Source: Candidatus Electronema sp. JC (lineage in GTDB: Bacteria; Desulfobacterota; Desulfobulbia; Desulfobulbales; Desulfobulbaceae). Taken from it: a stretch of 24,000 bases of DNA. Positions 1 to 24,000 of the stretch are shown piece after piece. The DNA is taken from positions 98,456 to 122,455 of the forward strand of contig NZ_JBLWEM020000070.1 in assembly GCF_048287365.2 (NCBI RefSeq). Reading direction: 5' to 3'. The position numbers were made by a program, and so were the translations under genes. A model generated the notes under the pieces. That model saw only the letters and a program-made list of their open reading frames with translations, had not been told where the DNA came from and ran no database searches. Position 1 is the first letter of the stretch. Each line of letters opens with the position of its first letter.

Positions 1-653
1 ACCGCACTTTCGGCTTTGACACCGCTGTGGCCACCGCCACTGAGGCGCTCGACAAGCTGCATTCCACCGCCAAGTCCCACGACCGGGTGCTGGTGGTCGA
101 GGTCATGGGCCGCGAGTCCGGCTGGATCGCCCTGTACTCCGGCATTTCCGGCGGCGCGGACGTGGTGCTGCTGCCGGAGCTTCCTTTTGACATGGAGGCG
201 GTCTGCGCGAAAATCACTGAGAATGAACTGCACGGCAAACGCTACTCCATTGTCGTTGTCGCGGAAGGCGCCAAGGCCGAGGGCGGCAAGGTGCTTGACC
301 GGGGCGCAGGCGAAGCCGGGCGGGCCGAGGTCGTGCTGGGCGGCATCGGCGAATGGGTGGCTGAGGAAATCCGGCAGCGGATCGGCAAGGACACCCGCTC
401 TTTGGTGCTGGGTCACTTGCAGCGCGGCGGCTCGCCCACCACCTTTGACCGCCTCTTGGCCCTGCGTTTCGGGGCGGCGGCGGTGCGCATGGCCGAGGCA
501 GGCCAGTTTGACCACATGGTGGCCTGGACTCCGCCGACCATGTCCGCTGTGCCGCTGGAGGAGGCCATCCGCTGCCGCAAGCATGTTGACCTGAACAGCG
601 ACAAGGTGCTGACCGCCCGCTCCATCGGCATCTGCCTCGGCGACCGGGAATAG
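1..653 (+). CDS. pfkA: 6-phosphofructokinase, C-terminal part (5' end lies outside the window; frame 3)
   Basis: Frame-3 translation from nt 3 reads RTFGFDTAVATATEALDKL...VLVVEVMGRESGWIALYSGISGGADVVLLPE...IVVVAEGAK...LGHLQRGG. These are the PFK-family GFDTA, MGR-x-G and LGH-QRGG motifs. Stop TAG at 651-653. Confidence 0.9.
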   Translation, partial: RTFGFDTAVATATEALDKLHSTAKSHDRVLVVEVMGRESGWIALYSGISGGADVVLLPELPFDMEAVCAKITENELHGKRYSIVVVAEGAKAEGGKVLDRGAGEAGRAEVVLGGIGEWVAEEIRQRIGKDTRSLVLGHLQRGGSPTTFDRLLALRFGAAAVRMAEAGQFDHMVAWTPPTMSAVPLEEAIRCRKHVDLNSDKVLTARSIGICLGDRE

Positions 654-655
654 CC

Positions 656-1348
656 ATGCGCACGGCGGCAGTTCTGCGCGACATCTATCACCGCCTGCTG
701 GCGCATTTCGGCCCGCAGCATTGGTGGCCCGGCGGCAGCCCCTTTGAAATCATGACCGGGGCCATCCTCACGCAGAATACAAATTGGAGCAACGTTGCAA
801 AGGCGATTGCCAACCTTAAGGCAGCAGGGCTGCTCGCTCCGGCGCAGCTTGCCGCTTTGTCAGCGGGAGAGCTGGCTGAGATAATCCGGCCAGCCGGGTA
901 TCACAATCTGAAAGCCGCCCGGCTGAAAAATCTGCTTGCCCTGATTGCGGAACAGGGCGGCGTGGAGACCCTGCTGGCGCAGCCGACCGCGATGCTGCGC
1001 GAGCTGCTGCTGGGGGTGAAGGGCATCGGCCCGGAGACAGCGGACTCCATCGTTCTCTACGCCGCAGGCCGACCGGTCTTTGTTGTTGATGCCTATACGC
1101 ACCGCATCCTCTTCCGGCACGGCCTGATCAGCGAAGACTGCGACTATTTCCAGATGCAGGAGCTGTTCATGGACCATCTGGAAGAGGATGCGGCCCTTTT
1201 CAATGAGTACCATGCCCTCATCGTCCGCGTCGGCAAGGAGTTTTGCAAAAAATCCAAGCCGAGATGCGAAGGCTGCCCGTTATCCGCCGCAGGAGAGGAA
1301 GATTTTTTGTCCCAACAAGCATGGCATCTGCAAGATGATCTGATTTGA
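656..1348 (+). CDS. Endonuclease III-like HhH-GPD family protein
   Basis: ATG lies 2 nt after the pfk stop. Contains ILTQNTNW, the helix-hairpin-helix LLGVKGIGPETADSIVLYA followed by VVDAYTHRI, and a C-terminal CKKSKPRCEGC. Only three Cys of the usual C-x6-C-x2-C-x5-C cluster are visible. Confidence 0.8.
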   Translation: MRTAAVLRDIYHRLLAHFGPQHWWPGGSPFEIMTGAILTQNTNWSNVAKAIANLKAAGLLAPAQLAALSAGELAEIIRPAGYHNLKAARLKNLLALIAEQGGVETLLAQPTAMLRELLLGVKGIGPETADSIVLYAAGRPVFVVDAYTHRILFRHGLISEDCDYFQMQELFMDHLEEDAALFNEYHALIVRVGKEFCKKSKPRCEGCPLSAAGEEDFLSQQAWHLQDDLI

Positions 1349-1382
1349 GTGGAACGCAGCAAAATATCGCTTCTTTGCCTGA

Positions 1383-2036
1383 TCAGCGGCAAAACTCCCG
1401 CACGCCGTGAAAGCTGCGGCGGTGGATGGGGGAAGGGCCGTGCTCGGCAATGGCGGCGCGGTGGGCTTTGGTGGGATAGCCTTTGTGCTGGAGGAAATTG
1501 TACTGCGGATAGTGCTCGTGACAGTCAGCCATCAGGTGGTCGCGGATGACTTTGGCGACAATGGAGGCGGCGGCGATGGACGCGCTTTTGGATTCGCCTT
1601 TGACCAAGGCTAACTGGGGCAGATTGACCGGCACTTTGAACAGGCCATCAACCAAGAGATAATCAGGATGTTTTCCCGCGCTGTCGGCGCAATTCTCGAC
1701 TGCCCGGCGCATGGCCAGCAGCGAGGCGCGGTGGATATTGAGCTGGTCAATCTCTTCCGCCGAAGCAAGGCCGATGCCAATCAGAGCGGTTGAACGGCGC
1801 AGATCGCTGTAGAGCCGCTCGCGGCGGAGCGGAGTCAACTTTTTGGAATCTTTCCAGCGGGAATAGTCGCTGTCAGGGGGAAGGATGACGCAGGCCGCCG
1901 TTACTGGCCCAGCCAGCGGACCTCGTCCGGCTTCGTCCACTCCGGCGACATGGAGCAGACCATGCTTATGCAGGCGGCGTTCATGAAAAAAGGTGTTCCC
2001 GCCGGGCTGCGGCGGGAACAGGAAGGCATCGTCCAA
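1383..2036 (-). CDS. rnhB: Ribonuclease HII
   Basis: HVAGVDEAGRGPLAGPV catalytic motif and overall RNase HII layout. No in-frame ATG lies upstream of the active site. The start is most likely TTG at 2034-2036, 6 nt after the rplS stop, so the start coordinate is less certain than the call. Confidence 0.9.
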   Translation of the reverse strand: MDDAFLFPPQPGGNTFFHERRLHKHGLLHVAGVDEAGRGPLAGPVTAACVILPPDSDYSRWKDSKKLTPLRRERLYSDLRRSTALIGIGLASAEEIDQLNIHRASLLAMRRAVENCADSAGKHPDYLLVDGLFKVPVNLPQLALVKGESKSASIAAASIVAKVIRDHLMADCHEHYPQYNFLQHKGYPTKAHRAAIAEHGPSPIHRRSFHGVREFCR

Positions 2037-2042
2037 CAGGCA

Positions 2043-2408
2043 TCAGGCCCCAGCCTGCTTGTTGTTCCGCTGCCGCTCGCTGATGCGGGCTGCCTTGCCG
2101 CGCAGGTCGCGCAGGTAGTAGAGCCGTGAGCGGCGCACCTTGCCGTGCGAAACCACTTCAATTTTGTCAATCCGGGGAGAATGTGTGGCAAAGGTCTTCT
2201 CCACGCCCACGCCGTGGGAAATCTTCCGCACGGTGAAGCTGGCATTCATCATGCCGCGCTTCCGCTTGAGCACCACGCCCTGAAATATCTGCACCCGCTC
2301 CTTGTTGCCCTCGATGATGCGGATATGCACTTTGACATTGTCGCCGGGACGGAAGTCCGGGTGGTCGAAGCGCATGGATTCTTGGTCAATTCTGTCAATG
2401 ATGTTCAT
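2043..2408 (-). CDS. rplS: 50S ribosomal protein L19
   Basis: [52 protein letters not shown]... (121 aa) starting at ATG 2406-2408. The longer 230-aa ORF in the track is an upstream extension running through the neighbouring gene. Confidence 0.97.
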
Positions 2409-3045
2409 GTTCGTCCTCTTGCGCGGGCCTGCCGCTTGATGGTTCGTAGTTGTCGCAATGCTGACCAGCCTCTTCCCGGCGGCCCAGCAGTCTGTCGAGC
2501 ACGATGGATGCGGCGGACCGCACCGAAAGATGATTGTACGCCCCCGGCCCGGAGATGGGCGGCAGCATCGCGTCCGCCAGCTCCAAGGCTTCCGGGGCCA
2601 GCCCCCACGCTGTGCCAAAAAGCAGCAGCACGGGCAACTTTTCACCGATGATTTCTTGGCGCAAAGCGGCGAAGCTGACGCGCTTCTTATCGGCAGATGC
2701 TGCGCTGGTGGCCACCACTTTGGGCCTGCGGCCATGCTGCCGGGTCATCTCGTCAATGACCTCCGTCAAGCTGGCGCGTATTTTGATCAAGGACAAAGCT
2801 GCGGCTCGGTCGCTGTCCGCCACGCCGCCGTAGCCCTCAGTCCAGTGGCCGACGATCCCGGCGGCCAGCTCCTGCTGGAGCGGATAGGGCGTGACCACCC
2901 AGTACGCGCTCACACCGAAGGTCTTGCTTGCTCTGGCGATGTCGTGCAGATCGAGATTGGTCACTGCCGAGCCGATGATCTCGCCGTGCCGGTTGACCAC
3001 CGGATGGTGGATCAGAGCCACATCGAGATGAAATTCAGCATCCAT
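2395..3045 (-). CDS. Predicted SAM-dependent RNA methyltransferase (Methyltrn_RNA_4 / SPOUT-like family often found between trmD and rplS)
   Basis: [45 protein letters not shown]...[10 protein letters not shown]...[16 protein letters not shown]. Its position between trmD and rplS matches the conserved arrangement recalled from Geobacter-type genomes. The ATG at 3043-3045 overlaps the trmD end by 11 nt, and the 3' end overlaps the rplS start by 14 nt. Family assignment is from memory, not from a search. Confidence 0.7.
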
Positions 3046-3796
3046 GTCCGGCTCGTGCCTGCTGCACCTGTGCATAAAGTCCGGCCCTTTTCAGCTGTTT
3101 TTGCTCGGCGGATGAAAACTGCGCCTCAGCCAGCAGCTCAGGCCGCCGCACCAAGGTCAACCGCACCGATTCCAAAAAACGGTGCTCCTCAATTTTAGCG
3201 TGATCGCCGCTCATCAGCACTTCTGGCACTTCCAGTCCGGCGAATTCACGCGGTCTTGTATATTGCCCGTGCTTGAGCAGATTGCGACTGAAGCTGTCTT
3301 TAGCCGCCGAATCCGCGCAGCCAAGCACTCCTGGCAGCAATCTGGTCACGGAATCCACCACCACCAAAGCGGCCAGTTCGCCACCGGTAAGAATGTAGTC
3401 GCCGATGGACAGCTCCTCGTCAACGTGCAAGCGGCAGAACCGCTCATCCACACCCTCGTAACGCCCGCAGACCAGCACGATTTTTTCCAGTCCGGCCAGC
3501 CGCTCAGCAGTACGCTGATTGTACACTGCGCCGCGCGGCGAGAGCAGTATCACTCGTCCCGGCGCATCACCCTGCACGTCATGCAGACAGGCGGCCAACG
3601 GCTCCGGCTTCATCACCATGCCCTCGCCGCCGCCGAATGGGCGGTCGTCGGTCATGGCGTGCTTGTCCTCGGCCCAGTCGCGGATGTTGTGCAAATGGAC
3701 CTGAATCTGCCCGGCAGCCAAGGCGCGCCGGATGATGCCCTCTTGCAGCGGCGAGGCGAGCAGCTCCGGGAAAATGCTCAGTATGTCAAAACGCAC
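3035..3796 (-). CDS. trmD: tRNA (guanine37-N1)-methyltransferase
   Basis: RFDILSIFPELLASPLQEGIIRRA...DDRPFGGGEGMVMKPEPL...LVCGRYEGVDERF...SIGDYILTGGELAALVVVDSV. The start is GTG at 3794-3796, 1 nt after the rimM stop. Confidence 0.97.
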   Translation of the reverse strand: MRFDILSIFPELLASPLQEGIIRRALAAGQIQVHLHNIRDWAEDKHAMTDDRPFGGGEGMVMKPEPLAACLHDVQGDAPGRVILLSPRGAVYNQRTAERLAGLEKIVLVCGRYEGVDERFCRLHVDEELSIGDYILTGGELAALVVVDSVTRLLPGVLGCADSAAKDSFSRNLLKHGQYTRPREFAGLEVPEVLMSGDHAKIEEHRFLESVRLTLVRRPELLAEAQFSSAEQKQLKRAGLYAQVQQARAGHGC

Positions 3797-3797
3797 G

Positions 3798-4328
3798 TCA
3801 GGCGTTGATCTCCAAGAGACCGGACGGCAACGCCATGATCAAGGCATCTTCATCCACACGGACGACGAATTCCGGTACTAACGGAATCAGATGCTCCTGA
3901 CCATTGTTCTCGACTTGAAGAATATCTTGTACGCCGCCGTTCAGCAGCCCGGTGATTACACCGACAACTTGGCCGTCTTCGGTCTTGACTGTCTTGCCTT
4001 CCAGATCGCGGAGATAAAATTCCCCGTCCTCCAGCTTCGGCAGGTCGTCCTCATGGATGTAGACATCGGCCCGTTGCAACAGCTCGGCAGCACTGCGGTC
4101 GGAGCAGCCTTCCAGCTTGACTAAAGTCCAGCTCTTGTGCGCCCTTGACTGCTCGACCTTCCATGCCTTCGGCTCCGCGTTTTCGCCGACAACAAGCAGC
4201 AGGCTGCTGTAGCCAAGCAGACTCTCCGGTTCGCCGGAATAAGGGCGGACTTTCAGCTCGCCTTTGATGCCGTGCGGCCCGGAAACCCGGCCCATCAAGA
4301 CAAGACCCTCGTTGTTATCCTCGTCCAT
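3798..4328 (-). CDS. rimM: 16S rRNA processing protein RimM
   Basis: MDEDNNEGLVLMGRVSGPHGIKGELKVRPYSGEPESLL...EFYLRDLEGKTVKTEDGQVVGVITGLL...GQEHLIPLVPEFVVRVD. ATG at 4326-4328 lies directly after the KH-protein stop (4330-4332). The track ORF is extended upstream. Confidence 0.93.
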   Translation of the reverse strand: MDEDNNEGLVLMGRVSGPHGIKGELKVRPYSGEPESLLGYSSLLLVVGENAEPKAWKVEQSRAHKSWTLVKLEGCSDRSAAELLQRADVYIHEDDLPKLEDGEFYLRDLEGKTVKTEDGQVVGVITGLLNGGVQDILQVENNGQEHLIPLVPEFVVRVDEDALIMALPSGLLEINA

Positions 4329-4329
4329 A

Positions 4330-4560
4330 TCACTCAAGGATTTCAAGGCGGCAGCGTTTCTGCCGCTTCTCAGCCGCAGCGGCCAGCACAGTGCGGATAG
4401 AGCGGGCGGTGCGGCCCTGCTTGCCGATGATCTTGCCAAGGTCTTCCTTGGCGACTTTCAGCTCCACCGTCACCGCGTCGACTTCCTCGCGCTGGGAAGC
4501 CTCCACCTGCTCCGGCGCATCCACCAGCTTGGCGGCGATGAACGAGACCAGCTGCTGCAT
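4330..4560 (-). CDS. KH-domain RNA-binding protein (UPF0109-type, rpsP-rimM spacer gene)
   Basis: MQQLVSFIAAKLVDAPEQVEAS...VELKVAKEDLGKIIGKQGRTARSIRTVL, including the GKxGR KH loop. ATG at 4558-4560 lies 4 nt after the rpsP stop. Confidence 0.85.
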   Translation of the reverse strand: MQQLVSFIAAKLVDAPEQVEASQREEVDAVTVELKVAKEDLGKIIGKQGRTARSIRTVLAAAAEKRQKRCRLEILE

Positions 4561-4564
4561 GGCT

Positions 4565-4825
4565 TCAGGCTGCCGTCGCGGCGGCTGCTTTTCTGTTCTG
4601 ATCAATCAGGGTTTTGACAGTCTCGGACGGCAGCGCGCCTTTGCCCATCCAGTCAGACAGCTTGCCCTCGTCAATGCGGATGGCCGCAGGCTCCTGCATC
4701 GGGTCATACGTGCCGACGATGTCCAAGAATTTGCCGTCACGGCAGGAATGGGAGTCTGCGACGATGATGCGGTAGAAGGGCTGTTTTTTGCGGCCTTTTC
4801 TGGTCAGGCGGATTCGTACTGCCAT
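4565..4825 (-). CDS. rpsP: 30S ribosomal protein S16
   Basis: MAVRIRLTRKGRKKQPFYRIIVADSHSCRDGKFLDIVGTYDP. An AGGAGA Shine-Dalgarno lies upstream (minus strand ...acaggagaacagaaaaaaATG). Confidence 0.97.
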   Translation of the reverse strand: MAVRIRLTRKGRKKQPFYRIIVADSHSCRDGKFLDIVGTYDPMQEPAAIRIDEGKLSDWMGKGALPSETVKTLIDQNRKAAAATAA

Positions 4826-4907
4826 TTTTTTCTGTTCTCCTGTGGATGGTGTGCGTCCGGTTGCCCGGCTGGTAATTTTTGCAAAATCCTGTGCGATGCA
4901 GATGTAA

Positions 4908-4927
4908 GGGCGAAAGATTTTTCGCCC
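4908..4927 (-). terminator. Stem-loop 5 nt downstream of the ffh stop (possible weak terminator or processing site between ffh and rpsP)
   Basis: gggcgaaa (4908-4915), loop gatt, tttcgccc (4920-4927): a perfect 8-bp stem. On the minus strand it is not followed by a clear U-tract (ttacatctg), so terminator function is uncertain. Confidence 0.3.
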
Positions 4928-4931
4928 CTGC

Positions 4932-6284
<1,353 letters not shown>

Positions 6285-6347
6285 GATCAGTCCGATAGGA
6301 AAATAATGCCCCGCCATCCTGAACAGCGACTGCGCAGGAAACAAAAA

Positions 6348-6376
6348 TATTTACCTCATGCGCGGGCTTGTGTCAA
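6348..6376 (-). promoter_or_regulatory. Putative sigma70-type promoter for ffh
   Basis: The minus strand reads TTGACA (6376-6371), a 17-nt spacer, then TAAATA (6353-6348), about 60 nt upstream of the ffh ATG. Sequence match only. Confidence 0.5.
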
Positions 6377-6430
6377 GCAGGAAGAAAAAAAGCTGGATTT
6401 CATGGCACTTCCGGCGAAGCTGGCCGAAAC

Positions 6431-7396
6431 TCAGCCGCCTTGAATGATCTGCGCGGCTTTTGCCAACGATTCCGGGCTGTCCGCCTGCACGCAGACTGCC
6501 GCGCTGCCAGCCGGGAGAATTTTCTTCATCAGACCGGTGAGCACTGAGCCTGGGCCAAGCTCCAGAAAAACTTCCACCCCGTCCGCGATCATCTGACAGA
6601 CCGACTCATGCCAGCGCACCCGCGAGGCGATCTGGCGGGCCATGATCGTGCGGATAGCCGCCGGATCCTTTTCCGGCGCAGCAGTGACGTTGAAGAGCAG
6701 CGGCAACTTGGGCGGATTAAAACAGATTTTCTCCATGCAGGCGGCGAAATCCGGCACCGCTCCAGCCACCAGCGGGCTATGATTTGCGCCAGCCACCTTC
6801 AGCGGCACGATCTTCTTGGCCCCAGCGGCTTTGCAGACTTCGCTGAAGCCCTCCAGCCCTTCAGCATCGCCGGAAATGATGATCTGCTGCTGCGAGTTGT
6901 GATTGGCCACGACAACCAGGCCCGCCCCGGCGCAGCTGTTCAGCAGAGGCTCAATTTCCTCAATGCTCAGGCCCAGCACCGCGCGCATTCCGCCGGGATG
7001 AGCGGCGTTCTCGCGCTCCATGAACTCGCCGCGCTTGGTGACAAGGGCGATGGCATCCTCGGCGGACAGCACGCCCGCAGCGTGCAGGGCGGAATATTCG
7101 CCCAGCGAATGCCCGGCAGCCCAGGCCGGAGTAAAGCCGGGCAGCAGTTTGCGCAGCTGCTGCCAGCAGATGAGGTTGACGGCGGTCAATGCGGGCTGAA
7201 GATGGAGGACGCGGGTCAGCTCCTCCAGCGGGCCGTCAAAGCAGAGCCGCCGCAAGGGAAAGCCGGAGACGCGCTCGGCCATGTCGATCAGCGCGGCAGC
7301 CTCAGGATCAGTTTCAATAAAGGCTTTGCCCATGCCGAGATATTGCGAGCCTTGGCCGGGGAAGAGGACTGCTGTTTTTTTCATATGCTTTTTCAT
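6431..7396 (-). CDS. fabD: Malonyl-CoA:ACP transacylase
   Basis: AVLFPGQGSQYLGMG, active-site GHSLGEYSAL, and overall FabD length. Two candidate ATGs exist: 7394-7396 (MKKHMKKTAV...) and 7382-7384 (MKKTAV...). Neither has a Shine-Dalgarno. The 7396 ATG forms an ATGA overlap with the stop of ORF 7393-7779. Confidence 0.94.
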   Translation of the reverse strand: MKKHMKKTAVLFPGQGSQYLGMGKAFIETDPEAAALIDMAERVSGFPLRRLCFDGPLEELTRVLHLQPALTAVNLICWQQLRKLLPGFTPAWAAGHSLGEYSALHAAGVLSAEDAIALVTKRGEFMERENAAHPGGMRAVLGLSIEEIEPLLNSCAGAGLVVVANHNSQQQIIISGDAEGLEGFSEVCKAAGAKKIVPLKVAGANHSPLVAGAVPDFAACMEKICFNPPKLPLLFNVTAAPEKDPAAIRTIMARQIASRVRWHESVCQMIADGVEVFLELGPGSVLTGLMKKILPAGSAAVCVQADSPESLAKAAQIIQGG

Positions 7397-7779
7397 AATT
7401 GAAATTGGTGGATAACTTGCTGCTTCAGCACACAAACATGCACGGTCATCTCTGGCTGGTCTATGTCATGAATGTCCATTTTGGTTTGGCTGATGCAATT
7501 TTTCAGTACGTCCAGCAGCTTGCTCACAGTTGTCCTGTCAGCACTTTCAAGAAGATGAAACCAGAGGGCTGGCTCAGGCTCCCGCAGCAGCTTCTGCACA
7601 TCCTTGCTGACGGACAGAAGATCTTTCCTCTCACAACTGAATCCTTTCGCTTTAAATTCAATATTGCAAATACGGCTGCCGTCCGTATTATACACAGTCA
7701 AGTCAATCCGAGCTGCAACCTCATCCTTTCCTGTAAAGCTGTAGTTTTTTGTGGTGGGTGTTTCTACCGAATATTTCAA
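7393..7779 (-). CDS. Hypothetical small protein, possible PD-(D/E)XK nuclease-fold (low confidence)
   Basis: 128-codon ORF in an AT-rich patch. AARIDLTVYN...ICNIEFKAKG fits a D...E-x-K pattern. Its stop TGA (7393-7395) overlaps the fabD ATG (7394-7396). Weak points: the start is TTG with no Shine-Dalgarno, and there is no in-frame ATG until near the C-terminus. Confidence 0.4.
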   Translation of the reverse strand: MKYSVETPTTKNYSFTGKDEVAARIDLTVYNTDGSRICNIEFKAKGFSCERKDLLSVSKDVQKLLREPEPALWFHLLESADRTTVSKLLDVLKNCISQTKMDIHDIDQPEMTVHVCVLKQQVIHQFQL

Positions 7780-7944
7780 TGAGCTTGTTCTGCACAGTGC
7801 CTCGACTAATGCAAACCGGCCTCCTGTTCACTGACACGCATTTTGCTGTGATGCTGAGGAAAAATGAGACTGTTTGCGCGGTCTTTCTGGCCATGATATG
7901 CGTTCCATAAATATTGGTCGGCAATGTTGCAAAGTTTTAGTATT

Positions 7945-8634
7945 TCAAAATTGAATTGCATGTGCAAGATAAAGCAGAATGATAGTGCCGAAAATTCCGG
8001 CAATCACGATGACGGCCAGCCAAGCGCAGGCTCTGATCAGGCCGTTGCACCGGGGATAATTGAGGCCAAAAGTCTGCGTCAGCGACCAGAAGCCATGGCT
8101 GATGTGCAGAGTCAAAGCCGCCACTCCGACGACGTGGAGCAGTGCTGGCAGCGGCTCGGTCAAGGCCCTGCCGAGCCGTTCGGCTGTCGGCAGAGCTGGG
8201 TCAGCAAACCGCACTGTGGCCAAATGCACGAGGAGGAAAGCCAGCACCGCCGTCCCTGTCCACGGCATGGCCCGCGAGGTCAAGGTCTGTCCTCCGGCGG
8301 CGGCGCTGACGGTGCTCCTGCCGCCTTTGGCCCGGCGGTTGCTGACAAAAAGGCTGAGGCCGGTCAGCGCATGAAGCAGAAAAACAGCAGCCAGCAGCAG
8401 ACCCGCCAGCGGCAGCAGCAGGCGGTATTCGCGCAGATGTTCGGCATAGGCGGTGAACGCTTCACGGCTTTGGAGCAGCAGGCTGTTGCCAGCGGCGTGA
8501 GCCAGCAGGAACAAGCCGAGCAGCAGGCCGGTCATGGCCATGATGTATTTTTTGCCCAGAGAGGAGCGGCAGAGGCGGAGCAGGCGGGACATGCGTCTGA
8601 ACGTGATAATTGACCCGAACATGGGCGGCAGCAT
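7945..8634 (-). CDS. Succinate dehydrogenase / fumarate reductase cytochrome b subunit-like membrane protein (b558 SdhC type)
   Basis: SSLGKKYIMAMTGLLLGLFLLAHAAGN at the N-terminus, about five hydrophobic helices, and conserved His positions (LLHALTG, LLVHLATV, LTLHISHGFWSLTQTFGL). GAGG lies 8 nt upstream of ATG 8632-8634. No sdhA/sdhB follows. Confidence 0.75.
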   Translation of the reverse strand: MLPPMFGSIITFRRMSRLLRLCRSSLGKKYIMAMTGLLLGLFLLAHAAGNSLLLQSREAFTAYAEHLREYRLLLPLAGLLLAAVFLLHALTGLSLFVSNRRAKGGRSTVSAAAGGQTLTSRAMPWTGTAVLAFLLVHLATVRFADPALPTAERLGRALTEPLPALLHVVGVAALTLHISHGFWSLTQTFGLNYPRCNGLIRACAWLAVIVIAGIFGTIILLYLAHAIQF

Positions 8635-8767
8635 TTATTTTACCTCAGAACATGGCATCTTGCAATCGCCGCCTGTCTGCGGCGCTGACAAAAAAGCGTC
8701 CTGCACGAAATTTTGCGCTTTCGCGCATTTTCTCCTTGCGCAGCCAGAAACCGGCTGCGCTTTTGCC

Positions 8768-8796
8768 TTGCCTCACCGCCGGATAGATTATATATT
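8768..8796 (+). promoter_or_regulatory. Putative sigma70-type promoter for the Cys-rich OMP gene
   Basis: TTGCCT (8768-8773), a 17-nt spacer, then TATATT (8791-8796), about 110 nt upstream of ATG 8905. AGGAGA lies upstream of the ATG. Sequence match only. Confidence 0.4.
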
Positions 8797-8904
8797 TATT
8801 ACCAAAATAAAAGCTGCGCCCTCATTGCGCCTGCCTCTTCCGGAACTGACCGGAATAGGTGCCGCCGCTGAGGGGAAAAATCAACCGAAAAGGAGAGTTG
8901 GGAG

Positions 8905-10011
8905 ATGAGAACAAAGGTGCTGCTGACTGCCGCGATGCTGCTGCTTCTGTCCGCAGGCGGAGCTTTGGCCGGAGGAAAACATAAGAATTACACCTGCGAC
9001 GACTGCTCGCCGGACTGTTTGAAAAATCCCTACGGCAAGGGCTGCCCCGCTGTCTGCCGCTCGCCGGAATGCCAGGAGGCTTCCTGTGACAGCTGCACCC
9101 CGGAGTGCAGAAAAAACCCAAGCGCGGCAGGCTGCCCGGAAATTTGCAAGGATGTCAAGTGCCAGTCCTGCGAGGACTGCACCCCGGAGTGCAAGGTCAA
9201 TCCCGCTGATCCCGCCTGCCCCGACATCTGCAAGGACATCAAATGCTACACCTGCGAGGACTGCACCGCCGACTGCATCATCAATCCGTCCGGCCCCGGT
9301 TGTCCTCCGGCCTGCGCGGATCTCGGCTGCAATGTCTGCGACAAATTCCCCAAGGACTGTCCTGCCTCATGCAAAGACAATTCTGACGATCCGGCAAAAT
9401 GTCCGGAAGCCTGCAAAGGCGTGCCTGAGCAGTGCATTCCGGTGAAGCAGGTCACTTGCGACGACTGTCCGCCCAGCTGCAACGACAATCCTGAGCAATG
9501 CCCGCCGGAATGCCAGGAGCTGAACTGCCATCCCAAACCTGAAAGCCAGGCTGGCCCGCTCCGCTTTGTCGGCGACATCGGCTATTTCAAGCAGACCGAT
9601 CCTGCCGACTACGCCTTTGGCCGCATCGGCGCGGAATGGAGTCCCTTTGCCGCTGGCAGCGATTTTGAGAATGTCTCCTTCCTTGCCATGCTCGGCGTGT
9701 CCGCGCAGGTCGGCGGCACAGACGGCGACGACGCGCTGCTGCTCGACGTGTTCGCCCAGTACAACTGGAAAGCGGGTGACGTGGACGGCTGGATCGGCTT
9801 GGGCGTGGGCGGCTGGATCACCTCCGGCGACGTGGATGACGACTCTGGCGACACGGACATCGATGTGATGGCCAATGTCGGTGCCCGCGTTTATGGCGAT
9901 CCCGACGCGTTCAACGCCTCGCTCTTCCTCGAAATCCGCAGCGCGGTGGACGAGTTTGACGGCTTGGCCGAATATGGCCGCTTCGGCGGCGGTCTGCGGC
10001 TGAAGTTCTAA
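8905..10011 (+). CDS. Secreted cysteine-rich repeat protein with a C-terminal outer-membrane beta-barrel-like domain
   Basis: Sec-type signal peptide MRTKVLLTAAMLLLLSAGGALA/GG. Residues 31-208 carry 36 Cys in repeats of the form C-x2-C-x3-C-x8-CP-x2-C-x4-C. Residues ~220-368 are Gly/Asp/aromatic-rich with alternating hydrophobicity and end in ...GGLRLKF (terminal Phe, OMP beta-signal-like). A strong terminator follows. Confidence 0.85.
   Translation: MRTKVLLTAAMLLLLSAGGALAGGKHKNYTCDDCSPDCLKNPYGKGCPAVCRSPECQEASCDSCTPECRKNPSAAGCPEICKDVKCQSCEDCTPECKVNPADPACPDICKDIKCYTCEDCTADCIINPSGPGCPPACADLGCNVCDKFPKDCPASCKDNSDDPAKCPEACKGVPEQCIPVKQVTCDDCPPSCNDNPEQCPPECQELNCHPKPESQAGPLRFVGDIGYFKQTDPADYAFGRIGAEWSPFAAGSDFENVSFLAMLGVSAQVGGTDGDDALLLDVFAQYNWKAGDVDGWIGLGVGGWITSGDVDDDSGDTDIDVMANVGARVYGDPDAFNASLFLEIRSAVDEFDGLAEYGRFGGGLRLKF
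8995..9528 (+). repeat. In-frame tandem coding repeats (about 84 nt / 28 aa, six units, the last two degenerate)
   Basis: The best units are 9085-9168, 9169-9252 and 9253-9336 (CDSCTPECRKNPSAAGCPEICKDVKCQS / CEDCTPECKVNPADPACPDICKDIKCYT / CEDCTADCIINPSGPGCPPACADLGCNV). Shared DNA strings include tgcgaggactgcacc and ccggagtgca. Confidence 0.9.
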
Positions 10012-10021
10012 GCCGCAGCAG

Positions 10022-10052
10022 GGGGCCTGCGTTCCAGCAGGCCCCTTTTTTT
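10022..10052 (+). terminator. Rho-independent terminator of the Cys-rich OMP gene
   Basis: ggggcctgc (10022-10030), loop gttcca, gcaggcccc (10037-10045), then seven T (10046-10052). Confidence 0.85.
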
Positions 10053-10141
10053 CTTCCGCATTCAGTCAAGTTCATCGGCATTATTCAGCAGTAACTCCTT
10101 GTTTATTTTTATCATTTTTTTTGCTTTCAGCGGGTGCCGAG

Positions 10142-11749
10142 ATGATCACCAGAATGAAAATATCAGGCTTCAAAAATATCGTTGATCTTGATGTCCATTT
10201 CGGTCCATTCACCTGTATTGCCGGAGCGAATGGCATAGGAAAATCAAATCTTTTTGATGCGATCACTTTTCTGAGTTTTCTTTCTGAAAAAACATTTATT
10301 GAAGCAGCGATGTCTGTGCGAGGAGAAGGCGGACGGGCTTCAGACGTGAGGCATCTCTTTCACAGGAATGGAGATATTTACAGCAATACTATGTCTTTTG
10401 AAGTCGAACTAATCATCCCTGCTGAAGGAATTGATGACTATGGGCAGCCTGCAAAAGCCAGCATAACTTCCTTAAGGTACAAAATTATCCTTGCATATAA
10501 ACAAGATGACAACCATCCTTCTCAAGGAATGGTCGAACTCGTTCACGAGAGCTTAGAGCCTATAAAAAAAGGAGATGCTGCCAAATGTTTTCTCTTTTCT
10601 CAGAAAGCTGGAACATGGATAAACTCTGCAATCACAGGCCGACGTGCAGGCGGTCCGTTCATTTCAACCACAAAAAAAGAAAGCGATCAACTCATTCAAA
10701 TGCACCAAGACAGCGGTGGTCAAATGCACCAAGGCAGCGGTGATGGGGAGAAAAAAAAATGGCGGCGCGGCAGTGGACGTTCTTTTCGGGCGGCGGCATT
10801 GCCCAGAACGGTTCTTTCTTCTGCTACAAATGCAGTAGAAAGCCCAACAGCCTTGCTAGTCAGAAGAGAAATGCAGTCGTGGCGGATGCTTCAGCTGGAA
10901 CCTTCAGCACTTCGCAAGCCTGACGATATAACCTCGCCGAGAAGGCTGGGGGCAAATGGCGCACATCTGCCTGCAACGCTTTATCGGCTGGCGGGATGCA
11001 GTCAGCAGGATGCTGAAGATGCGGCAAAGCAATCTGATGGGGAACAAACTGACATCGAAAGTCAAGTCTACGCTGAGCTTGCAAACCAGTTGTCTGAATT
11101 AATTGATGATGTTAATACAGTGAGGGTTGATCGCGATGAAAAACGGGATTTGCTGACACTGGAAGTAGTTGACCGCAACGGAACTGCTCACCCGGCCCGT
11201 TCTTTGTCAGATGGGACTTTGCGTTTTCTGGCCTTGTCAATACTCGGCATGGACAAAGAGGAAAAAGGAGTTCTCTGTTTGGAGGAGCCTGAAAATGGCA
11301 TTCATCCAGAACGAATTCCTGCAATAATTCAACTTATTCAAGAGATTTCGACAAACACTGACATAGAGCTTGACGCAGACAACCCTTTAAATCAAGTGAT
11401 TATTAACACCCACTCTCCGGCTGTAGTGGCGCAAATACCAGATGACTGTCTTCTTATTGCTGAATTAAATGAATATTTGAATCAAGATGGAAAACGAGGC
11501 AGAGGTCTGTCGTTAAGCTGCCTTGATGACACATGGCGTGATAAATTAGAACTACGGCAAAAAATTGTTTCCAGAGGCAAGCTGCTTTCATATCTCAATC
11601 CAATTGAGCCATCCAAGGAAATTCAAAAAGATACAGTCGAAGAAACCGATCCTTCTAATAATAAAACTACAAAAAATGAACAGTCGTCACGCAGTCGCCG
11701 CAGAGTTGTTGACAGGATGCAGCAATGGCTGCCCGGTTTTTCCAAATGA
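10142..11749 (+). CDS. SMC/RecF/OLD-type ABC ATPase (AAA_15/AAA_21-like)
   Basis: MITRMKISGFKNIVDLDVHFGPFTCIAGANGIGKSNLFDAI (N-terminal strand plus Walker A), Q-loop-like WRMLQLEP, signature-like LSDGTLRFLALS, Walker B/D-loop VLCLEEPENGIHP, and H-loop IINTHSP. About 320 aa separate Walker A from the signature motif. The ORF opens at TTG 10121; ATG 10142 (or 10154) is preferred. AT-rich relative to the flanks. Confidence 0.88.
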   Translation: MITRMKISGFKNIVDLDVHFGPFTCIAGANGIGKSNLFDAITFLSFLSEKTFIEAAMSVRGEGGRASDVRHLFHRNGDIYSNTMSFEVELIIPAEGIDDYGQPAKASITSLRYKIILAYKQDDNHPSQGMVELVHESLEPIKKGDAAKCFLFSQKAGTWINSAITGRRAGGPFISTTKKESDQLIQMHQDSGGQMHQGSGDGEKKKWRRGSGRSFRAAALPRTVLSSATNAVESPTALLVRREMQSWRMLQLEPSALRKPDDITSPRRLGANGAHLPATLYRLAGCSQQDAEDAAKQSDGEQTDIESQVYAELANQLSELIDDVNTVRVDRDEKRDLLTLEVVDRNGTAHPARSLSDGTLRFLALSILGMDKEEKGVLCLEEPENGIHPERIPAIIQLIQEISTNTDIELDADNPLNQVIINTHSPAVVAQIPDDCLLIAELNEYLNQDGKRGRGLSLSCLDDTWRDKLELRQKIVSRGKLLSYLNPIEPSKEIQKDTVEETDPSNNKTTKNEQSSRSRRRVVDRMQQWLPGFSK

Positions 11750-12381
11750 AAGAAATACGCTGCACACTTCTTACTGACGGCAGTTCTGACAAAGCCCTGC
11801 TGCCAATCATTTCATGGCTCTTCCGGGAGCATTGTCCAGATTTCGCTGTTCAGAAAGCATGGGCAGACCTGTATAGGCTTCCCAAAGGAACTGTGAAAAC
11901 GTTGCCGGATCGCATCAGATTTAGCATTGAGCTTTATCCATGCGATGTGTTGTTTATTCATAGAGATGCTGAAAAAATGGAGCTGGAGGAAAGAATTGCT
12001 GAGATTCAAACCGCTTTGCAAGACACTGAGCATCCGCCGACAGTCTGTGTTGTGCCAGTCAGAATGACGGAAGCGTGGCTGCTGCATGATGAGCCTGCCA
12101 TCCGGCAGGCGGCAAGCAATCCAAATGGTCGGCAGCCTTTGTCATTGCCAAAAATGAGCAGCGTTGAAAATTTGCCCGATCCGAAACAAACTCTTTATGA
12201 CTTGCTGCGGACGGCAAGCGGGCCGATCAGCCGCAGGAGAAATTTTGATCCGGGCAGAATGGCACATCGCGTTGCAGATCGGATAAGCACCTTTGAACCA
12301 CTGCGTCAATTGTCCGCGTTCAGCAGGTTTGAAAGGGAACTTGTGGCGGCAGCCAAGGAGCAGCGTTGGACAATGTCATAA
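11746..12381 (+). CDS. DUF4276-like / TOPRIM-like small protein, partner of the ABC ATPase
   Basis: ATG 11746-11748 overlaps the ATPase stop TGA 11747-11749 (ATGA). Motifs: MKEIRCTLLTDGSSDKALLP (strand plus acidic motif), VLFIHRDAEK, VVPVRMTEAWLLHDEPAI, and NLPDPKQTLYDLL. Layout and length (211 aa) match my recollection of DUF4276. The family call is from memory and the first acidic motif is atypical (TDG rather than EG). Confidence 0.6.
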   Translation: MKEIRCTLLTDGSSDKALLPIISWLFREHCPDFAVQKAWADLYRLPKGTVKTLPDRIRFSIELYPCDVLFIHRDAEKMELEERIAEIQTALQDTEHPPTVCVVPVRMTEAWLLHDEPAIRQAASNPNGRQPLSLPKMSSVENLPDPKQTLYDLLRTASGPISRRRNFDPGRMAHRVADRISTFEPLRQLSAFSRFERELVAAAKEQRWTMS

Positions 12382-12409
12382 TTTCTGCTCAGTTGCTGCC
12401 GCCCGCACT

Positions 12410-12895
12410 TCAGCAGACCGCTCCGGCCTGAATTGCAATCACCTCGAATTCACGCACGCCGCCCGGCGTTTTGGCGACGATTTCATCGCCCACGGCCTTG
12501 CCGAGCATGGAGCGGCCCAGCGGCGCGAGCACGGAGATCGAGCCGCTTTTCACGTCCGCCTCTTCCGGCCCCAGCAGCTGGTAGGTGATCTTTTCGTCAG
12601 TGTTCATGTCCAGCAAGGTGATGACCGCGCCGAAGACCGCCCTTTTGGTGCTGACCTTGGTGCAGTCAATCACCTCGGCCCGGCCCAGCTTGTCCTTCAG
12701 CTCCATGATCCGGCCTTCAAGCAGGCTCTGCCGCTCCTTGGCCGCGTGATATTCAGCGTTCTCCTTCAGGTCGCCGTGAGCGCGGGCGGTCTCGATGGCG
12801 TTGACCACGTCAGGCCGCTCAACTTTCTCCAGCCGCTCCAGCTCCTGTTTCAGCTTGGCGTATCCATTCTTGGACATGGGGATGCGTTCAACCAT
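12410..12895 (-). CDS. greA: Transcription elongation factor GreA
   Basis: MVERIPMSKNGYAKLKQELERLEKVERPDVVNAIETARAHGDLKENAEYHAAKERQSLLEGRI... ATG 12893-12895 is preceded by AGAGGA. The track ORF starts 9 codons earlier. Confidence 0.95.
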   Translation of the reverse strand: MVERIPMSKNGYAKLKQELERLEKVERPDVVNAIETARAHGDLKENAEYHAAKERQSLLEGRIMELKDKLGRAEVIDCTKVSTKRAVFGAVITLLDMNTDEKITYQLLGPEEADVKSGSISVLAPLGRSMLGKAVGDEIVAKTPGGVREFEVIAIQAGAVC

Positions 12896-13006
12896 GATGC
12901 TGCGTTCCTCTTCCTTGTTCAATGGGTTTGCGATGTGCGGAAAATAAAATCCCTCCGCAGCAGCTGAAGCCGCAGGGGAAGGAAAAGCTCTTTGCTGCTG
13001 CCGTGT

Positions 13007-14194
13007 TTACGCGCGGTAAAACTCGGCGATGACTTCGACCACGTATTCTTGCTGCTCCCGGCGCAGTTCCGGGAAAATCGGCAGAGCGAGCGAGTCCTGC
13101 GCCAGCTGCTCGGCAATGGGCATGGACAGCTCGTTGCTGCCGTATTTTTTCATGCAGTCCTGCTTGTGGAGGCAGACCGGGTAATAGATCTCGCAGCCCA
13201 CACCTTTTTCCTGAAGATGTTTGCGCAGCTCCTCGCGGCGCGGCGCGCGGATGACAAACTGGTTGTAGATATGGTGATTGTGCGCCGCCGCGTCCGGGCT
13301 GGCCGCATGAACCGCTTTCGGCAGGATCACTGGATTGTCCGTCAGTCCGGCCTGGGCGAACAGTTCGCAATAGATACGGCTGTTTTTCTGCCGCTGCTTG
13401 TGCCATTGTTCGAGATGCGGCAGCTTGACGCTGAGGACAGCGGCCTGAATCGGATCAAGACGGAAGTTGCCGCCGATCTTGGCATGATAATATTTCGGCT
13501 GTGCGCCGTGGTTGCGATAGCAGCGCAAGGTTTCAGCAAAGGCTTTGTCCGATGTGACGACCATGCCGCCGTCGCCCAAACAGCCAAGGTTTTTCGACGG
13601 GAAGAAGGAGTAGCAGCCGACCAAGCCCATTGCTCCGGCGTTGCGCCAAACTGTGGAGCCATTTTTCTCCTGCATCGGATATTCTGAGCCAATAGCTTGG
13701 GCCGCGTCCTCAATCACAGGGATGCCGTATGTCTGCGCCAATGCCATGATTTTGCCCATGTCCGCGCACTGGCCGAAGAGATGCACCGGAATGATGGCTT
13801 TGATGGTCTTGCCGTTCTTGGCATCGTCGGCGAGCAGCTCCGCCATCTTGTCGGGGTCAATATTGAAGGTTGCTTCCGCAACATCGGCGAAGACCGGCAG
13901 GGCACCCACCCGCAAAATTGCACCGACTGTGGCGAAGAAGCTGTACGGCGTGGTCAGGACGCGGTCGCCCGGCCCGATCTCCAAGGCCATCAGCGTCATC
14001 AGCAAGGCATCGGTGCCGCTGCTCACGCCAATGCCGAAGCCTGCGCCGCAGTAAGCCGCAACATCCTGCTCAAGCTGCATGACCTTGGGGCCGAGGATGT
14101 AGGCGGTGGAATCAACCACCTCGGTGACAGCCCGCAGGATGTCGTCACGCAGGGCGGCGGTCTGCGGATGCAGATCCAGAAGGGGAACGTTCAT
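13007..14194 (-). CDS. DegT/DnrJ/EryC1/StrS-family PLP-dependent sugar aminotransferase
   Basis: MNVPLLDLHPQ...YILGPKV..LE...A.YCGA.FGIGVSSGTDALL...PVHLFGQ..D...I...A...GIPVIEDAAQA.GS, with the PLP lysine context YSFFPSKNLGCLGDGG. ATG 14192-14194 has GAGG 5 nt upstream. Confidence 0.93.
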   Translation of the reverse strand: MNVPLLDLHPQTAALRDDILRAVTEVVDSTAYILGPKVMQLEQDVAAYCGAGFGIGVSSGTDALLMTLMALEIGPGDRVLTTPYSFFATVGAILRVGALPVFADVAEATFNIDPDKMAELLADDAKNGKTIKAIIPVHLFGQCADMGKIMALAQTYGIPVIEDAAQAIGSEYPMQEKNGSTVWRNAGAMGLVGCYSFFPSKNLGCLGDGGMVVTSDKAFAETLRCYRNHGAQPKYYHAKIGGNFRLDPIQAAVLSVKLPHLEQWHKQRQKNSRIYCELFAQAGLTDNPVILPKAVHAASPDAAAHNHHIYNQFVIRAPRREELRKHLQEKGVGCEIYYPVCLHKQDCMKKYGSNELSMPIAEQLAQDSLALPIFPELRREQQEYVVEVIAEFYRA

Positions 14195-14236
14195 GCTGAC
14201 CTCAATGCTCATGATGTGATGGGTGGAGAATATTCC

Positions 14237-15238
14237 TCAATGAATTTCTGAGCTGACTGAGGAGCTGGATTCTGTGTCAAGATAATCCCGGACATCGGGC
14301 AGCTCTTTTTCAAAAATGGCGCGGAGCTTCTTGAGCAGATTGGCCTCGATTTGGCGCACCCTCTCCCGCGAAATCTTAAACTGCTCAGCGATGACTTGCA
14401 GTGTCTCCGGCTCGTCGCTGAGCAGGCGGGTGTTGAGAATGACCTTTTCTTTGTCGTTCAGCAGCTCGTCAACCTGGCCGAGAATTTTCGAGATGCGCTC
14501 CCGCACCTCGTTCAGGGCGACGATGTCCTCCACCGCCGGGCCGCCGGCTTGGAAGAAATCCTTCTGCTCCTCGTCTGAATCGCCCAGCACCGGCGCTTCA
14601 AGGGAGACATCCCAGCTGTCCATGCGCTGGCCCATCTCCACCACTTCGCTTTCCTTGACCTGAAGCCGTTCGGCCAGGAGCTTGACATCCGGGGCGAAAC
14701 CCTGCGCCTCCAGCAGCTTCTTCTCCTTGTTGAGGCTGAAGAAAAGCCTGCGCTGGTTCTGGGTCGTGCCGATTTTCACCAGCCGCCAGTTGTCCATGAT
14801 GAACTTGAGGATGTAGGCGCGGATCCAGTAGGCGGCGTAGTAGGAGAACTTCACGCCCCGGTAGGGATCAAATTTTTTCGTCGCCTGCACGAGGCCGACA
14901 TTGCCTTCCTGCACCAAGTCCATGAAATTCTGCATCCAGTATTTCTGGAAGTCCATCGCCACTTTGACCACTAAGCGCAGGTTGGCGGAAACCAGCCGGT
15001 AGGCGGCCTCCGGGTCGCCGGTCTCGCGGAAGCGGACAGCCAGCTCGTCAGTCTCTTCGCGGGAGAGCAGCTCATACTGGCTGATCTCCTGCAAATAGCG
15101 GTGCAGGGCTGGGTTGCTGACCGCTGGCAGGTGCTCCTCATTGGAAGAGACCAAGGCCACCGCGTACTGCTGCTGACTGTCCTCATCCAGCAGCTCCGCC
15201 TCCTGAATCTCCTCCAATTTGCTGTTCTCGTCGTTCAT
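14237..15238 (-). CDS. rpoH: RNA polymerase sigma-32 (heat-shock sigma factor) with an acidic N-terminal extension
   Basis: Region 2 LRLVVKVAMDF...DLVQEGNVGLVQATKKFDPYRGVKFSYYAAYWIRAYI, RpoH-box-like VKIGTTQNQRRLFFSL, and region 4 ISRERVRQIEANLLKKLR. ATG at 15236-15238. About 60 residues precede the LSREE segment, many of them acidic. Confidence 0.9.
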   Translation of the reverse strand: MNDENSKLEEIQEAELLDEDSQQQYAVALVSSNEEHLPAVSNPALHRYLQEISQYELLSREETDELAVRFRETGDPEAAYRLVSANLRLVVKVAMDFQKYWMQNFMDLVQEGNVGLVQATKKFDPYRGVKFSYYAAYWIRAYILKFIMDNWRLVKIGTTQNQRRLFFSLNKEKKLLEAQGFAPDVKLLAERLQVKESEVVEMGQRMDSWDVSLEAPVLGDSDEEQKDFFQAGGPAVEDIVALNEVRERISKILGQVDELLNDKEKVILNTRLLSDEPETLQVIAEQFKISRERVRQIEANLLKKLRAIFEKELPDVRDYLDTESSSSVSSEIH

Positions 15239-15267
15239 GCTTCCAATTTTTTTAAACGGGCCTGCGG

Positions 15268-16644
15268 CTATTTCAGCAGGTGCTGATTGACAATCGTCAC
15301 GCCGCTCAACATCGAGCCAACTATGCCAAGATAGCCCTGATCCGTGCCTGCGATGAAGAGATTCGGCCACGGGGTTTTCCCGCTTTTAATCTTGACCGGG
15401 CTGCCATAGACTGCGCCGGCGCATTTGCCGGTGAAGCGTTCGATGGTCAGCGGGGTGAAGCTGTCCTGATAGACCGCGTCCCGGCTGTAATCACCAAGAA
15501 TCTGCCGCACTGCCGCCGCTGACTGCTGGCCGCAGTCCGCCTTCAGCCGCCGGTATTCCGCTTCGTCGGCCTGCCGCCAGAGATCGTAGTTGGCCGCGTT
15601 GGTGACGCGCACCTGCGCCGGGCCGCTCCGCGCCAAGCCTTGGAAGTGATCGGGAAAGCAGATCACGCCCCACGACGGGTCAATCGGCCCGGCAGGACGG
15701 TGATAGGCCAGCCGCTGCTTGAGGCTGTAGAAAATGATCGTCTTGCCGCTGCGCTCCGGCGGCAGGCGCAGCTCCGGCACGAGGCTGATGCTTTCCATAA
15801 AGCTCATCCTGCCGGTGTAGCGGCCTGCTTCCAGCGGCCAGCCGCTCATCTCGGCAGTGCCGGGAATGCCTGCGGTGGACAGCACGGCCTCGGCGGCCAG
15901 CTCCTCGCCGCTTTTCAGGCGGATGCCGCGCACCCTGCCGTCCTTGCTGAGAATTTCATCCACCGGAGCGCGGAAGCGGATTTCGCCGCCGAACGCCTTG
16001 TACTGGGCCAGCAGCATGTCCAGCAAATTTTTGATCGTGCCTGCGGGCCGGAAAAAGCCTTCGAGAAAAACGGCCCGGAACATGATCGCAAACTGGCCGA
16101 TGTCCATGTCATCTTCCTCGGCGTTGCCGTAGACCATCAGCGGCAGCAGGAGCATGTCCTCCAGCAGCGGCTCGGCCAGCCGCTCGCGCAGGAAGGCCCG
16201 CGCCGACTGCCAAGGCCGCTCGGCAAAGGGATCGTAGGCATCCACCTCGCGGACAAGGCTGCGGAAGCGGTCAGCCGCCAGTGGAAAATGGGCGGCGATC
16301 TCCTCGATGAGCAGGTTGAGGTCGTTGGAGAAACGCAGACTGATGCCCGGAAAGATCACCTCGGATTCCAGCTGCTCGTGGGTGGTGAATTCTTTGCGGG
16401 AGAGCTGGAGCTGGCGGAAGAGCCGGTTCAGCGGCGCGTGCTTCACCCCCGGCGGAGCAAAGTTGGTCATCGCGTGCAGGCCGGTCTCCAGCAGATGCCC
16501 TTGGCGGAGGTAGTACGAATTGAGGCCGCCGGGCAGGCTGTGCTGCTCGACAATCAAAACTCTCTGCCCAAACCGCGCGGCGCGGATGCCGGCAGCCAGC
16601 CCGGACAGGCCGCCGCCAATGATGATGAGCTGCCAGTCAGCCAT
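15268..16644 (-). CDS. NAD(P)/FAD-dependent oxidoreductase, phytoene desaturase (CrtI)/amine oxidase-like
   Basis: N-terminal Rossmann motif LIIIGGGLSGLAAGIRAARFGQRVLIVEQHSLPGGL and C-terminal NLFIAGTDQGYLGIVGSMLSG, in a 458-aa protein. Confidence 0.85.
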   Translation of the reverse strand: MADWQLIIIGGGLSGLAAGIRAARFGQRVLIVEQHSLPGGLNSYYLRQGHLLETGLHAMTNFAPPGVKHAPLNRLFRQLQLSRKEFTTHEQLESEVIFPGISLRFSNDLNLLIEEIAAHFPLAADRFRSLVREVDAYDPFAERPWQSARAFLRERLAEPLLEDMLLLPLMVYGNAEEDDMDIGQFAIMFRAVFLEGFFRPAGTIKNLLDMLLAQYKAFGGEIRFRAPVDEILSKDGRVRGIRLKSGEELAAEAVLSTAGIPGTAEMSGWPLEAGRYTGRMSFMESISLVPELRLPPERSGKTIIFYSLKQRLAYHRPAGPIDPSWGVICFPDHFQGLARSGPAQVRVTNAANYDLWRQADEAEYRRLKADCGQQSAAAVRQILGDYSRDAVYQDSFTPLTIERFTGKCAGAVYGSPVKIKSGKTPWPNLFIAGTDQGYLGIVGSMLSGVTIVNQHLLK

Positions 16645-16690
16645 GATGGTCTGCGAGGAAACGAGGCTGCGCCGGAGTGGCGCGGGAACT

Positions 16691-16720
16691 AAAAAACAGA
16701 GGCAGGCCAGAGACCTGCCT
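16691..16720 (-). terminator. Rho-independent terminator downstream of the ACP gene
   Basis: The minus strand reads AGGCAGG-tctctgg-CCTGCCT followed by ctgtttttt (plus-strand stems 16700-16706 / 16714-16720; A-run 16691-16696). Confidence 0.7.
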
Positions 16721-16752
16721 TTATTAGCGGAGCGGTTCAGCCCGGCCTGCGC

Positions 16753-17004
16753 TCAAGCATCCTTCAGCTTCGGCTCAAGATAGTTGACGCAGCTCATCAA
16801 GGTGGCAAGCTGCGGATAATCCTCCTCTGGGACTTGCAGCTTGTGCCGCTTGCGCAGCTCCATGACGATGTCGAGGAAATCCATTGAGTCCAGATCAAGC
16901 TGGTCGCGCAGGGGCTTGTCCTCGTCCAAGTTGTCAAACTCGGCTTCGTCGTCTATATCTTGAATAATATCAAGAATCATGTACTTGATTTCATCACGGG
17001 TCAT
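16753..17004 (-). CDS. Acyl carrier protein (stand-alone, non-canonical acpP)
   Basis: 83 aa, acidic, with the phosphopantetheine attachment context DQLDLDSMDFLDIVMEL. AAGGAG lies 8 nt upstream of the ATG. Confidence 0.85.
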   Translation of the reverse strand: MTRDEIKYMILDIIQDIDDEAEFDNLDEDKPLRDQLDLDSMDFLDIVMELRKRHKLQVPEEDYPQLATLMSCVNYLEPKLKDA

Positions 17005-17112
17005 GCTTCTTGCTCCTTAGAAAATGCGTTAAAGTTCTATACAAAACATCTGGCACAAGCAGGCACAGCTATGTTAAAAACGACTGTCTATAGATAGATA
17101 TTACATTCCTTA

Positions 17113-18522
17113 TTAGAAAGGAACTTCGTCTTCTTGAATTTGATTTATTGCATCATTACTTTCTTGCGGTTGTATTATCTCATCTTTCTCAAGAAGTTTT
17201 CTGAATTCATCAAAGTTATTAGACTCTTTTTCTATTTCCATATAAAAATCTTTCCATTTATCCTTCCTAATTGTTACGTTGTGTTTTTTTGTCAATTCAT
17301 ATAATTGACAAAAAATTATATCCATCCCGCCAGCATGCAAAATTTGATTTATCCTGCCAGCCCTATTCTTTAAAATTCCATCAAATAATATTTCTATATC
17401 GGAATTTTCAAAATATTTTATATGGGGAAGCAAAAAATCTACTCCGTTCTTGTAAGCTGAATCGAAACTGCCTGAAGTCATAAATAGCCTGATAGCTATT
17501 TCCTTTAACGTACTAGAATCAATCCCCTCTAATAGCTCTTTTAAATTATTTTGATTAAAATTATTGATTCTACTCTGCATCATATCGTTTATTTTTAAGT
17601 TCATTGAAGCCAGCTTTGGAACACTGTATTTATTTAGGTCTTTTCCAGACATTGATGATATTGTCGTTTCGAGACGTAAAATTGTAGCCTTTTCAAGGTA
17701 ATTCCATGCTTCGTTTCTTTTAATTAAAAATAGAAATAGTCTTCTGATTAAATAGTCATTAGTTGCAGCTACAAACTCTTTAAATTTTGTTTTAAACACT
17801 TCTATATATATATCATTGTAAATTCTTTCGATGGCTCCTAAAGCCGAACATATTCTTTCAAAGGATTCTAGATCCAAACCATTTTCATCCTTAAATATCC
17901 GTTTTAATAAAATAATTATCAAATTCCTGACGGTACTTTCCTTGGCTTTACCGAGATAATTATCTGACGAAAGAATTGTATAGGCAGAGTCGTCATTAAC
18001 TGGAAACGAGCTGCCTGAAATAAGATTAAATAAACGATCAATAGCAAATTTTCCTTTTACTGGAGGTCTTGATAATAGATAAGTTGATGCTTGGATAATG
18101 TACGCTTTAGTTAATTCAGAAGATGGATCAAATTGACTACCGTCAGCTAAAAAAGTTGGATGGGCGCAAAAGTTTCTATCTTCTTTCAAACGTTCGAGAT
18201 GTTTCTTCTCAATAACAGATATGAGTTCGATATTCTCACATGCATAGTCGAGTATATTACGCTCAAAATCTAACATGTTATTGATGTCATTTTGTTGTAT
18301 GGAGTTTAGTTTTTTTTCTAATTCGCTTGCTGCTTTATCGCCCTCAAGACTTAACTCGCGAATTTTCTCAATAATATCTACGCATACAGCAATCCAAGTC
18401 GAAATTATTGCCGCTCTGTATGCTCCCGCTCTATACGATGCAATTGCCTCTTCTAAGTATTGCTTGGATGATTCGTTGCGGGTTAATTGCCCGATTTCTG
18501 AAAGGTCTTTTACTCGAAACAT
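17113..18522 (-). CDS. Hypothetical protein with an N-terminal HEPN-like domain (R-x4-H), on a very AT-rich island
   Basis: 469-aa uninterrupted ORF in DNA at roughly 30% GC. N-terminal helix YLEEAIASYRAGAYRAAIISTWIAVCVDIIEKI and, about 85 aa later, LERLKEDRNFCAHP (R116-x4-H121, nt 18160-18177). This is the arrangement seen in DUF4145 / Abi_2-type HEPN domains. The remaining ~320 aa are helical, Lys/Asn/Ile-rich and unrecognised. Confidence 0.6.
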   Translation of the reverse strand: MFRVKDLSEIGQLTRNESSKQYLEEAIASYRAGAYRAAIISTWIAVCVDIIEKIRELSLEGDKAASELEKKLNSIQQNDINNMLDFERNILDYACENIELISVIEKKHLERLKEDRNFCAHPTFLADGSQFDPSSELTKAYIIQASTYLLSRPPVKGKFAIDRLFNLISGSSFPVNDDSAYTILSSDNYLGKAKESTVRNLIIILLKRIFKDENGLDLESFERICSALGAIERIYNDIYIEVFKTKFKEFVAATNDYLIRRLFLFLIKRNEAWNYLEKATILRLETTISSMSGKDLNKYSVPKLASMNLKINDMMQSRINNFNQNNLKELLEGIDSSTLKEIAIRLFMTSGSFDSAYKNGVDFLLPHIKYFENSDIEILFDGILKNRAGRINQILHAGGMDIIFCQLYELTKKHNVTIRKDKWKDFYMEIEKESNNFDEFRKLLEKDEIIQPQESNDAINQIQEDEVPF

Positions 18523-18573
18523 TTTTTATTTTATAAACTTCATTGATCAGAGCTTTCTTGCAGCCTGCCCCTG

Positions 18574-18604
18574 AAAACACAAAAGGCAGGCAAGCGGCCT
18601 GCCT
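18574..18604 (-). terminator. Rho-independent terminator downstream of the KAS gene
   Basis: The minus strand reads AGGCAGG-ccgcttg-CCTGCCT followed by tttgtgtttt (plus-strand stems 18584-18590 / 18598-18604). Confidence 0.7.
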
Positions 18605-18667
18605 CCTCTGCGCATCTCCGAAGACCTGACGCTGGTCAAAAAACAGAAAATGTTACCACAGCCCGCC

Positions 18668-19915
18668 CTATTTCGCTACCAGTCTCTTGACGATGAGGGT
18701 GGAATTTATCCCCACCATGCCAAAAGAGTTGTTGAGGATGGTCTCAGCGCGGGGCAGTTTCTGCGCTTCGCCGCTGACCAAACCTGACAACGCGCATTCC
18801 GGGTCCAACTCGTCGAGATTGATAGTCGGATGGGCCAAGCCGTCCTCGAAAGCAGGCAGATTGGCAGCCAGCTCCAGCACACCAGCGGCCCCCATCGCGT
18901 GGCCGATGATGGACTTGGTGTTGTTCACCCTCAGATTCTCGCAGCCTGCAAAGACTTCGGCAATAGCCCGGCATTCCTCAATATCGCCCTGCTTGGTGCC
19001 GGTGGCATGAGTGTTGACCAAATCTATGTCCGCCGGAGTCATGCCCGCCCGCTCCAAGGCCAAGCGAATGCACTCTGCCTGACGCGGGCCGTAGGGCAGG
19101 ACAAAGTCGCGGGCATCGGAGTTCATCGCATAGCCGACGATCTCGCCGTATATCTTCGCGCCGCGCTCCACCGCCTTGTCCATGCGCTCCAGCACGAAGA
19201 CGCAACCGCCTTCAGAAATGACAATGCCGTTCCTCGCCTGATCAAAAGGACGGCTGGCCTTAGTCGGATCAGCATGTTCAGCCAAAGCACCTTGCGCCCG
19301 GAAGCTGGCGAAGATACCGAAAGAGCCGGTGCATTCGGATAGGCCGCCGCAAAGGGCCATGTCCACTTCTCCCAAGCGCAGCATCTGGCAGCCCTGAATC
19401 AGGGCGGCGTTGCCAGCAGCACAGGCCGCGCCCACCGAGTAGTGCGGCCCGGTGATGCCGAAGGTCATGGTGATTTCGCCCGCCGGGTTGTTGAGCACGG
19501 TGCGCGGGTTGTGGTGGTGCGTCCAGTAATCAACGTTGTAGTTGTATTGACTGATATTATAGACCTCGTTCTCGGTCTCCACCGTGCCGTGCTCGGTCAG
19601 GCCCATGTACACGCCGGTGCGGTCGAGGCGGTATTGGGTGAAATCAATGCCCGCGTCGGCCAGTGCTTCTCCAGCGCAGTACACGCCCAAACAGCCCGCC
19701 CGTGTGCCGCGCTTGTTGTCGCGCTTCTTCCGGTATTTGGTCTCCGGGAAATCGCACAGTCCGGCGGGATGCACGCCCATGTAGCGCATTTCCAAGGTGG
19801 AAATGCCGCTGCGCCCGGCCAAGACCTGCGCCCGGAACTCCGCCAAGGTGCTGGTTCCGCCCGGCGCGGCCAAACCCACGCCGGTGATGACGATGCGCTG
19901 CGAATCCGCCATCAT
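18668..19915 (-). CDS. Beta-ketoacyl-ACP synthase family protein (KAS I/II-like, divergent)
   Basis: IVITGVGLAAPGG, active-site Cys in SVGAACAAGNAAL, and the His pair in VNTHATGT and SIIGHAMGAAG. ATG 19913-19915 overlaps the alaS stop TGA 19912-19914. Confidence 0.92.
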   Translation of the reverse strand: MMADSQRIVITGVGLAAPGGTSTLAEFRAQVLAGRSGISTLEMRYMGVHPAGLCDFPETKYRKKRDNKRGTRAGCLGVYCAGEALADAGIDFTQYRLDRTGVYMGLTEHGTVETENEVYNISQYNYNVDYWTHHHNPRTVLNNPAGEITMTFGITGPHYSVGAACAAGNAALIQGCQMLRLGEVDMALCGGLSECTGSFGIFASFRAQGALAEHADPTKASRPFDQARNGIVISEGGCVFVLERMDKAVERGAKIYGEIVGYAMNSDARDFVLPYGPRQAECIRLALERAGMTPADIDLVNTHATGTKQGDIEECRAIAEVFAGCENLRVNNTKSIIGHAMGAAGVLELAANLPAFEDGLAHPTINLDELDPECALSGLVSGEAQKLPRAETILNNSFGMVGINSTLIVKRLVAK

Positions 19916-22566
19916 CGGCCCGCCTCCAGCAATTGAGCGACTATGCCCGGCACTGCCCGCATCGCTTCCGGCAGCTTGTCCGCCATTGGGCCGCCTGCCT
20001 GGGCCATGTCCGGTCTGCCGCCGCCCTTGCCGCCAACTATGGTCGCCGCCGCGCTGACAATATCACCCGCCTTGATTTTCCCGGTCAAGTCCTTGCTGAC
20101 AATGGCCAGCAGAGCCGCTTTGCCTTCCACCACGCCGCCGAGCAGGGCCGCGCCGCTGCCCATTTTGTCGCGCACCTTGTCGCCGACCTCGCGCAGGGTT
20201 TTGGCGGAATCCAGCTTGAGCTGGCCGCTGATCACCCGAATGCCGCCGACCTCGACCGCGCCTGCCAGTAGGCTGTCTAAATCGGAAGCTGCGGCTGCCG
20301 CGCTCAGGGCGGCGATTTCCTTTTCCAGCTCCTTCTGCCGCTTGAGCAGATTCGGCACCTTGTGCAGCGCATCCTCAAAGGAGCCGGAGAGCATTTTGCC
20401 TAATTCATCAGCCTGCGCCGCCAGCTTGTGCAGCCAGTCTATGGCCGCCTGACCAGTGACCGCCTCAATCCGGCGCACACCAGCGGCAATGCCGGTTTCG
20501 CTGAGGATTTTGAACAGGCCAATGTCGCCCGTGGCCGCAGTATGCGTGCCGCCGCACAGCTCCTTGGAGAAGCCGGGAATGCTCACCACCCGCACTTCCT
20601 CGCCGTACTTCTCGCCGAACAGGGCCGTGGCTCCCTCGGCAATAGCCGCTTCCTTGGCGAGCACCGCTGTCTGCACCGGTGTGTTGCGGCGGATTTCCTG
20701 ATTCACGAGCTGCTCGATGGCCCGAATTTCCTCCGGCGTGACCGGCGAGAAATGGGTGAAGTCAAAGCGGAGACGGTCAGCGCGAACCAGCGAGCCAGCC
20801 TGTTTGACGTGACTGCCAAGGAGCTGCTTCATCGCCGCGTGGAGCAGGTGCGTGGCGGTATGATTGAGGGCCGTGGCCGTGCGCTGCGCATCCACCTGCA
20901 AAGTGACTTCTTGACCAGCGGTCAGCACCCCTTGCGTGACCGTGCCGCTGTGCAGCACTAAGCCTTCCGCAGCGGCCTTGACCGCGTGCACCGTCAGCGA
21001 GCCGTCCGGCCAGGTCATGGTGCCGGTGTCGCCGACCTGACCGCCCGATTCGGCGTAAAACGGGGTCTGCGGGCAGAAGACCTGCACCTGCGCCCCAACG
21101 GTCGCCCGGCTGATCAGGCTGCCTTGATTGTCGAGGATTGCCTCTGCCACGCTCTCCGCGCTGCGCTGCGTGTAGCCAAGAAACTCGCTCTTCCGTCCTT
21201 GCTCCAGCAGGCTGATCACGCCAGCGGAGAAATGATCCAAATCCTTGCCCTTCCACGAGCGGCGCGACTGCTCGCGCTGCTGCTGCATGGCCGCCTCAAA
21301 ACCTGCGTCGTCGAGGCCGATGCCGTGCTCAATGGCCACATCACGGACAATATCCTTGGGAAAGCCGTAGGTGTCATAGAGCTTGAAGATGAAATCACCG
21401 CTGATCAGCGGGCGTTCCGGTTGTTCGCTCAAAACTCGTTGAATTTCTTCGTCGAGCATGGCCAAACCCTTGTCCAATGTTTCGCCGAAGCGGCTTTCCT
21501 CGTGCACTGTCACCTTATTTAACAGCTGCACCGCATCGTGCAAATGAGGATAGGCAGCACCCATCGTCTGCACCACCTCACGGCAGACCTCGCCAAAGAA
21601 GATGTTCAACCCCAGCGTTCTGCCAAAACGGATGGCCCGGCGCATCACCCGGCGGAGGACATAGCCGCGCCCTTCGTTGGAGGGAAGCACGCCGTCTGCC
21701 ACCAAGAACGCTGTGGCGCGGGCATGATCGGCGATAACCCGCATGGCTGCGTCATCAGCGCGGTTCGCGTGATATGTCCTGCCGGAAAGCCGTTCCACTG
21801 TGCTGATCAGCGGGGCAAAGACTTCGCTGTCAAAGTTGTTGAACTTGCCTTGCAAAACCGCCGCCACGCGCTCCACGCCCATGCCGGTGTCAATCGAGGG
21901 CTTGGGCAGCGGGGTGAGCGTGCCGTCCAGCGAGCGGTAGAACTGCATGAAAACTAAATTCCACAGCTCAAGGAAGCGGTCGCAGTCGCAGCCGAGGGCG
22001 CAGTCCGGTCTGCCGCAGCCGTGCTCCGCGCCCTGATCAATGTGAATCTCCGAGCAGGGGCCGCAGGGGCCGGTGTCGCCCATCGCCCAGAAATTGTCCT
22101 TCTCGCCCAGACGGACAATGCGGCCTTTAGGCAAGTCGTCAATCTGCTCCCAGAGTTCCTGCGCTTCGTCGTCATCACGGAAAATCGTCACCCAGAGCCG
22201 CTCCGGGCTGATGCCCAGCTCCTTGGTCAGAAACTCCCAAGCAAAGGCGATGGCCTCCTTCTTGAAATAATCGCCGAAGGAGAAGTTGCCGAGCATCTCA
22301 AAGAAGGTGTGGTGCCGGGCCGTGTGGCCGACGTTCTCCAAGTCGTTGTGCTTGCCGCCCGCCCGCACGCAACGCTGACAGGACACAGCGCGGCTGTAAT
22401 CGCGCTGCTCCTCGCCCATGAAGACCCGTTTGAACTGAAACATGCCCGCGTTGGTGAAGAGCAGCGTGGGGTCGTCGTGCGGGACCAAGGTCGAGGATTC
22501 GACAACAGCGTGTCCTTTGCTGGCAAAATAGTTGAGAAATCGTTCTCGCAGCTCTTGTCCGGTCAT
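19912..22566 (-). CDS. alaS: Alanine--tRNA ligase
   Basis: MTGQELRERFLNYFASKGHAVVESSTLVPHDDPTLLFTNAGMFQFK..., FEMLGNFSFGDYFK, editing-domain HTATHLLHAA and CGGTHT, in an 884-aa protein. Confidence 0.98.
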   Translation of the reverse strand: MTGQELRERFLNYFASKGHAVVESSTLVPHDDPTLLFTNAGMFQFKRVFMGEEQRDYSRAVSCQRCVRAGGKHNDLENVGHTARHHTFFEMLGNFSFGDYFKKEAIAFAWEFLTKELGISPERLWVTIFRDDDEAQELWEQIDDLPKGRIVRLGEKDNFWAMGDTGPCGPCSEIHIDQGAEHGCGRPDCALGCDCDRFLELWNLVFMQFYRSLDGTLTPLPKPSIDTGMGVERVAAVLQGKFNNFDSEVFAPLISTVERLSGRTYHANRADDAAMRVIADHARATAFLVADGVLPSNEGRGYVLRRVMRRAIRFGRTLGLNIFFGEVCREVVQTMGAAYPHLHDAVQLLNKVTVHEESRFGETLDKGLAMLDEEIQRVLSEQPERPLISGDFIFKLYDTYGFPKDIVRDVAIEHGIGLDDAGFEAAMQQQREQSRRSWKGKDLDHFSAGVISLLEQGRKSEFLGYTQRSAESVAEAILDNQGSLISRATVGAQVQVFCPQTPFYAESGGQVGDTGTMTWPDGSLTVHAVKAAAEGLVLHSGTVTQGVLTAGQEVTLQVDAQRTATALNHTATHLLHAAMKQLLGSHVKQAGSLVRADRLRFDFTHFSPVTPEEIRAIEQLVNQEIRRNTPVQTAVLAKEAAIAEGATALFGEKYGEEVRVVSIPGFSKELCGGTHTAATGDIGLFKILSETGIAAGVRRIEAVTGQAAIDWLHKLAAQADELGKMLSGSFEDALHKVPNLLKRQKELEKEIAALSAAAAASDLDSLLAGAVEVGGIRVISGQLKLDSAKTLREVGDKVRDKMGSGAALLGGVVEGKAALLAIVSKDLTGKIKAGDIVSAAATIVGGKGGGRPDMAQAGGPMADKLPEAMRAVPGIVAQLLEAGR

Positions 22567-22617
22567 TCTCGTGGCGAATTTATATTGTTTATGCAGGGGC
22601 GACCCTGCGGTGTGCAG

Positions 22618-23184
22618 TTATTTCAAATGCTGCAGCATGGCCTTGAAAGCAGGCGTTCCCGCCTTCTGAAGGAACTCGTAGATCAGCATCTCCGCCGGAG
22701 CCAGCACCGCGCCGATTTCCCGCAGCCGCTGCTGGCCGTAAGCATGGTTTTCCGCAGTGCGCGAGGAGATGCCGTCAGCCACCACTTGCACCTCGTAGCC
22801 CTCGCGCAGCGCGCCCAGCGCGGTCTGCCAGACGCAGATGTGGCTTTCCACGCCGCAGAGCAACAGAGTGTGCACCGAGGCGGGCAGCTCGCTCAACAGC
22901 CGTTTCATCCCCGGATTGGCCAGCGCGTTGAATTCGGTTTTGTCAATGCAGGGTTTGTCGGCAAGCAGCCCGGCCAGCTCCGGCACAAAGGGGCCTATGC
23001 CCTTCTTGTGCTGAGTACAGGCCAGCACCGGCATGTCCAGCGCCGCCGCCAGCCGGACCATCAGGCTGATGTTTCTGCTCACCCGCTCCGCCTGATGGAT
23101 GTGGGCCATCAGACGTTCCTGCGGGTCAATCACAAGGAGGCAGCATTCCTGGGGCCGCAGCGTTGTCGGTGTTCCGGCGTTCAT
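22618..23184 (-). CDS. Isochorismatase-family cysteine hydrolase
   Basis: CCLLVIDPQERL (catalytic Asp context), an appropriately placed Lys (TQHKK), and LLLCGVESHICVWQTAL (nucleophile Cys). ATG 23182-23184; the track ORF start is a TTG 19 codons upstream. Confidence 0.85.
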   Translation of the reverse strand: MNAGTPTTLRPQECCLLVIDPQERLMAHIHQAERVSRNISLMVRLAAALDMPVLACTQHKKGIGPFVPELAGLLADKPCIDKTEFNALANPGMKRLLSELPASVHTLLLCGVESHICVWQTALGALREGYEVQVVADGISSRTAENHAYGQQRLREIGAVLAPAEMLIYEFLQKAGTPAFKAMLQHLK

Positions 23185-23388
23185 ATTTTTATCTGGCGGA
23201 TGATGATCTCTTCTTTTAGTGGGCGGCAGCGGAAATTGCAACAGAAAACCGAAGAGCTGCGGCGGGGCGGCCAGCCCGGCCAGCAGGATACACTATTTTG
23301 GAAAAAAGAGAAAGAGGAGAACCTGCGGCGCCCCGCCTTTGAACTGTGCAGGATCCTGCCTGCCTCTACTCCTCCTCTCCCAGCATCT

Positions 23389-23565
23389 CGAGGCGAGCAG
23401 GTGCGCGGTCGGCACCATCGTGGGATGCACCCGCGCCTCAATCGCCCCGCCCACATCCCGGCTGACGGCCAGCAGCTTGATCCGGCAGCCGAACTCGCGG
23501 GCGAACTCGATGTCCACCGGCTCTATCGTGCTGATGCCCTCAGCGTCTATCTCCCGCCCAGCATC
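23389..23565 (-). pseudogene. hom: Orphan internal fragment of homoserine dehydrogenase (about 58 codons)
   Basis: REIDAEGISTIEPVDIEFAREFGCRIKLLAVSRDVGGAIEARVHPTMVPTAHLLAS matches the central hom segment (EGIS.I...DI.fA.E.G..IKLL....G..IE.rVhPT.vP..H.LA). The N-terminal NAD domain is absent. Downstream the frame reads RCWERRSRGRQ...FFPK*, with no GAG/ACT region in any frame. Confidence 0.75.
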
Positions 23566-24000
23566 CTACGCCACCCTCACCACCAGCACATCCACCAGCC
23601 TGCCGCCGTAGTCATTGCGCAGCATCTCCTTCAGTCCTACGTAGTTATTGACGCGGACCGTCAGGTTCGTCACGGCTGAGTCGGCAAAGCCCTGCAAGGT
23701 CAACTCGCCGTTGGCCGTGACTGTCACCGCCGCGCCTGTCTTCCCCCCTTCGTGCATATCCAGCAAGCTGAAGAGCAGCGCGTCCTTGCGCAGGTCAAGG
23801 ATGACCTGAATGCGGAGCATCTCGTCCGCTGCCACACTGCCGCCAAGGACAGAGACATGCGGGCTGGTCTCCTTGCCGCTGAGAATGCCTGCTTCCGGCG
23901 GATCAGGCTGGCCGAAGCCGCTCAAGGTGAGCGGGCTGCGCAGCATCTGCCCGCAAGTGCCGGTGCGCAGCGTCCCGTGCTCGCTGTAGCGGGTGCTGAC
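23566..24000 (-). CDS. Hypothetical protein, C-terminal part (the open frame continues past the window end)
   Basis: The open frame runs from nt 24000 down to TAG 23566-23568, with strongly GC-biased third positions like the neighbouring genes. It ends ...TVRVNNYVGLKEMLRNDYGGRLVDVLVVRVA. No family recognised. Confidence 0.5.
   Translation of the reverse strand, partial: VSTRYSEHGTLRTGTCGQMLRSPLTLSGFGQPDPPEAGILSGKETSPHVSVLGGSVAADEMLRIQVILDLRKDALLFSLLDMHEGGKTGAAVTVTANGELTLQGFADSAVTNLTVRVNNYVGLKEMLRNDYGGRLVDVLVVRVA

Follow-up and report, generated by a model that had tools for sequence, protein, structure and literature searches.

Cable bacteria conduct electrons over centimetres, and their conductive fibres are periplasmic, rich in nickel and sulfur, and run directly beneath the outer membrane. 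Published spectroscopy assigns the nickel ligands of the fibres to dithiolenes and not to cysteine thiolates. Cysteine cross-links to the ends of Ni(ett) ribbons have been considered in published models, and published comparative genomics has yielded no candidate nickel-binding fibre protein. Among described proteins, the systems closest to the locus presented here are small outer-membrane barrels and several cysteine-rich families. In 8-stranded barrels of the OmpA/OmpX class both termini are periplasmic, and the pore is too narrow for the export of a passenger. The chlamydial OmcB and OmcA are cysteine-rich periplasmic proteins of the outer-membrane complex, and OmcB is neither fused to a barrel nor composed of a Cys6 tandem repeat. 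The twin CX3C hairpin families, such as the small Tim proteins and the plant alpha-hairpinins, can be stapled by disulfides or, when reduced, bind zinc. Metallothioneins are small, contain about 30% Cys arranged in C-x-C, CC and C-x2-C clusters, and their non-Cys residues are poorly conserved.

The window, that is, the whole stretch of 24,000 nucleotides of Candidatus Electronema sp. JC that was analysed, encodes a protein in which an array of cysteine units precedes a predicted outer-membrane barrel (Table 1). The reading favoured here, to which a probability of roughly 0.4 is given, is that of a periplasmic Cys array tethered to the outer membrane, which would serve as a putative thiol/disulfide docking surface for the nickel-sulfur conduction system, a system known from these bacteria only. 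The predicted promoter sits within TTTTTGCCTTGCC...TTATATA, a block conserved 5' of the orthologues that constitutes the best-conserved stretch of the upstream region in an alignment of eight Electronema genomes; GGAGAG at the Shine-Dalgarno site is conserved in the same alignment. No riboswitch or sRNA, the NiCo type included, was found upstream of the gene in the window and in Electrothrix, a single terminator-like match staying below threshold. The signal peptide, MRTKVLLTAAMLLLLSAGGALA, is cleaved before GG and appears in the AF2 model at low pLDDT, with a helix at aa 4-14. It contains neither RR nor a lipobox, and the absence of the latter led to the lipoprotein reading being dropped. The first-pass annotation of this DNA had described a Sec-type signal peptide without a twin-arginine motif and a gene equipped with its own predicted promoter and a terminator, and this description holds.

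Table 1. Features of the Cys-repeat locus and its divergent neighbour (positions counted from the first nucleotide of the window)
Feature	Position	Strand	Basis
Orphan SdhC/FrdC b558-family cytochrome b, divergent neighbour	7945..8634	-	TIGR02046
Sigma-70-like promoter, TTGCCT + 17-nt spacer + TATATT	8768..8796	+	consensus scan
Shine-Dalgarno AAGGAG, 9 nt 5' of ATG	8890..8895	+	direct reading of sequence
CDS, 368-aa Cys-repeat outer-membrane protein (stop codon included)	8905..10011	+	ORF list
Signal peptide, Sec-type, aa 1-22, ALA/GG cleavage site	8905..8970	+	sequence reading
Cys6 units 1-4, aa 31-56, 61-86, 89-114, 117-142	8995..9330	+	regex
Cys6 unit 5, aa 145-177, spacing C-x6-C-x3-C-x9-CP-x2-C-x6-C	9337..9435	+	alignment
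Cys6 unit 6, aa 185-208, adjoining the barrel	9457..9528	+	alignment
Short variable linker, aa 209-217	9529..9555	+	lowest conservation in protein, majority fraction 0.25
Predicted 8-stranded outer-membrane beta-barrel anchor, aa 218-368, ending RLKF	9556..10008	+	AF2, Foldseek
Intrinsic terminator, 11-bp stem (8 GC pairs) then T-run	10020..10057	+	terminator scan

All 36 Cys of the protein lie within the 178 residues of aa 31-208, which reproduces the earlier count. The six tandem units reported with it were likewise recovered, but the fixed spacing claimed for them, C-x2-C-x3-C-x8-CP-x2-C-x4-C, is exact in only four of the six (units 1-4, matched by regular expression), from which units 5 and 6 deviate. 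Unit 5 is divergent in spacing, yet all six of its Cys are invariant in the orthologues, and the loop of unit 6 comprises 6 residues as against 8 in the units of exact spacing. All six units have a twin C-x3-C core in common, with a Pro in each, and the C-x3-C motif is invariant across orthologues. An 84-bp (28-aa) period was detected by TRF at 9132-9287. The secreted N-terminal part (aa 23-208, 186 aa) contains 32 Asp and Glu, 18 Lys and Arg, 16 Ile, Leu, Val and Met, 4 aromatic residues and a single His, which is the only one in the array; the whole protein has two His, and the number per orthologue ranges from 0 to 6. The array is 20% Cys, strongly acidic and free of C-x-C and CC motifs. 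It is folded confidently by AF2 without any ligand (pLDDT above 90 in the Cys units, units 1-4 included, against a mean of 86 for the whole model), the only helices being of one turn, with each C-x3-C starting a short helix. Because the 36 Cys columns are invariant in an alignment of 26 orthologues, the pattern, judged at the level of sequence, cannot be a chance feature. The conservation of non-Cys residues in the units (0.61-0.76) is comparable to that of the barrel (0.74). Variation in repeat number among related genomes, whose inspection had been suggested, amounts to 30-48 repeat Cys. Units 1-5 are constant in number and the variation is confined to unit 6 and the linker: unit 6 is missing, doubled or swapped for a Pro/Glu spacer in some orthologues, and such a spacer is inserted in the E. 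gigas clade. The arrays contain 30, 34, 36 or 48 Cys, always an even number, and additional Cys, located in the barrel or N-terminally, account for odd totals in orthologues.

The C-terminal domain of 151 aa (25 Gly, 21 Asp) is modelled by AF2 as eight strands, mostly with pLDDT above 90 (aa 219-230, 234-245, 257-271, 277-290, 293-306, 317-331, 337-347 and 359-367). Foldseek matched it to OmpA-TM (1bxw, E 4e-5), NspA (1p4t), PagL (2erv), OmpW (2f1v) and OmpX, with E values from 4e-5 to 2e-3, a probability of 1.0 and a target-normalised TM-score (TMt) of 0.5-0.65. The strands alternate in hydrophobicity, and one face is 71-100% hydrophobic in strands 3-8. The conserved charged residues point to the lumen, and short, acidic and conserved loops are predicted on the outward side. 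Orthologues differ in their final residue (F/Y/L/M/H/Q/R), and a Phe at position -3 is usually conserved. The protein matched nothing in Pfam or NCBIfam at E<=10, the OMP_b-brl, OmpW and OmpA families included, and the relative P0060 reaches OMP_b-brl only at E 0.15. The domain is thus predicted, from the models, to be a closed antiparallel 8-strand barrel of the OmpA/OmpX/OmpW class, in line with the OMP-type domain that the first-pass annotation had proposed, and it is not predicted to be soluble. As such a barrel has two periplasmic termini, the Cys array is most likely periplasm-facing and tethered beneath the outer membrane, an orientation taken from barrel topology. The earlier wording had left a cell-surface and a periplasm-facing array side by side; of the two, the periplasmic array is much the more likely. 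An autotransporter was rejected, the barrel having 8 strands and not 12, with no linker helix.

The Cys repeat found no match in Pfam and NCBIfam (E<=10). Foldseek against the PDB gave 0 matches at E<=10 for the Cys module, and PDB sequence and profile searches returned noise only, such as vaccinia OPG143 at E 0.02. By these searches the repeat belongs to no described family and is a new cysteine-repeat domain, as the first reading of the sequence had suspected. No publication coupling cable bacteria with cysteine-rich or related cysteine terms was found, nor any that describes the protein, and the literature on disulfide machinery likewise yielded nothing relevant. The haem motif CXXCH is absent from the protein and from all of its homologues, which rules out a multihaem c-type cytochrome. 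A Tat-exported Fe-S protein is ruled out by the lack of RR in the signal peptide and of any Fer4 match. Both exclusions had been made in the earlier reading as well. Two C-x2-C-x2-C-x3-C strings occur at the unit junctions 2/3 (C86-C96) and 3/4 (C114-C124), and these lack the trailing Pro of the Fer4 type. The protein also falls outside the metallothioneins by its Cys content, its lack of C-x-C and CC motifs, the conservation of its non-Cys residues and the barrel fusion. Homology to OmcB/OmcA was not detected among Pfam and NCBIfam families at E<=10.

The distribution of the family is narrow. The protein has 75 homologues, the closest of which, from Ca. Electronema sp. V4, is 92% identical, and the sources of the full-length homologues are all cable bacteria or metagenomes. 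Full-length orthologues with 30-48 repeat Cys and invariant Cys columns occur among Electronema and Electrothrix only. A profile of the Cys module run against 1.84 billion representative proteins retrieved 3 clusters, all belonging to this family; the module distribution was derived from a full HMM scan, a word-indexed search with the module alone having returned nothing, the orthologue of 92% identity included. In 185,579 species genomes, 19 loci were detected, of which 16 belong to named Electronema or Electrothrix genomes and the remaining 3 to Desulfobulbaceae MAGs without a genus name, with like synteny or naming. The carriers include the closed genomes of E. laxa, En. halotolerans and YB6, and no closed cable-bacterial genome returned by the searches lacks the gene. 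On these scans, the gene is specific to cable bacteria (Electronema, Electrothrix) and widespread there. The non-cable Desulfobulbaceae relatives have a signal peptide of the same style and a homologous barrel, with 40-56% identity across aa ~215-368. These relatives, types B-D (P0026-P0076), carry an N-terminal domain of ~150 aa with or without a PKD-like domain, and the architectures comprise N-domain, PKD and barrel; N-domain and barrel; N-domain, one Cys unit and barrel (P0076); and N-domain, several units and barrel. Types B-D have 0-1 Cys6 units, except type B with several, and the one unit of P0076 is equivalent to unit 6. In type A the N-domain is gone and only the Cys6 units are kept, amplified to 5-8 copies. 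The sequence comparison indicates an origin of the gene in a broader OMP family of the Desulfobulbaceae, in which the N-terminal modules are different. Because these modules differ while the barrel is common to the relatives, the Cys array is, on the same comparison, a cable-bacterial innovation.

The gene neighbourhoods differ between the two genera. In all nine Electrothrix species with enough flanking sequence, the order is Cys-OMP, fd, nikM-L-K-Q, the last being a nickel importer. YB6 and E. gigas keep this neighbourhood despite a rearranged upstream side or nik operon. A ferredoxin gene on the opposite strand separates the Cys-OMP gene from the nik genes in Electrothrix, and the genes do not form an operon. 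Near the Electronema orthologues, the window copy included, no nik genes are present, and the linkage in Electrothrix may reflect inherited gene order and not function. The divergent neighbour in the window scores 115 bits against TIGR02046 (cut-off 96), and this orphan di-haem cytochrome b is likewise found upstream, as a conserved neighbour, in six other Electronema genomes, which is taken as context only. No homology was found between it and the 176-aa membrane protein encoded upstream in Electrothrix. The non-cable relatives sit among housekeeping genes (RNR, SEC-C, ALAD), and in one lineage only a ZIP metal permease gene lies directly upstream.

The cable specificity, the origin from an OMP family and the nikMLKQ linkage shift the hypotheses of greatest interest towards nickel-sulfur conduction, and the protein is plausibly linked to nickel handling or to the anchoring of Ni-S fibres. 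In the proposed mechanism, the Sec signal peptide would take the unfolded chain through the inner membrane, and the C-terminal domain would insert in the outer membrane as a barrel that holds the six Cys6 units just beneath it. Each unit would form a compact knot of one-turn helices around the twin C-x3-C core. The array would be the functional part of the protein, since the protein no longer has the N-terminal head domain that is ancestral in the family. In the periplasm the array may hold Ni(II) or a different thiophilic metal, or it may tie the Ni-bis(dithiolene) fibres to the outer membrane by S-metal or S-S contacts. A bolder version, speculative and improbable, makes the protein a putative missing partner of the nickel-sulfur wires: a cysteine template tethered to the outer membrane that would nucleate, cap or anchor Ni-bis(dithiolene) nanoribbons (Cys-S-Ni or Cys-S-S), or would itself carry edge-sharing Ni2S6-type sites.

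Several observations weigh against a nickel-sulfur role. The near-absence of His sets the family apart from most Ni-binding proteins, the fibre ligands have been assigned to dithiolenes, and the Electronema gene lies away from nik. Moreover, a purely structural ladder of three disulfides per unit would account equally well for the twin C-x3-C motif, for Cys numbers that are always even and for the gain and loss of entire units. Such a stalk or cross-linker, a rigid rod with the pairs C1-C6, C2-C5 and C3-C4 and no metal chemistry, is unlikely on balance and still the most serious competitor. The lone unit in P0076, the confident fold without ligand, the scarcity of His and the SDS-resistant envelope skeleton known from cable bacteria would all agree with it. 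However, with the head domain lost, the stalk would have nothing to carry. The sediment around most cells of a filament is sulfidic and anoxic, conditions less favourable to periplasmic disulfides. In addition, a specific partner is suggested for the array, because surface residues beside the Cys (mainly Asp, Lys and Pro) are conserved.

The high Cys content and acidity of the array could also be those of a general metallothionein-like sponge for Cu, Zn, Cd or Ni in the periplasm, independent of the fibres, and the ZIP permease gene ahead of a relative and the colocalisation of Cu and S in the cell junctions of cable bacteria point the same way. This is nevertheless distinctly improbable: the repeat is defined, conserved and fold-like, in contrast to the loosely conserved C-x-C/CC motifs of metallothioneins, the array is strictly cable-bacterial whereas metal stress is general in sulfidic sediments, and a buffer needs no fixed tether in the outer membrane. 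Highly improbable is a redox or sulfur-carrier array, in which the 36 Cys would cycle between thiol, disulfide and persulfide as a periplasmic buffer of sulfur or electrons during sulfide oxidation. The organism does oxidise sulfide and must feed electrons to its periplasmic fibres, and the conserved cytochrome b neighbour in Electronema may be read in this sense, but in current models sulfide is oxidised on the cytoplasmic side, no sulfur-metabolism genes lie near the gene, and the protein has neither a rhodanese, SoxYZ or Sud-like feature nor a family match. An array exposed outside the cell as an adhesin, S-layer anchor or metal-sulfide nucleation surface, a reading of the first-pass annotation to which the often extracellular PKD-like domain of the relatives lends some colour, is scarcely credible in view of the periplasmic termini and narrow pore of OmpA/OmpX-class barrels and of the same features that speak against an autotransporter. 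Almost no weight can be given to a poly-ferredoxin-like Fe-S electron conduit, for which the Cys strings at junctions 2/3 and 3/4 and the CP dipeptides might speak, since the ferredoxin spacing is missing at the other junctions, no Fer4 Pfam match was obtained at E<=10, the signal is Sec and not Tat, the barrel must insert unfolded, and, according to reports, Raman data rule out Fe-S clusters for the fibres.

Under the docking-surface reading, the gene is a testable candidate in the search for protein components and assembly genes of the fibres. It is found only in cable bacteria, its 30-48 Cys putatively lie directly beneath the outer membrane, as the fibres do, its repeat is without known relative, and it is adjacent to nik in Electrothrix; with these four properties, that search becomes experimentally concrete. 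If the protein truly were the missing partner of the wires, it would offer the first genetic handle on the assembly of the conductive fibres. Even as a mere disulfide-laddered tether, it would represent a new domain of the cysteine-repeat type and serve as a marker of the cable-bacterial lineage.

Compared with known systems, the window protein shares with OmpA-TM, OmpX, NspA, PagL and OmpW the predicted closed barrel of eight antiparallel strands and the Sec signal, and in this window it ends in Phe. Unlike in OmpA, the soluble module is N-terminal and the barrel C-terminal, which is the reversed order. It also differs from the small 8-strand barrel families in having no Pfam or NCBIfam sequence membership and a last residue that varies among orthologues. 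By analogy with OmcB/OmcA, disulfides of a Cys-rich protein at the periplasmic face of the outer membrane could stiffen or cross-link the envelope, although the barrel fusion and the Cys6 tandem repeat are found here only, and sequence similarity is lacking. The C-x3-C ... C-x3-C arrangement of every unit recalls the small Tim proteins and plant alpha-hairpinins, from which the units are distinguished by helices of one turn, a loop of 6-9 residues, two additional flanking Cys, tandem arrangement and the absence of a PDB fold match in Foldseek. As in metallothioneins and Zn2Cys6 clusters, the Cys density is high, and by analogy the six Cys of a unit could hold two metal ions via bridging thiolates. 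The array departs from metallothioneins in the points given above and in being extracytoplasmic and membrane-tethered, and from Gal4-type Zn2Cys6 clusters in its Cys spacing and the lack of a Pfam match. The N-terminal domain of types B-D of the Desulfobulbaceae OMP family is absent from type A, and it is in the barrel that the two share true homology.

The distinctive part of the window protein is an array of six Cys6 units, within which every one of its 36 cysteines is found (aa 31-208). The first-pass annotation had assigned a single fixed spacing to all six units; the unit count was confirmed, but the exact pattern C-x2-C-x3-C-x8-CP-x2-C-x4-C is present in only four of them, as unit 5 follows C-x6-C-x3-C-x9-CP-x2-C-x6-C and unit 6 has a loop of 6 residues. 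The twin C-x3-C core is common to all six units, and the repeat-coding DNA has an 84-bp period (TRF). The remainder of the earlier description was correct: the protein contains neither a CXXCH motif nor a twin arginine, it ends in RLKF, and its gene, which is monocistronic in the window, has its own sigma-70-like promoter match and intrinsic terminator. The repeat number, marked earlier for comparison, does differ among orthologues, which carry 30, 34, 36 or 48 repeat Cys in arrays of 5 to 8 units. No Cys column varies across the orthologue alignment, and conservation at the non-Cys positions of the units is similar to that of the barrel. No match to the window protein was found in Pfam or NCBIfam at E<=10, a PDB sequence search with the whole protein or the repeat profile returned nothing significant, and Foldseek matched the Cys module modelled alone (pLDDT 85) to no PDB structure at E<=10. 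The database name of the family is 'hypothetical protein' in every case; in the literature searched 'cable bacteria' was never paired with 'cysteine-rich', and other cysteine terms led to no cable-bacteria paper. The Cys6 repeat is thus, as had been suspected, an undescribed domain without sequence or fold relatives, confined to one lineage.

The AlphaFold2 model of the window protein, obtained with a 76-sequence alignment, was characterized by a mean pLDDT of 86. In this model the Cys units are built of one-turn helices (pLDDT above 90), and the last 151 aa fold into eight beta-strands. Foldseek comparison with the PDB matched the barrel to the OmpA transmembrane domain, NspA, PagL, OmpW and OmpX (E 4e-5 to about 2e-3, probability 1.0, target-normalised TM-score 0.5-0.65), which agrees with the OMP-type domain initially proposed. 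Hydrophobic and polar residues alternate along the strands, and the charged residues that point into the lumen do not vary. The predicted barrel belongs to an ordinary structural class, and the window protein would be an outer-membrane-anchored periplasmic module. Because the N- and C-terminus of an 8-stranded barrel both face the periplasm, the Cys array most likely lies in the periplasm, anchored to the outer membrane's inner face. The predicted outward loops (TDP, TDGDD, SGDVDDDSGD and VDEFDGLAEYG) are short, very acidic and conserved, features that suggest a cation-binding or S-layer-binding site; such acidic loops are unusual among OMPs.

The closest homologue (92% identity) comes from Ca. 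Electronema sp. V4, with whose genome the window is syntenic, and all full-length homologues belong to Ca. Electronema or Ca. Electrothrix or are metagenomic. An exhaustive search of 1.84 billion representative proteins with the Cys-module profile returned three clusters only, all from the family itself. A combined pattern and tblastn scan of 185,579 species, one genome each, found 19 loci, 16 in Electronema or Electrothrix genomes and three in other Desulfobulbaceae MAGs, two of which have cable-bacterial synteny or naming. The Cys module is therefore specific to cable bacteria. The barrel is common to the wider Desulfobulbaceae family, in which it follows an N-domain directly or after several Cys6 units; non-cable relatives combine a signal peptide, a ~150-aa N-domain, a PKD-like domain and the barrel. 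In the metagenomic homologue P0076 (336 aa), a single Cys6 unit (TCDDCPPECKDNPENCPPECQQLDC) lies between N-domain and barrel; this protein resembles an ancestral form with one unit, from which amplification would have given the array. On this comparison of architectures, the window protein (type A) appears to have lost the N-domain and amplified the Cys6 unit, because of which the array would have to carry the function. The type with an N-domain and several units occurs as a tandem paralogue directly upstream of the type-A gene in three Electronema genomes (S01.Bin068, TJ and PJ). At locus L028, from one non-cable Desulfobulbaceae lineage, the gene for a homologous OMP with N-domain, PKD-like domain and barrel follows a ZIP metal permease gene at a distance of 110 bp; this neighbour is absent beside the relatives at loci L030-L032.

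The genomic surroundings differ between the two genera. Flanking sequence is sufficient in nine Electrothrix species, and in all of them Cys-OMP (+) is followed by ferredoxin (-) and the nickel importer genes nikM-nikL-nikK-nikQ (+). This order is kept in YB6, although the upstream side differs, and in E. gigas, where nikL-nikK alone remain at the locus. The nik locus has been described, with a 'hyp.' gene in its vicinity marked without analysis (Hiralal et al., 2024). The linkage is suggestive and is weighed as moderate evidence only, because it is limited to one genus and does not amount to an operon. In the window, as in six further Electronema genomes, the conserved divergent upstream neighbour is an orphan cytochrome b gene, which sdhA and sdhB do not adjoin in the window. 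The downstream HEC-01 candidate defence pair (GC 0.44-0.46, low) is a recent insertion, since V4 lacks it at the corresponding site and greA comes directly after the Cys-OMP gene there. A PD-T7-3-like ORF is probably a second horizontally acquired defence gene, and a 128-aa ORF with 70% identity to part of a 229-aa V4 gene may be a truncated remnant.

Features of the window and of loci with homologues (L0xx)
Feature	Position	Strand	Details
Cys-OMP CDS	window 8905..10011	+	ORF list; 368 aa
Shine-Dalgarno AAGGAG	window 8890-8895	+	read from sequence
Sigma-70-like promoter match	window 8768-8796	+	inside best-conserved upstream block, eight Electronema genomes
Intrinsic terminator, strong	window 10020-10047	+	
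Predicted outward loops	window 9595-9603, 9718-9732, 9823-9852, 9946-9978	+	aa 231-233, 272-276, 307-316, 348-358
24-bp tandem repeat, 2.1 copies	window 9780-9829		inside barrel coding region; encodes GWIGLGVG/GWITSG, an internal duplication in strand 5
Orphan SdhC/FrdC b558-family di-haem cytochrome b	window 7945-8634	-	TIGR02046, 115 bits vs cut-off 96
HEC-01A/B pair: AAA_15/AAA_21 ATPase and DUF4276 protein	window 10121-12381	+	PADLOC, 319 and 82 bits
PD-T7-3 anti-phage protein match, 469-aa ORF	window 17113-18522	-	133 bits; 31% GC island
128-aa ORF without family match	window 7393-7779	-	overlaps fabD start by about 40 nt
Tandem paralogues	L016 6778-7764; L018 2514-3512; L020 6977-7774		~150-aa N-domain, fewer Cys units, same barrel
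ZIP permease/OMP pair	L028 6076-6891 and 7001-8272		

Sec-dependent export, the predicted eight-strand outer-membrane barrel as anchor, and the repeated Cys6 array as a discrete, conserved module are all strongly supported. After Sec export, the barrel would reside in the outer membrane with the array facing the periplasm. There, the array would act as a thiol/disulfide docking surface tied to the nickel-sulfur system, either by capturing Ni or another metal or by tethering the fibres, a reading to which we assign a probability of about 0.4. In favour of such a binding role, the head domain has been lost, acidic residues next to Cys are conserved, the habitat is sulfidic and the gene is linked to nik. 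The main rival, a purely structural ladder of three disulfides per unit that would serve as an envelope tether or cross-linker, as in chlamydial OmcB, has the twin C-x3-C cores, the even Cys counts and the modular gain and loss of units in its favour, and is considered somewhat unlikely. The lesser rivals are a metal sponge of a generic kind, a buffer for persulfide or redox chemistry, display of the array on the surface, and an Fe-S conduit; the conduit has against it that the signal is of the Sec type, that ferredoxin spacing is not consistent and that no Fer4 match was found.

The conductive fibres of cable bacteria are periplasmic and run in ridges beneath the outer membrane; the Ni-bis(dithiolene)/Ni(ett) framework that they contain is unique to these organisms. 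DFT models have considered cysteine cross-links to the ribbon ends, and Cu colocalises with S in the cartwheels of the cell junctions. Dedicated comparative genomics turned up no candidate fibre protein that is periplasmic and binds Ni, and in reviews the proteins responsible for conduction are still given as undetermined. That the window protein serves the Ni-S wires as their protein template or anchor, which would be something categorically new, is improbable; the Cys-OMP nevertheless makes an open question in the cable-bacteria field directly testable. Cys6 units 1-5 are constant in number among orthologues, unit 6 and the linker vary, and the E. gigas clade (homologues P0023-P0025, locus L025) carries a Pro/Glu-rich spacer of ~50 aa in place of unit 6, which suggests a fixed functional module whose distance from the membrane is adjustable. 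This spacer resembles those that span the periplasm, for example in TonB. In giant cable bacteria the array may be held further from the outer membrane.

Follow-up and report, generated by a model that had tools for sequence, protein, structure and literature searches.

A horizontally mobile two-gene cassette of the candidate anti-phage family HEC-01, coding for a predicted ABC ATPase and a DUF4276 protein, in Candidatus Electronema sp. JC

HEC-01, the PADLOC "Hma-embedded candidate" 01, was originally defined by its embedding inside Hma (helicase-methylase-ATPase) systems (Payne et al., bioRxiv 10.1101/2024.01.29.577857), an embedding that is the discovery context of the family and no formal requirement. 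A HEC-01 representative screened in E. coli MG1655 delta-RM protected against none of the phages tested (Payne et al., 10.1101/2024.01.29.577857), while in another screen, performed in E. coli B, a HEC-01 representative was protective against one or more of T4, T5 and T7, the effect not being quantified. The methylation-associated defence system MADS, as outlined by Maestri et al. 2024, consists of eight genes and holds Mad3 and Mad4. PARIS is made up of the ABC ATPase AriA and the DUF4435 TOPRIM nuclease AriB, and binding of the trigger makes the ATPase scaffold free the nuclease, which then cleaves tRNA (PMC11464382). Both DUF4276 and HEC-01B have been placed in the TOPRIM superfamily in the literature, with a metal site resembling the one in BpOLD.

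The DNA analysed here is a stretch of 24,000 nt from Candidatus Electronema sp. JC (from now on the window), in which a two-gene cassette lies within 10053-12409. Judged by profile matches the gene pair is a member of HEC-01, a catalogued candidate anti-phage family whose mechanism is unstudied, and the cassette is therefore not a new system. The statement in the first-pass annotation that this pairing had no defined function is outdated, as the family is catalogued, has been screened twice with one null and one protective outcome, and corresponds to the domain pair of Mad3/Mad4.

Layout of the locus and assignment to HEC-01

Translation of the window gave two ORFs in the cassette, both on the plus strand. 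Gene 1 (10142-11749, plus strand, 535 aa; HEC-01A) codes for a predicted ABC ATPase of the SMC/OLD/AAA_15-AAA_21 type and gene 2 (11746-12381, plus strand, 211 aa; HEC-01B) for a DUF4276-family protein, a putative TOPRIM-like metal-dependent nuclease. The open frame of gene 1 spans 10121-11749 and its true start is placed at the ATG at 10142, because the N-terminus MITRMKISGF agrees with the N-termini of homologs and because a Shine-Dalgarno-like GGTG (10133-10136, plus strand), 5 nt upstream of the ATG, is conserved across insertion sites. When aligning the window with L087, L088, L003 and L004, this GGTG is where the conservation between window-type and JM-type cassettes begins; it forms the left edge of the mobile unit, being the first bases common to cassettes at differing sites. 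Position 10053, earlier given as the start, is intergenic and no gene begins there. The TGA of gene 1 and the ATG of gene 2 overlap in an ATGA (11746-11749, plus strand), read off the sequence and indicating translational coupling; both this overlap and the length of gene 2 had been described correctly.

On its left side the cassette is flanked by the intrinsic terminator of a Cys-rich OMP gene (10020-10047, plus strand), an 11-bp stem, 8 of its pairs being G-C, with a T-run behind it. A sub-threshold Rfam match was confined to this terminator hairpin. On the right side exactly 28 nt (12382-12409) separate gene 2 from the stop codon of the convergent greA (12410-12922, minus strand; Pfam GreA_GreB_N and GreA_GreB), which lies outside the cassette, and the pair is thus wedged between terminator and greA as first proposed. 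An inverted repeat with 19-nt arms (12345-12403) covers the stop codon of gene 2 and the 28-nt gap, and with an RNA fold of -35 kcal/mol (z = -2.9 vs shuffles) it is likely to be a bidirectional terminator common to gene 2 and the convergent greA. Since the minus strand holds about 15 of the about 20 window genes, the pair opposes the majority direction, also in agreement with the earlier description. The remaining window genes are housekeeping genes, bar one PD-T7-3-like ORF. Another AT-rich insertion, at a distance of 4.7 kb from the cassette, matches the PD-T7-3 defence gene.

The searches proposed for both proteins, with PADLOC and profile models, gave a clear family assignment. The best of the 126 models matched by gene 1 was HEC-01A (PDLC04184, E=1.2e-95, 319 bits), with residues 1-434 out of 535 aligned to positions 1-396 of the 464 in the profile, and the best match of gene 2 was HEC-01B (PDLC04210, E=1.4e-23), with residues 1-204 aligned to positions 1-210 of the 217 in the profile. 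The ten PADLOC families matched by gene 2 are without exception HEC-01B models; beyond HEC-01B it matched no other PADLOC model and no NCBIfam defence-family model. In the window the HEC-01 A and B genes are neighbours in the same orientation, and they are also adjacent in all ten homologous loci sampled.

The predicted ATPase and its DUF4276 partner

Gene 1 matches the Pfam families AAA_21 (3.6e-28) and AAA_15 (1.7e-20), and its translation contains the motifs GANGIGKS, WRMLQLEP, LSDGTLRFLALS, VLCLEEPENGIHP and IINTHSP. These five, together with the three quoted for gene 2, had all been reported beforehand and were all found again. The Walker A motif or P-loop GANGIGKS (residues 28-35; 10223-10246, plus strand, as are all features within the two genes) has G28, N30, G33, K34 and S35 invariant in 38 sequences. 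The Q-loop region WRMLQLEP (residues 247-254; 10880-10903) has W247, Q251, L252, E253 and P254 invariant, the ABC signature LSDG (residues 355-358; 11204-11215) is invariant throughout (L355, S356, D357, G358) and so is the H-loop NTHSP (N422, T423, H424, S425, P426; residues 422-426; 11405-11419). The Walker B and D-loop segment VLCLEEPENGIHP (residues 377-389; 11270-11308) holds the invariant residues C379, E381, E382, P383, E384, N385, G386, I387, H388 and P389. On the basis of these motifs gene 1 is predicted to be an OLD/SMC-type ABC ATPase with all catalytic motifs intact.

The relation to OLD proteins was addressed with hhalign, which aligned gene 1 residues 1-439 to residues 4-348 of the P2 Old family, from Walker A to the H-loop (probability 95.6%, E=1.2e-8, 320 columns), and a PDB sequence search gave OLD nucleases (6p74 at the top), SMC, Rad50 and AriA as best matches. 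The AlphaFold2 model of the ATPase is confident for its N-terminal half only. In this half the insert that comes after Walker A consists largely of beta structure and a helical segment follows the Q-loop, so that the insert is not one long helical stretch, as had been described. A Foldseek search with this weak model returned Rad50 and SMC heads, AriA structures and, weakly and partially, GajA.

A 24-nt tandem duplication in gene 1 (QMHQDSGG/QMHQGSGD; 10696-10742, 96% identity) falls in a stretch of the ATPase insert that is variable and of low complexity, and it occurs neither in L088 nor in the other aligned ATPase homologs. Towards the C-terminus about 35 hypervariable residues are followed by a conserved tail, RRVVDR...LPxF (11702-11746), in which R525 never varies and conservation reaches at least 90% at R521, V522 and D524. 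This tail, behind its variable linker, is a candidate docking or oligomerisation peptide.

Gene 2, in the translation of which the motifs LLTDGSSDKALL, FIHRDAE and RMTEAWLLHDEPAI are present, matches Pfam DUF4276 (PF14103) over residues 70-199 with 27.3 bits (E=5.2e-6), short of the gathering threshold of 30.2. DUF4276 is nevertheless the sole consistent Pfam family among its relatives (49 out of 49 aligned, best E=2e-7), and gene 2 is therefore regarded as a divergent branch of DUF4276, in line with its only moderate match to HEC-01B. Taken together with the AAA_21, AAA_15 and hhalign results these matches bear out the proposed coupling of an OLD/SMC-type ATPase to a DUF4276 protein.

The AlphaFold2 model of gene 2 (pLDDT 90) has an alternating beta/alpha core, b1-a1-b2-a2-b3-a3-b4. 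Conservation was studied in an alignment of 77 sequences, the window protein and 76 diverse representatives. Motif 1 (D11-G12-S-S-D15; 11776-11790) is situated in the loop after beta1 (residues 2-9), with G12 and D15 invariant and D (66/77) or E (11/77) at position 11. Motif 2 (H72-R73-D74-A75-E76; 11959-11973) is located at the end of beta3 (residues 68-72), with H72, R73 and D74 invariant and E (66/77), D (10/77) or N (1/77) at position 76. Motif 3 (PVRMTEAWLL, residues 104-113; 12055-12084) follows beta4 inside the part matched by DUF4276, with P104 invariant and M107, E109 and W111 each kept in 76 of the 77. It had been suggested that TDG in place of EG could alter catalysis, which is unlikely because D and E are interchangeable at position 11.

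In TOPRIM nucleases the catalytic metal is bound at the ends of beta1, beta3 and beta4. The invariant or nearly invariant acidic residues D/E11, D15, D74, D/E76 and E109 of gene 2 are found at the C-terminal ends of these same three strands, an acidic residue in the loop after beta1 being provided by D/E11 next to the invariant G12 and a DxD/DxE after beta3 by D74 together with position 76. By position motif 1 corresponds to the TOPRIM catalytic Glu motif and motif 2 to the TOPRIM DxD. The best local hhalign alignment placed DGSSD on the invariant E398-G399-x-T401-E402 (EGKTE) of P2 Old and was not significant.

Statistical matches to a TOPRIM fold were not obtained for gene 2 in the searches performed. 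Two gene 2 alignments run with hhalign against a 32-sequence alignment of the P2 Old family gave probabilities of 1.1% and 0.3%, and Foldseek against the PDB gave generic flavodoxin- or receiver-like structures (best E 0.02) with no TOPRIM in the top 50. There was no match in BFVD with Foldseek or in PDB profile searches, and the Toprim*, DUF4435 and RloB models of Pfam matched neither gene 2 nor its relatives at E<=5. The earlier reading of gene 2 as TOPRIM-like is kept as putative, on motif positions and the literature.

Composition, mobility and selection

The cassette has a GC content of 0.464 overall compared to 0.60 in the host, and in 500-nt windows GC is 0.42-0.51 over 10001-12000 vs about 0.58-0.64 in the flanks. 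The ATPase gene has a GC of 0.449 and a GC3 of 0.38, gene 2 has 0.50 for both, and the OMP gene has for comparison a GC3 of 0.75. The contrast that had been estimated as 38-45% against about 60% is real, although the range given is slightly low for gene 2.

The ten homologous loci sampled include cable bacteria, cyanobacteria and one Chloroflexi MAG. In all of them gene 1 and gene 2 are adjacent, an obligate pairing with a 4-nt overlap at seven loci, a 1-nt overlap at two and a 2-nt spacer at one, and in all of them the GC of the cassette is lower than that of its flanks. At each of the ten the cassette is solitary amid unrelated housekeeping genes; a recognisable defence island, which it had been proposed to look for around homologous pairs, was found at none, and embedding in Hma or MADS was likewise seen in 0/10.

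Within Electronema the cassette occupies differing chromosomal sites even inside the genus, and in Electronema sp. JM, at another insertion site, it is bracketed by 140-173-bp target duplications. Relatives were checked at greA, as had been proposed, and in 34 Desulfobulbales loci that keep the sigma-DegT-greA synteny no cassette is present downstream of greA. When comparing the window with L087, a locus of one Electronema lineage, dS is 0-0.02 in the cassette and 0.31-0.45 in the flanks; the cassette thus lies within a recombination tract that is near-identical between diverged lineages, which points to a recent exchange between them. The cassette is compact and horizontally mobile: it spans 10133-12381 and is made up of an RBS and its two ORFs, which are translationally coupled. 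Its horizontal acquisition, as earlier proposed, is supported by its low GC, the differing sites and the recombination tract.

Purifying selection acts on both genes (dN/dS 0.08-0.13 for gene 1 and 0.15-0.21 for gene 2), and their homologs are numerous, more than 7,800 for gene 1 and more than 2,000 for gene 2, from which it follows that neither ORF arose by chance. Among 50,697 phage records the cassette family was found 0 times, and on plasmids just twice, both of them very large.

Proposed function and comparison with known systems

We consider it fairly probable (about 0.65) that the cassette functions in anti-phage or anti-mobile-element defence via an ATPase-DUF4276 effector mechanism. 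An ATPase acting as sensor and a nuclease acting as effector is the hypothesis that the literature already holds for the HEC-01 family. Both proteins would be produced at a constant ratio and assemble into a complex, the ATPase oligomer of which may detect an infection cue via its variable inserts; ATP binding or hydrolysis would then activate or release the DUF4276 effector, which may cut nucleic acid, either DNA, the substrate of OLD and Gabija, or tRNA, that of PARIS. Phage replication would thereby be halted, and the cell would probably pay a price for it. Counted toward defence were the HEC-01 protection in E. coli B, the presence of Mad3/Mad4 within MADS and the PD-T7-3-like neighbour; counted against it were the null HEC-01 screen, the solitary position in 10/10 loci, the absence from the phage records and the presence on no more than two plasmids, and against a nuclease effector the missing significant TOPRIM link and the sub-threshold DUF4276 score of gene 2.

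The pair could instead be a selfish addiction module of toxin-antitoxin type with no dedicated anti-phage role, in which the DUF4276 protein is a toxin curbed by the ATPase, or the reverse, and which persists and spreads since its loss harms the host. The minimal make-up of the cassette and its solitary place between housekeeping genes at all ten loci fit such a module, as do its recent exchange between lineages, the HEC-01 representative that gave no protection and the Pfam text for AAA_21, "putative AbiEii toxin, Type IV TA system". We regard this as unlikely, however, when considering that a HEC-01 representative did protect against phage, that plasmids, the typical home of addiction modules, are nearly without the family and that the closest characterised relatives, PARIS, OLD, MADS and Septu, are all defence systems; toxin-antitoxin-like behaviour and abortive-infection defence can moreover coexist.

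It is quite unlikely that the pair is a dependent or orphaned accessory module, which would need a restriction-modification, Hma or MADS-type system of the host, encoded at another place, in the way that Mad3/Mad4 work within MADS, and would be inactive or no more than modulatory alone at its locus. The definition of HEC-01 inside Hma, the place of Mad3/Mad4 inside eight genes, the inactive representative of Payne et al. and the 150 bits of the ATPase on the NCBIfam MAD3 model all speak for this, but that score is far under the 420-bit cutoff and the window genes include no helicase or methyltransferase partner. The pair is also solitary in 10/10 loci and yet keeps its catalytic motifs under purifying selection, which argues for an autonomous function.

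An accessory DNA repair or maintenance module directed at DNA structures of the host rather than at invaders, like RecF (ABC ATPase) with RecR (TOPRIM) or SbcC/SbcD, is very unlikely: the gene 1 N-terminus does match RecF, RecN, SMC, Rad50 and SbcC models, the Foldseek search gave Rad50 and SMC heads, and the neighbourhoods are housekeeping ones (at locus L093 the cassette sits after dprA-topA), but those matches are weak, limited to the P-loop and far weaker than those to the ATPases of defence systems, and a composition foreign in 10/10 hosts, patchiness with absence at the locus in 34 relatives and differing sites within one genus, and recent exchange between lineages are unexpected for a core repair function.

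Defence by an ATPase-DUF4276 pair, the preferred reading, leads to a comparison with the described systems. In OLD nucleases (class 1 P2 Old; BpOLD, 6NK8; Ts OLD, 6P74) the ATPase domain is homologous to gene 1, and the acidic motifs of gene 2 match E-G-x-T-E and DxD of Old in position, with HRDxE in motif 2 in place of DxD. OLD carries ATPase and TOPRIM in one polypeptide whereas the cassette has two separate proteins, the best 150 representatives of the gene 2 family all being stand-alone (194-269 aa), and OLD itself was rejected on the separate ORFs and on PF20469 (Toprim_OLD) matching neither protein. Gabija was rejected since GajA fuses ATPase and TOPRIM, and the split cassette has no adjacent gene for a UvrD-like helicase (GajB). 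Septu and retron PtuAB were rejected as PtuA models match the P-loop only (E ~1e-11); neither an HNH (PtuB) nor an RT gene was found as partner, nor an Rfam ncRNA match.

AbiL, with the ATPase AbiLi and the RloB-type AbiLii, resembles the cassette in having two genes for an AAA_15/21 ATPase and a non-canonical TOPRIM-superfamily partner, and the PADLOC AbiLi model matches gene 1 (E=8.4e-18). Its partner is, unlike gene 2, an RloB protein (PF13707).

PARIS is often borne by phages or satellites, in contrast to the cassette family, which is absent from the phage collection examined. At the level of logic the two are alike, an AAA_15/21 ABC ATPase with a small separate TOPRIM-superfamily effector, and in this sense the earlier label "PARIS-like" stands; the trigger-dependent release of its nuclease by the ATPase scaffold serves as template for the proposed mechanism. 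As a family name it does not: the AriA model (PDLC02980) matches gene 1 locally (E=4.5e-29, best stretch residues 328-430 only), far weaker than HEC-01A, and gene 2 has DUF4276 instead of a DUF4435 (PF14491) or AriB match.

Mad3/Mad4 have the same domain pair, AAA_15/21 ABC ATPase and DUF4276, and gene 1 matches mad3 in PADLOC (E=6.9e-26) and MAD3 in NCBIfam (NF047739, E=1.1e-43). Assignment as Mad3 was rejected on the equivalog cutoff given above, and MADS as a whole on the lack of a methyltransferase and other MADS genes in the window.

The closest likeness is to HEC-01. The clade departs from the discovery context of that family in being solitary, here between an OMP gene and greA with no Hma, and gene 2 is a divergent branch. 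In gene order the cassette agrees with HEC-01, the ABC ATPase coming first and the DUF4276/TOPRIM-like protein second, its ATPase belongs to the ABC class rather than AAA+, as Payne et al. describe, and the best PADLOC models for the two proteins are HEC-01A and HEC-01B.

Gene layout and composition of the cassette

Both plus-strand open reading frames of the pair (10121-11749 and 11725/11746-12381) were confirmed in the sequence, as were the ATGA overlap, the 28-nt gap to the stop codon of the convergent greA (12410), the terminator of the upstream OMP gene and all of the motifs quoted in the first-pass annotation, which are present in the window translations. The true start of gene 1, encoding the ABC ATPase, is the ATG at 10142, with an N-terminus (MITRMKISGFKN) that agrees with those of its homologues (alignment A2), and the Shine-Dalgarno-like GGTG at 10133-10136 forms the first bases common to cassettes situated at different chromosomal sites. 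Gene 2 starts at 11746, its ATG overlapping the stop codon of gene 1. The left neighbour of the pair is the strong intrinsic terminator of the OMP gene (10020-10047), while on the right side a hairpin (12345-12403; -35 kcal/mol, z = -2.9) covers the gene 2 stop codon together with the 28-nt gap and is probably the terminator for both convergent transcripts. A sigma-70 promoter scan upstream of gene 1 revealed no plus-strand site meeting the consensus criteria.

The window is a core housekeeping region, in which the pair is preceded by pfk, a HhH-GPD glycosylase gene, rnhB, rplS, trmD, rimM, ffh and fabD and, directly before it, by genes for a cytochrome-b-like membrane protein and the Cys-rich OMP. 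It is followed by greA, genes for a DegT aminotransferase, a sigma factor and an amine-oxidase-like protein, an AT-rich ORF, a ketoacyl synthase gene, alaS and an isochorismatase gene. No tRNA genes, Rfam families, integrase or IS elements were found in the window; the search for a hidden ncRNA or retron component gave neither Rfam matches nor tRNA genes, and no flanking repeats were found around this copy of the cassette. The AT-richness reported earlier holds, with a GC content of 0.42-0.51 over 10001-12000 compared to about 0.6 in the flanks, 0.464 for the cassette overall, and a GC3 of 0.38 in the ATPase gene against 0.75 in the neighbouring OMP gene.

Two further features of the window were observed. 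The product of the Cys-rich "OMP" gene (8905-10011, plus strand) is secreted, 368 aa long and unmatched in Pfam and PADLOC, and its N-terminal half consists of Cys-rich units with a CxxCxPxC-type pattern on 84-nt (28-aa) tandem repeats. Such a Cys-rich envelope protein is intriguing because the conductive fibres of cable bacteria use a sulfur-ligated metal cofactor. A second AT-rich insertion (17113-18522, minus strand; GC 0.30-0.37 compared to 0.6 in the host) lies between the amine-oxidase-like and ketoacyl synthase genes, ~4.7 kb from the pair, and its 469-aa product, without a Pfam match, matches the PADLOC model of the single-gene anti-phage system PD-T7-3 (E=5.1e-39, residues 15-387).

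The ATPase and the DUF4276 protein

Profile searches with both proteins, as the first-pass annotation had proposed, placed them in HEC-01, the PADLOC "Hma-embedded candidate" 01. For gene 1 the top model by far is HEC-01A (PDLC04184, E=1.2e-95), with far weaker matches to AriA (4.5e-29), mad3 (6.9e-26), AbiLi and PtuA; in Pfam it matches AAA_21 (3.6e-28) and AAA_15 (1.7e-20), and SMC_N, AAA_23 and DUF2813 through the P-loop only. Profile-profile comparison with an alignment of 32 members of the phage P2 Old family showed that residues 1-439 align with the Old ATPase domain (probability 95.6%, E=1.2e-8). The Walker A, Q-loop, LSDG signature, Walker B/D-loop and H-loop are invariant across 38 homologues and gene 1 should, judging from these motifs, therefore bind and hydrolyse ATP. 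A PDB sequence search gave no close solved structure, the top match being the OLD entry 6p74 (6e-6, P-loop only). The AF2 model built from the 38-sequence alignment is poor (pLDDT 56), and its Foldseek matches to PtuA, Rad50, SMC, GajA and AriA, at TM about 0.2, confirm the ABC class only. At the C-terminus a hypervariable linker of about 35 residues precedes a conserved peptide, RRVVDR..D.QP.LP.F (residues 521-535; window 11702-11746, plus strand), in which R525 is invariant. This putative motif could serve for docking of the DUF4276 partner or for oligomerisation, and, in the unlikely variant considered below, the conserved tail could be a new tethering device for the effector.

Gene 2 matches HEC-01B over its full length (E=1.4e-23), its PADLOC matches being HEC-01B in 10 of 10, and scores 27.3 bits against Pfam DUF4276 (residues 70-199), just under the threshold of 30.2. 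All 49 aligned relatives match DUF4276 and no other family consistently. The gene 2 product is 100% identical to a hypothetical protein of Candidatus Electronema sp. JC, a freshwater cable bacterium belonging to the Desulfobulbaceae. An exhaustive profile search gave 2,302 clusters at 50% identity, 795 of them with E<=1e-30, and the best 150 of the 2,302 representatives are all stand-alone proteins of 194-269 aa; the clade is large, uniform and, in these 150, never fused.

The AF2 model of gene 2 is confident (pLDDT 90.1, pTM 0.82) and has a b1-a1-b2-a2-b3-a3-b4 core, after which the C-terminal half is helical. When aligning the window protein with 76 diverse representatives (alignment A4, 77 sequences), G12, D15, H72, R73, D74, R83, P104, R120 and L150 were found to be invariant and E109 conserved in 76 of the 77; position 76 holds E (66 sequences), D (10) or N (one). 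A change in catalysis through TDG instead of EG, as raised earlier, is unlikely since D (66 sequences) and E (11) alternate at position 11 within the family. The conserved acidic residues sit at the C-terminal ends of b1, b3 and b4, and TOPRIM enzymes carry their Glu and DxD metal ligands at equivalent positions. Two papers, arguing from structure, count DUF4276/HEC-01B as a member of the TOPRIM superfamily (Payne et al., bioRxiv 10.1101/2024.01.29.577857; the Menshen paper).

The statistical tests performed here do not confirm this membership. Foldseek against the PDB gave nothing better than E=0.02, with no TOPRIM entries in the top 50, and against BFVD no significant match; PDB sequence and profile searches gave spurious repeat-protein matches only, or nothing, and hhalign against the P2 Old family, using first the shallow and then the diverse alignment, gave probabilities of 0.3-1%, neither significant. 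Of the proposed DUF4276/TOPRIM-like assignment, the DUF4276 part is borne out by all 49 relatives, and the TOPRIM part draws on the motif positions and on published work. As the idea of a split OLD would have it, the ATPase is homologous to the Old ATPase domain; for gene 2 no significant Old or TOPRIM match was found by profile or structure.

Spread, mobility and recent exchange of the pair

Ten independent loci were compared, including Electronema JC-type and JM-type, a 3.4-Mb genome, cyanobacteria such as Anabaena azotica and a Kouleothrix (Chloroflexi) MAG. In every one of them a gene 2 homologue (49-82% identity) is located directly 3' of the ATPase gene. Seven loci show a 4-nt overlap of the two genes and two a 1-nt overlap; in the remaining one the genes are 2 nt apart. 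Purifying selection acts on both genes (dN/dS 0.08-0.13 and 0.15-0.21). Across insertion sites the conservation runs from the RBS to the stop codon of gene 2, so that little more than the two ORFs makes up the mobile unit. The pair is an obligate, mobile unit. Its acquisition by horizontal transfer, already proposed from the sequence, is upheld by a cassette GC below that of the flanks in 10/10 loci (at the extreme 0.445 compared to 0.70), by differing insertion sites and by the recent exchange described below. In none of the ten loci do the homologous pairs lie in a recognisable defence island, the flanks being unrelated housekeeping or metabolic genes each time (aconitase, urease genes, dprA-topA, EPSP synthase, ubiX and others). 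When searching plasmid and phage collections the cassette was found on two large plasmids and in no phages.

The cassette of Electronema sp. JM and that of a related metagenomic contig lie upstream of aconitase between direct repeats of 140-173 bp with 81-93% identity (8273-8409 and 10631-10772 in L003; 7328-7500 and 9750-9922 in L004). They are an insertion scar in which the aconitase leader and ~54 nt from the start of its coding sequence occur twice, with a 32-codon remnant ORF left upstream. No such target duplication was seen in the window or at six further loci, seven regions in all. At another locus (L093, 10630-11001) a 123-aa GIDA/TrmFO-like fragment begins inside the end of the second gene of the cassette, a hint that a housekeeping gene was cut short or pushed aside by the insertion. 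In the cyanobacterial contigs L089-L092 a gene for a 1,129-aa SNF2/DUF3670 helicase ends 34 nt upstream of the ATPase gene (5046-8435 in L089).

A search anchored on greA showed that sigma-DegT-greA synteny is kept in 34 Desulfobulbales genomes, including Ca. Electronema halotolerans, and breaks at the greA 3' end. Neither the cassette nor the OMP gene was found downstream of greA in any of the 34. This demonstrates absence of the cassette but not the exact empty OMP-greA junction, which was not found among them.

The OMP-pair-greA arrangement is common to two metagenomic relatives, L087 and L088. Compared with L088 the cassette (dS 0.34-0.49) and the flanks (0.24-0.42) show similar divergence, consistent with vertical inheritance from a shared insertion. 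Compared with L087 the cassette has 98-100% nucleotide identity (dS 0-0.019), falling to about 82-84% on either side, and the flanking genes have a dS of 0.31-0.45. The cassette forms the centre of a recombination tract, which indicates a recent allele exchange, or sweep, between diverged Electronema lineages. A 24-nt tandem duplication (10696-10742, plus strand; QMHQDSGG/QMHQGSGD) falls in a variable insert of the ATPase that is of low complexity and rich in Gly, Lys and Arg; the window and L087 have it, L088 and more distant homologues do not. Two Logan metagenome contigs (L001, 2,573 bp, and L002, 2,477 bp) carry a near-identical cassette (protein identity 100% for gene 2 and 99.8% for the ATPase) and both end within about 60-180 bp of it on each side; contigs breaking off at both edges would agree with strains in those populations that differ in the presence of the cassette or in its flanks.

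Proposed function and relation to known systems

ABC-ATPase/TOPRIM pairs (OLD, Gabija, PARIS, AbiL, MADS3-4) are a recurring design in bacterial immunity, and to our knowledge the DUF4276 branch is the least understood among them, with no solved structure, known substrate or known trigger. From homology and by analogy with PARIS, OLD and Gabija, we propose, with a probability of about 0.65, that an oligomer of the ATPase would act as sensor and regulator in complex with the co-translated DUF4276 protein, a putative metal-dependent nuclease effector that would be activated or released when infection is sensed. This ATPase-sensor/nuclease-effector reading, reached earlier from the sequence, is essentially the hypothesis already held in the field.

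An unlikely variant is that the solitary clade performs autonomous defence with a DUF4276 effector that differs from the conventional DNA nucleases of OLD type. The invariant H72-R73-D74 triad together with R83, R120 and K147, and the lack of a significant TOPRIM match, would then point to a remodelled catalytic centre, or to an unexpected substrate such as tRNA or other RNA, as in PARIS, or a nucleotide. It is improbable that the pair is a selfish addiction module, and a shade less probable again that it is an accessory needing an RM, Hma or MADS partner encoded elsewhere. A RecF/RecR-like repair module is very improbable.

The very recent exchange between diverged Electronema lineages is the population signature expected of a gene under phage-driven selection. 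As far as we know cable bacteria cannot be grown in pure culture and their phage biology is almost unknown, and the locus offers a clean natural example of HEC-01 from this group. It also shows that a large HEC-01 clade exists as a minimal, self-contained cassette moving between phyla. Its value is that of a well-delimited candidate for HEC-01/DUF4276 biochemistry; no new category is opened.

HEC-01 was described as a two-gene candidate, an ABC ATPase with a TOPRIM-like protein, embedded in Hma systems, with a BpOLD-like metal site in HEC-01B, and did not block the phages tested (Payne et al., bioRxiv 10.1101/2024.01.29.577857). A cold-seep metagenome study describes protection of E. coli B by one representative of HEC-01 against at least one phage out of T4, T5 and T7, the HEC-01 effect being unquantified, and these two existing phage tests contradict each other. 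In saying that no function is defined for the pairing, the first-pass annotation was hence close to the truth as regards mechanism, although the pairing is already catalogued as HEC-01 and has been phage-tested. In the PARIS paper, where DUF4276 serves for annotation, the ABC ATPase + TOPRIM systems include MADS3-4 and AbiL alongside OLD, Gabija and PARIS; the Menshen paper enters DUF4276 (Mad4) as a new member of the TOPRIM superfamily. A language-model preprint merely lists MADS3-4 among AAA_15/21 systems, and the MANTIS preprint has no bearing on the ABC ATPase + DUF4276 module.

Membership in the other systems considered was rejected because a defining feature failed in each. The PARIS-like label suggested at first is not retained, since no AriB of the DUF4435 family is present and the model that fits the ATPase of gene 1 best is not AriA. 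In contrast to OLD, the pair is split over two polypeptides and PF20469 is not matched; compared with Gabija, both fusion and helicase are missing. For MADS, MAD3 scores 150 bits compared to the 420 required and the other mad genes are absent, and for Septu and retrons there is no HNH, RT or ncRNA. Both HEC-01 profiles are matched by adjacent genes, which is how PADLOC delimits HEC-01, and the pair, whose mobility is clear from population genetics, is not a new kind of system but a further member of this known candidate family in an unusual host.

Follow-up and report, generated by a model that had tools for sequence, protein, structure and literature searches.

The window analysed here, a 24,000-nucleotide stretch of the genome of Candidatus Electronema sp. 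JC, contains an AT-rich gene lodged between the KAS (beta-ketoacyl synthase) and ACP genes of a housekeeping gene string, which raises the question of what this gene encodes and how long it has resided there. The gene (17113..18522, minus strand) is an uninterrupted ORF of 469 aa, and the database entry identical to it (100%) is a hypothetical protein of the same organism. Its GC content is ~31% against roughly 60% for the genome. The GC profile runs at 0.29–0.35 within the gene and 0.58–0.67 in the flanks and shifts at about 17000–17150 and 18500–18650, bearing out the abrupt-edged AT-rich island described in a first-pass annotation made from the sequence alone. The GC3 of the gene is 0.28, compared with 0.77 for KAS and likewise 0.77 for the host.

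Family assignment and domain composition

The translation contains the features listed in the first-pass annotation: an undamaged reading frame, an N-terminal helix (YLEEAIASYRAGAYRAAIISTWIAVCVDIIEKI), a segment carrying an R-x4-H motif (LERLKEDRNFCAHP; R116, N117 and H121) and an acidic tail. PADLOC assigned the protein to its PD-T7-3 profile (PDLC04108, E 5.1e-39), with residues 15–387 matched to profile positions 14–393 of 432, and an hhalign comparison of the window clade with the E. coli PD-T7-3/DARNA clade returned a probability of 99.9% (E 8e-36) over 431 columns. The "Dandelion" structures in PDB (9wxf and 9wx2) were matched at E about 1e-13; their residues N38, R103, R122, H127, K206 and K209 correspond to N33, R98, R117, H122, K201 and K204 of DARNA. 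DARNA is an ssDNA-activated tRNA anticodon nuclease acting by abortive infection (bioRxiv 10.64898/2026.02.22.705581), and phage defence by PD-T7-3 has been shown experimentally (PMC9519451). We are therefore fairly confident in assigning the gene product, as a diverged representative, to PD-T7-3/DARNA, a family of RNases that act as single proteins in abortive infection.

The relationship is a distant one. In BLASTP searches against characterised DARNA, identity was ~25% in the HEPN domain and the C-terminal domain gave no match; overall identity at the profile level is about 18–20%. The precomputed Pfam family PF27235 (AF_1680) marks the window clade and not the E. coli clade, and a Pfam-A copy older than PF27235 gave no match to the protein even at E 10. 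NCBIfam returned noise only (pelota, E 0.003, far under cutoff), the phage database just a partial match and one E. coli-type ORF from the Z-region of P2-EC30, and a literature search for "Dandelion" with HEPN no relevant paper.

The HEPN domain occupies about aa 1–160 (18043..18522, minus strand), as supported by the match to PDB 9wx2 "Dandelion-hepn" (E 1.3e-13, aa 17–155) and by a domain model of pLDDT 87, whose top Foldseek matches were HEPN proteins (2hsb, 2q00, 1wol, 1ufb, HepT and sacsin), at weak E-values (0.65 or higher). The predicted catalytic motif, R116-N-F-C-A-H121 (18160..18177, minus strand), aligns R116 and H121 to DARNA R117 and H122, and these two residues, like D115 and P122, do not vary among 61 homologues. 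The H122A variant of DARNA is inactive (bioRxiv 10.64898/2026.02.22.705581). The earlier reading of the gene as a single-protein, abortive-infection-type HEPN RNase with the domain at its N terminus is thus upheld as a prediction by profile, fold and residue conservation alike. The tRNA-docking residues of DARNA, K69 and the validated R98, K201 and K204, are replaced by E67, N97, N200 and I203; the window clade carries mostly E/D/Q, N and I at these columns and lacks DARNA's basic tRNA-docking patch. At the DARNA dodecamer interface, F6 and N33 are replaced by K5 and A32, and E347 is unaligned.

The remaining ~320 residues had been described as unrecognised and as a novel C-terminal sensor. 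Neither description holds, as the PD-T7-3 profile extends from residue 15 to 387, the hhalign relationship covers the DARNA sensor, and the PADLOC family includes solved structures. By sequence comparison the domain is homologous, from one end to the other, to the Pds5/HEAT-like domain with which DARNA/PD-T7-3 senses ssDNA. It is an all-helical solenoid of about aa 161–448 (17179..18042, minus strand) according to hhalign, the residue map and a model with pLDDT above 90; a full-length Foldseek search against PDB gave weak ARM/HEAT matches only and did not retrieve 9wxf, which the fold library presumably does not contain. The ssDNA "CT" contacts of DARNA are F368, D372, N402, Q403, Y405 and W406 (bioRxiv 10.64898/2026.02.22.705581). 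The thymine-binding F368 aligns to F353 (17464–17466, minus strand; F/Y in 61/61 homologues), and the thymine-binding N402 and Q403 align to N392 and Q393 (17344–17349, minus strand; N in 54 and Q in 60 of the 61), preceded in the hhalign alignment by a 5-residue insertion. The cytosine-specific D372 is replaced by Y357, Y405 by L395 and the stacking W406 by H396; W406 is variable within the E. coli clade too.

The protein thus resembles E. coli DARNA (PDB 9wxf/9wx2) in being the product of a single gene of similar length (469 versus 455–456 aa), in its N-terminal HEPN domain with a similarly placed R-x4-H motif, and in its homologous helical C-terminal domain with the F and N-Q residues kept. 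It differs in the absence of the R98/K201/K204 patch, D372, W406 and the F6/N33 interface residues, in the insertion, in its tail, and in location, as the E. coli-type gene lies in the Z-region of a P2 prophage and the window gene in a chromosomal operon. A second comparison is offered by BxaP of Akkermansia muciniphila (PMC10799925), a single protein acting by abortive infection, with a HEPN-type N-domain (DUF4145 by HHpred) and a HEAT-like helical C-domain, which has been described as structurally similar to PD-T7-3; unlike the window gene, it is found within loci for BREX type 3 or type I RM. Csm6, HepT, ApeA and other R-x4-6-H HEPN RNases share the HEPN fold, the catalytic dyad and roles in defence or as toxins, but they have other regulatory domains or partners (CARF; the MntA antitoxin) and no homology beyond the HEPN core, and a PADLOC match to CARF_HEPN was marginal (E 0.028). 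ApeA carries its HEPN domain at the C terminus, in contrast to residues 1–160 here, and the window locus, unlike those of the HepT/MntA type, has no adjacent antitoxin gene and no conserved neighbour.

By homology to E. coli DARNA, pairing of HEPN domains would form the active site, and the C-terminal domains would bind exposed ssDNA arising during phage replication. This binding would trigger cleavage of cellular RNA, probably in tRNA anticodon loops, and the resulting halt in translation would abort the infection. Because the tRNA patch, part of the ssDNA contacts and the dodecamer interface have diverged, the RNA substrate, the sequence preference for the activator and the oligomeric state may all differ from those of DARNA.

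The acidic C-terminal tail

The acidic tail (aa 449–469; 17116..17178, minus strand) is modelled at low confidence (pLDDT 53–68) and ends in ...IQEDEVPF, a terminus that resembles the D-D-D-I-P-F tip of bacterial SSB, the SSB-Ct motif (PMC5872125, PMC10164576). Among 116 full-length close homologues, 69 have a PF end after an acidic run, 32 match the pattern [DE][DE][IVLFM]PF and 7 carry an exact DDDIPF; an SSB-tip-like tail is found in none of the close E. coli-type members and in 7/108 of the wider clade. A search of the literature on DDDIPF in defence proteins turned up no description of a defence effector with a tail of this kind. In SSB and T7 gp2.5 the acidic tail occupies the DNA-binding cleft of the protein itself, and by analogy the tail of the window protein could act in cis as a mimic of ssDNA in the protein's own ssDNA pocket, setting an activation threshold. 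Alternatively, as a tether or decoy, it could connect the RNase with the network of SSB interactions at replication forks. Either role, if true, would add a second SSB-linked layer of control to a sensor known to discriminate phage from host SSB.

The divergence of the tail and of the contact residues also bears on what activates the protein. A member of the same fold family might respond to another trigger (a phage protein, an RNA, or the SSB network via the tail) and cleave an RNA other than the tRNA anticodon. Consistent with this are the loss of the basic RNA-docking patch and of half of the ssDNA contact residues, the 5-residue insertion ahead of the N-Q motif, the subclade's own SSB-like tail, and the occurrence on plasmids of HEPN N-domains joined to other C-terminal regions (42–61% of the query covered). 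However, the C-terminal domains can be aligned over their full extent and the F and Q that read the thymine bases are nearly invariant in both clades, so that we regard a different trigger and target as rather unlikely, if worth keeping in view.

The KAS–ACP spacer in Electronema

The genes around the island encode AlaS, KAS, ACP, a FAD oxidoreductase, a sigma factor and DegT. The upstream core flank, KAS (18668..19915, minus strand), shows 70–97% identity in 80 genome loci, and Pfam ketoacyl-synt was found on its L082 orthologue; the downstream core flank, ACP (16753..17004, minus strand; Pfam PP-binding), lies next to KAS in all relatives. As noted at first reading, no integrase or transposase adjoins the island, and a scan of the whole window for tRNAs and Rfam ncRNAs found neither, leaving no such integration site there. 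A second defence locus, HEC-01, was observed alongside the DARNA-type gene.

Comparison of the spacer with relatives located the junctions of the cargo at 18574|18573, where identity to L006 (E. nielsenii) ends, and at about 17063|17064, from spacer ends aligned over 7 Electronema/Electrothrix loci. The variable segment (17064..18573, minus strand; ~1510 bp) thus consists of the ORF with 51 nt upstream and 49 nt downstream. Its upstream edge is marked by a terminator-like hairpin and T-run after KAS (18581..18607, minus strand), identified by terminator scan, folding and conservation in Electronema, and its downstream edge by a conserved ACP leader with a ribosome-binding site (AAGGAGCAAGAAGC; 17005..17063, minus strand), identified from alignments. 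The direct repeats first reported at the borders, GCTTCTTGC (17005–17013) and GCTTTCTTGC (18552–18561), are present, but their pattern is found twice where 1.27 occurrences are expected, and 36 of 100 shuffles contain it at least 2 times. Moreover, GCTTCTTGC falls within the ACP ribosome-binding region, which is kept in Electronema genomes bearing other cargo, indicating host sequence and not an insertion scar; given this and the chance-level frequency, target-site duplication was rejected. In the 108-nt gap between the gene and ACP a terminator scan found no terminator-like hairpin and the folding energy is the same as in shuffles (z = −0.08), in keeping with the original observation, so that read-through of the cargo transcript into ACP is plausible.

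In 73 non-Electronema loci of the Desulfobulbales, KAS and ACP are only 37–533 nt apart, which identifies the 469-aa gene as an insertion. In six Electronema genomes the spacer measures 731–3417 nt and holds differing low-GC cargo, all of it co-oriented with the operon; an Electronema genome other than that of strain JC carries BrnT/BrnA there. The presence of this pair, and the commonness of HEPN toxins such as HepT, might suggest that the gene is a TA-module toxin or that it stabilises the locus by addiction, in either case with no part in phage defence. This is very improbable: the cargo contains one ORF and no second that could be a TA partner, with just the 51 and 49 nt around it, no neighbours are common to L081, L082 and L085, and anti-phage activity of the family has been shown experimentally (PMC9519451; PMC10799925 for BxaP).

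None of 80 related KAS loci contains the gene. This rules out a conserved partnership with ACP and agrees with the proposal of horizontally acquired cargo, but the same proposal held the acquisition to be recent, which is not supported. A second lineage (L082/L083) has the same gene type in this slot, its copy being 69% identical, and synonymous divergence from the L082 allele is the same for the gene (dS 0.80) as for KAS (0.82) and AlaS (0.76); recent acquisition was rejected on this equality. The gene has occupied the slot since before the split of the two lineages (dS about 0.8), and with dN/dS about 0.25 it is under purifying selection. A decaying or silent foreign gene without current function, as its GC3 of 0.28 in a host of 0.77 and the lack of a recognisable Shine-Dalgarno sequence or, in the 51 nt of upstream cargo on the minus strand, a promoter consensus might imply, is highly improbable, since both lineages have an uninterrupted ORF at this dN/dS and every family-invariant residue is kept. 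The ATG is preceded at 6 nt by an AT-rich TATAAAAT, which is not relied on as a promoter.

Taken across genomes, the spacer that runs from the KAS terminator to the ACP leader in Ca. Electronema appears to be an integrase-free hotspot at which cargo is swapped, the cargo having most likely been exchanged between lineages by homologous recombination in the conserved flanks. Defence hotspots flanked by core genes and lacking integrases occur in Pseudomonas and Vibrio, with strain-specific defence or TA cargo of low GC and no recombinase. The Electronema slot shares these properties but lies inside a co-directional alaS-KAS-ACP-oxidoreductase string, and its cargo is small (0.7–3.4 kb) and uniformly co-oriented. 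A fuller picture, in which the disordered tail is a functional SSB-tip mimic of a DARNA subclade and transcription running through the KAS terminator expresses the co-oriented cargo of the operon-embedded, integrase-free hotspot, is put forward tentatively, as possible but somewhat doubtful.

Significance for the DARNA family and for cable bacteria

The protein, which had looked like a HEPN effector of a new sort whose sensor was unknown, is a member of PD-T7-3/DARNA, a family already in PADLOC with structures solved, and the structure and trigger of DARNA were published in 2026 (bioRxiv 10.64898/2026.02.22.705581). Membership allows the locus to be annotated with a concrete mechanism. It also places a DARNA-type system in cable bacteria, in which, to our knowledge, no phage defence has been studied. 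New here are the Electronema hotspot, the loss of the tRNA patch and the SSB-like tail of 69/116 close relatives. The hotspot is a small cargo-exchange slot within a conserved gene string, in which an AT-rich gene (GC3 0.28) has remained unameliorated over a dS of about 0.8. The clade keeps the catalytic and thymine-reading residues but has lost the tRNA-docking patch and gained an SSB-tip-like tail, and as such would be a natural experiment for telling apart how members of the DARNA family recognise their trigger, choose their substrate and couple to SSB.

Membership in the DARNA family

The DARNA-like protein, encoded by the intact 469-aa ORF at 17113–18522 (minus strand), returned nothing useful from local Pfam and NCBIfam searches but was identified by PADLOC as PD-T7-3 (E = 5.1e-39, residues 15–387). 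PD-T7-3 was renamed DARNA in a preprint (10.64898/2026.02.22.705581), which describes an N-terminal HEPN domain (aa 1–159) containing R117-x4-H122 and a helical, Pds5-like C-terminal domain whose residues F368, D372, Q403 and W406 bind 'CT' motifs in ssDNA. DARNA activity requires a D2 dodecamer; the protein cleaves tRNA anticodon loops, aborting the infection, and distinguishes phage-SSB-bound from host-SSB-bound ssDNA (10.64898/2026.02.22.705581). The PDB sequence library contributed two further matches, 'Dandelion-hepn' (9wx2) at E = 1.3e-13 and the 12-chain 'Dandelion' entry 9wxf, of 460 aa, at E = 2.9e-13. Because 'Dandelion' residues N38, R103, R122, H127, K206 and K209 correspond to DARNA N33, R98, R117, H122, K201 and K204 at an offset of 5, 9wxf is probably E. 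coli PD-T7-3/DARNA itself or a very close homologue.

When the window protein was compared by BLASTP to P0121, an E. coli-type member 94% identical to the 9wxf fragment, the HEPN domain alone was aligned, at 25% identity. A profile-profile comparison of the window clade (61 sequences) with the E. coli-type clade (28 sequences) spanned 431 columns and both domains (99.9% probability, E = 8e-36); the C-terminal region is therefore no new sensor, as the first-pass annotation had proposed it to be. The same annotation had called the product an abortive-infection or toxin-like HEPN RNase, which is the right family, but one already catalogued and mechanistically characterised, and it is to this family that the sequence comparisons assign the gene. 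Its observations were correct and careful and its interpretation half right: the R116-N-F-C-A-H121 motif and the ...IQEDEVPF tail that it quoted are both present.

The full-length AlphaFold model is all-helical (pLDDT 92.6), with low confidence in approximately the last 20 residues. Foldseek searches with the whole model returned weak ARM/HEAT solenoid matches only, which agree with the Pds5-like description without being diagnostic of it. With residues 1–162 modelled separately (pLDDT 87), HEPN proteins occupied the top ranks: AF_0298 (2hsb, probability 0.96, TM 0.60 on the target), SSO P95883 (2q00), ST0689 (1wol), TT1696 (1ufb), HepT (7bxo, 5yep), the sacsin HEPN domain (3o10) and TM0613 (1o3u). 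BxaP of Akkermansia, a validated structural relative, likewise combines a HEPN/DUF4145 domain with a HEAT-like domain and acts by abortive infection.

Searching 1.84 billion representatives with a profile gave 2742 clusters at E ≤ 1e-3, of which 1048 reached E ≤ 1e-30. Relatives at 40–51% identity are mostly from marine Gammaproteobacteria (Pseudoalteromonas, Marinobacter, Vibrio, Halomonas, Legionella), with no more than three proteins, all metagenomic, above that range (60–69%); in the Z-region of prophage P2-EC30, ORF1 encodes an E. coli-type member. The HEPN part (approximately residues 6–210/290) also matches hypothetical plasmid proteins of Burkholderia, Ralstonia, Rhizobium, Streptomyces and many Enterococcus, and these matches cover only 42–61% of the query, suggesting that the module is joined to different C-terminal regions elsewhere.

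Conserved and lost DARNA residues, and an SSB-like tail

Experimentally validated DARNA residues were mapped onto the window protein and its clade (61 sequences). D115, R116, H121 and P122 are invariant, so that the predicted catalytic residues R116 and H121 (DARNA R117, H122) are kept in 61/61 homologues. The ssDNA pocket appears conserved in part: F353 (F368, thymine stacking) is F or Y in 61/61, Q393 (Q403, thymine H-bonds) is kept in 60/61 and N392 (N402, ssDNA contact) in 54/61, whereas the cytosine-specific D372 is replaced by Y357 (E/Y in the clade), and Y405 and W406 (ssDNA contact and stacking) by L395 and H396. The RNA-docking patch is lost, with K69, R98, K201 and K204 replaced by E67, N97, N200 and I203. 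The dodecamer interface is not kept either, as F6 and N33 correspond to K5 and A32, and E347 is unaligned. With the docking patch lost, the RNA substrate of the window protein may differ from that of DARNA; its activator sequence preference may differ with the loss of the D372 equivalent, and so may its oligomeric state.

The protein ends in an acidic, disordered tail terminating in EDEVPF (17116–17178, minus strand). An acidic run followed by a -P-F end was found in 69 of 116 full-length window-clade proteins, with position -3 occupied by I (39), F (8), L (5), P (5) or V (4) and positions -4 to -8 mostly by D or E; 32 of the 116 end in [DE][DE][IVLFM]PF, and in seven the last six residues are DDDIPF, the hexapeptide that bacterial SSB conserves at its C-terminus as the tip on which SSB-interacting proteins dock (PMC5872125, PMC10164576). 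No close E. coli-type DARNA protein has such a tip; it occurs in 7/108 members of the wider E. coli-type clade and is rare in more distant representatives (12/127). The DARNA preprint (10.64898/2026.02.22.705581) does not mention a tail of this kind, and a literature search for SSB-like tails on defence effectors found none. The resemblance to the SSB tip could be convergent or unrelated; the presence of such a tail on a putative ssDNA-sensing domain is suggestive, since DARNA discriminates between ssDNA bound by phage and host SSB.

Composition, neighbours and age of the gene

The gene lies between housekeeping genes, with a beta-ketoacyl synthase (KAS) gene at 18668–19915 (minus) on one side and an 83-aa PP-binding carrier protein (ACP) gene, identified by Pfam, at 16753–17004 (minus) on the other. 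Its AT-richness was seen as described by the first-pass annotation (GC 0.29–0.35 vs 0.58–0.67 outside; GC3 0.28 vs 0.77 for KAS and AlaS). No tRNA or Rfam family was detected in a scan of the whole window. The 108-nt gap to ACP likewise lacks a terminator-like hairpin, as had been noted, and has a fold energy like that of its shuffles (z = -0.08). The direct repeats noted at the borders are noise: two were found vs 1.27 expected, at least two occurred in 36/100 shuffles, and the copy at 17005–17013 sits within the conserved ACP ribosome-binding region.

A second defence locus is located ~5 kb from the DARNA-like gene at 10121–12381 (plus), where a 542-aa AAA_21/AAA_15 ATPase matching HEC-01A (PADLOC E = 1.2e-95) is overlapped by a 218-aa DUF4276 protein matching HEC-01B (E = 1.6e-23); its GC of 0.43–0.48 vs ~0.60 in the surroundings marks it as another foreign island.

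A recent acquisition, as first proposed, is contradicted by two metagenomic contigs (L082, L083) in which a 69%-identical allele (P0002, GC 0.32) occupies the corresponding slot, and its borders are the same. For the comparison with L082, a single lineage pair, Nei-Gojobori divergence from the window (a simple estimator, with dS nearing saturation) gave dS 0.80 and dN 0.20 for the DARNA-like gene, compared to 0.76 and 0.06 for AlaS, 0.82 and 0.05 for KAS, 0.99 and 0.13 for a FAD oxidoreductase and 1.23 and 0.08 for ACP. The equal dS of gene and flanks argues for an insertion predating the split of the two lineages, with replacement at a later point in L001, L002 and L006, which are more closely related to the window genome (KAS 97–98% identical). 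A dN/dS of ~0.25 shows purifying selection on a protein evolving faster than its flanks. Low GC is no sign of recency here, since GC3 has been held at 0.25–0.28 in both alleles (window 17113–18522, L082 3433–4830) over a dS of ~0.8 in hosts of 0.67–0.81; this lack of amelioration may reflect selection for AT-richness, low expression or silencing.

A cargo slot in Ca. Electronema

A KAS scan of GTDB species genomes yielded 80 loci. KAS and ACP are 37–533 nt apart in 73 non-Electronema Desulfobulbales, Ca. Electrothrix included, and 731–3417 nt apart in six Ca. Electronema genomes, none of which (0/6) has a DARNA homologue in this spacer. The spacer instead holds a TIR-like/Nuc_deoxyrib_tr plus S1 protein and a membrane protein in L001 (the start of this cargo being common to L006), a membrane protein in L002, BrnT/BrnA in L003, an ATP-grasp-S58 peptidase fusion and a histone-deacetylase-family protein in L004 and L005, and two membrane proteins and a BrnA-like remnant in L008. 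The L004/L005 pair has no PADLOC match and may be an unrecognised system. All slot cargo has a GC content below that of its flanks and is oriented with the operon. The borders common to Electronema, as placed by alignments, are the KAS terminator hairpin and T-run (18607–18574, also found by terminator scan) and the ~59 nt leading up to the ACP start (17005–17063). Common borders with differing cargo indicate a cargo-exchange site without an integrase, for which homologous recombination in the conserved flanks would be the simplest mechanism. The hairpins following KAS (18575–18604) and ACP (16691–16720) are alike (GGCAGGC...GCCTGCC, 77% over 30 nt) and could both derive from one terminator or REP-like element that recurs in the genome.

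On a metagenomic contig (L081), the 61%-identical homologue P0003 (8001–9398) is a lone low-GC gene (0.32–0.38 vs ~0.53) with multihaem cytochrome/NrfD genes on one side and a deaminase/radical-SAM pair on the other, so members of this clade repeatedly occur as single-gene insertions amid housekeeping genes.

The ATG in L082 lies ~15 nt past the T-run of the KAS terminator, leaving little room there for a separate promoter, and read-through transcription from KAS through the cargo into ACP is plausible. Once expressed, the HEPN domains would dimerise, and ssDNA exposed in phage replication would activate the protein to cleave RNA, probably tRNA, with abortive infection as the outcome. The interest that is left lies in a divergent clade with a lost tRNA patch and an SSB-like tip, and in an operon-embedded cargo slot in cable bacteria.
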